A stretch of 63,807 bases of DNA, filler included, from Olpidium bornovanus S191 (lineage: Eukaryota; Fungi; Olpidiomycota), in assembly GCA_017911155.1 (NCBI GenBank). It is 29 parts of 29 records of this genome, joined end to end, with 100 filler letters (N's around TTAATTAATTAA, not from the genome) between each part and the next. Parts side by side here need not be neighbours in the genome. Positions count along the whole stretch, not along the records: positions 41,556 to 43,641 come from JAEFCI010012123.1; 28 more parts are not named here. One strand, given 5' to 3'. Both the position numbers and the translations under genes were made by a program. How positions within the stretch are numbered: position 1 is the stretch's first letter; each line of letters starts with the position of its first letter. Positions 1-63,807 of this stretch are shown piece after piece. The notes under the pieces are model-generated. The model did not search any database. It worked only from the letters and a program-made list of their open reading frames with translations, and was not told where the DNA came from.

Positions 1-1107
1 CATGCGAACCCCGCCCGCGCAACGTCCGCTTCCCCCCGGCCCGCTCTGCGGATATTTGATCAGATTTAGGCTCCGGGGCGCCGCGCCACGCGTCAGGACG
101 CCCGCTTCCTCGGCTCCGGCTTCCCGCCCCCCCCCGAGGGTTTCGCAAAATATTAAGCCGCCGCCGCCCCCGCCAGTGCAGAAGGGCCGCCTGGCCCGTG
201 TGAGTCTCGGCCTGCCGCCATCGGCGCTCGGGTGCGGCGGAAAGGACCCTGCGATCTCTCTCCCGCCTTCTCGTCCAGAGGGAAGCGGCCAAATGAAGAT
301 GTAAAAAAATAAACAAAAAAGCCCTCCGCCCCGCGAAAACCTCTTCCCCCCAACGTCTGCAGCTTTGGTCGAGACGGGGAACGACGAAGAGAAACGCGTC
401 CGAGCAGAAAATTCAAGCTTGGCCCGCCTTCGCAGCCGGCCGGACGAAAAAGCAGAAAAATGAAGAGGTGCGGCGTAACCGAAAAAAAAATGAAAAGTAA
501 ACATCAAACCCCAGGAGGGCAGCCTTCCCGCGAGCTCGCGGAGGGGTGTTTTTTTGGTGTTTCATTTGATCGATGCCGAGTGACCGCTTTCCCCTTCCCT
601 CCGGGCGTCGAAACCGGAGAGTACCGGCGTATTTTTTTTCTCGGCTTTTTTTTTCTTTTCACGACATTTCGCAGAGTCGACTTGGCCGCTTCATGTTTTT
701 TTCCCCCACATTTCGCGCAGAAAGGGAACGCCGGGCCGGAGAGACGGGGCGGTTGTGGGGGAAGAGAAGCGGCGGCGGCGGCCGTGCGCCTTTCGGGGCG
801 CAGCGACGGAGTTAACGAGGAAACGACGAGGAGAGAAGAAAGAAGACGTCAAAGGAAGAGTGGGAAGATACAGGACAAACCTGCGGGTAAGCAAACCAAA
901 GGAGGTAATTCTTATTTTTTTTTTTCTGTCTCTTTGGGAGCGGAGGATGGGGGACCGAGCGATCGCCGTTTGCATGGTTTTCCTTTTCTTTTTTTGTCGT
1001 TTTCCCCTTTTTTCGGCCGCGTCTGCTTCGCGAGCTTTTCGCGAGCTCGTGGAAGGGGGAAAACGGCGGCGGGCGCGGGGCGGCCGCGCGGCGCGGCGCG
1101 CTCACAT

Positions 1108-2084
1108 CTATCGTTGTCTGACGTGAGAGAGAGCCGTCAGGAGAAACACCAGGAGGACGGCGGTCAGGACCGCGCTGACGACGGTGGCCTGCCGGTTCCT
1201 CTTCCTCCAGTCGTACGGCCTTCCGACGGCCCCTTCCTTGTGCCGCGGGACGTAGACGGACCCGAGCCACCAGGCTGGAGCGAACACGAACCCGGCGGCG
1301 AACAGCACCGAGCCCAGCGGGGGCACCCGCAGCGCGGAGCGGCGCCCCGTCAGAGCCTTTTCGCCCGGCGCCCGGGGGATCCCGCCGGCGAACCCGTCGA
1401 AGCCCGACTGGTGCTGCGGGGGCTTGAACATGTCCAACCTCTGCCCGCCGGCCGCCGCCGGCGGCGGGGCGGGGAGCACCGGCGCCAGCGAGTCCACCCG
1501 CCAGCCGATCTCCAGGTCCCCGTCGGCGTTGGCCTCGAAAGCAAAGTCGGCGGCGCCCGGGTACCTGATCTCGACGGCGTCGTCGCCGAACGCGTCGCCG
1601 AAGCGCACGGCCCGCAAGACCTCGGCGGAGGAGAACGCGCGGCTGCGCCGGAACGCCGTGCTGCAGTACACCGCCTTGGGCAGCGACGCGATGGACGCCG
1701 ACGACCCCGGCGAGTCGCACGCCGTCAGCGACGACAACGAGACCGTGCTGCCGCCGGGCGAAGCGGTCGACGCCGCGGAGGGCGGCGGCGCCCCGCCGCC
1801 GCCCCGCTCGCCCGCCGACGCGGCGAAGGGCGCCCCCCGGACCGCCGCGTCCCTACAACGCCCAATCATCATCTCCTCGGGCCGCGCCGGCCGGCAGAAA
1901 TCCCCCGCCTTCGGCTGCGGCGCTCCTCCTCCTCCTCCTCCTCCTCCTCCTCCTCCTCCCCCTACTCCGCGCTTGCGCCCGCCGCCGCCGCCCGGCACGG
2001 CGCCGCCCTGGACGGCCAACCCGGTCCGCGCGGCGGCCGATCGGCAGCGAACGCGCCCGGCGTCGGTCCAAACGGCGGCCGTCA
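1108..2084 (-). CDS. Hypothetical membrane protein with a C-terminal two-TM hairpin; true start uncertain
   Basis: Long open frame with a Gly/Ser/Ala-rich N-terminus. It ends LFAAGFVFAPAWWLGSVYV...WRKRNRQATVVSAVLTAVLLVFLLTAL, resembling the fungal LF..GF.FPP.W..G / WR..CR two-helix tail. Confidence 0.6.
1924..1963 (+). repeat. (CCT)n microsatellite encoding a poly-Gly run on the minus strand
   Basis: About 12 tandem CCT units, read directly. Confidence 0.9.
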
Positions 2085-2180
2085 TCCTGCGGTGCGAGGA
2101 AAGGCGAAACAACAACCCGGGCGTGGTCGGAACGACGGATCCGGCCGGCGAGATCCCCCACCTCCCCACCTCGAGGGAAC

Positions 2181-2217
<37 letters not shown>

Positions 2218-2497
2218 GGGAAGAGGAGAGAAAGCGAAACGAGGAGAGAAAGCGAAAACGAGGAGGAGAGCGCAAAACGAAGAAGGGGGCGGCGCAAAAC
2301 GAGGGGAAAAGGGAGGCGGGGCGAACCCGCAACGAGAGAAGGGGGAGAGCGACGCAAAGAAGCTTCGGCGTCGACACAGATGGGGCAGGAACAGTCTACG
2401 TTGGTCTGCGACGCGGCAGCGATTGCGCGGGACCTCCCAGCAGAGCCTCGGGCGCGTCTCCTCTCGCCCATCGGGGCCGCCATCGACCACACTACGC

Positions 2498-2597
2498 NNN
2501 NNNNNNNNNNNNNNNNNNNNNNNNNNNNNNNNNNNNNNNNNTTAATTAATTAANNNNNNNNNNNNNNNNNNNNNNNNNNNNNNNNNNNNNNNNNNNN
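2498..2597. other. Artificial contig spacer (first of 28): N-run + TTAATTAATTAA six-frame stop + N-run, 100 nt
   Basis: The same cassette starts at 2498, 4826, 8040, 9963, 12738, 13890, 16109, 18770, 21093, 23243, 24842, 26363, 28014, 29462, 31473, 34765, 36452, 38623, 41457, 43642, 47985, 50096, 51471, 54115, 55748, 57595, 59255 and 61941. Confidence 0.98.
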
Positions 2598-2907
2598 CGC
2601 ACACGCTCTCCGTCCTCGCTTAACTCTCTCCTTCTTTTTCTCCCCTGGCCTCTCTCTCTTCCTCTCCCCTCGCCTCTCCCTCTCTCCTCCCGCCCCACGC
2701 CGAAATACCCCCCCCCCCACCCACCCGACGATAATCCCCCCCCGCCCCCCTACCGACCAACACCGATACCATCCCGGCCCCCCTCGCAACGGCCGGAACG
2801 TCTCCCTTGGCGGGACCATATTTACCACAGATACCCAGCCCCTTTGCCGAGCCAGCAAAAAAAAAAAGAAGTGCCGCGCACACGCACCCCCGCCCGTTGC
2901 GCCAGTG

Positions 2908-4607
2908 ATGTCGCCGCAGTCCGCGAGTCCGTCTGGCCGCCGCCCGCCGCCGCCCGCCGCTTTTTTCGCCGGACCGCCCTCGGCCGCCGGCGCGGGCGGA
3001 GGTGCGGCCCGCACGCCCGCCCGGTCTCCCGCGGAGGCGGTGTCCCCGTCGCCCGCGTCCGCGCCGCCCGCTCTGCCGGGTCTCCGCCACCCGGCGCTGC
3101 TGGGCGGCAAGGCACACCAGCACCCGGCCGGCGGCTTTCCTTTCGCCGGCCCCCGCGACTCGGGCTTCAGGCTGCCGCCGGACGAGTCGACGCCCGCCGC
3201 ACAGGCCAACGCGAGGCCACAGGCCCGCTCCGCCGGGCCGGCGGCGAGGGCCGCCGCCGCGAACGCCCCGCCCCCGGCAGGATTTCCCATGAACATCGCC
3301 TTCGGCGTCCCGTCCGGCACCCCCGCGGAGATGGCCGAGGCCATGCTGTCGACGCACTTCAGCGAGATGTTCGCCGCGTCGCAGCGGTCGGACGCCAGCA
3401 GGTCGCCGCCGGGCGATCGCCGCCACAGGCGCCACCACTCCTTCCTGCCCAGGCGGAGGCTGGCGATTTCCAGTCCCACCCTCGTCGCCTCTTCGACCGC
3501 CCGGAAGGACACCATACCCATAGTCAGGCCGGCGGACGACGCCGGGGAGGTGGTGCGGCGCGGCCGGCGGAACAGCTTGCCCCAGTCCGAGCTGGGTCTC
3601 GTCAAGCGGCTGCTCCGGCAGGCTATCTCAATGTCGCCGAAGCTCAAAGCCTTCGGCGGGCCCGCCTCCGCCCCGGAAGACGACTCCGGTTCCAGCACCT
3701 CCGGTTCCCGTTGTTCTTCCGCGGGGCGGGGCCCGGACATCTTGTACCCGAGGGAAGAGACCCGGCCGTCCTCCCGGCAGCGGACCGGGGAGGCCGGCGC
3801 GGCGCCGCGAAGGACGTCTCCTCCTTCTCACCCGGAGGTGCCGGACGGCCCCCCGGGGTTTCCCCACGAAATCCCCGTCGCCGGCCCGGCGTCGTCCGCG
3901 CCGAAATCCCTCCCCACCGCCGGGCCATCGCCACCGGACACCGCCTCGTCAAAAGAGTCCCCCGCCGCGGGATTCGTCTCTCTCACCGAAGCGGATCACA
4001 AGTGGATTACCCCCGAGCGAGACAAGGAAGCCGTGGAGGCGGATGACGCCGATGTGGACAGGCTGAGCCGGATGATGCGCGCCGCGGCGTGCAGGGAGAA
4101 GACGTTCATCCGGGAGATCACGAGCGCGCCCGCTCCCGCCCAACACCCCGGCGCCTTCCGCGGCCCGCAGCCCGAAGCGGCGGCGCCTTTGCCCGTCGGC
4201 TTGGGGTTGTCCTTCGCGAAGGGCTGTCACATGCCGTCGAAATCCGGCAGCGAAGAGACGTTCCGCGCCGGGGCCTGCCTGGCGTCGCCCGGGGAAAAGG
4301 CGCGCGGCGGACCGCCGGGGGTCGGCTCGCCGTTCGAGCCGGCGAGCGTCGGCTCCCGGTCGTTTTCGCCCCCGTATCCCGGCGCGACCTCGCCCCCTCC
4401 GACGCCGGATTCGGCCGGCGAAGCCGAGGGCGTCGCCGCTCTGTTCGGCCGCGCGCCGCCGCCGGCCGAGGGCGCAGAAAGCGCGGCGCGGCCGTCGCCC
4501 CCCGGACCCGTGTCCGAACCGAGCGCAAACGCGCCGCCGCCTCCCGCGTCCGCGGGACGACCAACACATCACGAAGACAACGGGGCAGACGACGGCGACA
4601 GGACCAA
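2908..4607 (+). CDS. Hypothetical Ser/Pro/Ala-rich, probably disordered protein; likely continues after an intron near 4608
   Basis: Single open frame of more than 560 codons, followed by GTAAAG and homopolymer runs. No family motif recognised. Confidence 0.5.
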
Positions 4608-4788
4608 GGTAAAGAAAAAAAAGGGGGGGGGGCAGTGCCGCGGGGCGCAGGGGAGATTCGGCGCGGCGAGCGGAGAGAGAGAGAGAGAGAAAGGGGCGTG
4701 GAGAGGAGGGGAAGGGGAGGGGGGGAGGAGGGTGGAAACGGTCCTCGCGCTGCCGAAAATGACGAAAACTCCCCACCGACGGTAAAAA

Positions 4789-4825
<37 letters not shown>

Positions 4826-5519
4826 NNNNNNNNNNNNNNNNNNNNNNNNNNNNNNNNNNNNNNNNNNNNTTAATTAATTAANNNNNNNNNNNNNNNNNNN
4901 NNNNNNNNNNNNNNNNNNNNNNNNNATGGGGTTAGTGCCTATGGGTACCGGTAGAGCGTGAGATGGCCGCGAGCAAATATTCCTTATGACGCCACCCGGC
5001 GGAGGTGTGAAATAGGTCTGCATCTGTGGACCTCCGCCCCTTCATGCGTGCGCCGGTTTGTGGCATATCGGGTGATATTAGATGTACCAACTGAAAAGAA
5101 TTGCTCATCCCTTTTCCAACAAAATGTGACATACAACATACGGGTTGCTCCAGGATGCAGCCGATAAATGGCTACCGAGCCCCCTTCGGGCGTCAAACCC
5201 CCCCCCCCCCCCCCCCCCCTCCCACCACAACATACAGGTGGGCCACGAGGCAGCCGGTAGCAATGTTGGAAAAGGAAAATCATGTGAATTTGCTCCTTTA
5301 TATGAAGGCAAAGCAAAGCTGTCAAACGAGTTTTCCGGTATCTACAATGCTCGGCACACTTTAGAATCAGACAAACCGGTCGCAAGTATGAGACCGGCCT
5401 CGCCATGTTCAAATACTTTGACTGGGCCGGCTGTTGGGAAACCTGAGCGTCAATAACGGGATGGGCGGCGGCGACGTACCAAGGAGGGCCGATCTAATGG
5501 AGGTAGGCTCGCCAAAAAT

Positions 5520-5850
5520 GTGTTGCCATGTCATCATGTGAAGCTAAGTTCGTCCCCGGATCTATGGCAGCACAAGAAGTCACATGGCCGAGATCGATAT
5601 TCAAGAACACAGATGTTGACATTGTCAACGAACCAACTCCGCTCTATATCGACAATTCCGGAGCATCCGAGCTTGCGGCTGACGCCAAAACGCCAAGGCG
5701 ATCAAAGCATACAGACATCCGGTACCACCACTTGCAAAAAGTGCCATGCAGACAAGGTTGTCACCATCGAGCCGGTCAGCTCAGCAGAAAATATCGCAGA
5801 CGTCTTCACCAGGCCGCTTGACCGCATTAGGTTTGAGGGAATTCCGAGAG
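5520..5850 (+). mobile_element. Ty1/copia RNase H remnant, frameshifted
   Basis: SSCEAKF..AAQEVTWPRSIF..PTPLYIDNSGASELA..RSKHTDIRYH, then in another frame VSSAENIADVFTRPL. This matches the copia RNase H consensus. Confidence 0.9.
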
Positions 5851-5976
5851 AAGTTCGGCATGTGCCGAGAAACACGAGAGCCACAAACCGCCCGAAAGAA
5901 AAAATAAAAAGGAAGATGACTGTGAATTACAGAGAATAAGAGTGACCATGGGCAAGGTGCACTCAGTGAGGCGGGG

Positions 5977-6193
5977 TGTTGAGAATAAAGGAGTAAAATA
6001 AAGGAAGAGGCTGAGTTGCGGATGCACTACAAGCACCAGTCCCTGTTGCCCTTGCGTATGAATCCTTAAATCGCCCTATAAAAAGGGTGATACTGACACA
6101 GTGTCAAAAATACAGTCTTTGCTCCGTCCTCTCCCTCACGAACTCGTCCTGGGGTCTTTGCAAATTCTCATTCTGGTTTTCCAAAACTCAACA
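5977..6193 (+). repeat. Copia 3' LTR, 217 bp, preceded by a polypurine tract
   Basis: GAGGCGGGG at 5968-5976, then TGTTGAG...CTCAACA, a 7-bp perfect terminal inverted repeat. An internal TATAAAAA lies near 6077. It sits downstream of the RNase H remnant. Confidence 0.85.
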
Positions 6194-6989
6194 GGGGGAA
6201 GAAAGGGAAGGGAGGGGGGGGGGAGGGGAAGGGAGGGAGAGAGGTCAGTGGTGGGTGAGGCGAAAGGGATAAAATAGCGGCCTCTCTCTCTCTGGGTCCC
6301 CAAATCGCACGTCGCGCAACTGAAGAATCACCAGTCGAATCCGGTCAAGAGAACACCGTACGCGTAGAGAATGAACGCCGCAGGGAGAGAGGGGGAGTGG
6401 GAGAGAGATTGAGGGAAAACCAGCGACGGAAGCGCGATCGAGCAAATGTGGTTATGCGTAGCGAAGTACCAGCGCAAAAGTACGAGCGTGGTCCCGGCGA
6501 CTCCACACGTGAACGTGCCCTTCCAGAATTGTATTTGGCATATAGTCCTGTTGACTGGTCTTCTGCGGTTTGTTCCGTCGAATTTGAACGATGTTGAGGG
6601 AGTTTATACGTTTTGTGGAGCAAGAATTGACGCCGCATCACTCCGCGCAGTTCGTGCTAGCCGCTTCGCCGCCTGGGAACCTGCGTCGGTTCACCGTCTC
6701 GTGTGCTTACGCCAATAATCGCGTTCGCAGAGTGCGCTGACTTTATCACCGACCTTTTCGCCCCGCCTTCCTTCCCCAGGCTAATCCTGCCCGCCAATCC
6801 CGACCGCCGAATCCGCCCACCTGACACTCGCAGCCCCCGCCGGCCGCAGCTGGGAGCGGCAAGGAAGGGGGAAGTGGTGTGTGGGGGGGGGGGGGGGGGG
6901 GAAGGGGGGGGGGAAGCCGGGGCCCGCCTTGCGTCGCCCCGCCGTTCCTTCGTCGACCCCCCCGGCTTACCTGGTTCTCGGCGACTCCC

Positions 6990-7845
6990 CGGGTCGTGCT
7001 GTTCGACAGGTCAAGGTGCGTAATTCGGGCGTCCGCGCCCCCGGCGGACGGGCGGCGGGTCCCGGGAGCTGCCGGGCCCGCCGTCCACCTTTCTCAGCAC
7101 CTGCTCACCGTACTGCAAAACGCGGGGGTCCTCAGGTTTCCGCAGGTGCATCAGATCCCTCTACAGGTGCGCAGGCCCAAACGTGCACCCCCTTTTTAGC
7201 CGCAAGTTATATAGCGTTCTCGTTGAAGCGTCCCAAACACCCTTCCCTTTTTCCCTCCCTTCGCGAAAAGGTTCGGCGAGCTGCCGGAGTGCTCCGAGAT
7301 TTACGAGGACTTCAAAGCGTGCAGCAGGGCGAAAATGGGGAGCAAGCGCAACGCCACGGTGCGTTTGCGGCCGGAACCTTCCATCGGCCGAACCGACCCG
7401 GCCTGGTCCGGCATGTTTCGGTCGGGTCACGGGAAACGATGCGACCGTTCCTCGCTTCGCTGAAGTGCCCGCCCCGGTCGTTTCTCGTCCCGTTTGATGA
7501 TCCAGCGGATCCTGCGCGAGCGCAAGCGGGAGAAAGAGCTGGCGAAACAGGCGACCGGCTCCGCCCTGGACGTCTGGGAAGAGCGAACGTGCGTCCGCCG
7601 CCCCCGGCTTCGCGCCGGCGGCTTTGTTTTTTTTTTTTTTTTTTTTCGTGTCAAAATCTTCTTCTTCCGCGCCGTCCGGATTTTTCGCCCGCCGCCCTCT
7701 TTGCGCCCCTTTTCGTGACCGGGCATCTTTTTCGCGCCCCGCGTTTTTCTGCTCGACCGACGCACAAAACGCCACGCGCAGTGATGGCCCGCCGGAGATT
7801 TTCTGGAGGAGCCCCGACCAGGAGTTTGAAGACACGGAGCGGTAG
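6990..7845 (+). CDS. Emi1 / C22orf39 (DUF3128)-like small Cys-rich protein, multi-exon; 5' end uncertain
   Basis: Spliced reading ...CIRSLYR|FGELPECSEIYEDFKACSRAKMGSKRNAT...MIQRILRERK...SALDVWEERT|DGPPEIFW. It matches the recalled YRYG..C...DF..C and DIWEER motifs, with GT-AG junctions in phase. Confidence 0.55.
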
Positions 7846-8374
7846 AGGGCTTGAGGCCAATGGACGCAGACCTACGGTCAGCGCTGCTTCGCATCATTGA
7901 CGCCTTCAATGGGGTCAGGCATGGGGTTGAGGCAGATCCGAACCGTGCACCAGTGTACCCATCGAAACACCTTTGGGACTCAGGTGGAATCAAGCAGAAT
8001 ACCTACTTTTGATTCCACCCGAACCTTCCGGGAACATCCNNNNNNNNNNNNNNNNNNNNNNNNNNNNNNNNNNNNNNNNNNNNTTAATTAATTAANNNNN
8101 NNNNNNNNNNNNNNNNNNNNNNNNNNNNNNNNNNNNNNNGGGAAGGGGGGAACTGCAACGCGTTCGGCCCTGGCAACGCGTTGAGAGAGGGAAAGCCGAA
8201 TGATCTACCCTAACAACGGCCCCGCGCGCCGGAATCCTGCCCTTCGGCTTTGGATTATCGCAATCTGGTTCTGGAAATCCGCCCCGCCCTTCGACTCTTC
8301 CCACTGCGTTCCCTTTTTCTTCACAACAGGCGGCACATCCCTCCCCCCGCCTTCCCCTCTTCTTTCCGGGACTA

Positions 8375-9713
8375 CAGTCGTACCTCTGCTAACTTATATC
8401 CTTCTAGATTATAACATCTGCTAAGTCATTGGATTTTCCCGGAACAAAGTTCGTCCTATGGTCACTAAATTATAGATTATAATATTGAGATGTGTCACAA
8501 AAATAACTTAGTAGAGGTAAAGGATTCATTGGATTCCCTGGATTTTTGATAAACCACAACTTAGTGGAGGGAAAATTTTAGAGAAACTTATTACAGCCAA
8601 AAATCAAGGGTGGTCTGGTGGATAGGTTGGAAGCGAAGGGATGTCTGAAAATCGCGAAGGCATTTACGGACGGTGCAGTGGCTCTCATCCGTAAGGCTCT
8701 CGTCCGTAAGATCAAGCATGGAAAGGATGACACCAATGCTATGGAGCTTCTCATTTTTCGAGTAAACCACCTGCTCCAGCTGCTCTTCTCTATCACCTTT
8801 CTCCTCCTCCTCCTCTTGCTGGATCAAGCCAACAATTTCATTATCCGTCAGCTACGCGTGTGCTGCTTGATCCTCTTCCATGGGATTCAGAAGGAAGGCG
8901 GTTGCCATTGGATTCTGTAGATGCAGCGAGTTGAGTGCCTCTTGCAAATCTCTCTCCACGGCTGCCTCTGCTGGATCGATGGTGGCTTCTTCCACCTCGC
9001 CATTTGCCTCAATGTTAAACAGCGTGGTGTGCCGGAAGCAGTTGGCGATGGTTTCTGGACTTATCTCAGACCAGGCAGCAAGGAACCACCGCAGCCGTCA
9101 AGTGGTCAACCTTGTAGATGTTCTACTCCCCATGGTCGTCCCTGTCTACAGCATGCTGAAGATGGATCCGCCAATAATGGCGCTTGAAGGCTTAAATGAT
9201 GCCAACACCCGTTGGCTGGACATGCGATGTAGTGTCGGGGGGCAGCAATTGTACGTAAACATTGCTCAGCTCCAGTCCGTCTGTGTCGTGGGAGGGGGCG
9301 TTGTCAAGAAGGAGGAAGACACGGCGTCTATTTATCTGATCAAAGAGCCGGCCGGGCAAATGGTCGGACGACAGTTAGTGGTAGGTGCTGTTAGACTTCA
9401 CCCAACCGTGAAACTTATCTTCATTGAATTTTGTTGGCCATTCCTGGAAGACCGCCCGTGTCATCCACGCCTTTTTATTGTTGAGGTAATAAAACCCAGT
9501 TTCCCACCAATCTCTCCGCCGCGCGCTCTCTCTCCGCCGCGCGCTCTCTGGCGGCAACGCTTCTCGGGGTTTCTCAAATTGTACAGGCCGTTTTCTGTGG
9601 GTTTTTGTTTCGGAGACGTAGGGGGGGTGTAGTGCCTCTCCTAAGTTATATCCTCTGCGAAGTTATAGTTGGGGGCCCTCCACCGGTCCTATAACTTAGC
9701 AGAGGTACGACTG
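8375..9713 (-). mobile_element. pogo/Tigger-type (DDE_1) DNA transposon, internally deleted and non-autonomous, 1339 bp
   Basis: 24-bp TIRs (CAGTCGTACCTCTGCTAACTTATA at 8375-8398, inverse at 9690-9713, one mismatch) flanked by TA on both sides. Minus-strand remnants: YYLNNKKAWMTRAVFQEW, VFLLLDNAPSH, LPPDTTSHVQPTGVGIIKPFKRHY, and C-terminal QTTLDFWL. Confidence 0.92.
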
Positions 9714-9903
9714 TACCGGGCTTGTCTCAGGAGTCACGGTCGCTCGCGTGAGCCGCCTTGGCGCTCTGGGTTCTCGTGGCGCTGGTTTTTTGGCGTTAGA
9801 GTTTCGCCGTCCTCGGCCGCCTCGCTCCGTTGGACTCGGGCGCCCGCTTCCTTTTCTTTCCTGCGGACGACACGCTCTCCGTCCTCCCTCGGGGCTGGGG
9901 GGG

Positions 9904-9954
<51 letters not shown>

Positions 9955-10062
9955 GCGCGGCANNNNNNNNNNNNNNNNNNNNNNNNNNNNNNNNNNNNNN
10001 NNNNNNTTAATTAATTAANNNNNNNNNNNNNNNNNNNNNNNNNNNNNNNNNNNNNNNNNNNN

Positions 10063-11130
10063 ACTCTTGGACCACCTCAGGATGGTCTGCCAAATTCCCA
10101 GGATCTTCCCAGGTGGGTTGCGTGGATCCTTCTCGTCGTATTTTGAGCTTAAGTTTTCCGCCCTTGCGAATTGATATGTCATGATGTGAGTTGTCCTTGA
10201 CTCCTCATCCTGGGTGATCCCGAGTGGTGTGCTTGGGTCCGCGGCCTTGTACAGGGTGTTCGCGTCGATTGTCACGACATATCTCTTGATGGCCTTGCGC
10301 GTTGCCGGATTCCACAGACGGTAGCCCTTGCCTGTCGTGGAGTATCCAACGAGGACCAACTTCTCTCCAGTCGGCGCTAGCTTACCTGCGTCCTCGTCGT
10401 GATCCTTCCTCAGGACATGGTCATACGCAGTGCCACCGAGTGTTCGAAGGTGGTCAAGGCTAAATTCCGTTTCTTGGTGCTGGGAATTTGCCGATCGGGG
10501 TCTTCCACTATGGTTGTTTGTGCGGAAAGCGATTGTAGAGGTATATTATCGCTCCCCATACCTCGTCCCATAGCTTCTGGGGTAAGTTGCCTGCTATTAT
10601 GATGGATCATGCTCAATCTTCCAACGTCCAGATGAACTTCTCGGCAACCCCATTCCTGCCGTACTGCCGTGCCACCTTCGCCCCCCAACTCGGTCATCGT
10701 CTCTTTTCCGATCCTTTTTTTGGCCACCGTGAGGTCCGCAAGATGACTGACATGTCGCTCGTCGTCGGTTTCACTATCAGTTGGCGCCTCAAACGATACC
10801 TTGGCGCCTTCCACCTCCTGGCCCTCAGCATTATCGTACGACGCTCTGCTCAGCCCGCTACGGTATTGGTGGTACGCCGATGACGTATGAATTGCGCACG
10901 TTGGGATGCCGGCAGGGTAGCCCCTGTACATGCCAAGAATAAGAGCACCGCAGCGGCGTTTGCCAGGCGCCCGGCTCATTCATCTCCAAATGAATCAACA
11001 TGCGCTTCGTGCGACAGGATGGTGGACCAACGCCGTCGCTCCGAGCCCCTCAGCATCTCCAGTTGTTTGCGGTTCCAGGAGAAGAGTTCCGACGCCAGTC
11101 GACGACAAATCCCATCGCCGCGCTGAGGTA
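10063..11130 (-). mobile_element. Degenerate Ty1/copia pol remnant (protease-like, integrase and SH3 segments)
   Basis: NGVAEKFIWTL, AGNLPQKLWDEVWGAIIYLYNRFP..KTP, LDHLRTLGGTAYDHV and KLVLVGYSTTGKGYRLWNP, broken by stops and frameshifts. A weaker FVVD.-ASELFSWNRKQL protease-like motif lies near 11100. Confidence 0.85.
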
Positions 11131-12953
11131 ACCCTCCATGTATCATCCGGCGATCACGGAAGGCCGGGTGCTCTCTTGATGCGTCGTTCGTCCTCAGCGG
11201 TGCAAACGGCCTCCCAGTTCATTTTCTACGAAGGGCCGGCACAGCGCCGCGGTTGTTATCTGCGTGGTCACCTTCGTTCAATGAGAGTTGATTTAGAATC
11301 ACCGTCCTCGTCTGCGGGGGTGGCAAGGGGTAGCAAGCGGCACTTCCTTCGACGTCCTCCGCGGTGCGCTTGGGCCGGCCAAAGGCAGACGTAGCCGTGA
11401 CTCAAAAGCGAGCGCGACGTGCGGGCCGCGTCAGGTGCTTCGTCTGGCTCCTCGCCTGTGACAAAGCGGCGGTCGCTTTGAGACGAGCTCCCCACGCCGG
11501 ACGGTTCTGAGCAATGCTCTGCCCTCCTCCGGCTGCGATACCGTGGGCGGCAACACCAGAGAGGGACCCAGCAGCATGTCCTGGAGCGCCCGCAACACCG
11601 GATTGGCCGGTCACACGGAGTTCAGGAAGGAACTTGTTGAAGCGAAGTGTGCAGTTCACGTAGATAAAAGGCTTGCGGCGCAGCGGCGCGGTGAAGTAGT
11701 CCCAAAAGCACACCTGGCATAGTTTGGACGGCGGAAATGCGGAGTTTTGCAGTCAGAGCAATACGGGCGGATGCCGGAGGAGGTACTACCAGCAGAGGTG
11801 AGCCCTGCAGGGTCGAGGGGCGGACGGCGAGTGTGTCGTCGCCGACAACTTGGTCTCCATTCTTCTCGTCCTTAAAGCTGCATGGTCACCGGCGGCAAGC
11901 GCGGCGCCGTTGGCGAAGGCCTGGAGCACATTGGAGAAGCCGCGCCCGGACTCGGTGGCCTGTTGGACGCGAAGCGGTGCACGCGACCTTGTCGCCATGG
12001 TTGGCTGTTTGACGGAACGTGTGTCCGTGAGAAGCGAGACTAATTCGTCGCGCGCAGCTTGCGCTGGCCCAAAGCGCGAAAGACTACTTCAGGAGTGGCG
12101 ATGGATGGGGTAGAGGACGGTGGAGGCTTCGGTTGGGCTCGTAACCTCTCGAACGGTTTGTCTAGGTCGTCGCTGTGATCTATTTACTTGTTCGGCAGCC
12201 ACGCGGTGTCCTTGTCTGGCGGGAGAGGATGTTCACGGCGTGAATATCTTACGCGTCGCGTGACCTACGCGCGTCAATGAGCACATGCGCCGTGTCCTGC
12301 TCTACTTGTATCACCTTCTTAACTTTCTGAGAACATTTGTTTGGCTGGTATACACGGGAGTCGGCAGGGTTTACCGCCTGACCAATCGGATAATAAAGAG
12401 AAAAGCTGTCCAGCGTCTGATTAGTCAATTGGACAACGGAATGTCAAATCGCAAGAACCTGAAAATACCAGAAAAATCATGGCATCACATTCCGCAACCG
12501 TCGAAATTGCGAACAGAGAGCATGGCGCCAGTATATCTCCGTGACACAACTGTAGAGAATCACTACCTCGATCTGGCGCGTGTGGCTTAACCATGGGTGA
12601 TACTCCACAGCTGAAGAGAGTTCTGGGACAATTTTTCGGCCCGATGCGTGTTGTGAGCAGCCTGTAGCAGCAACGAAAGAAAGGCGGGAGGGTGGCCTTT
12701 CGAGCGGCGGGCTCCACGGGACGGGCAACCGGCGGGGNNNNNNNNNNNNNNNNNNNNNNNNNNNNNNNNNNNNNNNNNNNNTTAATTAATTAANNNNNNN
12801 NNNNNNNNNNNNNNNNNNNNNNNNNNNNNNNNNNNNNCGCGGCGTGGGGGGGGGGGGGGGGGGGGGTTGTCGGGGGGGGGGGGGGGGGAGGGGGGTGCTA
12901 AAGGTTTGATAAACAGGAAACCCGACGACGATCCGCGAAGTCGCGGCTTTTAC

Positions 12954-13188
12954 CCCTCGCCCCCGGGTATTTGTAGTTCCTCCCGTCGTAGATGTCCTCG
13001 GGGTACCTTCCGATCGCAGGGTCGACCGGGCGGCCGTCTACGGTGGTCTCCCACTGGTTCAAAGACCAGTCCGACAGCACGACGTCCGGCTTGTAGGCGC
13101 CGTTGGCAAACGCGTCGATAAGATGGTAAAACGTCGCCTGCACTTGCGGGTGGATGGGGGAAAACGTATTCTCGTGGGAGCCGTGGAT
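12954..13188 (-). CDS. GH15 glucoamylase internal exon A
   Basis: Reads QVQATFYHLIDAF...DPAIGRYPEDIYDG, containing the GH15 GRYPED.YDG motif. Acceptor TTTCTCCCAG and phase-1 donor GTAAAA. Confidence 0.85.
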
Positions 13189-13281
13189 CTGGGAGAAAAG
13201 AAACGAAACCGCCCGCCCCCACACCCCCCCCCCCCCCCCCGCCCCCCCCCCCCCCCCCCCCGACCCAAAAAAAAAACGCAG

Positions 13282-13718
13282 ATCACGTCAGCTCGGGCGC
13301 CGGGTTCTGGTTCGTTGCGACGGACGCGATGGCCGAGATGCTTTACAAGGCGGTCGAGCAGTACGACGCCAAGGGGTTCATCGTGATCAACGCGATCAAC
13401 TGGAAGTTCTGGCGCTTTGTCGGCGTGCACGGCAGGAATGCCTTGTGGAAGGGCACTCCGGAATTCGAATACGCCATGGCCCTCCTGATCAAGCACGGCG
13501 ACCGCTTCCTCCGCCGGTCGCGGAGGCACATCTCCGACGACGGCTACATGTCGGAGCAGTTCCACTTCAGAACGGGCTGGATGCAGGGCACCCAGGACCT
13601 CTGCTGGTCCTACGCCTCCGTCGTCTCCGCGCAGGTCGCCCGGCAGAAGGCGGTCGGCCTCTACGGCGCCGGGCCGGTCTGGCGCCGGACCTTCGCCCGG
13701 GCGTCCGCGTCTGCCTGA
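13282..13718 (+). CDS. GH15 glucoamylase terminal exon B
   Basis: Reads WFVATDAMAEMLY...GDRFLRRSRRHISDDGYMSEQFHFRTGWMQGTQDLCWSYAS, containing the SEQ and DL.WSYA motifs. Acceptor CGCAG at 13277-13281. Confidence 0.88.
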
Positions 13719-13838
13719 GCGCACACGCGTTCTGGTGCAGTGTTCTCGGCTGACATTCCCCTCCCCCCACCCGCCTTCATTTCGCTCATTTGTCACCGAT
13801 CAGCAGAAACTCATCAACTTTTTCCCAATCCCCCCCTC

Positions 13839-13879
<41 letters not shown>

Positions 13880-14144
13880 ACACACCCCCNNNNNNNNNNN
13901 NNNNNNNNNNNNNNNNNNNNNNNNNNNNNNNNNTTAATTAATTAANNNNNNNNNNNNNNNNNNNNNNNNNNNNNNNNNNNNNNNNNNNNCATGACCTGAG
14001 GTACAACAGATTTGAGAATTTTCCTGGTACTCCCAGGTCGGAAACAAAATGGGAAGCGCTTTTGCAAAAATAAGGCCCCCCCCATTTTTTTTTACTGGTG
14101 AGCATCATCACCAAGTGATGACATCGGCGGACTCAAAAAAACTC

Positions 14145-14553
14145 ACAAAACAAAACAAAAAACAACAGCCAAAAAACAAAAAAAAATCGAAAAAGTAACA
14201 AAAAACAAAGAACCAAAAAACCAAAACAATAAAAATAAAAATGAATACAAAAAAAACACAAAACAAAACAAATACAAAACAAAAACAAATACAAACCTAC
14301 AAATCAAATACAAAAACAAACATACAAATGCAAATACAAAAGCAAAAACAAAAGCAAACGCAAAAGCAAGCACAAATACAAAAACAAAACAAAAGTAAAA
14401 AGAACCAAAAACAAAAAACAAAAAAGCAAAAACAAACCCCAAAATTAAAAAACAAAAGGAAACAAAGAAATAAAAAAGTGAAATAAATACACAAAAAAAC
14501 AAAAGTAAAAAAAAAAAAACAAAACCAAAAAAACAAGAAAAAACAAACAAAAA
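14145..14553 (+). repeat. Degenerate A-rich (CAAAA-like) low-complexity tract
   Basis: About 410 bp of A runs punctuated mostly by C, with very little G. The ORFs called over it are compositional artefacts. Confidence 0.9.
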
Positions 14554-14594
14554 TCACGCCGAGGGCATCAAACGTCCTGTTCTCAGGCTCGCAC

Positions 14595-15632
14595 CTGCTT
14601 AAAATTCCTGATCCGCCTGACGTCGAACGGGTTAAGGTGTCAGGCCCGGCGCAGCCTGTACTTGTGGCCCTGGAAGGTCTCGAAGGTAGTTCGGTTGTTA
14701 AGCACCATGTTTATGCGATAATTGGCAAATTAAGGGCAACCCCGAGAGGTTAGAGAAGGAGGAGAAGGAGGAGGGCAAGACAAACGGAAGAAGCAGAAAA
14801 AGATTGAGGCCTGATTTTTCAAAACACCAAAATTCAAATTTTCCCTTTTTTTGCTTTGGAATAATCGAGGGGGCCAGCCCGCTAACTCACCAAGACTAAG
14901 CCTCCTCCGCGCCACCAAAAAAAACATTAGAAAGGCCGAGTTGGCTGCGGGAGGTAAAAAAAAAATAGACTGTTGTCGGCTACGAGAATCGGCAACGCGC
15001 ACATCGCCGACGATGCCGGCCAACACTGCGGAACGATGCCCAGATGGAAATCAATTTCTACGATGTCCCGGCTAACCACGGAGAAATGAACACTGAGAGG
15101 GGGAAGGAGGGAGGGAGGAGGGGGGAGAGTGAGAGCTTTGACAGACAAGATGAGCGCCGCGAGGGCAAGAAACAAGCAGTCCACCGCGCCCCAAGCGATG
15201 GACAGCACAAAGTGTGTCTCGTTGCGACAGCCGACGCAACCGTCTATCCTGGGGTCACACAACACAAAAAAAAAATTGGAAATTTTAGCTACCCTCTCCC
15301 CGGGCAACAAATCTCACCCGACTTCCACTTCGCGCGTATCGCGCACATGAGATGGGATACGAACGGGGCAGTGCCGGTCCACCACGGACAATGACTAGGT
15401 CGCGTTACACCACCAAATCGTTTCAGAACACTGATAATCGAACGACAGAATAATCGTGTGCATGGGAGTGACAAGATCGCGACCGGAACCAGTCAGGATT
15501 TACTGGTCCATTTTGAGAATATACCTGCAAATCGGTACGATACAAAACATCAGGTTCTCGCAAGGCGAATAAAGGTTTTTAAAGGCAGGCGACTTATTAT
15601 ATGCACACCCGACAATGATGAGCTCGATCTGG
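14595..15632 (-). pseudogene. DHHC palmitoyltransferase with two apparent coding lesions (pseudogene or sequence errors); partial
   Basis: Exons PDRAHHCRVC | YILKMDH | HCPW | IDGCVGCRNETHFVLSIAW and NNRTTFETF...NPFDVRRIRNFKQ. In-frame TAA TAA follows HHCRVCI, and an in-frame TGA lies at 14640-14642. Confidence 0.75.
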
Positions 15633-16272
15633 CTGTGAAGCACAGGTGCAAATGCGAAACACGAACGCCGTGCGCGTTTTCTTAACAACAAAAAGAAAAC
15701 CGAAAAGCCCCGATGACGTCGAGCCGTGACCATAGTTTTGGAATAATAACGACGGTATGCAAATGCTTTCGGACGTCATGAATGTCCGTTGTGCGACATC
15801 CATTAGTAATGCGGAAGTCCTTTGGCCCGAGGGCCAAATTGCTGTCGGACAACGCTGCAGCGCTGTATACGGGGGCATCGCCCTCGCATTCCTGATATCC
15901 CACGGAAGACATCCATCCACCTTGGCAAATACGTTCCACAACCGCAGAACATTCGCTGATACCCTTCATCTTGGATGCGGTCACTAACATGTTGTGTACT
16001 CCAAAAGCAGACTTCCGTTTCTCGCTATTACTTACCCAGTGCTGCTGCACTCGAATGATAGCTGACTTGTCGTCGTCCCTCGTCAATTCATTCATCTATC
16101 CCGGCTGGNNNNNNNNNNNNNNNNNNNNNNNNNNNNNNNNNNNNNNNNNNNNTTAATTAATTAANNNNNNNNNNNNNNNNNNNNNNNNNNNNNNNNNNNN
16201 NNNNNNNNCATGGCGGCAGCCGCTGCCACCCAGGCCAGCGTTCCGGCCTGCTTCCGGTCGAAGCCGGGAGCC

Positions 16273-16440
16273 GTCGCCAGCTCCGTCGCGGCCACGAATA
16301 GCCCCTGAGCCGACATTGACCAGCGGGAGAAAACGCCTTTGCCCACAATGGCACCTGTCGCCAGCTCCGTCGCGGCCACGAATAACCCCTGAGCCGATAT
16401 TGCCCAGCGGGAGAAAACACCTTTGCCCACAATCGCACCT
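16273..16440 (+). repeat. Two tandem 84-bp units upstream of a copia RT
   Basis: Units start GTCGCCAGCTCCGTCGCGGCCACGAAT at 16273 and 16357, with few mismatches. Confidence 0.9.
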
Positions 16441-16629
16441 GCAGCAACAACGTGAAGTATGATGAAGGACAATGGTGAAGGGGGCAGTCGACGATTGTCA
16501 GGAAGAAACAGGAAGAAACACAAGTGACACGCTCACCTGTCCTGTAATTAGGACGTGGCAAACTTTGATGAGCATAGCTGTGAAGCGCCCCGCGATAGAA
16601 GCAGTTATCTGAGCAGCGTTTCATTCATA

Positions 16630-18290
16630 ATTTTTATGGCTGCCAAACACATATCGTTTCTGGATAACGGCGTGTACGAGATTGTCTCGAGACCACCCGG
16701 CGCACGTCCCGTGGCTTTGCGCTGGCTCTATAAAGTCACGCTCCACCCTGATGGCTCCGCGGATAAGTTTAAGGCGCGGTAAGTCGCGCAAGGGTATTCA
16801 CAAAGAGAGGGCATTGATTTTAACCTCACCTGGCCCCCTGTCACATCATCCATTTCTTTTTGTTTAATTATCGTGTTGGCTTCTGCTTACCGCTGAGATC
16901 TCTTCTGTGCTGATTTCACTACAGCTTACGTCAATGCCCCGATTGACGAAGAAATCTACGTTGAACAGATCAAAGGCTTTGAAGCCCCCCCACCGGCCCG
17001 CCTGCTACTCACGTCGTCCAGCCCCGGAGACCTCTGTACTGGCTCCACCAATCCGGCGGGTGTTGGTTCGACACTTTCTGTGCCACACTCCCCTCCCTTG
17101 CCTTTGAGCCAGTCTCCGGCGACACCTGCGTGTTTATCCTCTACCGACCGTTCGCGCCGCAGGTGGGGGAACTATTCCGCGCCCGCATCCGCCGCGCACC
17201 CCCGCACACGCTAGATCTCTGTCGCCGATGCCCGCACCTTTTTTTTTTCGCGTTTATGCGGGCATTCATACTAATCCTCTTACTGCTTCGACGATCTCAA
17301 ACAACAATAACAATGACATTCAAATTCTTCTTTGTGTTTTGGTTGATGAATATTGTTCTTACTGGCCCTGACCCCGCCCTGTCAAGATCTTTTATTAAAC
17401 TACTCAGCACCAAGTTCCTGCTGTCAAAATAAAACGCCATGTCTCTTGTTCTCGGCATACAAGTTGAAAGATCAAGCCAAGGAAATCTACCCTTCATCAA
17501 AAACTGTCACCAAAGTGCTCGAACGGTTCCACCACGCTAGCGCGACCCCAGAATCGTCACCTATCGACACATCCGCCATCGGGTCCGTCGTCACATGAGA
17601 AAACACGGCTTCACCGCGGAAAGGGCCTTTACGGCAAATGCATCGGATCGCTGCTCTTTCTCTCAACGCAAACCCGACCGGACATCACCACGGCTGTATT
17701 TCTTCCTCACCCGTTTCGCCTCTAAACCCGGCGCCGGCACACTGGGCTGGCCTCAAAGCGCATTATGCGTTTCCCTGGCAAGGCACACCGTCGACATTCT
17801 CTATTCTTCCCAGCCGCCCGCCGACACCGCCGACGCCAACGCCTACTGTGACTCTGATTGGGCTTGCGCCGCCGTTGGCCGCAAGTCGATCTCCGGATAC
17901 CTCGTCCTCTTCAGCAGCGTCCCAATCGCCTGGCGCAGCGGCAGAAACGATCATGCATCACCCACTCTTGCACAGAAGCCGAAATCATGGCGGCATCGGA
18001 AACCTGTCGTGAGCTGGGCTGGCTCGGACAGTTTACCATGCCATGTTTCTCACCCGGCAATTTAGCAAGATTGCTCTCCACGTTGATAACCGTGGTGCGA
18101 TCAACATTGCCCGTGACCATCTGCGCCTCTCGAAAGATTTTTTTCCATGGAACTACGTCACCTATACGTTCGCGAATGCCACTCGCGCGGCATGATCATT
18201 ATCAGCTTCGTCACCTCAACCGAAAATCTAGCGGACAGATTTACTAGAGGCATTCGTCCTCTGGACTTTGCCCGGTCCCAAGCCACAAAT
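16630..18290 (+). mobile_element. Degenerate Ty1/copia RT and RNase H
   Basis: DNGVYEIVSRPPGARPVALRWLYK..DGSADKFKAR*VAQGYSQREGID, EEIYVEQ, YCDSDWA..RKSISGYL, SCTEAEIMAA, VDNRGAINIA and TENLADRFTR, with several stops and frameshifts. Confidence 0.93.
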
Positions 18291-19356
18291 GGCGTCGCCG
18301 AGCGGCTAGCGTGTCACGGTAGCCCCCCCGAAACGTTTATGTTTATGTTTTCAAACACTTCCTGCGAGCCACGTTTGTTTGTGGGCCTTTTGAGAGGTGC
18401 TCCTGGTGCCCAAATCCGAGGTCCTGCGCACCTCGCAGGTTACGCAAAACGCAAGTCAAACACTCCCAAGGAGCCCCTTTTTGTCCCATCCAGAGAGATT
18501 CTCACTGAATGTTTTGCTGGACCGAAAACAACCCGTTTTCGACTAGCCTAAACAATCGATGACCAGAACAGCCTGTTTTCGACTACCCTAAACAATCAAC
18601 GAGATCCTAAAGATCGCCTAAATTCTCAAAAACGGGGCCAAGTCCCTGACCTTTCTTCGCCCCGCCGCCCGTCGACACTGATCAGTTCCGTCACTCGCGA
18701 GTTCCCCGTTTTCGGGATGAGGGTAACAAGACGGGGTGCAAGACGAGACAGCGGGAGCGAGGCCCCATGNNNNNNNNNNNNNNNNNNNNNNNNNNNNNNN
18801 NNNNNNNNNNNNNTTAATTAATTAANNNNNNNNNNNNNNNNNNNNNNNNNNNNNNNNNNNNNNNNNNNNCATGTTATAATGTGCAGCCTGTCAGTCAACA
18901 GCGGTAAAGCAAAGCTTACGGTTTGTCTTCTGACGTATCCCTCACCCTCTCCTCCTTTCCTCCGTCCCCAACGGCAGCGGGCGTGTCTGTACGTGAGGCA
19001 CGATGGGGAGATTCATTTCTGAGGCGTGCGGTACGACAAACGAGGTGGGCGATTTAGGAATACAGGGAGTTGAAACGCACAACTGGGCGAAAAATATGAC
19101 AAGAAGAAAGCAGTGTTTGGGTTTGAAATCGTTCCGAACAAAAACGTTTAAAAGGGCAAAGCCTGCAGAAAAGTGGGGATATGTGTTGACGTGAAAGGCA
19201 AATCAGCCTTGCACCGAGGTACTAAAAAATAATGAGTATATGCGGCAGAAGGGCAGAGGGGTCCTTCGCGTCGTCCGGGACTTCCACTTTGGTAACTTGA
19301 AGGCCAGCTCTTGCACCGGGCACGGTACGGGGCGGGCCGGTATGTCTCCTCGTCCC

Positions 19357-20173
<817 letters not shown>

Positions 20174-22859
20174 TCTGCAGTCGCGACGTTGGAACCGCGA
20201 ATAGCCTGATTCAAACCTTGGAGTGGCGGCGGCTGCGGCCGCGCACCGGAAAGCGAAACGGTTTGCGGCAAGGTCGCGGAAAAATGGGGAGTGGGAAGAC
20301 GCGTCAGGTAGGAAGCGTGGCGTCCGTTGGCTGGTGGGAGAACTACGGGAAAGAGGGCACGCCACTCAACAGAGGGTAAAAAGTTATCGTTCCCGACAGC
20401 ATTTCATATGATCCAACGTCCGAGGCTTCGTGTCCGGACATCCAGGCTCCTTGGGGACGGATGATTTTGGGCGAGTTCGAACACGGGACGAGCAGCGGCA
20501 AACCCCGACTCCGACAAGCATCCCGAAGCGAGCGCGGAGCATATGCGCGCCCGTGAGGGAGAAGGGGAGCCCGAACCCATCGAACTCGCCTGGACAAACC
20601 GTGCCTGCACGGGTGCTTTCTCGCAGTGCGAGCGCAGGAACCGTGCAAGAATAGTCGCACCAGACGTGCAGAAAAAACCCAGTGCTGGCTCTCTTCGCGG
20701 GGCAAGTTTGGGAAGGGTTGCGGGAAGAAGGGAACAGGGGAGAAGGGCCTTTTTTGTTTTTTTTTTTTTTTTTTTTTTTTTTTTTCCACAACGTACCCAC
20801 CCGCCGCGACGTGAGAGGATGCGTACGCCGGAGGAGGGTTGCGTCTTTTGGCGGTGGTGGCGGCTTGTGGTTCCCTCCTCGTTCCGCCTTCCTCGGGTTT
20901 TTTGCCGTGCGGGCGGGGTGGGGGAGAGGAGGGAGGACGGGGAGTTGTTCCGCTTTCTTTCGGGTATTCGTCGTGCTCCCACTCATTTTATTGGGGGTGT
21001 TGTGTCTCCCGCTTTGCGACAGTGAATCGCCTAAATAGGTTATTGTCTAGTTTCTCAATAGAAGACGCGGAAATTTTGAGGAAACGCGTGGANNNNNNNN
21101 NNNNNNNNNNNNNNNNNNNNNNNNNNNNNNNNNNNNTTAATTAATTAANNNNNNNNNNNNNNNNNNNNNNNNNNNNNNNNNNNNNNNNNNNNCATTTTAA
21201 AACATCTTTTGAACGACCTCTAGTATCCTCTCGACAAGGCGAACGAGCCTCCCTGATGGCGACTTCTGGGCCAATTGGCATCGCTTTCCCTAGCCGAAGC
21301 GTGGGTACGCATGGCGTCCCGCTTGCTTACAGTCCAGTTCTGCAAAAGAAGGCGGATTTTGAGTTGATATGAGTGACAGGCGCGGTTTCTCTAAATGTGC
21401 GTCAGGAAACAGCGAAAATTGCGAAATTCGCGATATACGCATGCAATTCGCGCATGAGGCGCGAAACCTGGGTCCAAAAACAAAAACGAACTAGACACAA
21501 AGCAAACGGGAAATTTTGGCCGGTTGCCCCTCAATATTCGAATTCGCTGAAAAGGTCATTGAGCCGTATGGGAAGTCGTTTTCTGGCCGGCGTGCTGAAC
21601 GCAACTTTTCCCCCTCTCCCTCACGGGAACACACCGAGTTCTCTTCGTCCATCCTGGAACGACGGCAAACGGCAGCCGCGGTATTGCGAAATAAACAGGT
21701 GCGACCCCAGCTTTCCGCGAGGTCGCTCTGCCAGAATGGGGATCTGCGCGACGTTTCTGAACAAAAATATGTTGCCTGGGTACACCCTGGGCGTAGATAA
21801 GTAGTAGACAATTTAGTATTGAAAGATAAAAGATTCTCTGCGCGGTGGCGGGCACTTGTTTTGGCCGAAAGACCGAACGGCGCTAAAGAAAAAGTAAACG
21901 GGCCCGGCGGAGGCGCTCGAAAGCCGGGGGCCGTTCGGCGCCCCGAACTTCTGGTTTAAGTCGCGGGGGTGTCGCTGCCCGCCGGCTCTCCCGTCTCTCC
22001 TTGGCGGGTGCCGACAGGGGGCCGGCGGGCGCAGGCGGGTTTCGTTCGCCACTTTGGTTTCCGCACTGTAGACGAGTCTGCGGACGCAGGGAAGGAAAGA
22101 GGGAGCGAGGAGGGGCGGAGGGAGGAGGGGCGGAGGACGGAGGGGCGCGCGCCGGTCTGCAGCGCGCGCGCCGGGGGCGCCCGGGCGGAAAAAGCGGCGG
22201 GTTTGGCAGAGCAAACCTGTAGCAAGCTTCCTTTGCACGCCGGTCGGTGGTAAGGAGGCGCCTTTCGCAAAGGACGGGGGCGGTCAAGGGCGGCGCGCTG
22301 AAGAGCAAGAACGGCCTTCCCGTCGCGCAGGCAGCGGCCGCGGAGGGAGAGGGCTTGGGGGAGGAGGACCTGTGGCCGAGGAGGTCGGGCGGCACGGCCG
22401 GGTGGGAGGTGGGGGGCGGGACGGAGAAGTGGGGGCGGGTGTTTGGTTTGGCGGAGAGTGTGAGAAAGAGAAGAAGAAGAGGGGAGACGCGCGTCGACAG
22501 CAGGGGGAGGGAGAGGGGGGGGAGCCGCGGGGGGCCGCAATCACGTGACACTGGGGGAACGACGAGGGGGAGGTCTGTCATCTGGTCTGTCGACAACTGC
22601 AGTTACAAATCTTGAGACGTAATAATTCCAGGAATCGTTTGTGTCTTCGCATGGGGAACCCAGAACAGGAGGTTGAAGATGACGTCTCACGTTCGGATTT
22701 TTTTTAGGAGCGCATGCCTGGGGCATATGCTTGGATATCGCTAAAACACCTGTTCCATTTGTCAATGACCTCAATTATAAAGTCTCTCAATTCTTTTGGC
22801 ATCTATTTTGGCCAAAACCAAACCTGACGGATGAAATACCACGATCGGCACCAGCAACA

Positions 22860-23242
22860 ACCATGTAGAAACATCTTAACAGGGAAAGTACAACCTGTTC
22901 CATCACGTATTCCGGATGATACATATGAAGGAATTCAGCAGGCCAGACAAGAATCATGCCTTAAACCATTTACCGGGTCGAACATATTTTTACTGATGAG
23001 ACGAAGTGTAAGCTTAACGTGATCAGAGGCGGTTTACTGACTCCGTTGGAAAGGATCTTTCGTCATCTTCTTGCAACGAAGGACCGTGCTTTGACCTTTG
23101 ACGAATTGGAAATAGGACACTCTGATTCTGCTGCTGTTACGCCATTGATTATTTTCACTGTACCTCATGAACCGTGGAGTTTGAAACTCATTCCAATACC
23201 AAAAGCTCATTACCTGTCTGTTTGAGATGGTGTAAGAGGACG
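22860..23242 (+). mobile_element. Ty3/gypsy pol remnant, region upstream of RT
   Basis: KVQPVPSRIP and LTPLERIFRHLLATKDRALTFDELEIG..PLIIFTVPHEPWSLKLIPIPKA resemble the fungal gypsy pre-RT motif (I.TVPH.PW...IPIP). Confidence 0.75.
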
Positions 23243-23932
23243 NNNNNNNNNNNNNNNNNNNNNNNNNNNNNNNNNNNNNNNNNNNNTTAATTAATTAANN
23301 NNNNNNNNNNNNNNNNNNNNNNNNNNNNNNNNNNNNNNNNNNATGTAACTCGGAATGTAATAGACAATGGCACGGGCGTTGAGCCCAGAGCCCATTGGGC
23401 GTCACTACGACGTTGGAGCGGGTTTTAAATTAAAAATGCCATCATTCGTAAAAGGCAAACATGGGTGGTTTGATTTTCAAGCGAAATTTCCATTCTCCGA
23501 TGATTTCAGACCTGCAACCCTGAGCGCGCGACGCGGGAGGCACATGCGGTTCAAACCGCTGCAAACCGCGCGAGATGGGCTTGGCCCTGCCGGCCCGAGG
23601 TCCCCCGCCTCTCGCGTTCCGGCCAATTTTTTTTTTTTTTTTTTTTTTCCATTGGTCGTTTTTTTCCCTCGTTCCCGCCGCTCGGTTTTTCCCGTTCGAT
23701 CAGGAACTTTCGTGCATCTGCTCCGTATTATATAACCCTACCAACGTTCGCCGGCCGAAACCCGCAAACGCGCAGCGCAGGCTTTTCCCCTCGATGCTGT
23801 GTAAGCATGCTGTTGTCCATCGCAACAAACGAGTTGCCGTTAACTAACATCGGCGCGGCTGAACAGACTAGCAGACTCCGCATATCGTAGTGTTTTTGTC
23901 ATCTCCGTAGTACGGTTTTCCCTTGTTGAGCA

Positions 23933-23968
<36 letters not shown>

Positions 23969-25158
23969 AGTTTCCGACCCCAAGTTTATGACCTTCGCAG
24001 ATGCGCCGCGGAAACCGCGCCGTCGACGTACGAGGCCGCGTCGGCCGCAGCGGAAGAACCCTGCGGCGGGCCTCTTCGCAGAGCCACCCTCGGCAATGGT
24101 CAAATCCGTCAGAAAGTTTTCTGGGACGTTGCCTCGGCAAGCGCGCAAAATCAGCAAGGCGCCGGCGGAAGGCGGGGAGATTTGGTCCGGACGGCAGACC
24201 GTCTGGATCTCCAGAGCGAAAGGGCATCGTAGGGAATGTTCGCACGGATCCAGGGTGTGTACACGGGCGTCATGGTGCGACTGGTGGGGGCCGGGGCGTG
24301 GAGAATAAACGGCTAAAAGGGGGAGGCTGGACCTTGGGACGGACTACGAGCACCGGCCCCTGTTGTGCCCTGTAGAATCCCTGTAGATCCGTAATACAAA
24401 ACGGCCTGAAGTAGACAGCCCCGTTGCCTTGCCGACACAGCTTCTTTTTCCCCCTCTTCTCGTAATCGCTGCGTCCTTGCGTTCTACGCGCTTTGGTATT
24501 TTTATTTTGGTTTTAAAAGTCAACAAGGAAAGAGGGGGAAAGTGGGCGTAAATTCTCGTCGACCGGTTTTTTTTTTGTTTACTTGAACGCACCCGGGGGC
24601 CCGCAACCGGTGAAACGTAATAACCCTCGAGCGAACGCGCGGTTTCTTTTTTTTTTTTTTTTTTTTTTTTTTTTCCTTTTTTTGTTTCTTTTCTTCTCAT
24701 TCTTTTTTTGTTGGCCTGCACCACATTTTGATAGGTTACTTGGCAAGCAAACGCGGCAAGGAGGTAACGAAGGACGGAGGAGGCGGGGGGGGGGGGGGGG
24801 GGGGGGGCGGGGGGGGGGGGGGGGGGGGGGGAAGGAGGATGNNNNNNNNNNNNNNNNNNNNNNNNNNNNNNNNNNNNNNNNNNNNTTAATTAATTAANNN
24901 NNNNNNNNNNNNNNNNNNNNNNNNNNNNNNNNNNNNNNNNNGGCACGCGCAGACGGAAGCCAAACCCCCGCTAGAAAATCCTTGAGCGCCTCCGGCTGAC
25001 GGCTCGGACGCCTCCCACAACCCTTGACCGGCTGCCGTTTCGCGTGAGCCCCTGCCTCTTCCCCGCAAGCCCCTTTCCCGTTGCGGCCTTTTTTTTTCTC
25101 TCTTTTTTTTCCGCCTTTTCCCAAACCGTTAATGACGGCAGTGGCAGTCGTAGATTAC

Positions 25159-25443
25159 CTTGACGTGCTTGTTCTCAACGATGACCCTGCCGTTGACCCT
25201 CAGGACGCCGGCTTGGGCGTCGAACTCGGTGGCCACGACCGACACGGTGAGGGTAAGCCTGAGGCGGGTGCTCCCGGTGGAGCCGGTGGCGCTCTCGGTC
25301 TGCACCCTCCGCACGGTGGTCGCCCTGAGCTGGTCGTTCTGCCTGACAAGGTTGTAGACGTGCCACATGTCCTCTGTCTCCTCCGGCAGCAGGGTGACGT
25401 ACCCCGAGGTGTCCTTCTCGAGGTGCTTCTTGAGCAGCTTCAT
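25159..25443 (-). CDS. DOM34: Pelota/Dom34 first exon; 3' part missing
   Basis: MKLLKKHLEKDTSGYVTLLPEETEDMWHVYNLV..LRATTVRRVQTESATGSTGS..LRVNGRVIVENKHVK, followed by donor GTAATC. Confidence 0.95.
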
Positions 25444-27722
25444 GGCTACGCTTGACCGGGGGCTTCGGGCGCGGGAAGGCGTCAGTCGCGGGGGATTGTT
25501 GCGGGTGGAGTCGTTTGCGAGGGGCGGACTTGTTCGTTTTTCTTTGGGCAATGTGTAAGAGGTAGCACCCCCCGCATCCCCCAGCCGTCACCCGCCGACG
25601 CGCGCGCGGAAGACAGACCGATCGTCGTCACGGGGAAAGTCGGCAGAGAGCCGGTAGCCGTGCGCACGGACACAGCCGTCGGCCGCGCGCCATCTCTCGC
25701 CGGTCGGTGTGGAAAAAGAACTTGTGCAGGATCCCATAATTCCATTACCTTCGTCTCCTTTTCTCCAATTTGCTTGTATTAGGGAGTCACCGTGACCACG
25801 CCCAAGGTGCTGAACGGACCCCACGTCGGCCGGGGTTTGTGAGGTTGTTACGTGACTTAAATTTTTTGAAATATCGTGATGCAGCTTGGCTCTCAACAGG
25901 AGTACCTGCCTCCAATTGTAAAGAAACCATTCAATGAAGGGTACCATACCGCTTTTTTTTTTTTGCTTCTTATCCAAATCTTCTGTGTTCAAACCTGTCC
26001 TGGAAAGGTTCAAGCAGGTTTTTTATTACCAACAGGATTTATATCATTCCTTCTTTGATTTTTCTTTATCCTTGATAACCACAGTGTCGGACAGCCTCCG
26101 ATCGCCACTGTCTTGGCTGGAAGCACAGGGAATTGGGGCCACTGCTGATTGCTCCATGACAGCGAAGTGAGCCCACGATTGCCCTATACTGCAAGGTCTT
26201 ACTTACTCCCCTTTTGGCCCCTTTGGGGTTACCGATAAACCCGGCGCCATCCGCTCGCCCGGACCTTTGGGTGGCTACGGTGCGCCTGCTTGCACCTCTT
26301 CTGTCGGCAGATGATGTGGTGGTTCTTGATCCAACACGTAGTTCCCCGCATCCAAGATGGACNNNNNNNNNNNNNNNNNNNNNNNNNNNNNNNNNNNNNN
26401 NNNNNNTTAATTAATTAANNNNNNNNNNNNNNNNNNNNNNNNNNNNNNNNNNNNNNNNNNNNCATGAAACTGCAAGTTTGTATTTGTTTACAGGAATGCC
26501 CCACCTCTAGCTTGGATAGATACAGCTTCACGAGTCTCCCAGTATCTCAGGACCACAAATTTCCAAGCCAAAAAATATTATGTGTATGCGGAGCGCCGCT
26601 GCGCATCCCCCCGCTGGGAGATCGGATTGGAACACAGCAAATTTTCGATTTTTCGGGACTTTTCGAAAATTTGCCGCGGGCAGCTCCAGGGATGTTCAAT
26701 AGGTGGTGAATACAATATTCAGGTGGTATATATAGGTGTATACACCTATATAGGTGGAATACAGGAATATAGGAAGGAATACACAAGGTGTATTCCTTCA
26801 GGAATACAATATTCACCAGGAAGGTAGTACTCCAGACACCACATTCTATCCCTGTCGCCTTCCTTTGTTGAAAGTTGCAAGTCGGGGAAACGCGAGCGGG
26901 ATGCGTTTTAATCTTGCTCCATTTTTATGACTTCTTCCCGGCTATATGTAAATATCTTGCATTCCTGTGTGTAAAGCTCTGCGGGCCGTGCCGCAGGCAA
27001 AGTCGAGCGCTATCGCCAATAGGATACATGAAGTTTCTGGCAGATCATTAAAGTTCCGCGCAAAATAACTGGCTTTGGTGTGTGTTTCGCAGTGTCAATG
27101 CGCTGCTCGGCGATGCCGCAGCAGAGGGCCGATTCAAAAAGGGCGGTGACCTGTAGGGCGACGTAGTGGCGTTGAGCATGCTTCCACCTTGTTTTTCGCT
27201 GGAAAGTGTGTGCGATTAGGGCGGTTACGCGGGACCGCGCATTTCACGCGTTTCCGTAAGTGCCGGCCATGGGCAAGGTTCTCTTGCAGTTTCACGCGTT
27301 GTAGGTTTGTGCCAGTTTCATGTTCGATGCGTGGTTAGGACGTTTGGGGCGTTGTTTTTTTTCCCTCTTCGGTGTACTTTTTTTATTGTTATATATTTAT
27401 GTTTTGCTCCCATGTGTCAAAAATGCGCACGTGACTTATGATTTTTTTTTTTTTTCGCAACCACCCGACTTATCAAACGGAGGCGTTGCACCGGCCTAAA
27501 CTTCGCGGTACTCCTGGGCACACCGACCGCGTGCTCGTCAAACCCCCCCCGTGCTCCTGGCGGCAAGCGGCAAGCGCAGCGAGGAGGCGGCGAAACTCCG
27601 GCGACCCTGCGAGCCGAGCGACTAACACGTGCAGGACGATCTGGCCACCAGCGGAACGTTCCAAGGCGAAGCGTCGCGGTTCGGAGGTGGGCGGCCGGCT
27701 GGGGGTATACCCCCCCTCCCCC

Positions 27723-27754
<32 letters not shown>

Positions 27755-28113
27755 TCCCCCGCCCAATCAGGAAAAGGCTGCAGCACTGACGCTTTGCTCC
27801 GCACCCGTTTCTGTCCGGCGGTCAGACACCCCGGGCAAACTTAGCTCGGGACTAATTAATACGCGCTCCTGTTATTTCCGCATTGCCGCCGTCATGCAAA
27901 CGGCCGCCTGGGTGACCGCGGCTTGGGGCGCGTTGCCGCCGCACGGGCCCGCACACACGTGTACGTGAGGGGGCCCCCTGGGCAACGACCGCAAAGAAAA
28001 TCGGAGGGATATCNNNNNNNNNNNNNNNNNNNNNNNNNNNNNNNNNNNNNNNNNNNNTTAATTAATTAANNNNNNNNNNNNNNNNNNNNNNNNNNNNNNN
28101 NNNNNNNNNNNNN

Positions 28114-29400
28114 CATGGCTATGTTATCTGTTGAGTCGATGTTCTCCGCCGGCGAAACCCACCTGGCGATGACCGCCAGGACCCGTTTCGCGAGCACGGG
28201 ATCGTAAGACCAATGCGACTCGTTGCCGCACGATGTGTGCGCCGGCACGGTGAATGAGCAGAAACCGTTCGTCGTTGAGAACTGGATATCGTTCCGCAGA
28301 ACGTCCAACACTGAACAAGGCAGCCGTGGACCGGTCAGCGAATCCAATAATTGAGTTCCAAAGGGGCCCAACCAACGCAAACCTAGACCAACCTCGTTCC
28401 TTTAGCTTTCGCTGGTGATCGGCCATCCTGTTGGCCAAAGCGACCCAAGATGCTGAGCTCAACGGCGCCAAACTTCGATCGTCGTGATCGCCCTCCCCGG
28501 TTAGATCCAATTTTCTTTGCTTTATTTCCGAGAAAAACGACCGTATGTTGTTGCGGGCATGTCTCAAGTCGGCGTTGGTGGTGTCCTCAAACCACGGTAT
28601 GTTCGCTGCGCGGCACGTTTCTATAAGGCGCGACTGACGAGAACATCAGCATGCAGCGCATTGAAACCGTTTCCAGGTTCATGCACGCGCCGAGAAAAAT
28701 TTTCAACCTTATTATATTCTAAAAGTGGCCTGACGACTCGCAATCCTACTGATCCTGGCACGCGCACCGGAACCCCTGCCATGGGGTGCATGCCTGCAAG
28801 ACCTTGGATGGCCAGACTGCCCCTCGCGAATCTATACAATACCGTCTCCGCTTGATCATCGGCATGATGGGCAGTTACCAGGTACTTGATGTTCGACGCC
28901 TTGCAAGCCTGCGCAAGCAGAGCGTATCTCTTTCTCCTTCCGAGTATCTCGATCTGAGCAGGTCTTATTCGCAAGGCCTCCGACGGCCCGTCGCGCATTT
29001 CCCTTTCTGCGTCTCCACAGGAATCGTCCCGCGTGTCCCATGCGACCTTCATTATCCGATGGTCCCGGATACCTACAGAACCGGAGCACGCATCCCATTT
29101 CAATAAGAACTGCCCCACCCCCGACTCACGGGCGGTGGACCACGCGCAACGCTCCGTCTCGCCATATCCGCAATCGCGACTGAACAGTACCGAGGCGCTC
29201 GAGAACGCTCGCAACCTTCTTCGCCTCGTCTGCACTCTCAGGACGGATGCCATGATCCACCGTTATTGCGACAACTTTTGAAGGCGGGTACGCCACCGAA
29301 AGAAGGTACGAGAGCGCCATACTGTCGACGCCGCCACTGACGGCCACGGCTGAAACGGGGGTAGAGCGAAAAAGCTGTGTGAGCCACCGTGACACGCCAA
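28114..29400 (-). CDS. tilS: tRNA(Ile)-lysidine synthase-like PP-loop ATPase, multi-exon, partial
   Basis: AVAVSGGVDSMALSYLL, ITVDHGIRPES, RRKRYALLAQAC, LVTAHHADDQAETVLYRFARGS, VVRPLL and WFEDTTNAD..RNNIR. Confidence 0.9.
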
Positions 29401-30098
29401 CGGGGAGGGGGTAGGGGAACGTGGGCCGGGGAATGGTGGCCTTGCATGGAAACAAAGAGAGNNNNNNNNNNNNNNNNNNNNNNNNNNNNNNNNNNNNNNN
29501 NNNNNTTAATTAATTAANNNNNNNNNNNNNNNNNNNNNNNNNNNNNNNNNNNNNNNNNNNNAGCGCTTCCCCCCTTCCGCCCTCGAAGCCCGCCAATCAA
29601 AGAGCTTTTCCCCTTTCCCCCTTCCCCCCCCCGCGCCCCACCCGGGGACCCCCCCCCACCAAAACCCCCCCCCCCCCAAAAAACCCCCCCCCCCCCCCCC
29701 CCCCGGCTTTTGCCCCCGTCCTCTTGTGTCTGGTTCTCTCTTAGCCGGAAAACGCACCCGAGGAGTGGGAGCGCCGTGCGTCATCCGCCAGCAGTAGGAG
29801 CAGCAGCAGCGGGCGTAAGCGAGCGAGGGCCGTCTGCTGGCCCCTCCTGTCGGCAGCAGAGCCGCCGGGTTGGAGGAACGCCGAGCCAGGCCGAAGGACA
29901 CCGCTCCACCGCGAGCCCAGTGCGGGCAAGGAACCCGTTGTGCTCGCTTCCGCCGTCGGCGGGAGGCCAGCAGGGCCGGGCGGACCACTCGCCCCAGCGG
30001 CCAGCAGCAAAGAGCGGGAGGCCGCTCCACTCCTCTCCGTCGCCGCCGGCACCTGCAAGTCGAAGAAGGCGGACAAGCGGGCTCCATCGGGGCGAGAG

Positions 30099-31472
30099 AT
30101 GGCGGCGATCCTCATTCTCGGTGGGTCCGCGCGGAGCCTCCTCGGTCCACGAACTCGAGGTTCCTTGTGATCAGGAAGCCGGCAGAGGGACGAGCGGAAT
30201 TCTGCGTTCCGGTCTACCTGTGACCCTATTTTGCAGCTATTTGCCCAAAGGCCGCTGGAAGAGGTTCTTCGCTCTCGGATCCTAGCTGGAACACACCAAC
30301 GGGCTCACCCACTTCCTTTCCGTCACATCACAGGAGGAGTCGGGTTCATCGGGCGGAACCTGGTCTGCTACCTGGTGGAGAACAACCTCGCTGCCAAGAT
30401 CCGAGTTGTGGACAAGGTCTTGCCCGAGACAGCGTACCTTTCCAAGCGGTGCCAGGATGCCTTCCAAAAGGTTGAGTTTATGCAGGGAAACTTGGTCAAG
30501 CCAGGTAAACTCGGTGCCCTAATGCAGGATCGAGGAATGTTCGGGGCGGTGAGAAGTTGGCGGAAAAGAGAGGTGGGAGGGACACAGTCTCAACTCCTTG
30601 TCTTGCCCAACAGCCGTTATAGATAAAATTTTTGATGGTCACAACTGGGACGCCGTCTTCAACCTCGCTGCAGAGACGAAGTACGGGCAGCCGGAGGCGG
30701 TGGGTAACGTCCGTTTGGATTTTTAACGTTCGAGAAAGAAGAGCGTGCCTGTGCCATGCCAAACAGTGGGTTCCGCTCGGTTTGTTATTGCGCGACAGGT
30801 GTATCAGGAGAGAGTTTATGAACTGTCCGTGAACTGTGCAAAGGCGGCGGCTCAGCGCGGGGTAAAACTTTTTGTATGTGCGTCGACGGCACAAATTTAC
30901 GAAGGGGAGAAGGTGAGGTCAGCGCGACCACATATCATGCCGCGGATATGTTACAACGAACTGTTCCCAAAGCGGATCTGACGGGCTGACCGCACCCCTA
31001 TCCCCCACCACCGACTTACGCCCCCATCTTCCCTTCCCCCCACCGTGACAGAAAGCCAGTACGGAAGATTGTAAGAGGAAGCCTTGGACACTCATTGCGA
31101 AATACAAGATGAAAGCTGAGGATGCGATGCAGACGGTTCCGGGGTTAGTCGTTTTTTTCTTTTCAGGCCCCAGATAACTTTGGTTGGAAACCATAGCTGT
31201 GGTATACATCATACTGAGGTTCTTGTTGATCGGGAACCAGGCTCAATGCGCTCGTATTCCGGATGGCTATCGTATACGGCCCTGGTGACACATCGGGCAT
31301 CAGTAAGCCGCAGGAAGCGATGGTCTACGGCTAATGATCCTCCTCTAAGTGGCTTTTTTTTATTCGGTACCGAACCTAGCCCCGCGTCTTATCATTGGTC
31401 ACACGTACAAGAAGCTCGGCCAAGAGATGAAGCTTCTGTGGACGAAAGATTTGAAAATCAACACTGTCCATG
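30099..31472 (+). CDS. NAD-dependent epimerase/dehydratase (extended SDR), multi-exon, 3' partial
   Basis: MAAILILG|GVGFIGRNLVCYLVENNLAAKIRVVDK..|VFNLAAETKYGQ|..STAQIYE..|PWTLIAKYKMKAE, with a GG.GFIG Rossmann motif and a Y...K motif. Confidence 0.88.
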
Positions 31473-31572
31473 NNNNNNNNNNNNNNNNNNNNNNNNNNNN
31501 NNNNNNNNNNNNNNNNTTAATTAATTAANNNNNNNNNNNNNNNNNNNNNNNNNNNNNNNNNNNNNNNNNNNN

Positions 31573-34097
31573 CATGCAGACAAACATACACCGCGTGAAT
31601 CAGTTTTATCCCCGTTCTTCAGCTTGTGCTCTAAACCTTGTTCGGGAATGCGTGCGAACTCTCCCACGCTACTTACTGGTCTCGGTGAATTCCCGCTTGT
31701 TGATTGTGAACAGCTCCTCGGTTAAGCGATAATCGGCACCATCTACGGTCACAACTGCGGAGCTGGAAAGAAGAGGTTGCCATAGAACGGCATCAAGTTA
31801 CCTCGACATTTTCCTCGTCACGAGTAAACACGGCAAACCCAGGATTCGAATGTCCAAAGAAAAAATATGGAGATCGGAGTCAACTCACCCTTGTTCCTGG
31901 ATTTCCCTCTCCATCCGCATCAGCTCCGCCTGACCCATGGCCTTAATGCGTTCCTCGACGGGGCGCGCAGCGTTCCTCAGCGTGACGCCGAAGCGTTTCC
32001 TGTTGAACACGGGAACCCGGCATTCGACCGTAACTGGCTTTTCCAGCCGCTCTCGGACGACCAAGGGAATGCCCGTCCGCTGAGTGTGGACGGTAAGGTC
32101 GTACGCGGAGCGGTCGGCGCACCCGACACATTCCATCCAACCCTATTTCGAGCAGATGTCGTAGGACATGAGGCACAGGCCAAGGTGCGGAGGCAAACCA
32201 GTACGTACGAGATTCGCGTTCCTTACGTAGCTGGTTAGGATTTCCGCGTCCCAGCAGTCTGCGTGCGAGTAAGAGACATTTCGTGCATCGTAATGAACAC
32301 GTCCAGCGGACGTAAGTTTCGATTGACATCAAAAATGATCCCGGCCTGCGAGAAAATTCCGAGTTACCCACCGCGCGCGTAATGCGCCATTTCATTTCGC
32401 ATGTGCTGCCTGAACCTCAGGCCCTCCGGGTGGATGCCGATCTTCGTCAGAAAGAGCTGAATGCGAGCCATAAAATACCCGAGGGTCTCGTTGTCTACGA
32501 TTTTCGTCTCCACTGCCCGGCCAACAGTTATTTTGCAGACCTCCGTCCGGCCGTCAACCTGGTCGCTCGCCGGCAAAAGGCGAAGCCGCACGTCGCTCAC
32601 TTCCGCGAAGCGGCGATGAGACTTGTCCTCCGGGTTGACGAAGTGTTCAATTTCAGCCATGGTGAACTCCCTGAAGCCGAAGCAATAACCGGAGCGTCAG
32701 GTGACAAACGCTTTTTGTTTGATGCCAAAAGCGAAACAGAATCCCCGCCATCTCCTCGGAGAACTGGCACGATTCTACTGAAATATCATGGCGACGGCGC
32801 GTAGTAAAAGAAGCCGAGAGCGTGAGAAATGTCTGCAATGAGCTAAATTCGGGGCGCACGGCCGACGCTTCCCCCCAGATCGCGTCGGGACGGCAAACGA
32901 ACGTTACCATAACTAACATCCTCAGACAAACCTGAGGCGGAGAAGGCCCTGACGCGGACGAGTTTCGTTGCGGAATGCACGGCCGACCTGGGCAGCAGCA
33001 AATGGCATCCTGCCCTGGTTGAACTCGAGAAGCTTTCTGAAATTGAGGAAAATGCTCTGTGCAGTCTCCGGCCGGAGGTATCTTTTCCAGGCAGAGAACG
33101 GCGTAAGCAATCAAAAAAAGTCACGCCCTGGAGAGAGAGGCGGGGAAAGGTCAGATTCCTACCTACCCCTTCAGCTGTCCAGTAGGGCCTACGGTGGTCT
33201 CGAACATTAGGTTGAATTGGGTGGGTTTGCTGAGGACGTTTCCAGTCTCGGGGTTTTTAATCTCAAGCCTCGTAATCACATTTCCAAGCTGCTCCCCGCC
33301 GAGAGCGTCTATCCTGGCCAAAACAGCTTCGTAATCGCGCTTTACGTCATCCTCCAGCACCCGCGTTTCGTCCCTCTTCCTCTTTTTACATTTCTTCGCC
33401 CCGTCCCCTCGAGCCTCGCGGTCCGCCTCGAGCCTCGCCCTGAGAACCGCCGCCACAACGTGGTCGGCCCGTAAAATTTCCCCGGTCTGTTCGTCCCTGA
33501 CCACCCAATCCACGAACTTCTCCGTGTGTCCCGACGTCTGCAACACCTCCTGCGGCGTTATTATCGCGCAGTCGACCTCGTGCATATCCTCCTCAAGGAC
33601 GAAATGTTGGCGCCACACAGAGACGATGTTGGAGAGCAGCGCACAGCCTGGGGGACCGTAGTCGTAGAACCCGGCCAAGCCTGCAGGACCCGGTGGAAAC
33701 GCGCGCAGTCAACGAGGTGAGCTTGGCCTCTGCGGCGGCGGAAAAAAAAGGCAGAGGCGGTCCGGTCGGGAACTGCTCTTTCACCTCTGTAGACCTCGAA
33801 CGACGTCTGGAAGAAAAACCGGTTGTGCAGAAAAATCTCCAGCTGTGATCTCTCCGCCTTGTCCAGAGCTTTAAATTCAGCCCGTAGCTCCCGCCCTGAC
33901 GCCGGAGCGGCGTAGTGGCGTCGTGCCGCGGGCCGTGTCCTTCGGGGAAAGGCGCGGCACGGACGGCAGCGGGCTGCGCTGCGCGGTCCGGCGTCGCTGG
34001 TGTGACGAACAGCGCACAGGCGCGGGGTGGTGTTCTCCACCGCCCGGCTGGCTCGCCTGGCGGCGGCGAAGGCCGCCAGCATCCACGCCGGCGGCAT
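31573..34097 (-). CDS. GRS1: Glycyl-tRNA synthetase (eukaryote-type) with an Arg/Ala-rich N-terminal presequence; 3' partial
   Basis: [64 protein letters not shown] and [13 protein letters not shown]. Confidence 0.95.
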
Positions 34098-34864
34098 GGG
34101 ACGGCAGCTCCCGAGCGGGGCGGGCGAGGGTCCAAATCCCGAGGCCGACCGGACGACGCACTTGTCCGCGTCGAGAGAGAGAGAAGGGAGCGCGGGTAGG
34201 GGGCGCGGATAGTAAACAAAATCCCCGACAACGAAAAACCGCACGTGCACAACTGCACCGCCCCCGTCAACTACCCTCGCTCAGTGATTTTATTCATGTC
34301 GAGCTCAGCAGAACAACGCAGGAGGACTCGAAAACGCTGGCTCAGCTCAGGTAGCCTGCGGGAGTCTTTGGCCCCACGATTCTTTCCACAGTGTTCAACC
34401 TTGCGTGCCATACATCATTGGCGCCGATCACCTGATGCATGCATGCCCAGGGATAGTCAGTTGCGTGGCTGGCAATTGTGCCAATGATTCTGTTGGCTTA
34501 CACTTGGGTGCGTCATTTATTACAACGGTCCCCGCATATTGTGCACATCAACAAAGCGGCCGTGTGGAGTTGCCCGGCAGCGTTGCGACGGGCGCTCTCC
34601 AAATGTAAAAAAGGGCATGTGGGTTTATCGCCAAATGCAGAAACATGCAAGTGAGCTTTGTCACTTCCTTCACCACCTGAGAGCGCGCCGATCGTTTCTC
34701 CGGCGGTTGATCAGCAATGTGCGGTGGCTGCTCGAACGGGCTGGACGGCCGCCCCAGGTTACGGNNNNNNNNNNNNNNNNNNNNNNNNNNNNNNNNNNNN
34801 NNNNNNNNTTAATTAATTAANNNNNNNNNNNNNNNNNNNNNNNNNNNNNNNNNNNNNNNNNNNN

Positions 34865-35920
34865 CATGCATATCTGTGGGATACTCAAAGTCGCTGTCCA
34901 GGCCAGCTGATTTCAGCATCGCTCGCATGTGATCACGCAGTTCAATGACTTCTTTTCTGGTCGTCGGCATCAGCGACGGTTGCCATAGTCCCCCAGCAGT
35001 CTGCCGCGGAAGCTGGCGTCAGCGGGATTACCCGCGGTCTGCTCGAAGCCAAACAGGGATCAGGCGGGCACCGACCTCGTACCTTCCTGACGGAATAACC
35101 AACTTGAAGTCGCCAGGGTGTATCCCCAACGCCTCTCTTTTTGTCTGCGCGATATCTTTGACCACCGCGACAGACAGGTCCTCGCTTTTGATGTCCCTGT
35201 ACCTCTCCGGAACATCAAACTCCGCGGGGCCTTCGTGGCGTGCCCGCGCACCGGCAGGTGCGACTTTGCCGTCGGTTTCGCACGGTAGTGCTTCTGATAC
35301 TGTCCGGCCCGTTGTTTCTCCAGGCAGGTGGCCGACCTCGGTGTCGACCTCGGTGCCGGCCTCGGCCGGCGGCTTTTGCACGACGGCCTTATCTTCGCTC
35401 GAATTCTCACTGATGCCCTTCCTGATTTCCTCGCGGTCCCGTGTTACTTCACCCTCCGTGCTGCTATTGAGCAGTCTCATTTTGCTGATCGGCGTGAACG
35501 TGTCGACGTCGTCCTTGTCGTAAATGAATGCCAGGTCTTTGGCTGCCGGATCTGTCTTCTGCACGAGATGTACGACTCGGGGACGAGTCACAGGATGGTC
35601 ATACGCGTTCTTCAGGTTCGGCGAAGAGACCCGCCGCCGGATCGGTGTTTTCAGCCGCGACGGCGCGCGCGGCGGTGAGGGCGGTGTGATCGCGATCGGC
35701 TTCTGAGGCAAGACGGGCGACGCTTTCGCCGGTTCCCTGACCGGAGGGACGCCCGTGACGGCTTCCGGCAGCTGCACGTTCCGTCCCTGGCGCGGCTCGG
35801 CGGCAGCAGCAAACCTAGACCCGGATTGCGGCGGGGCCCTCTTTGCGTTGCGCACGCGACTGACCGGGACGGACAGTTTCGTCAGATCGGACAACAGGGA
35901 CAACGGGACGTGAGTTGCCA
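34865..35920 (-). CDS. AXDND1: AXDND1-like (axonemal dynein light-chain domain) protein, N-terminal part
   Basis: A long disordered N-terminus is followed by PSLMPTTRKEVIELRDHMRAMLKSAGLDSDFEYPTDMH. This resembles animal AXDND1 as recalled ([26 protein letters not shown]...PTKMH). Confidence 0.55.
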
Positions 35921-36551
35921 TTGCCGGCGGGCAGTGTCTGGCACGGCAGCTTGGCGGGTTCAGACTGCTGCTGCCGGGTGTTCCCTGACGGCCAGGAAGC
36001 ACTCGGCGATGCCGCAACCGGGCAGCGTTCCTCTCCGCGCGTCTCGGCTTGATCTGGGGACAGGCGGCGGGGCGGAGCGACCGCGGACTCTCGCAGGCAG
36101 GCAGGCGCGGAGCAGGAAGAGTGTTCCGATCCGCCGCGGGGATTTTTTTTTTTTTTTTTTTCTCCTCGGGACCTGCCTCCTCCCCGACAGTCACCAGGGC
36201 AATTGAGAGAGAAACAACAAAAAAAAAAAAATATGCATCCCGCGCACGGGAAAAATTGTGTAGTTTGCCTTCCCCCCCACCGCACGACAGAAAATATCTG
36301 GGTGCGCTGTCCAAGTGGAAATTCAACATTCATGACAGATGTCAAAACAAGAAACCGGAATGCGGGTCCTTACGTGCCCTGCGGGGAGGGCCCTTCCCTG
36401 CCCCTGCCGTATCCCAGGTGCCGTAATCGGAAAAGAGAGTTTTAAAGCCCANNNNNNNNNNNNNNNNNNNNNNNNNNNNNNNNNNNNNNNNNNNNTTAAT
36501 TAATTAANNNNNNNNNNNNNNNNNNNNNNNNNNNNNNNNNNNNNNNNNNNN

Positions 36552-38318
36552 CATGTACGGCGACGGCCCCCGGTCCACGACGAGATCGTTGAGGATCTCG
36601 AAGGTCTCGCACGGCATCGTGGCGTAGACCGTCGGGTCGACGGTTCGGCGCTGGCCGTGATGATGCTGCTGGTCCGGCCGGAAGGGCGGGATTTGGCCGG
36701 AAGCCGCCGACGTGTGCACCGCCTCGAGCTTCGGGATGGACTTCGGAGCGGGCCCGCGCTTCTCGATCCGGCGGCGGTGCAGGTTCGACTCGGGGGCCGG
36801 CGGCGAGGCCGCGGCTCCGTTTGGGAAACTGGCAGAAGGGTCCTGCGACGGTCCGGGCACGTCGAGCTCGGTTCCCGGCTTGGTCGTGAACAGCGGCACG
36901 GAGGAGCTGGACGCCGTCGAAGAGGTCGAAACGCATCGCGCCCGTTCGCTCGCCTTCCGACCCTCCCCGTTCGCCGCCTCGTGTTCCAATATCCAATCCG
37001 CGCTGCTCTGCCGGGTGAGATCCTTTTTCTTTCTCACCGACTTCCCGACCAGCGCCGCGACCCTCTTCGCCTCCATCTCGGTCTCCTCGGTCCGGTCGCA
37101 CCGGTATACCGTGCAGGTGAACCTCATCCTGAGATTCACCCGCACGCCGCTGCTGACGGCTTTCGACAGCACGGCCCGGTGATCCTCGTACTGAAAGTTC
37201 GTCAGGAAACCCAGCGACCCGAGCGAGAACGGGATCACCGGCGGGACCACCCGTTGAAACAGCCAAGAGGCGAACAGGACCGTCCCGTCTCCGCCTAGCG
37301 TCACGACGAAGTTGAACTTCGACGGGTTCTTTGCGCACAGGTCCGGGTTCCAGAAATGGACTTTGTCCTTGACCATGTACGAACATATCATGCCGTCGTA
37401 GTCGAACCTCCGTGACTTACGAAGATTCTCGTCCACGTACCTGAAAGGGTTCATCCGGTATAAGGCCCATATTCAACGCTGCGTCCGGGGCCAACGGAAA
37501 AAAAAAACAAACGCAGCGCAAATTGACGTACACGTTCAATCCACCCTCGTCTCCGTATCGAGTCAACCAGAGTGTCAGCTCGCGTGTCAACGTCACCAGC
37601 TGCGGGTCTCTCGCTTTGGTGATGATGAGGATCGACGTAGGGTTGTCGCACTTGACTCGAGCTCGGCCTGGCCCAGACAAGGGGAAAACCGCGCGGAACG
37701 GCAGCGTCAGCAGACGTGTTTTTTCTTTTTCTTTTTCTTTTCTTTTTTTTTTTTATGACCCCGGGGGGAACAAGTAAGGTGACGAGCGAGCCGAAACAGT
37801 GTGCTGAGGTGCGTCGGCGGAGCTGGCGAACCTATCAGCTTTGCGACTTGGCGGACGTGAACCTGAGTCTCTCCGAGCTTTGAAGTCGGCGTTACCTCGT
37901 GCTGCTTGGATTTCAGCGAGGCGGGCGCGCGGCGAACGGGCCCGCGCGCAGATTTCGAAAGCAGGTCGGTAAGGCAGACGGAAGGGTCGATGAGGGCAAG
38001 CACGGTGCCCAAGTCGACGGTCGCCGGCGACCTCGGCGTGTAGGGGACGAAGCTTTCTCCGTGAAAAGTGTATCGTCGCGGCTGAGTGCTGCTCGAAAGC
38101 GGTTCGGCCGTCGTTTCTTTTAGCACGCCTTGGGTTTGAAACGCCGGGATGTGAATGGCGACAGTGCCGCCCGCCGCACCCCGCGCGGCGGCACCGGCCT
38201 GCGCGGGAGATGTTTTGTCCGGCGGGGAGAGCGCCTCTGACGCCCGTCCCTTCGTTGGGATAGTAAGTCCCGCCGGCGGACGCTCGTCAGCCGGCGGCGG
38301 CCCTTCCGCGGACGACAT
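36552..38318 (-). CDS. NAD(H) kinase (Utr1/Yef1-like), 3' partial
   Basis: ILIITKARD, FVVTLGGDGTVLFASWLFQRVVPPVIPFSLGSLGFLT, NLRMRFTCTVYR and EILNDLVVDRGPSPYM. Confidence 0.95.
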
Positions 38319-38547
38319 TTGCGCCAGGCGGGTTTGTACGGGGCGGGGGCTAAGGACAGGACGGGCCGGGCCCACTCCGCCTCCCGTTGCCACCGACGCC
38401 TCGCCCCGCGGGGGGTGAGGCCCCGCCCACCCGCCTCCTCGCACCCTCCAGGGGAGGCCGCCGGGCGCGCGCCTGTTTTGCGGCGAACTGCGGCGGGGGC
38501 GGGGGCCGGGGCAGAGGGGGGGGGGGCGTGTTCCGGGGCGGGCTGGT

Positions 38548-38588
<41 letters not shown>

Positions 38589-38722
38589 GAGGGGGGGCGG
38601 GGGGGGGGGGGGGGGGGGGGGGNNNNNNNNNNNNNNNNNNNNNNNNNNNNNNNNNNNNNNNNNNNNTTAATTAATTAANNNNNNNNNNNNNNNNNNNNNN
38701 NNNNNNNNNNNNNNNNNNNNNN

Positions 38723-40288
38723 CATGAAAACCGGCAGGTCGCCTGGGGGAGGGGCCTCCGGGGAGGACAGTCGGGGCCGCTGGACGTTGTAGGGGTTGGC
38801 GAAAAAGTCGTGATCGGCCGCGTTGTCCGCTTTCGGAAAGTGGCGAAAAATCGCGTCCAGGACGCGGGGGATGTTGTCCCGCGGGGCATAAATGACCGGG
38901 TTCGGCCCGGCGTCAAAGGTGTACGCCGCGACGGGGCCGTCGCCGCCCTGGTCGTTGAGGTGCCTGATGACCTGCATCACGGCCTCGGAGGCGTCGCTGA
39001 GGTAACAGATGCGCGGCTGCGTGTCCGCGCACACGGCGTGGAAGTTGTCGGAGTCGAGCATGGTGAGCCTGGCGAAGGTCGGGAAGTCTTTGGCCAGGAC
39101 GGCGCGCTCCATCTCCGCCATCCTGCGTGGCACAACCTCTTCGGCGCGGTGGCGCAGCAGCCACGACGTCTCCACGGCCTTGCGCATCGCGAGCGTGCTG
39201 CTCGTGTGCTTCTTCCGGCTGCTGGCCACCAGCACCAAGACCTCCAGTTCGGGCCAGTGCCGCTCGTCGGCGACCTGCGCGGCCTCGCTGTCCTCGCCGT
39301 CGGCGCGGGTGCCCATCCTCCAGGCCACGAAACCTCCGAACAGCGAGCGGCAGGCGGATCCCGATCCCCGGCGGGCGATGCGCGACAGGTCGGTGAGGGA
39401 GAGGACGCCCGGTGTGAGCTCGTACAGCCTCGCGACCGCGTAGACCAGGCAGGCAAAGCCCGAGGCGGACGAAGCCAGGCCGGCGGCGGTGGGGAAGTTG
39501 TTCTCGGAACAGATCCGGAGCCCGAACTCGGACAGGCGGCAGGCGCCGTCCGGAGCGCCGGCGGCGGCGCCGCCGCCGCCGCCCCCGGCCGCAGCCTCCG
39601 GCGCCTCCGGTTTCCTCCCGCGCGCCTCCCGCTGCCGGCTTTCCTCCAGCCGCCGGCGGCAGCGCACCAGCTCCTCCAGGCACGCGGTCAGCCGGCGGTC
39701 CCCGTCCACGGGCTGCTCTTTCCCGTTCAGCCACAGCCTGCGGCCTTTGAATTCGGGCGAGGCGGCTGCCGTCGTGCGCGTGCAGAGCTGATCCTGCGAC
39801 AGTGTCACGGACAGCGACGAGTTGGTCGGAAGCAGGAGTTCCTCGTCACGCTTGCCCCAGTACTGTTTTTTTTTTTTTTTTTTTTTTTTTACGCGCGCGG
39901 ACGAAAAGAAAAAAGAAAAGAAAAGAAAAAAACATCGAGACGCGTGCGAAGTGAGGTTTCGCGAGGGACGTCCCCTCATTTCCTCGCGACGCGTCAAACT
40001 GCCACCTCAGAGGCCACTTGCGGGCCGAGTCAAGCGGCAAAGGGACCGCGGAAGGTCTCCCTCCCTCCACCCCCCCGCCCGCCTCTCCCTCTCTCTTTCC
40101 CTTTCTCGCACCTTTATGACGGCGATGTTCACCGGAGCGGTGCAGGTGGCGACCCGGCGCACCCGGGGGTTCGCGGCGCCGCTTCCGCCTGCTTTTTCCG
40201 CCGGCGCGGCCGCCGCGCGGAGCTCCTCGTGGCGGAGGCCACTCCCCTCGTCCGCATGCGCCTGAGCTGGGGGGAGTTCGACGGCCAT
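38723..40288 (-). CDS. MVD1: Diphosphomevalonate decarboxylase, 3' partial
   Basis: ATCTAPVNIAVIK|YWGKRDEELLLPTNSSLSVTL, SENNFPTAAGLASSASG, ARRGSGSACRSLFGG, DSDNFHAVC and AYTFDAGPN. Confidence 0.97.
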
Positions 40289-41102
40289 CCTCGACGGTGT
40301 GCGTTGTGGCGTTTCAGCGGTGTTCCTCTCCGGGTCTCGCGCTCCTCTTCTTCCCTGTTGGACGAGGGCGGGGAATTGCCTGAATTTCCGTTGTGGTCCC
40401 CCGCGCCCCGCCCCTCGCCCCTCGCCCCTCGCCCCGCCCTTCGCCGCGCCGGCCTGCGGTCCCGGACTGTGAGACCCGCAAAAGCACGGCCGAGAGACCC
40501 CGCCGCGCCCTGCCGCCTTGTTGTGGCGCCTGGCGGGCGCGGGAGCACGGCGCGGGAGGACGTGCGGGGCTGGCCGGCTTCCCCGGGAGGGGGGAAGGCG
40601 TCGCAGAGGCACCGTCGGGTCTTCGATGTGGTTGTGGTTAGAAATAACATTAATGGCCTTAAAATAAATGACGGCGTTGGCACTTCAGGTACTTGACAGT
40701 GCATTTGCGCTTTTTATTCCCACACGAAACTTCCCAATCCCAACTTGCCACTCGACAAAAACCATCTAAATGCATTGCGCACACAACAGCTTCGGACGTA
40801 CGGCTCTCAAGTATCGGTACCCTTTTCAGGAACTGCTTCTGAAATTGTTAAAGTTCTTTAACGTCCCGGGTCAAAAAAGGTAAAGTGCGGGAGCAGATCC
40901 GGCAATAACATAGCAGAGCTCTGCTAATAACCAGCCGGCACTTCCAAGCAGTGGCAGCACGCGGGCGGTATCAGATGCCGCTCAGTGCCCAGGTCGAGCG
41001 CAAAGTCAAGGGTGTGTATTATGCGCAGCATGACTAAAATTGCCATCGATAACAATGCCGCGCCACAGGTTACGAGACCCAAAGAGGCATACTTCCAGGT
41101 GA

Positions 41103-41456
41103 TCAGAGCATCATGAGCCCGATGCCGCTGTTGGCCACAGGGCGGGTCCGCCAGTTGTAGAGATAGTAGTTGAGGCTGCCGTCGCCCGGTCCGAACTTGT
41201 GCTCCTCCAGGAAGCACTTGCTGTCCATGAGCTCAAGAGCGTTCATGACGTCGAAGTCGAGCTTTTCCATGATTTTGAGGCACGGGCATGGAGGGATTGG
41301 CGTCAACAACGGGTTTCACGAGGCCCGCGTAGCTCATGCTGGCCACTGCTAATGACTGGCCAGGGAGTCGGCGGAGCAACCACACGTACACTTTTGGCTA
41401 TTATAAGTGCGTCCCCCACCAGCGCACGCAACCGGGCCACCAGTTCTGGTGCTGGN
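41103..41456 (-). CDS. NMT1: N-myristoyltransferase C-terminus, 5' partial
   Basis: LVGDALIIAK|..FDVMNALELMDSKCFLEEHKFGPGDGSLNYYLYNW..GIGLMML*. Confidence 0.93.
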
Positions 41457-41653
41457 NNNNNNNNNNNNNNNNNNNNNNNNNNNNNNNNNNNNNNNNNNNT
41501 TAATTAATTAANNNNNNNNNNNNNNNNNNNNNNNNNNNNNNNNNNNNNNNNNNNNTAATCCTTCCCTGAAGTGTTGTCTTATAGTACAGCCGGGTGAGCA
41601 GCTACGGAGCGGAAGAGCACATTGAGCACATTGCATTTGAAAAAACCTCACGG

Positions 41654-42070
41654 GGCCATATGAGAGGACAAACATGGTCTTTGGGCCTAGCAGCACGGGC
41701 TCCGTTATGTCATCGCCGTTTTCATTCCGGCAAACCACATATTCTTCCTAAGGACCCGAGCGACCGTTAGGCGGACCTCGTTCGGGGCATGGAAAAATGG
41801 GATGCGAGCCCATTCGTTGCCCGGCTCCTGGACGGAGTTGTGATCGTTCGCGCCGCCAAGGCCTTGAATAAGCTCCGCGGCTCTGTTGTCCGTCATATAA
41901 AGACGTTTACCCTTGTATGCGGAATCAACACCGCCCTCACCCGGCAATGGGACCCCCGTCTTGCTGCCGCAATGATTATACCCATTCCAAAAATGTTCTT
42001 CAAGCGTCGTCGCAAGCGCCGTACCCCTCTCTCTGACGGACTTTCGAGCTGCGGAATGATCCAGGCTAGC
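41654..42070 (-). CDS. Unidentified multi-exon coding sequence
   Basis: Exon-like open segments (..EHFWNGYNHCGSKTG.., ..EWARIPFFHAPNE, EECVVCRNENGDDITEPVLLGPKTMFVLSYGP) with a CTAAC branch point and GT-AG sites. Family not recognised. Confidence 0.35.
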
Positions 42071-42552
42071 GCCGAAAAAAAAATAATCCGGGAATTCGGG
42101 AAAGTCCTGCGGGCTAAGGGCTGGGTGGAGCGTAACGCTGCGCGTGTTCTGCAATGACCGCACGAACCATCCGAAAGCACTTTCACCTTGGCCCCGCCCC
42201 ACGCCTCCCCCTGCGCGCGCGCGCGAGCGAGTTTATGCTGAAGCGTGAGATGAAATGCAAAATGTGTATTTGTGCGAATGGAGTTTGGTTCGAGATGGAA
42301 TGAAAACAAGCAGATAAACCGGAAGAGGGTGGGCCCTGAGGGGAGGGGCGACCGCGAAATTTTTGCCTGCGGGGAACCCGGCACAGGAGTGAATGACACT
42401 CAGGAAAATAGAAAAAAATAAAAAAGAGAGAGAAGAGAGAGAAACCGGGCGCCGCGTGCGCAGATATTCGATGCTAAGCTGCTCCCGAGGACGTCCCCGC
42501 CTACTTTCTTTTCCTTCGCTTTTTTTTTCTTTCCCTTTCCCGCCGCCCAAAT

Positions 42553-43049
42553 CTACAAGATTGTGCAAGTCTTGGACTTTTTGCCCGCCGCCGACGGGGC
42601 GGCGGCGTCCGAGCCGCCGGCGGCACCCGCTTCGGCGCCCGTGTCGGCCGTCGGGGAAGCCGGCCCCTTGCCCTTGGCGCCGCCCTTGGACTTTTTGGCC
42701 TTTTCCTCTTTCTCTTTCGCCTTGATGGCGGCCTTCTCTTCTTTGGCCTTCTCTTTTTTCGCTTTTTCCGCGGCCTCCTTCTCCTTTTTGTCCTGGCCCT
42801 TCTTTCCGGACTTGGGAGCGTCCGCGGGCGCGGGTGACGCGGCGGAGGCGCTGGACGGCGAGGCGGAAGCGCCGGGCTGCGGGCCCGCGATGGCGAGGCC
42901 CCCGGGCTCGGTAGGCGGCTGGTCCGCGGCTGCGCTCTTGCTTTCGTCGGCCGCGGCGTTCTTGTTTTCGTCGGCCGCGGCGCTCTTGTTCTCGTCGGCC
43001 GCGGCGCTCTTATTTCCGTCGGCGGCGGCGGCGGCGGCCGGCAAGGCGC
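42553..43049 (-). CDS. Putative terminal exon of guanylate kinase: AAADENKS repeats, K/E-rich segment, polybasic CaaX (KKSKTCTIL)
   Basis: Acceptor CCCAG with an upstream CTGAT. Phase 1 matches the GUK donor at 43219. The frame is open to TAG at 42553. Confidence 0.7.
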
Positions 43050-43211
43050 CTGGGCAATCAATGCCGCGTTTGGCATAAACGCGCGGGGCATCAGTCCAAA
43101 CTGTCTGGCTCGCGTGGGGCCAGCGCTGTGTTGCGAGAAAAAGTCGATTGTGACGAAAAACGAATTTCCGCAGAGGGAAGGAGGAGTGGGGCGGACGTTT
43201 TGCCGTGATCA

Positions 43212-43641
43212 TCATTTACCGGTGATGCCGACGACGTACTCCTTCAGCTGCTTGTAAGCATCGTCCAGAGACTCGTTGACGATCACCAAATCGTGAGTTC
43301 CGGGCTGCGCGGCGTATTCCAGCTCGGCTGTCGCCATGGCAAGGCGGTCCTTGATCGCCTGTTCCGTCTCAGTGCCACGCTCACGCAAACGCTGTTCCAG
43401 CACGTCCACCGAGGGCGGCTTTATGAATACAAACCGGGCGTTTAGGTCGGTGTTTTTGACACTTTTGACTCCCTATGTGTTGACGTGCCGGACGACGTTG
43501 CATTTCAGGCCTTTGTCGGCTTTGGAGGACGTCATCCCATTTGGCCATTTGGGATTTCATATCCCCTGACGAAAAGGCCTACACCCCCCCTCCTCACGCA
43601 CAAGTCACCCTTCATTCTCCCCGCACTTACCTGCATGTCAA
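43212..43641 (-). CDS. GUK1: Guanylate kinase C-terminal part, 5' partial
   Basis: DMQ|GVKSVKNTDLNARFVFIKPPSVDVLEQRLRERGTETEQAIKDRL..DLVIVNESLDDAYKQLKEYV. Confidence 0.95.
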
Positions 43642-43741
43642 NNNNNNNNNNNNNNNNNNNNNNNNNNNNNNNNNNNNNNNNNNNNTTAATTAATTAANNN
43701 NNNNNNNNNNNNNNNNNNNNNNNNNNNNNNNNNNNNNNNNN

Positions 43742-47247
<3,506 letters not shown>

Positions 47248-48227
47248 GTAAACAGGCCACTAGATGTGCTGGTCGCATTTTCACCGGCCACCAGCGCGCG
47301 TTTCTTGACGCACATGCCAAACAATAAAAGCGAATGCCAGAGAATTGTTTACATTGGGGGTTTGGCAACAGTTGTCCTTGATTTGCGTTGTTGAATGGGG
47401 ATGGCAGCGTGTTGTCGTTCCCCCTCCCCTTCCCCCACCCCCCGCGTATTGTAATTGTGAAAATTTCTCAAAAAAAGCATTTCCCTCGTCGCCACCTTGG
47501 CGAGCACGCCTTTGTCCGGAGCACGTACACGGCGGTGCCGTAAAGAAAATGGCGGCGGGGAATTCCTGACACACGTGCTGGGCGCAATAGGAACTGGGCC
47601 GGGACTAACGCCAAGTTTGACGACACCGGCACCCCTCCCAGTTGATCAATTAGTTAAGTAGAGATGCTTCCTCTGAACCAACACCTTCAACCGAGAATCA
47701 TGGGTTACGAGCCGAAAATTCAACGGCAGTATAATGAACGAACAAAGCGGTTGCTTGCTATTTGTGCTGTCGCACTGCCCTCAAACCGCCCGTCGACCGA
47801 CGCCACGGAAGGCGGGCGGCGGGCGAAGGCGGGCGGCGGACAAGGGGCGGCGGGCGAAGGGCGCAGGGCAAAGGGCGAGAGGCGGTCGAAGGGCGGGGGC
47901 GGCGGCGGGATCGAGGGCAGGGCGGCCCCCGAACCCGGGGGCCGACCAATAGAATAGCCCCCCTCGAAGCCCGCCAATCGAAGANNNNNNNNNNNNNNNN
48001 NNNNNNNNNNNNNNNNNNNNNNNNNNNNTTAATTAATTAANNNNNNNNNNNNNNNNNNNNNNNNNNNNNNNNNNNNNNNNNNNNCATGTCAGGTAGATTT
48101 AAGTGCTTGTCAGCAGTTCAGCTTTAAACTGCAATAGGATGGAACAGTGAGTCCGCTCTGGAGGTCAAAGCTGTAGGATGGGCGATCAACGAATTATTCT
48201 GATAAAATGGACGTGAAAAAAGTGCGA

Positions 48228-49843
48228 CTACTGGTAATTGTCTGCTTCGTCATCCTCCGGTGCCGCTGGATTAAGAGGTTCTTCGTGCTCCTCGTCTACC
48301 GTCAAAGCTTCTGCGACTTCTTGAATGTCGTTATCGGATGCCTCCGTCGCCCTTTCTTCGTTGTTCTCGTCCGCCTGAGAGCTCGGGATCTCGCCGGCGT
48401 TTGTTGGACTTGAACCCCTCCGCCTCGTGACTTTCTCCGACCCCGCCTGGACAACTGGCCCGGCCCAGGCGCTGTTGCACGCAGGACACCCCCGTTCCCG
48501 GGCACTGCCGCCACCGGCGGAGAAGTAGCGCAAGGCACACCGATCGTGAATGCGCGCATCGCAGTCCGGCGATGCGCAGCACTCGCCCCGCTAGCAAATA
48601 TACGGGGTCGTTTAGCATATCATTTCTGCGGAGAAGAAAAACAACAGTCTCATTACACACCCTTGTAACCATCTCCTTGCAAAGGACGCAGTCCCGCACG
48701 TTCTCTCCGTATTCGTTCTTCAGGTACAGCCGGAGCTCGAGGATGGATCGGATACCCAGGGACCAGATCCCATTCCTCAGAATTAGATAGAAGGACGCGT
48801 AAAGTTAAAGACCAATTCCGTCCTGAGAGTACGGGGGTTGGATACCTCGCCTGTTGGCGGGAGGAGTTCCACCAGCTTGGCGCTTATGCGCTCTGCACTT
48901 CGCATCAAATATGACTCACTCGTACTGAAGCCATCCCCGGCTCGTGAGCCGGTCGAGCAGCTTTTGGGCCTGCGCTTTGCTCAGCTGGCCGCTTATCTTG
49001 GAAGTCTGCTTCAGTGCCCGCTTGGATGAAACTTCGAAAGCCTCGTCATCTGCAGTCACAATGACCTCGGTCTGGGTTGGGGTGATTGTCATTATCACAA
49101 ACTGCATCTTCCGCAAGAGTAGCCGGCAAGGACGGTGCGCATTGCGCTATAGACAACGAGATACGTGCAACTCGTTTGAAGAACGCGATCTCGTCTGGCG
49201 TGTATTCCGTGGCCATCTGCGCAACCTCGTCACCGTTGGTGTTGATCTACCGCGACGGGAGAGCACACGCGAGCACGTCAGCCGGCGGCCGGCGGTCCTT
49301 GCTACTGCCTCGCGGGAGCAGGCGTCGTCTCGGATCCCCTTTGCCGGTCTTAAACGAAAATTCCCGGAAAGAAAGGTTCGCGACGCAAAAGCGTTCTCGC
49401 ACGGAACGATTCCGCTGCCGTTACAAAGCTTTCTTCCTCACCAAGACCCACATGACTCCGCCCCCAGGCTTGTCGGAGTGACCAGACCGGATATCCATGT
49501 CGACCAGGTTCAGTTTGGAGTTCACGTGGGACAGGAAGGCCGGAAACTGCGCCTCAACATCGCCTACGGCGGCGGAGACGTTTGGACGCGGGTGGGGCCG
49601 CACCGGGGGGCCAGAGCAAAGCGGTTGGCGCGGGAAAACAGGGTGGGTTTCCTTTCCCACCGGCGGTCAGGACGACGGAAGACGCGTTGCGCCCGCTGCC
49701 AGCGCCTTTCCCCGTTCACCTTCCGTCACCTGCCTGCAGCGTCTGAACAGGTCCTTTGCTTCCGCGTCCAACATGACGCCCCTGGAAATGAACGCCTGCA
49801 CAAACAGCCGGTGCGCGTCGCTGTAGTCGACCTGCGCTTCCAT
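48228..49843 (-). CDS. NSE1: Smc5/6 complex subunit Nse1, multi-exon, apparently complete
   Basis: MEAQVDYSDAHRLFVQAFISRG, LVNTNGDEVAQMATEYTPDEIAFFKR, AQKLLDRLTSRGWL, SLGIRSILELRLYL, a CVLC..CPAC RING-like region and an acidic tail. Confidence 0.9.
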
Positions 49844-50027
49844 GAGAGCGAGCGGCCTTCGACGGTCCCCGGCCTCGCTCTCTCTATTTCTACGGATCTC
49901 TCTCTCGCGCGCGCGCGTCCTCCTCTTCGTCCTCTTCGCGAGCGCGCCTGGCGTCTCCTTGGACGGGCCCGGCCGAGTCGTTCCTATCTTTGCTCTCCTG
50001 CAGACACGTCCGGTGTTGGCGGGCAGG

Positions 50028-50085
<58 letters not shown>

Positions 50086-50375
50086 AAAAGAAAAANNNNN
50101 NNNNNNNNNNNNNNNNNNNNNNNNNNNNNNNNNNNNNNNTTAATTAATTAANNNNNNNNNNNNNNNNNNNNNNNNNNNNNNNNNNNNNNNNNNNNAAAAA
50201 AAAAACCGGACGGGCCAAACGGGCACGAGGATAGCGGAGAAGAAAAAGAAAAAGGAAAAAGAAAAAGAAAAAGAAAAAAAAAAAAAAAAAAAAAAAAAGG
50301 AGGGGAGAGGACTGGTCTCCCCGCGTGCGCCCTGCCGCTTGCCCGGACACGGCCTTCTCCCGCGGAAACGCCAAA

Positions 50376-51470
50376 ATGACGTACGCGCAGCGCGCCGGTC
50401 AGCAGCCGGACGAACCCGCCTCCCCCGCTGGGGGGGACGCGAAAAGCGCCGGAGAAGAAGAGGAGTCCGCCGCAGATTCCCTGCAGGAGCCGCCGGAGCG
50501 CCCGAGTGACGACGACGAGGAGCGCGCCGTCGCAGCAGGCGGCCCGGCGAACGGAGAGAAGCTGAAGCGCGCCCGCGTGACGTCCTCCGGCGCGGAGGAC
50601 GGGGACGACGGCGAGGGCGGACAGGAAAAAGAGGCGGCCGCGGCCGCGGTGGAGGAGGTCGACGACGAGGACCAGAAGAGGAGGAGGAAGCGATCGCACA
50701 CCGGCGGCGGCGGCGGCGGCGACAAGGGCTCCGGTCAGAACGGTTGCGAGGCGTCCGAGGACGGCGCGAAAGAGAAGGGGACGCGGGACGTCGCGGGTGA
50801 GTGAGCCCCCGCGCGCGGCTGCGTCGCCGTTCCGTCGCAGAGAACCCGCACCCCAGTCAAAATGTCGCCTACCCTTCTTACGTTTCTGGCCCCGGAACTC
50901 GGCTTCCGGCGCAGAAAACTGCACGCCCGCGGTCGACGCCCAAACGCCGGCCTCGGCGTCGGCGCCAGACGCGGTTTCTGCCACGGGCTCGGCCGCGCCC
51001 TCTCTGCCGTCGAACGGCTCCGAATCCACCGCGCCAGTGAGCCTTCCGTCGTGGGTGAAAGCCATCCCGTCTTCGAGGACGCTGCCGACGGCAAACGCCG
51101 CCCTTTCCGGCGAGCAGATGGCAGCCCTCGAACGCGCCAGGGCCTATGCCAGGGAGGTACAGCCGATGGTGAGGCCCTGGTCATTTGCAGTACGCCTAGA
51201 GGTCGATCCACACTGCTTCCCCGCGGGAACGGGGCGCCGACGCTCAATCCTGGCTTTTCGTGTTTGCATCTTTCGGAAACCCCTCAACAGCTGCTCGCCA
51301 AAGTTCCAAAAGCGGCCATCCCTCGTCCCATGCTCCCACTCCCTGGACTCCCGGCCGTCCCGCCGATCCCAATTCCGGGTATCATTACTGGTGCAGACCC
51401 GAGAGTAGTCAACATGATGTCTCGCGTATACGTCGGCAGCATCCCGTTCGAGGTTACGGACCAGCACATG
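50376..51470 (+). CDS. PUF60: PUF60/Half-pint-like poly(U)-binding splicing factor, 3' partial
   Basis: LSGEQMAALERARAYARE (compare EQQEALQKAKKYAME) and NMMSRVYVGSIPFEV (compare AIMCRVYVGSIYYEL). Confidence 0.8.
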
Positions 51471-51580
51471 NNNNNNNNNNNNNNNNNNNNNNNNNNNNNN
51501 NNNNNNNNNNNNNNTTAATTAATTAANNNNNNNNNNNNNNNNNNNNNNNNNNNNNNNNNNNNNNNNNNNNGCCGGGTAAC

Positions 51581-51620
<40 letters not shown>

Positions 51621-51879
51621 GTGAGGGGAGTGTGGAGGAAATGGTGGTTTCCGACCTGGCATTGTACACGTCGAATTCGGGCTCGTTCTGCCCTGTCATC
51701 TGACGTTCCCCGCTCATCAGGCGTCAAATACGCTCCTTCCAGGCAGCAGAAAACGTGTGAATGTGCATCAAGAAACGGCAATGCTGTTCTGGAGGTTGAC
51801 GGAACTGAATAAGGTGGCTGACTTGGGCGATTGCGTCTCCTGCAAAGGGCGGAAAACCATCTCACATCGGACGTGGCGC

Positions 51880-53843
51880 AGAAATTTGCGACCGCGATAA
51901 TGGAGTCGGGCCAAGTGCTGGACATCGCGGTTTTGCTGCTCCACTACCAGATGGAGAACCAAGCGAATAATGGTAAGAAGCCGGCATGTCTCCTCGTTTG
52001 CGGAGATCGCCAAAAAAAAAAAGAAATGCTCTCTGACGCGGCTTAACCGCCACGCTCGCAGCGCACCCGGGACTCGTTCGAATGTGCGCGTTCATCATGC
52101 ACTCGCTGTCTACGGATCGCCGCTTTGCCGTCGGGCTCAACACGAAGTTCAACGGCAACGCCACCCTTCCGCCTACGCTGCGGCTGCCCGCCTTCTCAGG
52201 CTCTTACGCCGATTTTCTGATAATTGTGAGCGCGCGCGGCCGGTCTGGCACGTACCTGAGCTGCATCACCGTTGTCATGTGACAACTCACGCCTATCCGC
52301 GTCCCCTCCGTGCCCTCCGGGAAGACGATACACGCCATCATTTCGAAGACGCAAAACAGGCTCGCGGAACTCCCCCCGACATACCTGACAGTGATCTCGA
52401 ACGTCTCGCCGTACCTGAAGAACGTTTCGGTCGTGAGCTCCAACAAGCTCGTCCAGCTTTTGGCCGTGTTCTCGAGCCCGAGGATGCTCCTGGCCGACGA
52501 GGAGAACCACCTGCTTCTGCGGTACATGCTCGAGCCGTTTGACTGCATCATTCGGTACCAGCTGACTGGTGTGCACATGGCGCGAGTTCATGCTTGATAT
52601 TGCGCGTGTAACCGGAATTCCTCGACGCTGAACGCAATTGCCGCACGGACGCCCAGACAATCCGCACCTCGTCTACGCGCTCCTGCGGGCGCAGAAGCGC
52701 TTCGAGGCCATCGCTTCGTTCACGCTCGAGACGGCCCTGGATACCATGCGCCGCGCGGAGGCGAAGTCCGGTGACGCGGGCCTGCAGTCGCGACAAAGCG
52801 CGGCCGCGCCTCCGAACGAGACACGGGGCCAGGACGCGCAGCCGGGAGCTCGTTCAAGATGGGGCCCGGTGGTGTCAGCGCCTTCCGACGGAGGGCCGGC
52901 AGAGAGGGGAGCGGCGGCGGAAGGACGATCAGACAGGCCGGCGGACGCCCGGCCAGCCGTTCCCGCAGTAGACAAGGGCAAAGGACGGATGAGAGAAGAG
53001 GGCGAGCAGGCTGCACAGCCGCCCGCCCGCAGAACTTCTGGTAACGCGGAGATCGACGCCCGACGGACGTCCCCTACAACGCGTAGAAGGCCTGGCGAAT
53101 TCACCCCGACGGAAGATTGGGTGAGCCAACTTCCTTTCTTTCCTTTAACGCGGGGATGTTCTGTCCTTTCTATCTTTCTATTCCGTTCCCTGATTCGCGC
53201 CATCTCCACGCGTCGGTTTATTTTTATTTTTTTTTTTTTTCATTTCGACTCGCAGGTCTTGTCGTGGCATTCCAGCCTCCCGTTAGCGTCGATAATGACT
53301 GTAATACGCACATTACGTACGTACGACGGTTGCCCGCAAGTTTTGTAGAATGCGCGGTTGTTCGGCTGCGAACGCCCGAAGTCCTGTTGTGTTGCATTTG
53401 GACCGTGTTAGGACCTCGCATCGAGCAGTATTGCGCGGCCAAGGACTATACGACGCAGGAGGGAGTGGTCCAGTTTCTCAAGGTGAGCTCTCGCTTCTGC
53501 CGCACTCTCTCCGGTTCAGGATCCGAACGCCGATTCCTTCGCACGCTGGCTGACGCCGCAAACCTGATGACCTCGCGTTTCGTAATTTCGTTTACTTGAT
53601 TTCGACGCCGGGAAAAAAAAAAAAAAAAAACCAATAAAAAAGAGCGGGAGCGCGCTCGGTCTGATACCCGCGCAGCCGCCGGCGTTTCCGCGCAAGTTCG
53701 CCTGGAACCACCCTGTCCGGGCGTGGCTCACGAGCTACCTCTGGGGCGTGATCTTCGTGGGCAACCGGCTCCCTTTCGGGATGTGGAACGGCACCCGGAT
53801 AGCGCTGTTCGCAGTGAAGACCACGAAGAGGGGAAAGCCGTGA
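51880..53843 (+). CDS. HID1: HID1/Ecm30 (dymeclin-family) protein, C-terminal part
   Basis: VRMCAFIMHSLS, FSGSYADFLII, TVISNVSPYLKN, FSSPRMLLADEENHLLL, NPHLVYALLR, FTPTEDW..LPL and YLWGVIF..WNGTRIALF. Confidence 0.9.
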
Positions 53844-54214
53844 CTAACGCGAGACCAAAGACGAGCTTCGTTCGGGGGGAGAGGGAGCAGCGCGGGTTGC
53901 GCTGTCGCCCGATCACCCCATACGCCGACCACGAGGAGCCCGGGAGGTAGCCGATAGCGGTACTTCCGTTCCACACACACACGCGCACGCGCGCATGCAC
54001 ACCATACACGTAGCATTACTAGTACAGGAGGATATGAGGGGGTGTGCCGGGAAAGTTTCTTATCAGTTCGTTCACGATAAAATTGACTACTATGTACGTC
54101 CTTAGGGCGGGGAANNNNNNNNNNNNNNNNNNNNNNNNNNNNNNNNNNNNNNNNNNNNTTAATTAATTAANNNNNNNNNNNNNNNNNNNNNNNNNNNNNN
54201 NNNNNNNNNNNNNN

Positions 54215-54780
54215 AACCTGAAGTAGCGGAGGAGTTCCGCGTCAGAAAGCTCCCACTGTCGGACTGCTGTCTCGAACCTCCTCAAATAAGCCGATATGTT
54301 CTCCTCGTGGAACAGCCCGGCGTCCTTGGTGAATTAGACCGTCGCCGCGCGGACCTCCGCAGACCGCATCTGCGCAGCGAGCGCGTGCACGTCCAAAGGT
54401 CCCGTCTCCATTTTTACTGTCTCTTCGCCTTCGAGGCACTCTTCTAACGGCTCTTCTCGCTCTCGCGTCCCGTCTGTCCTGCCCGGGAGCGCCAATTTGT
54501 CAGGAGACTGCTGACTCTGACGGGGTTGTGGCAGGCTGGGACAGGCAGCAATGGGCTGTTTTACGCGTGCGGCTTGCCGTAGGTACGGGTGCCCGCGGGA
54601 CAGCGGAGTCCTCCTCTTGCTGTTATCGCGGCTCTCTTTGATGTGGGCTTCGGCGCGCTCCCCTCCCCAATACTGCCCTCCAACCCCAGGAGCAGCCAAC
54701 CGCCCACTCGGAAGGGCGTCGCAGTCGCAGGCGGTCGAAACTAGTCGGCTGAGAGCCCCACGGGAGGCCGCCAAGCGCCT
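54215..54780 (-). mobile_element. Ty3/gypsy gag-like remnant with an internal stop
   Basis: After a stop near 54334 the frame reads FHEENISAYLRRFETAVRQWELSDAELLRYF, resembling the fungal gypsy gag F.G.NIS.FL..YE motif. Confidence 0.55.
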
Positions 54781-57203
54781 TCAAAGAGTGCTACGTTGCT
54801 TTTATTTTGTTGTTGTTCTGTTCTGTTTGGTTCGCCGAGTAGATGGGAGGGAACAAGAGAGGGGGGGGCCTCCTTATGCGCCAAGCGCATAATTCCCCGG
54901 GGCACGCTAAGCGCATAATTCCTCGAGGCAATAATTGCCCGACAACGGCCGACCTGCCCTCGCCTGGTACGTTCTGGTACGAAACGTATGGGGTGAGGCG
55001 TTTCAGAAGGGTGCGCAGTGCTCCTTTCCGACAGGAAGAAGGAGGGGGGCGGGGGACTTTTTGGTAAGAGACGGACGATTTTGGCGAGTTGCGACGCGTC
55101 GAACGCGCGCCCTGAGAACGGGGGAGAAAAAAATCCGGTCACGCGACACCCACGCAGGCTGCTCGGCCAAACGGCCGTTTTCAGGCAAAGCCTCCCCTCC
55201 TCGGCCGAGCCGGAAGGCGCCGTGCTGCCGGGTCACCGCGTGTCCGCGCGAAAAGAGCCCGTCGACCCGTGTATCACGCCCGGTAGCCCGGAAGAGCCGG
55301 AGTCTGCCCGAGGAGGGGAAGAGTCGGGCGGCGGGGGGATGGGGTGGGTGAGAGCTGGCCGCGCCAACGCCTCGGACTCACGGAGACCGCGCCCCCCAAG
55401 CGCGAACGGGGATTATCGGGTCCGGAGTGATAAGCCCCCGAAAGGGGAGGCGGGCGCCGCCGGCGACGGGGCGTTCCCCGTCTCCCGTCGCGCAACATTG
55501 CCGCGCTCCAGCGTAAAAAATTTACCACACGTAACTTTGTTTCGGGACGGGTTGGCGACGCACCCTTCTCGTGCAACAGTCGGCCAGGTGTCCCCACCTC
55601 TCCCCCTCCGCCCCTCGCGCCCCTGACGCGCAGCGGAAGTTGCGCGACAAGAACAGAAGGCCGTGCCCAAACTGAAGAGCCGCCGCGACGATCGACGCCG
55701 CCGATGGAGCACGGCGCCCGCGACGCGCCAGGCGGTGCCCCGGCATGNNNNNNNNNNNNNNNNNNNNNNNNNNNNNNNNNNNNNNNNNNNNTTAATTAAT
55801 TAANNNNNNNNNNNNNNNNNNNNNNNNNNNNNNNNNNNNNNNNNNNNCATGACGGCAAGGCGCAGCTGACTCTTTGCAGGGGAGCGTTTACAACGCCCGT
55901 ATCATACATACTTACAGGAAGGAATCCGTCTGCTAGTATTTGTAACGACGGCAAAGCACCGCTGACTTTCTAACGCGGTTTGTTTACGTCCTTATCATAC
56001 GTGTGTACCAGCAAGGGTCCGTTGGCGTATATATATACCGCGATGCCAAAGGAAGGGACCCGCGGTTCCCGCCGCGTCGACCTCTGCTTTTCCTCCAAAC
56101 GCCCCGGCATCCGAAGGGTCGGCCATGGGCGACGCTTGGGTTTCGCGCCGATACCAGGGACCTCAGTACCTCGTTTTCCCACGGCTGGAGTAGGCCCAGG
56201 AATGGGCGCGAGAGCACCCTGCGGCAGGCACAGGGGCCCAGCACGTCATCTTCGCCCGCGACACGCGAACGGAGAGAACCAATCTTCAACGCGGAAGGAC
56301 TGTCACGTATTCGAAGCAGTTCATTCTTGGCCAGCTGTACGAGATTGACAATCGGCCTCGTCTGTTAACGCAGAAAATGCAGGACGTCTGTTAACGCATA
56401 TCTAACGACGTTAGTCCAACCATCGTTCTACGAAATCATTGGCCTTGGAGTACCGTGCAGGCTGTATCTCGACCTGGAATGGGAGTTCCGAGGCTGGGAG
56501 CTAGCGTAATCGACGAGGATTTATGCTCAAAAATTGCGACGGCGATTTCGCGGGAGCCGGTGGATTTCACCACGCTGGCGTTCCCTGATCGTTTTCAAGA
56601 GCGGGAGCATCCGAATTTTCTGCTCCTATCGGCATGCCGGCCCCCAAGGAAGGTTTCTTTTCATTTGCTCATGCGCAACCTCATTTTCGACAACGCCCAG
56701 GTGATTTGTTTCCGGGGCGCTGCGTGTCGTTTCAATAGAATGCGGTGCACGAACTTGCTAACATTTTCTGAAAAACAACCAAAAAATGAAAAGGTGAGCC
56801 TGTTTGCCTTCGTGATCGAGTTCCGCGCCTATCTAATGCATACGGCCGTCAAGAAAATCGACTCGCCGCTTGTAGCGGAGTTCGTAAGGAATGGAGTGGA
56901 TATCAGCGTATACCACCGGAACCATTCAATTTACAACAAAGAAGAACGGTCGCATAATCGAATGAATGGAATATCGTGAGGTCGATTTTCATATGGTAAT
57001 GATCAAAGGTCCAAACAATGGAAAAATTTTGAATAAAAAACATCAATATTCAAGAAGTGTGGGTCAAAACGAGAGAGTTTTCAGGGAAAAAATGGTCGAA
57101 AACAGGGGTATTTTGACATAGGAGGGACAAAGGGGGAGGATGGGGGGGTTCACTCGCGGGAAGGGGGGAGGGGGATATGGGGTCTGACGACCCCAGATGG
57201 CCG

Positions 57204-57325
57204 ACGGCGGCGCGAAGGGGGCGGGGCCTGGGGCCGGCGGCGGCGCAAAGGGGGCGGGGGCGGGGGCCGGCGGCGGAGCGAAGAGGGCGGGGGCCGGCGG
57301 CGGAGCGAAAGAGGCGGGGGCGGCG
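57204..57325 (+). repeat. GC-rich imperfect tandem repeat (about 27-33 bp, 4 copies)
   Basis: Repeated GGCGGCGG(C/A)GC(G/A)AAG..GGCGGGG units. Confidence 0.8.
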
Positions 57326-57694
57326 ACGGCTGGGTTGGCGGTCGGGTGTCCAAAAGCGGTCCACGGCGTGGTGGGCGAGTAGTACGTTGGTGCAGCCTGC
57401 GAGATTTTGTTGCGTTAGATATGATGACGATTGCGCCGTTGACGCAATGTGCTGTAGCGTCTCACTTGGAATTGCATGGACACTCCATTTTCCCTGAGTG
57501 GGACAGGGGAGGGTTCCGAAAAAATTGTGTGGCCTTTTCCCTTGTCGCTCTCAGATTCTTTTCTGAGGGCATCCTCAAACCACGCGTTGGTTCCNNNNNN
57601 NNNNNNNNNNNNNNNNNNNNNNNNNNNNNNNNNNNNNNTTAATTAATTAANNNNNNNNNNNNNNNNNNNNNNNNNNNNNNNNNNNNNNNNNNNN

Positions 57695-58153
57695 CATGTC
57701 TTTGGATGATCCGTTCTGGAAGTCAGGCCGCGGAGACAGGCACTTGTATGTTTCGTGGTCTTCGTTGCAAGCAACGTGACCTTGAGCCGTATTCGTTCGC
57801 GCAGAAATGACATATCCGGCGTCGGCGCTGTCGGGCGCGAACGACGCGGGCGCTTCAAACAGGCCAGCAGCGGCGGCATTCCTGAGTAGGCGCGGACTTA
57901 CGAAATCGGCGCATTCTCCGGCCCCGGCCGCCTCGAACGAAAGCCGGTGATCCGTCCGTACGCTACTATCATTGTCGGCTCTGGCCGCAGACGCATAGGA
58001 GCCGCCCCCAAATAAAATAAGTCGCCGCTGGGAGAGCAGCGGCCTCAGGGTAACGTTTTCCGCAGCGTGCGCGACGCTAGCCGGCACGCTACCGGCGCGT
58101 CTCGAGGCTCCCCTCAGGTCTGGTTCCGGATTGTAGCGCATGTCAGATTGCAT
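57695..58153 (-). CDS. Hypothetical protein N-terminal fragment
   Basis: Open frame from MQSDMRYNPEPD to the contig end. No recognised motif. Confidence 0.3.
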
Positions 58154-59354
58154 GTCGCGCGCGCGCCCCGCGCTGGGGTCGGCCCTGCGGGAGCTTAGCG
58201 TCAGAGAACGGAACCACCGCGGCCTTCCATTGTTCCAGAGAAAATCCGAGCGCGTTGCGCGCAACCCTAAACGTCCGGGTCGTTCCGTGGACCTATATGT
58301 GCGGGACCAACCTTAACGTGTTGTTGCCGGCGGAAGGCCCGGGCCCAGCAGTTTCCGGCGGGCGACGGAGAGAGACGGGGTGAGCGGAGAAGGGGAGGCG
58401 GACGAACGCGGCAAATTTATGCGAGAATTGGGAGGGAACGGGTTTTAGCAGCTCCGGACGGCGGGGCCCCAGCGAATCGCGGGGAGGCGTGGGGGAAACC
58501 GCGGGGGAAGAGAAGTGGGCACCGAACGGCGCGGCGCAGCTGACGTGGCGTGGCGTGGCGTTTTGGTCCGCGCACCTTCGGAAAAATGAACGCGGCGCGG
58601 AGACGGAAAGAAAGAAGAAAAAGAAAAAAAAGAGGAAACAAAAAGACGGAAACCAAAATTTTCTCTTTGTAATTTTTGCGCAGCCGCAAAAAACCGGGGC
58701 GGCCTGGGGCCGCGCAACGCGCGGGGTCGGGACGCCTGCTTCCCCGCCGGGCGGGGCGCGAGGGGACGGACCAAAGCTGCGCGCGTTTGCGCTATCCGCG
58801 GCCGGGCGACGCTCGCTGCGCGGCCACAACGCGGAACGGCGCGCGCGACTGCCGACGTCTGGCGCCCAGGCCTGCGGCTCGCCCAATCTATATGGAAACC
58901 TATCTAATGGGATATTGCTGGGGGCGTGAAGGGGGGGCTTAAGGGGGAATGCGACGCTGTGACAGATAGAAAGGCTTCGGGAGAGGGAAGGGGGGGGGGG
59001 GGCGCACAGTTCCGGGAGCAGACGTTTTTTGCACACGGCAGGCCGCGTAACGGTTGTTATATACATTTTGGACCGCCGTCTGCTGGTTTTACGGTCGCGC
59101 GTCAAGCTTCTCCGGTAGGGCCGTACCGACGCCCATGGCACCAGGAGCGGTCGGCTTTCCGCCCCTCCCCCCGTCCACGGGGTTTTCTCCGCGCGAGCCA
59201 GATTTTCCGGATGAGCTTTGGCTCCTTTTCTCCGCAAGAGCTAAAACGGCCCCGNNNNNNNNNNNNNNNNNNNNNNNNNNNNNNNNNNNNNNNNNNNNTT
59301 AATTAATTAANNNNNNNNNNNNNNNNNNNNNNNNNNNNNNNNNNNNNNNNNNNN

Positions 59355-59987
59355 GAAAGCAACGAGAGCAGCAACGTTTTGCTCTTCAAGCTGTTGGCGC
59401 CAGCGGGCGACTCAGCGGAGACCCCGCTGTGGGTGCTGCTGACGGTGACCGCCCTGGCGGTGACGATGAACATGTCCGCGGTGGACTCGTTCCAGAACGG
59501 CCTCACCGACACGCTCGCCTCTGCCTTCCTGGCCAAGAAGCCGCTGTCCTATTCGCGCGCCCTTGTCGCGGTCGTCAACGTTCCCGTCATGACGCTCGGC
59601 TGCCTCTCCGGTGCGAGCGTCATCAACATCAAGCTTCTCAAACTCTTTCTCTTGGTCAACATGCTCGCCACCGCCAGCGTCGCCCCGGTGCTCAGTGGCC
59701 TCTGGGTCCGCGGCGCTCGGTTCGTCCACCAGTGGACCGCCCTCTTTGGCGTGCTGTTCGCTCACGCCTCTGTCCTCGCCTACGGTGCGTTGGCCGAAAA
59801 CGACTTCGCCGCCGGCTTGGAGAGGTGCTACTTTTCCGAGGCGTACGACGTCTGGGGCTTCGTTGTCGCCCTTGCCGGCGGCCTCGTCGGCATGCTGCTT
59901 TTTGTGGCACTCCAGGCGGCGACCTGCGGGTTTGCAGAGTCCAGGGTCATAGGTGCTGAGCGGGCCAAGAAGCCGGACGTATTATGA
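59355..59987 (+). CDS. Sodium:solute symporter (SSS, Dur3-like) C-terminal part
   Basis: AVTMNMSAVDSFQNGL and FLLVNMLATASVAPVLSGLW, with several TM helices ending in TGA. Confidence 0.8.
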   Translation, partial: ESNESSNVLLFKLLAPAGDSAETPLWVLLTVTALAVTMNMSAVDSFQNGLTDTLASAFLAKKPLSYSRALVAVVNVPVMTLGCLSGASVINIKLLKLFLLVNMLATASVAPVLSGLWVRGARFVHQWTALFGVLFAHASVLAYGALAENDFAAGLERCYFSEAYDVWGFVVALAGGLVGMLLFVALQAATCGFAESRVIGAERAKKPDVL

Positions 59988-60707
59988 GATCCCCGCACCT
60001 TGCCTCGTGATCCTGCGAATCATATTACCCGGGGAGCACTCGAGCTTGCTCCACGTAATGTGATATTTTCTTTTTTTTTGCTTTTGTTTTATATCATAAA
60101 CGAAACCTAGAAATGTTAGAGCTGATATTGCTGCAGAGAGACGCTCCAGCATTTTTGGCGCGCGGAAATGTAACTGTTCGTTCGCTAATCGGCTGCCCCG
60201 GCAATGTCGGGGTTTTCGGGCGTGGCATGCTGCTTCGGGAGGACTGATTGAATTGAATGCGCGCCGGCGGCCTGGCAGGGCAGCTTTTTCCACGGGCGAC
60301 GAGGCGCGCCGCCGCCGTTCGGGAGTCGAAAAGCAACGGCGCGATTTCGCGATCCAACTCAGACGCCTCCCGCGTCATAATCAAAATGGTCCGGGGTTAG
60401 AGAGTTTTTACTTTCCTTCTCTTTCTTTTCCCTCGAGGGAGGCACGTTGTGGAAAGAAGAAATGTCGGGTGGGTTCTAGTTCAGCAGACTCCTCCCCCAG
60501 CAAACGGAGCCAATTTTCTTTTGCATCTGCTGATGTAAAATTACACGCAACAGCCGCAGAATTTAAACAAAAAAACGAATAAATGAATAAGTAAATAAAT
60601 CAAAATCAGTCCCGGGCCCGCCGTCCACCCCTCCCCGTTGGTTTCACCCCCGCATCGCCCCACAGGCGCACTGAACACCCAAGCCAGCCAAACAGGGGGC
60701 CCGTCCC

Positions 60708-61940
60708 ATGCCTTCCAATTCGGCAACCAGCCCGTCCGCCGACGCGGTCGCCGCCGCCGCCGGCGACGCGTGCGGCGGCAACAAATATTCCGCGCTTCCT
60801 GACATCGTAAGCTCAGCCGGAAGTTTTTTTTTCTTTCCGTCACGCGTTTCTTTACCCCGCTGCGTTCGCGAGCCACCGGTACCCGCGGCGGTCACGATAA
60901 CGCATGCGAGAGCCGGCAGTCCGCGGCGTTTGGGTGGAGGAGAGAGGGGAGCGAGGGGTGGAGGAGTGGAAGGGCGGGAAATTTCGGGGATTTCCGCATC
61001 GTTCTAACTCGAACTTCGGTACCCTAGGACACCGCCCCTGACGTGTACGAGACTCCCGATCCGCCGTTCAACCTGCGCAGCGTACCGAACTTGGACGACG
61101 ATGAGGTTGACCGAATAAGCGAAAATGCCCGCCACCTTTTCCTTCCGTCCTCTTCGCACGGCCTACGACTTTTGCGACCCTATTTGTATTTTTACTTCCT
61201 GTTCCCGCCGCCTCGCCAAGTCGGGGGCGAGAGGCACTGCGGATCGCGTCCTGTTGACCAAACCCTACACGATACACCACCGCGCCCTCGGCTTTAGACG
61301 TCCACGCAGAAGGGTGATACAACCAACGAAGCGATCGACAGCGAAAACATCGTTCCGGCTCGGGCGAGAGAACGCTTCGCTAAAGACGGGGAGAGAGACG
61401 GTAAACAGCCGGACGGCGGGCGATCACTTTAGCCGAAGGGGAGCTCGGCGCCCGCGCACCGTCCCGCCCAGTCCTGACACGGCGGGAGGTTTCGCCGCCC
61501 CGTGCACGCCCCACGAATCAATACGGGGACGCTGTTCGACCGCGGACAGGCCAGGATCGGCAGCTGGCGTCGCGCCACCGCAGGGCACTGCACCGCAAGC
61601 AGGTGAATAGGGGCTTGGAGTCTTCAGAGTACGAGCTGAACCCACGAGCGCCGGATTTCGAGGAGACAACCGAGCAGAAGTTTCGCCGGCTGCAGTTTGA
61701 AGTGAACGAACTGAGCCAGGAATTGGAGGCGAAGAGCCAAGAGGTAACACGGGATTTCGCTCTATAATTGCCTAACCAAGGGGCACCACCCGCTGACGGT
61801 CGTTCTGTCCGGGCCGCCTTGGTGTGACGTGACGTCGTCACTCGCGCAAAACGAAGGCGGCAACGGCGAAATGCACGCCGCCGCCAGACCAACTCCAGGC
61901 ACAAGTGCAGCTCCTTCGCGAGCAGCTCGGAGACATGACN
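60708..61940 (+). CDS. DCTN2: Dynactin p50 (dynamitin), 3' partial
   Basis: KYSALPDI|DTAPDVYETPD and ETTEQKFRRLQFEVNELSQEL. Confidence 0.9.
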
Positions 61941-62316
61941 NNNNNNNNNNNNNNNNNNNNNNNNNNNNNNNNNNNNNNNNNNNTTAATTAATTAANNNNN
62001 NNNNNNNNNNNNNNNNNNNNNNNNNNNNNNNNNNNNNNNTACTCGCCTCACCTGAATCTTGGATCCCACACACTGCAGAGGTTGGTTGAAATGGGAGCAG
62101 CATTGCCGAACACCCAGACATTTTGCCCACCCGCCTGACCCTTCCCCCGGGTTCATGATGGCCTACTGACCTCCCGGATCATATTCCCCGCGTATTAATT
62201 TGTTTCTATATTGGCCCTCGGTGCGGCGTATTCCCCGACGGCCACGCGTGCGGTGATTGGGCATACCTGATGCCGCGGCGGTCTAGGTCCACGTTCGCTG
62301 CCGGCCGCCGCGTTGT

Positions 62317-63807
62317 CTAGACGTCGTCAAAAATAGCGTTGATGTCCCGAAACTTCTTTCCGCCAACTGTCCGGCCGCCGCCGCCGGCGGCCGCCCCAAA
62401 CTGCGGCCGCCCGTGGTCCCCGTCGAGCGGGGCCGCCACGGCGCCGAACGCGCCGGCCGCAGCGCCGGTCCTCGCCGTCGGTCCGGGCCGGACGTTGTGA
62501 CCTTTCGCCGGAACCGGATCGCCCTGCGCTTCGCCCGCGGCGGCGGACTGATGACGAGAGTACGGGACCGACCTTTCGCTCTCGGCCGCGGCGCCGGCAG
62601 ACGTCCGAGCGGCGGAGTTCGGCTCGGTCGCCGCCGGCGAGACGTCCTCGGCGCCGCGTCCCCGGCGGAACGCCGCGATTTTCGGTACGCGGGCTACGAG
62701 GGTTCCCAAGGCCGTGGCGGCGTTGCGGTCGGCGCCGCCGCCGCCGCCGCCGCCGCCGGTTTCTCGCTCCAACCTCGGCGGACGCCGCGGCGCGGAGATG
62801 TCTTCGTCTGAGCTCGCCGTGTTCCGGCGCACGTCCCTCGCCGAGTTGCTTTTCATCAGCCCCGCCCTATCGTCGTCATTCCCGAGGAAGCTTTTGCTTC
62901 CGCTCACAGACCCGCGGTGCGCGGAGTGCAGTTGGTTTCCCTGACAGGAATTTAATAAAAAAACGCATTAAAAAACGCATTGAGCCCCGTCCGTAAAACT
63001 TATGTTCGAAGAAAAAACGCTTGCGTCCCCTCTCCACCCCCGTACTCTGAACGACGCGCTCCGCGCGTACTGGGAGGTCGAACGTCCCGCCGACCCCAAT
63101 TTCCGTCCCTGCCGCTCGCGCTCCTCGGCGATGATGCTCCTCCCTTCCTGAAGGTCCATCCCGATCTTGTCGATGTCGTCCGTGTCGTACTGGGTCAGAT
63201 TACAGAAGCTCAGCACTCGGTTGTGGAAATTCGTGAGCGTCAAGAGAACGGGCACAAGTATGGCGATGGGAACGTAGTTGCTGAACTCGTCGCCGAGGAA
63301 CGACACGACGTCCATCTTTCCCATTATCTGGGCCGAATTTTTTCGCGGGGTTCAGCAACCAACAACGGGAATAGGGCGGCGTGGGGAGGAGGTGGACGGT
63401 TGAGGGGGGGAGGGGGGAAGGGGGGGGGGGGGTTGGTGTTATTTTACGCTTGACGTCGTCGACTCACGGGTAACGAAAGCGGCAAAATTTTCAAACGTAC
63501 GGCATTAAATTGCGTGTCGACCTGTTCGGTGGTAAGGCTCATGAAATTGAAGCACAGGGGAATCGTGAGCCGGCAGAAGTACGCTCCCATAAAGAGAAGG
63601 CTGCTCGGGTCCGTGTGGTGGTTCGGAACCAGCATGTACAGAGAGAACACCTTCAGCTTCATCAAGCTCGTGTAGGCGCAAACGCACATGTACGTGACCG
63701 TGACGAAGGCCGCGATCTGACGTTCCGGAACGGTGTTACGTCGGAATGGATTTCGGGCGGATACGGAGACGTAGTTCAGCAAACCCGTTTTGCGCGGTCG
63801 GATCAAA
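62317..63807 (-). CDS. LMBR1-like membrane protein (LMBRD2 type), 5' partial
   Basis: YMLVPNHHTDPSSLLFMGAYFCRLTIPLCFNF, MGKMDVVSFLGDEFSNYVPIAIL and EGRSIIAEER, with a disordered tail ending NAIFDDV*. Confidence 0.88.

Follow-up and report, generated by a model that had tools for sequence, protein, structure and literature searches.

The guanylate kinase locus of Olpidium bornovanus analysed here probably encodes an orthodox enzyme with an unreported lipid-anchor extension. In the model that accounts best for the sequence, and in which we have moderate confidence, a 170-nt intron would join the guanylate kinase (GUK) to a tail of 164 amino acids (aa), which ends with a polybasic stretch and a CaaX box of the Leu type (CaaL). 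Guanylate kinase, which catalyses the reaction GMP + ATP -> GDP + ADP, is usually treated as a freely soluble housekeeping enzyme. Should the anchor also be used, the Olpidium protein would be the first guanylate kinase of the catalytically orthodox type to carry a lipid. The evidence agrees within itself and exceeds what chance would give, but the entire case for the splice event and the tail is built on one sequence from a single species.

The guanylate kinase gene and its annotation

The window, i.e. the whole stretch of DNA that was analysed, has a length of 63,807 nucleotides including filler, and all positions given below are counted along it. Positions 41556-43641 (2086 bases) represent the entire contig JAEFCI010012123.1 of O. 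bornovanus (assembly GCA_017911155.1), a root-parasitic, flagellated, early-diverging fungus. The assembly is a metagenome bin from non-axenic zoospores, which was obtained with MEGAHIT and is fragmentary, with short contigs; it was annotated using MAKER with ab initio predictors and Trinity transcripts, and RNA-seq was published for the same isolate, O. bornovanus S191 (Chang et al. 2021; PMC7865070). JAEFCI010012123.1 is a nuclear contig with the 3' half of a normal guanylate kinase gene, which is located on the minus strand, as are all features described below unless the plus strand is mentioned.

An earlier note had taken the upstream gene for a guanylate kinase, and comparison with known proteins bears this out. 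At the contig edge, frame translation shows the truncated end of an upstream GUK exon (43631-43641, ...DMQ). It is followed by a confirmed intron of 158 nt (43473-43630, CAG|GTAAGT ... CACATAG, GC 0.54), the donor of which matches the consensus at 9/9 positions. In the alignment to homologues, removal of this intron restores the conserved DMQGVKSVKNTDLNARFVFI, and the joined DMQ + GVKSVK aligns with DIDMQGVKSVK of the homologues. The last GUK exon extends to the candidate donor described below (43220-43472, GVKSVK...EYVVGIT + G). Unspliced, it corresponds to 43472-43215, reads GVKSVKNTDLNARFVFIKPPSVDVLEQRLRERGTETEQAIKDRLAMATAELEYAAQPGTHDLVIVNESLDDAYKQLKEYVVGITGK and ends with ...EYVVGITGK, followed by TGA TGA (43214-43209). 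It matches the Pfam family PF00625 (Guanylate_kin) with 68.7 bits (cut-off 25.2, E 6.8e-19) at profile positions 104-179 of 182, and its period-3 power is 4.4 in comparison to a shuffle mean of 0.76. The exon is 100% identical to O. bornovanus BJ554DRAFT_4126 and 57-67% identical to the GUKs of Capsaspora, Tieghemiomyces and other fungi.

The O. bornovanus protein is collinear with fungal and holozoan GUKs across the first intron junction and has the same C-terminal end. The seven-sequence GUK alignment contains 21 invariant columns, including R31, R35 and the TETE positions. Since the alignment ends where the homologues end, the kinase domain is complete before the stop. The N-terminal half with the P-loop and the GMP-binding region lies outside the contig, which ends at ...DMQ (43641). 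Judged by its C-terminal half, the gene belongs to the guanylate kinase family.

The sole annotated gene on the contig is BJ554DRAFT_4126 (106 aa, positions 43548-43212, minus strand). In the deposited model, the start ATG is located inside the intron, the conserved GVKSVKNTDLNARFVFIK segment is read out of frame, and the frame is mended by a 16-nt "intron" (43434-43419). The model terminates at GITGK, and the tail is unannotated. It is wrong at the 5' end and probably incomplete at the 3' end; because it is clearly faulty, its GITGK 3' end carries little weight. The locus illustrates how low-complexity terminal exons are lost in the ab initio annotation of fragmentary assemblies.

Coding potential of the region downstream of the kinase

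The putative tail exon occupies positions 42553-43049. It comprises 164 codons (43047-42556, 492 nt) preceded by a split Gly codon and followed by the stop codon TAG (42555-42553). Because this GC-rich region can be read without a stop in every minus-strand frame and in one plus-strand frame, the open reading frame (ORF) alone proves nothing. For the period-3 test, the tail was divided into four sub-segments (the repeats, the P/A/S stretch, the K/E block and the end), and each of them was compared with 1000 shuffles. The signal exceeded at least 997 of the 1000 shuffles in every sub-segment, and its phase was constant over the 164 codons, two non-repetitive segments included; it has to be considered that much of the tail consists of triplet-based repeats (GCC runs, the 24-nt repeat, AAG/GAG runs), in which a period of three may occur without translation. 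A codon-position nucleotide model, which was trained solely on the GUK exon, scored the tail frame positively in all four sub-segments (+0.79, +0.26, +0.78 and +0.28 bits per codon) and the other two frames negatively. We consider it very probable that the tail is translated.

The order of the tail segments is as follows: AAADENKS-type repeats, a P/A/S-rich stretch, a K/E-rich block, a G/A/K/P linker and KKSKTCTIL at the end. This agrees with the earlier description of AAAD(E/G)(N/S)K-type repeats, a K/E segment, a linker and KKSKTCTIL before the stop. The four 24-nt repeats (42932-43030) encode AAAD(G/E)(N/S)K(S/N) and were detected by TRF with a period of 24, 4.1 copies and 89% matches. In comparison with ER/K-type single alpha-helix spacers, the K/E-rich block (KKEKEAAEKAKKEKAKEEKAAIKAKEKEEKAKK, 42691-42789) is rich in K, E and A and does not contain Arg. 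For this block, AlphaFold2 in single-sequence mode predicted one helix of 33 residues (residues 172-204; pLDDT 63-77 in the block and below 50 in the rest of the tail, pTM 0.21). Outside the K/E helix, the tail is predicted to be mostly disordered.

The ORF on the plus strand (42563-43078) was rejected as an antisense shadow. It shares the third codon positions with the tail frame, does not start with ATG, and its F/L/S-rich product has no Pfam match. The region of approximately 1 kb past the tail (41556-42552) shows no coding signal in six frames and contains no Pfam family. No tRNAs were found on the contig, and all Rfam matches were far under the gathering scores. The part adjacent to the tail exon (42400-42552, no coding signal) contains a purine tract and a pyrimidine tract and is a probable 3' untranslated region; a hairpin in it is no better than those of shuffled sequences (z -1.76).

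The candidate terminal intron

The candidate intron between the kinase and the tail occupies positions 43050-43219 (170 nt, CCG|GTAAAT ... CCCAG). The donor G|GTAAAT begins at 43219 in the context ACC G|GTAAATGA and overlies the GUK stop region (GGTAAATGA at 43220-43212): it starts within a Gly codon, two codons ahead of the stop. The tandem stops TGA TGA (43214-43209) are inside the candidate intron. The acceptor CCCAG|GC is located at 43054-48, with the AG ending at 43050, and a perfect CTRAY branch-like motif, CTGAT, is present at 43094-43090; the distance between its A and the acceptor is 41 nt. The intron is in phase 1 on both sides (G + GC = Gly), and the spliced product has no internal stop. 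The predicted spliced junction 43220|43049 reads GTCGGCATCACCG|GCGCCTTGCCGGC. The lengths of the candidate and the confirmed intron are 170 and 158 nt, respectively, and their GC contents 0.55 and 0.54. Thus, the GUK end, the donor, the acceptor, the 170-nt phase-1 intron, the CTGAT and the 164-aa tail, all of which the earlier note had proposed, were found on the minus strand exactly where it had placed them.

As many as 708 in-frame GT/GC-AG combinations would be compatible with splicing in this region, and therefore compatibility alone is weak evidence. We scanned both strands of the contig (4172 positions) for matches to CAG|GTAAGT of at least 7/9 with the GT fixed. Only two sites were found, the proven GUK donor (9/9) and the candidate donor at 43219 (7/9). 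The chance that a lone extra donor-like site falls within approximately 25 nt of the GUK stop, which is the zone where a donor would remove the stop yet keep the kinase domain, is approximately 0.6%, and the phase agreement multiplies this by approximately 1/3. The gap between the kinase and the tail (43215-43051, 165 nt) scores negatively in each of the three frames (-0.26, -0.34 and -0.40 bits per codon) and lacks a period-3 signal; in this respect, it resembles the confirmed intron and the region past the tail stop. The rise of the coding signal falls at 43060-43045, i.e. at the proposed acceptor. The proposal of a tail joined by splicing is strengthened by these data, as the tail is coding-like in the proposed frame, the gap is non-coding-like, and the donor is unique besides the proven one.

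The candidate donor GTAAAT is weak, having no G at position +5. Another donor, GGA|GTACGT at 43239, was rejected: it matches the consensus at 5/9 positions only, and its acceptors are off the onset of the coding signal. The 26-nt sequence of the spliced junction was absent from the JGI metagenome contigs, a collection which may hold no Olpidium RNA.

Alternative explanations for the tail

It is conceivable that the tail is not translated and that the region is GC-rich, triplet-repeat, low-complexity DNA, corresponding to the 3'-UTR of the kinase or to a spacer, in which the ORF, the donor and the CaaX ending are coincidental. Open frames are found on both strands here, three in the minus and one in the plus direction, a large part of the region is made of triplet-based repeats, and the tail is without a homologue and unannotated in the deposited genome. 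However, low-complexity DNA does not readily account for a period-3 phase that stays constant over 164 codons and four segments, including two non-repetitive ones, or for a score which is positive in one frame only, although the model was derived from an independent exon. It would also leave to chance that a polybasic CaaL sequence is positioned at the exact end of the ORF, when even a loose CaaL/F is found at approximately 0.25% of ORF ends, and that the tail contains no Cys other than that of the CaaX box. We therefore consider untranslated DNA unlikely. Slightly less probable still is a separate protein of 220 aa (or 219 aa) starting at the ATG at 43215 (or 43212), translated either from a transcript of its own or by ribosomes re-initiating past the kinase stop. 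As described previously, the tail frame is open from an ATG at 43215 that overlaps the kinase stop. The overlap is in ATGA, the ATG ATG at 43215/43212 stands right after a TAA at 43218-16, the ORF up to the TAG comprises 220 aa, and splicing would not be required. This possibility, which had been put forward as a separate or coupled ORF, is weakened by the first 55 codons, which score -0.26 bits per codon, lack a period-3 signal and do not look coding in any frame. Furthermore, a promoter of its own would sit inside the kinase gene, no protein of that sequence is on record, and termination-reinitiation is generally unusual for cellular eukaryotic genes.

The tail could also belong to a separate gene, the start of which is hidden by an assembly fault. 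This could be a 1-nt indel in the (GCC)6 run, linking the ATG at 43091 (MPRAFMPNAALIAQ..., in the next frame) to the tail, or a chimeric join of two loci in the gap. Of the explanations considered this one seems the most improbable to us: it demands an error that was not observed, it leaves only approximately 120 nt for the 3' end of the kinase gene and a promoter, and the gap contains no repeat suggesting a join. In its favour, the contigs are short and come from a metagenome bin assembled with MEGAHIT, and ATGs at 43091 and 43076 are present just upstream in the adjacent frame, with a score of +0.14 (43090-43046), but over those 14 codons the score is not significant. We prefer splicing of the tail to the kinase. 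Since the tail frame contains no Met after 43212 and there is no workable mini-exon in the gap, a canonical route to the tail needs an upstream exon, and since the kinase provides the only upstream exon available, the tail is most likely spliced onto the kinase. The distance of 165 nt between the tail and GUK, with approximately 1 kb of non-coding sequence downstream, fits one transcription unit.

Three further routes were considered and rejected. For a small first exon in the gap, the only ATGs are those at 43215, 43212, 43091 and 43076, and an intron starting at the sole GT beyond 43091 would be 31 nt long and out of phase. Stop read-through would have to pass two stops and would then proceed in an R/P-rich frame scoring as non-coding. 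As to a frameshift, the sequence GGTAAATGA lacks a slippery heptamer, and even after a -1 shift the non-coding gap would be translated.

The putative C-terminal CaaX box

If the frame is translated, the tail ends with a polybasic stretch and a CaaX box, KKSKT-CTIL (42556-42582), with Cys at position -4, an aliphatic a2 residue and Leu at X, directly followed by TAG. Three of the five residues ahead of the Cys in GKKSKT-CTIL are Lys; this basic stretch is shorter than that of K-Ras4B or Rsr1p. The Cys of the box is the sole Cys of the spliced tail. The chance rate of such an ending was estimated from 396 stop-to-stop ORFs of at least 30 aa in approximately 20 kb of other fungal loci. Among these ORF ends, 10 had Cys at -4 and one was a loose CaaL/F (approximately 0.25%), while a basic stretch in front was found in none.

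Geranylgeranyltransferase I typically recognises a CaaX box which ends with Leu and is preceded by basic residues, and such a C-terminus normally drives binding to acidic membranes. Judging from the motif, the Olpidium tail may be prenylated and targeted to a membrane. The earlier suggestion of a CaaL signal gains weight from the fact that -CTIL is an experimentally used CaaX box: yeast Rsr1p ends with it, and it was functional in a membrane-recruitment assay in yeast (PMC4358939), and it is also the box of OsCML2/3 of rice (PMC1797041). In plants, GGTase-I (PGGT1) prenylates only Leu-ending boxes (PMC3017772).

Searches for relatives of the tail

A word-index search of 5.8 billion clusters revealed no homologue of the tail. 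With HMMER against 1.8 billion representative proteins a single match was obtained, P0033 (E 5e-4), an AT-rich protein with seven AAADQNKS repeats. P0033 matches the tail repeat only, and thus we regard it as a chance or convergent low-complexity match. The tail matched no Pfam family, a degenerate DNA scan of the JGI metagenome contigs gave no match, and the exact look-up of the 220-aa tail ORF found no protein on record. Because even the genomic tail ORF itself is not on record, the searched collections evidently contain no Olpidium reads beyond the NCBI assembly.

At the GUK loci of Tieghemiomyces and two other fungi, a comparison in which no closer relative of Olpidium was represented, there was no CaaX-ending ORF within 1.5 kb downstream. 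Neither these three loci nor the searched collections showed conservation of the tail exon, its splice sites or the CaaX box. The tail, if real, would be a lineage-specific addition. A literature search yielded no paper describing a prenylated guanylate kinase.

Possible function and comparison with known systems

According to the proposed model, removal of the GT-AG intron 43219-43050 would join the complete kinase domain to the 164-codon exon. The product would be a complete guanylate kinase with a long flexible spacer containing the K/E helix. KKSKT-CTIL would be geranylgeranylated, then proteolysed and methylated, and the lipid together with the basic residues would hold the kinase at an acidic membrane on a flexible leash. 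If the weak donor were skipped, the intron would be retained, translation would stop at GITGK, and the usual soluble enzyme would be made. Among the types of alternative splicing in fungi, intron retention is the most frequent. The weak donor and the tandem stop fit a design with two isoforms, but a stop soon after the donor is common in constitutive introns too.

That both the soluble and the anchored isoform are made and that the anchor is used is therefore, in our opinion, a tentative proposition. In this reading, one Olpidium gene would give rise, depending on whether the weak terminal intron is spliced or retained, to a soluble GUK and to a geranylgeranylated GUK on a leash of approximately 160 residues with a rigid K/E helix, the latter kinase regenerating GDP, and hence GTP, beside the membrane G-protein/cyclic-GMP machinery of the zoospore. 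A possible role would be local GDP/GTP regeneration at the zoospore membrane. If the prenylated form exists, guanine-nucleotide recycling can be membrane-localised in a flagellated early-diverging fungus.

The protein shares with the GUK1 enzymes of yeast, Tieghemiomyces and Capsaspora the PF00625 match, the RLRxRGTETE lid segment and the same end of the domain. In contrast to the predicted Olpidium product, the known enzymes retrieved are 150-245 aa long and stop after the domain, without a long extension or a CaaX box. With MAGUKs, the predicted Olpidium protein would have in common a membrane-bound domain of the GUK fold. MAGUKs are animal scaffold proteins which lack catalytic activity and contain PDZ and SH3 domains, whereas the Olpidium sequence is that of an orthodox enzyme-type GUK without PDZ and SH3; the Olpidium protein is not a MAGUK.

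With regard to the C-terminus, the hypervariable regions of small GTPases such as yeast Rsr1p (-CTIL) and Cdc42p (-CAIL) are similar in being flexible and having basic residues, and the Rsr1p box is the same (PMC4358939). Unlike the small GTPases, the Olpidium protein has no G domain, and its tail is far longer and shows no sequence relationship to GTPases. Closer in design are the prenylated calmodulins (petunia CaM53, rice OsCaM61/OsCML1 with CVIL, and OsCML2/3 with CTIL), in which a soluble protein carries a basic extension with a Leu-type CaaX box, that of OsCML2/3 being identical to the box of the Olpidium tail. The localisation of prenylated calmodulins depends on prenylation (PMC1797041). 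However, their extension is short, basic and in the normal reading frame, while the box of the Olpidium tail lies behind a 164-aa spacer and can be reached only by removing a stop-containing intron.

An RNA-level bypass of a stop is a feature of another fungal example. Freitag, Ast and Boelker reportedly described, in Nature in 2012, cryptic peroxisomal targeting of fungal GAPDH and PGK by alternative splicing or read-through. There, as proposed here, a soluble housekeeping enzyme gains a C-terminal targeting signal when the stop is skipped at the level of RNA. The signal of GAPDH and PGK is a short peroxisomal tripeptide, which is conserved and was experimentally shown, whereas the Olpidium signal would be a lipid anchor on a long spacer, in one species and known from sequence alone. 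If a prenylated form exists, lipid anchors would be added to the few C-terminal targeting signals with which fungi equip metabolic enzymes by an RNA-level bypass of the stop.

The kinase reading frame and its deposited model

The deposited gene model at the guanylate kinase locus, BJ554DRAFT_4126 (106 aa, window 43548-43212, minus strand), has a 5' end that is an artefact. Its start ATG falls within the real 158-nt kinase intron, and the conserved GVKSVKNTDLNARFVFIK segment is translated out of frame. The frame is regained by a 16-nt "intron" (43434-43419, minus strand; GTTTGTATTCATAAAG), which is biologically implausible. At its 3' end the kinase frame closes with two consecutive stops, TGA TGA (43214-43209, minus strand), and the same letters give ATG ATG in the frame of the candidate tail. 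If the candidate intron preceding the tail is retained, this tandem stop would give efficient termination of the kinase.

The octapeptide repeats of the tail

The single protein match of the tail, P0033, is a protein of 312 aa with seven tandem octapeptides (AAADQNKS / AAAEQNKS), the unit of which is nearly identical to the AAADENKS repeat unit of Olpidium. The match is confined to the repeats, and the composition of P0033 suggests an AT-rich source genome. P0033 is otherwise unrelated, and the likeness of the repeats is probably convergent.

The region downstream of the tail

The approximately 1 kb 3' of the tail stop (41556-42552, both strands) contains long ORFs of 165, 168 and 122 aa. A coding signal was absent from all six frames of this region, and no Pfam family was found there. 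Either this is an extended untranslated or intergenic tract, or it is something invisible to these crude models. Within it, a weak U6atac snRNA match (41665-41746, plus strand; E 0.079, 18.7 bits vs a gathering score of 33), spanning only the 3' two-thirds of the model, is most likely due to chance. Directly downstream of the tail (42400-42552, minus strand), the purine tract GGGAAAGGGAAAGAAAAAAAAAGCGAAGGAAAAGAAAG can pair with a pyrimidine tract that lies some 70 nt beyond it, forming a long hairpin of -52 kcal/mol, which is no better than shuffled sequences (z -1.76). The pairing of these tracts explains the sub-threshold matches to plant microRNAs in Rfam (MIR408, 27 bits vs a gathering score of 64).
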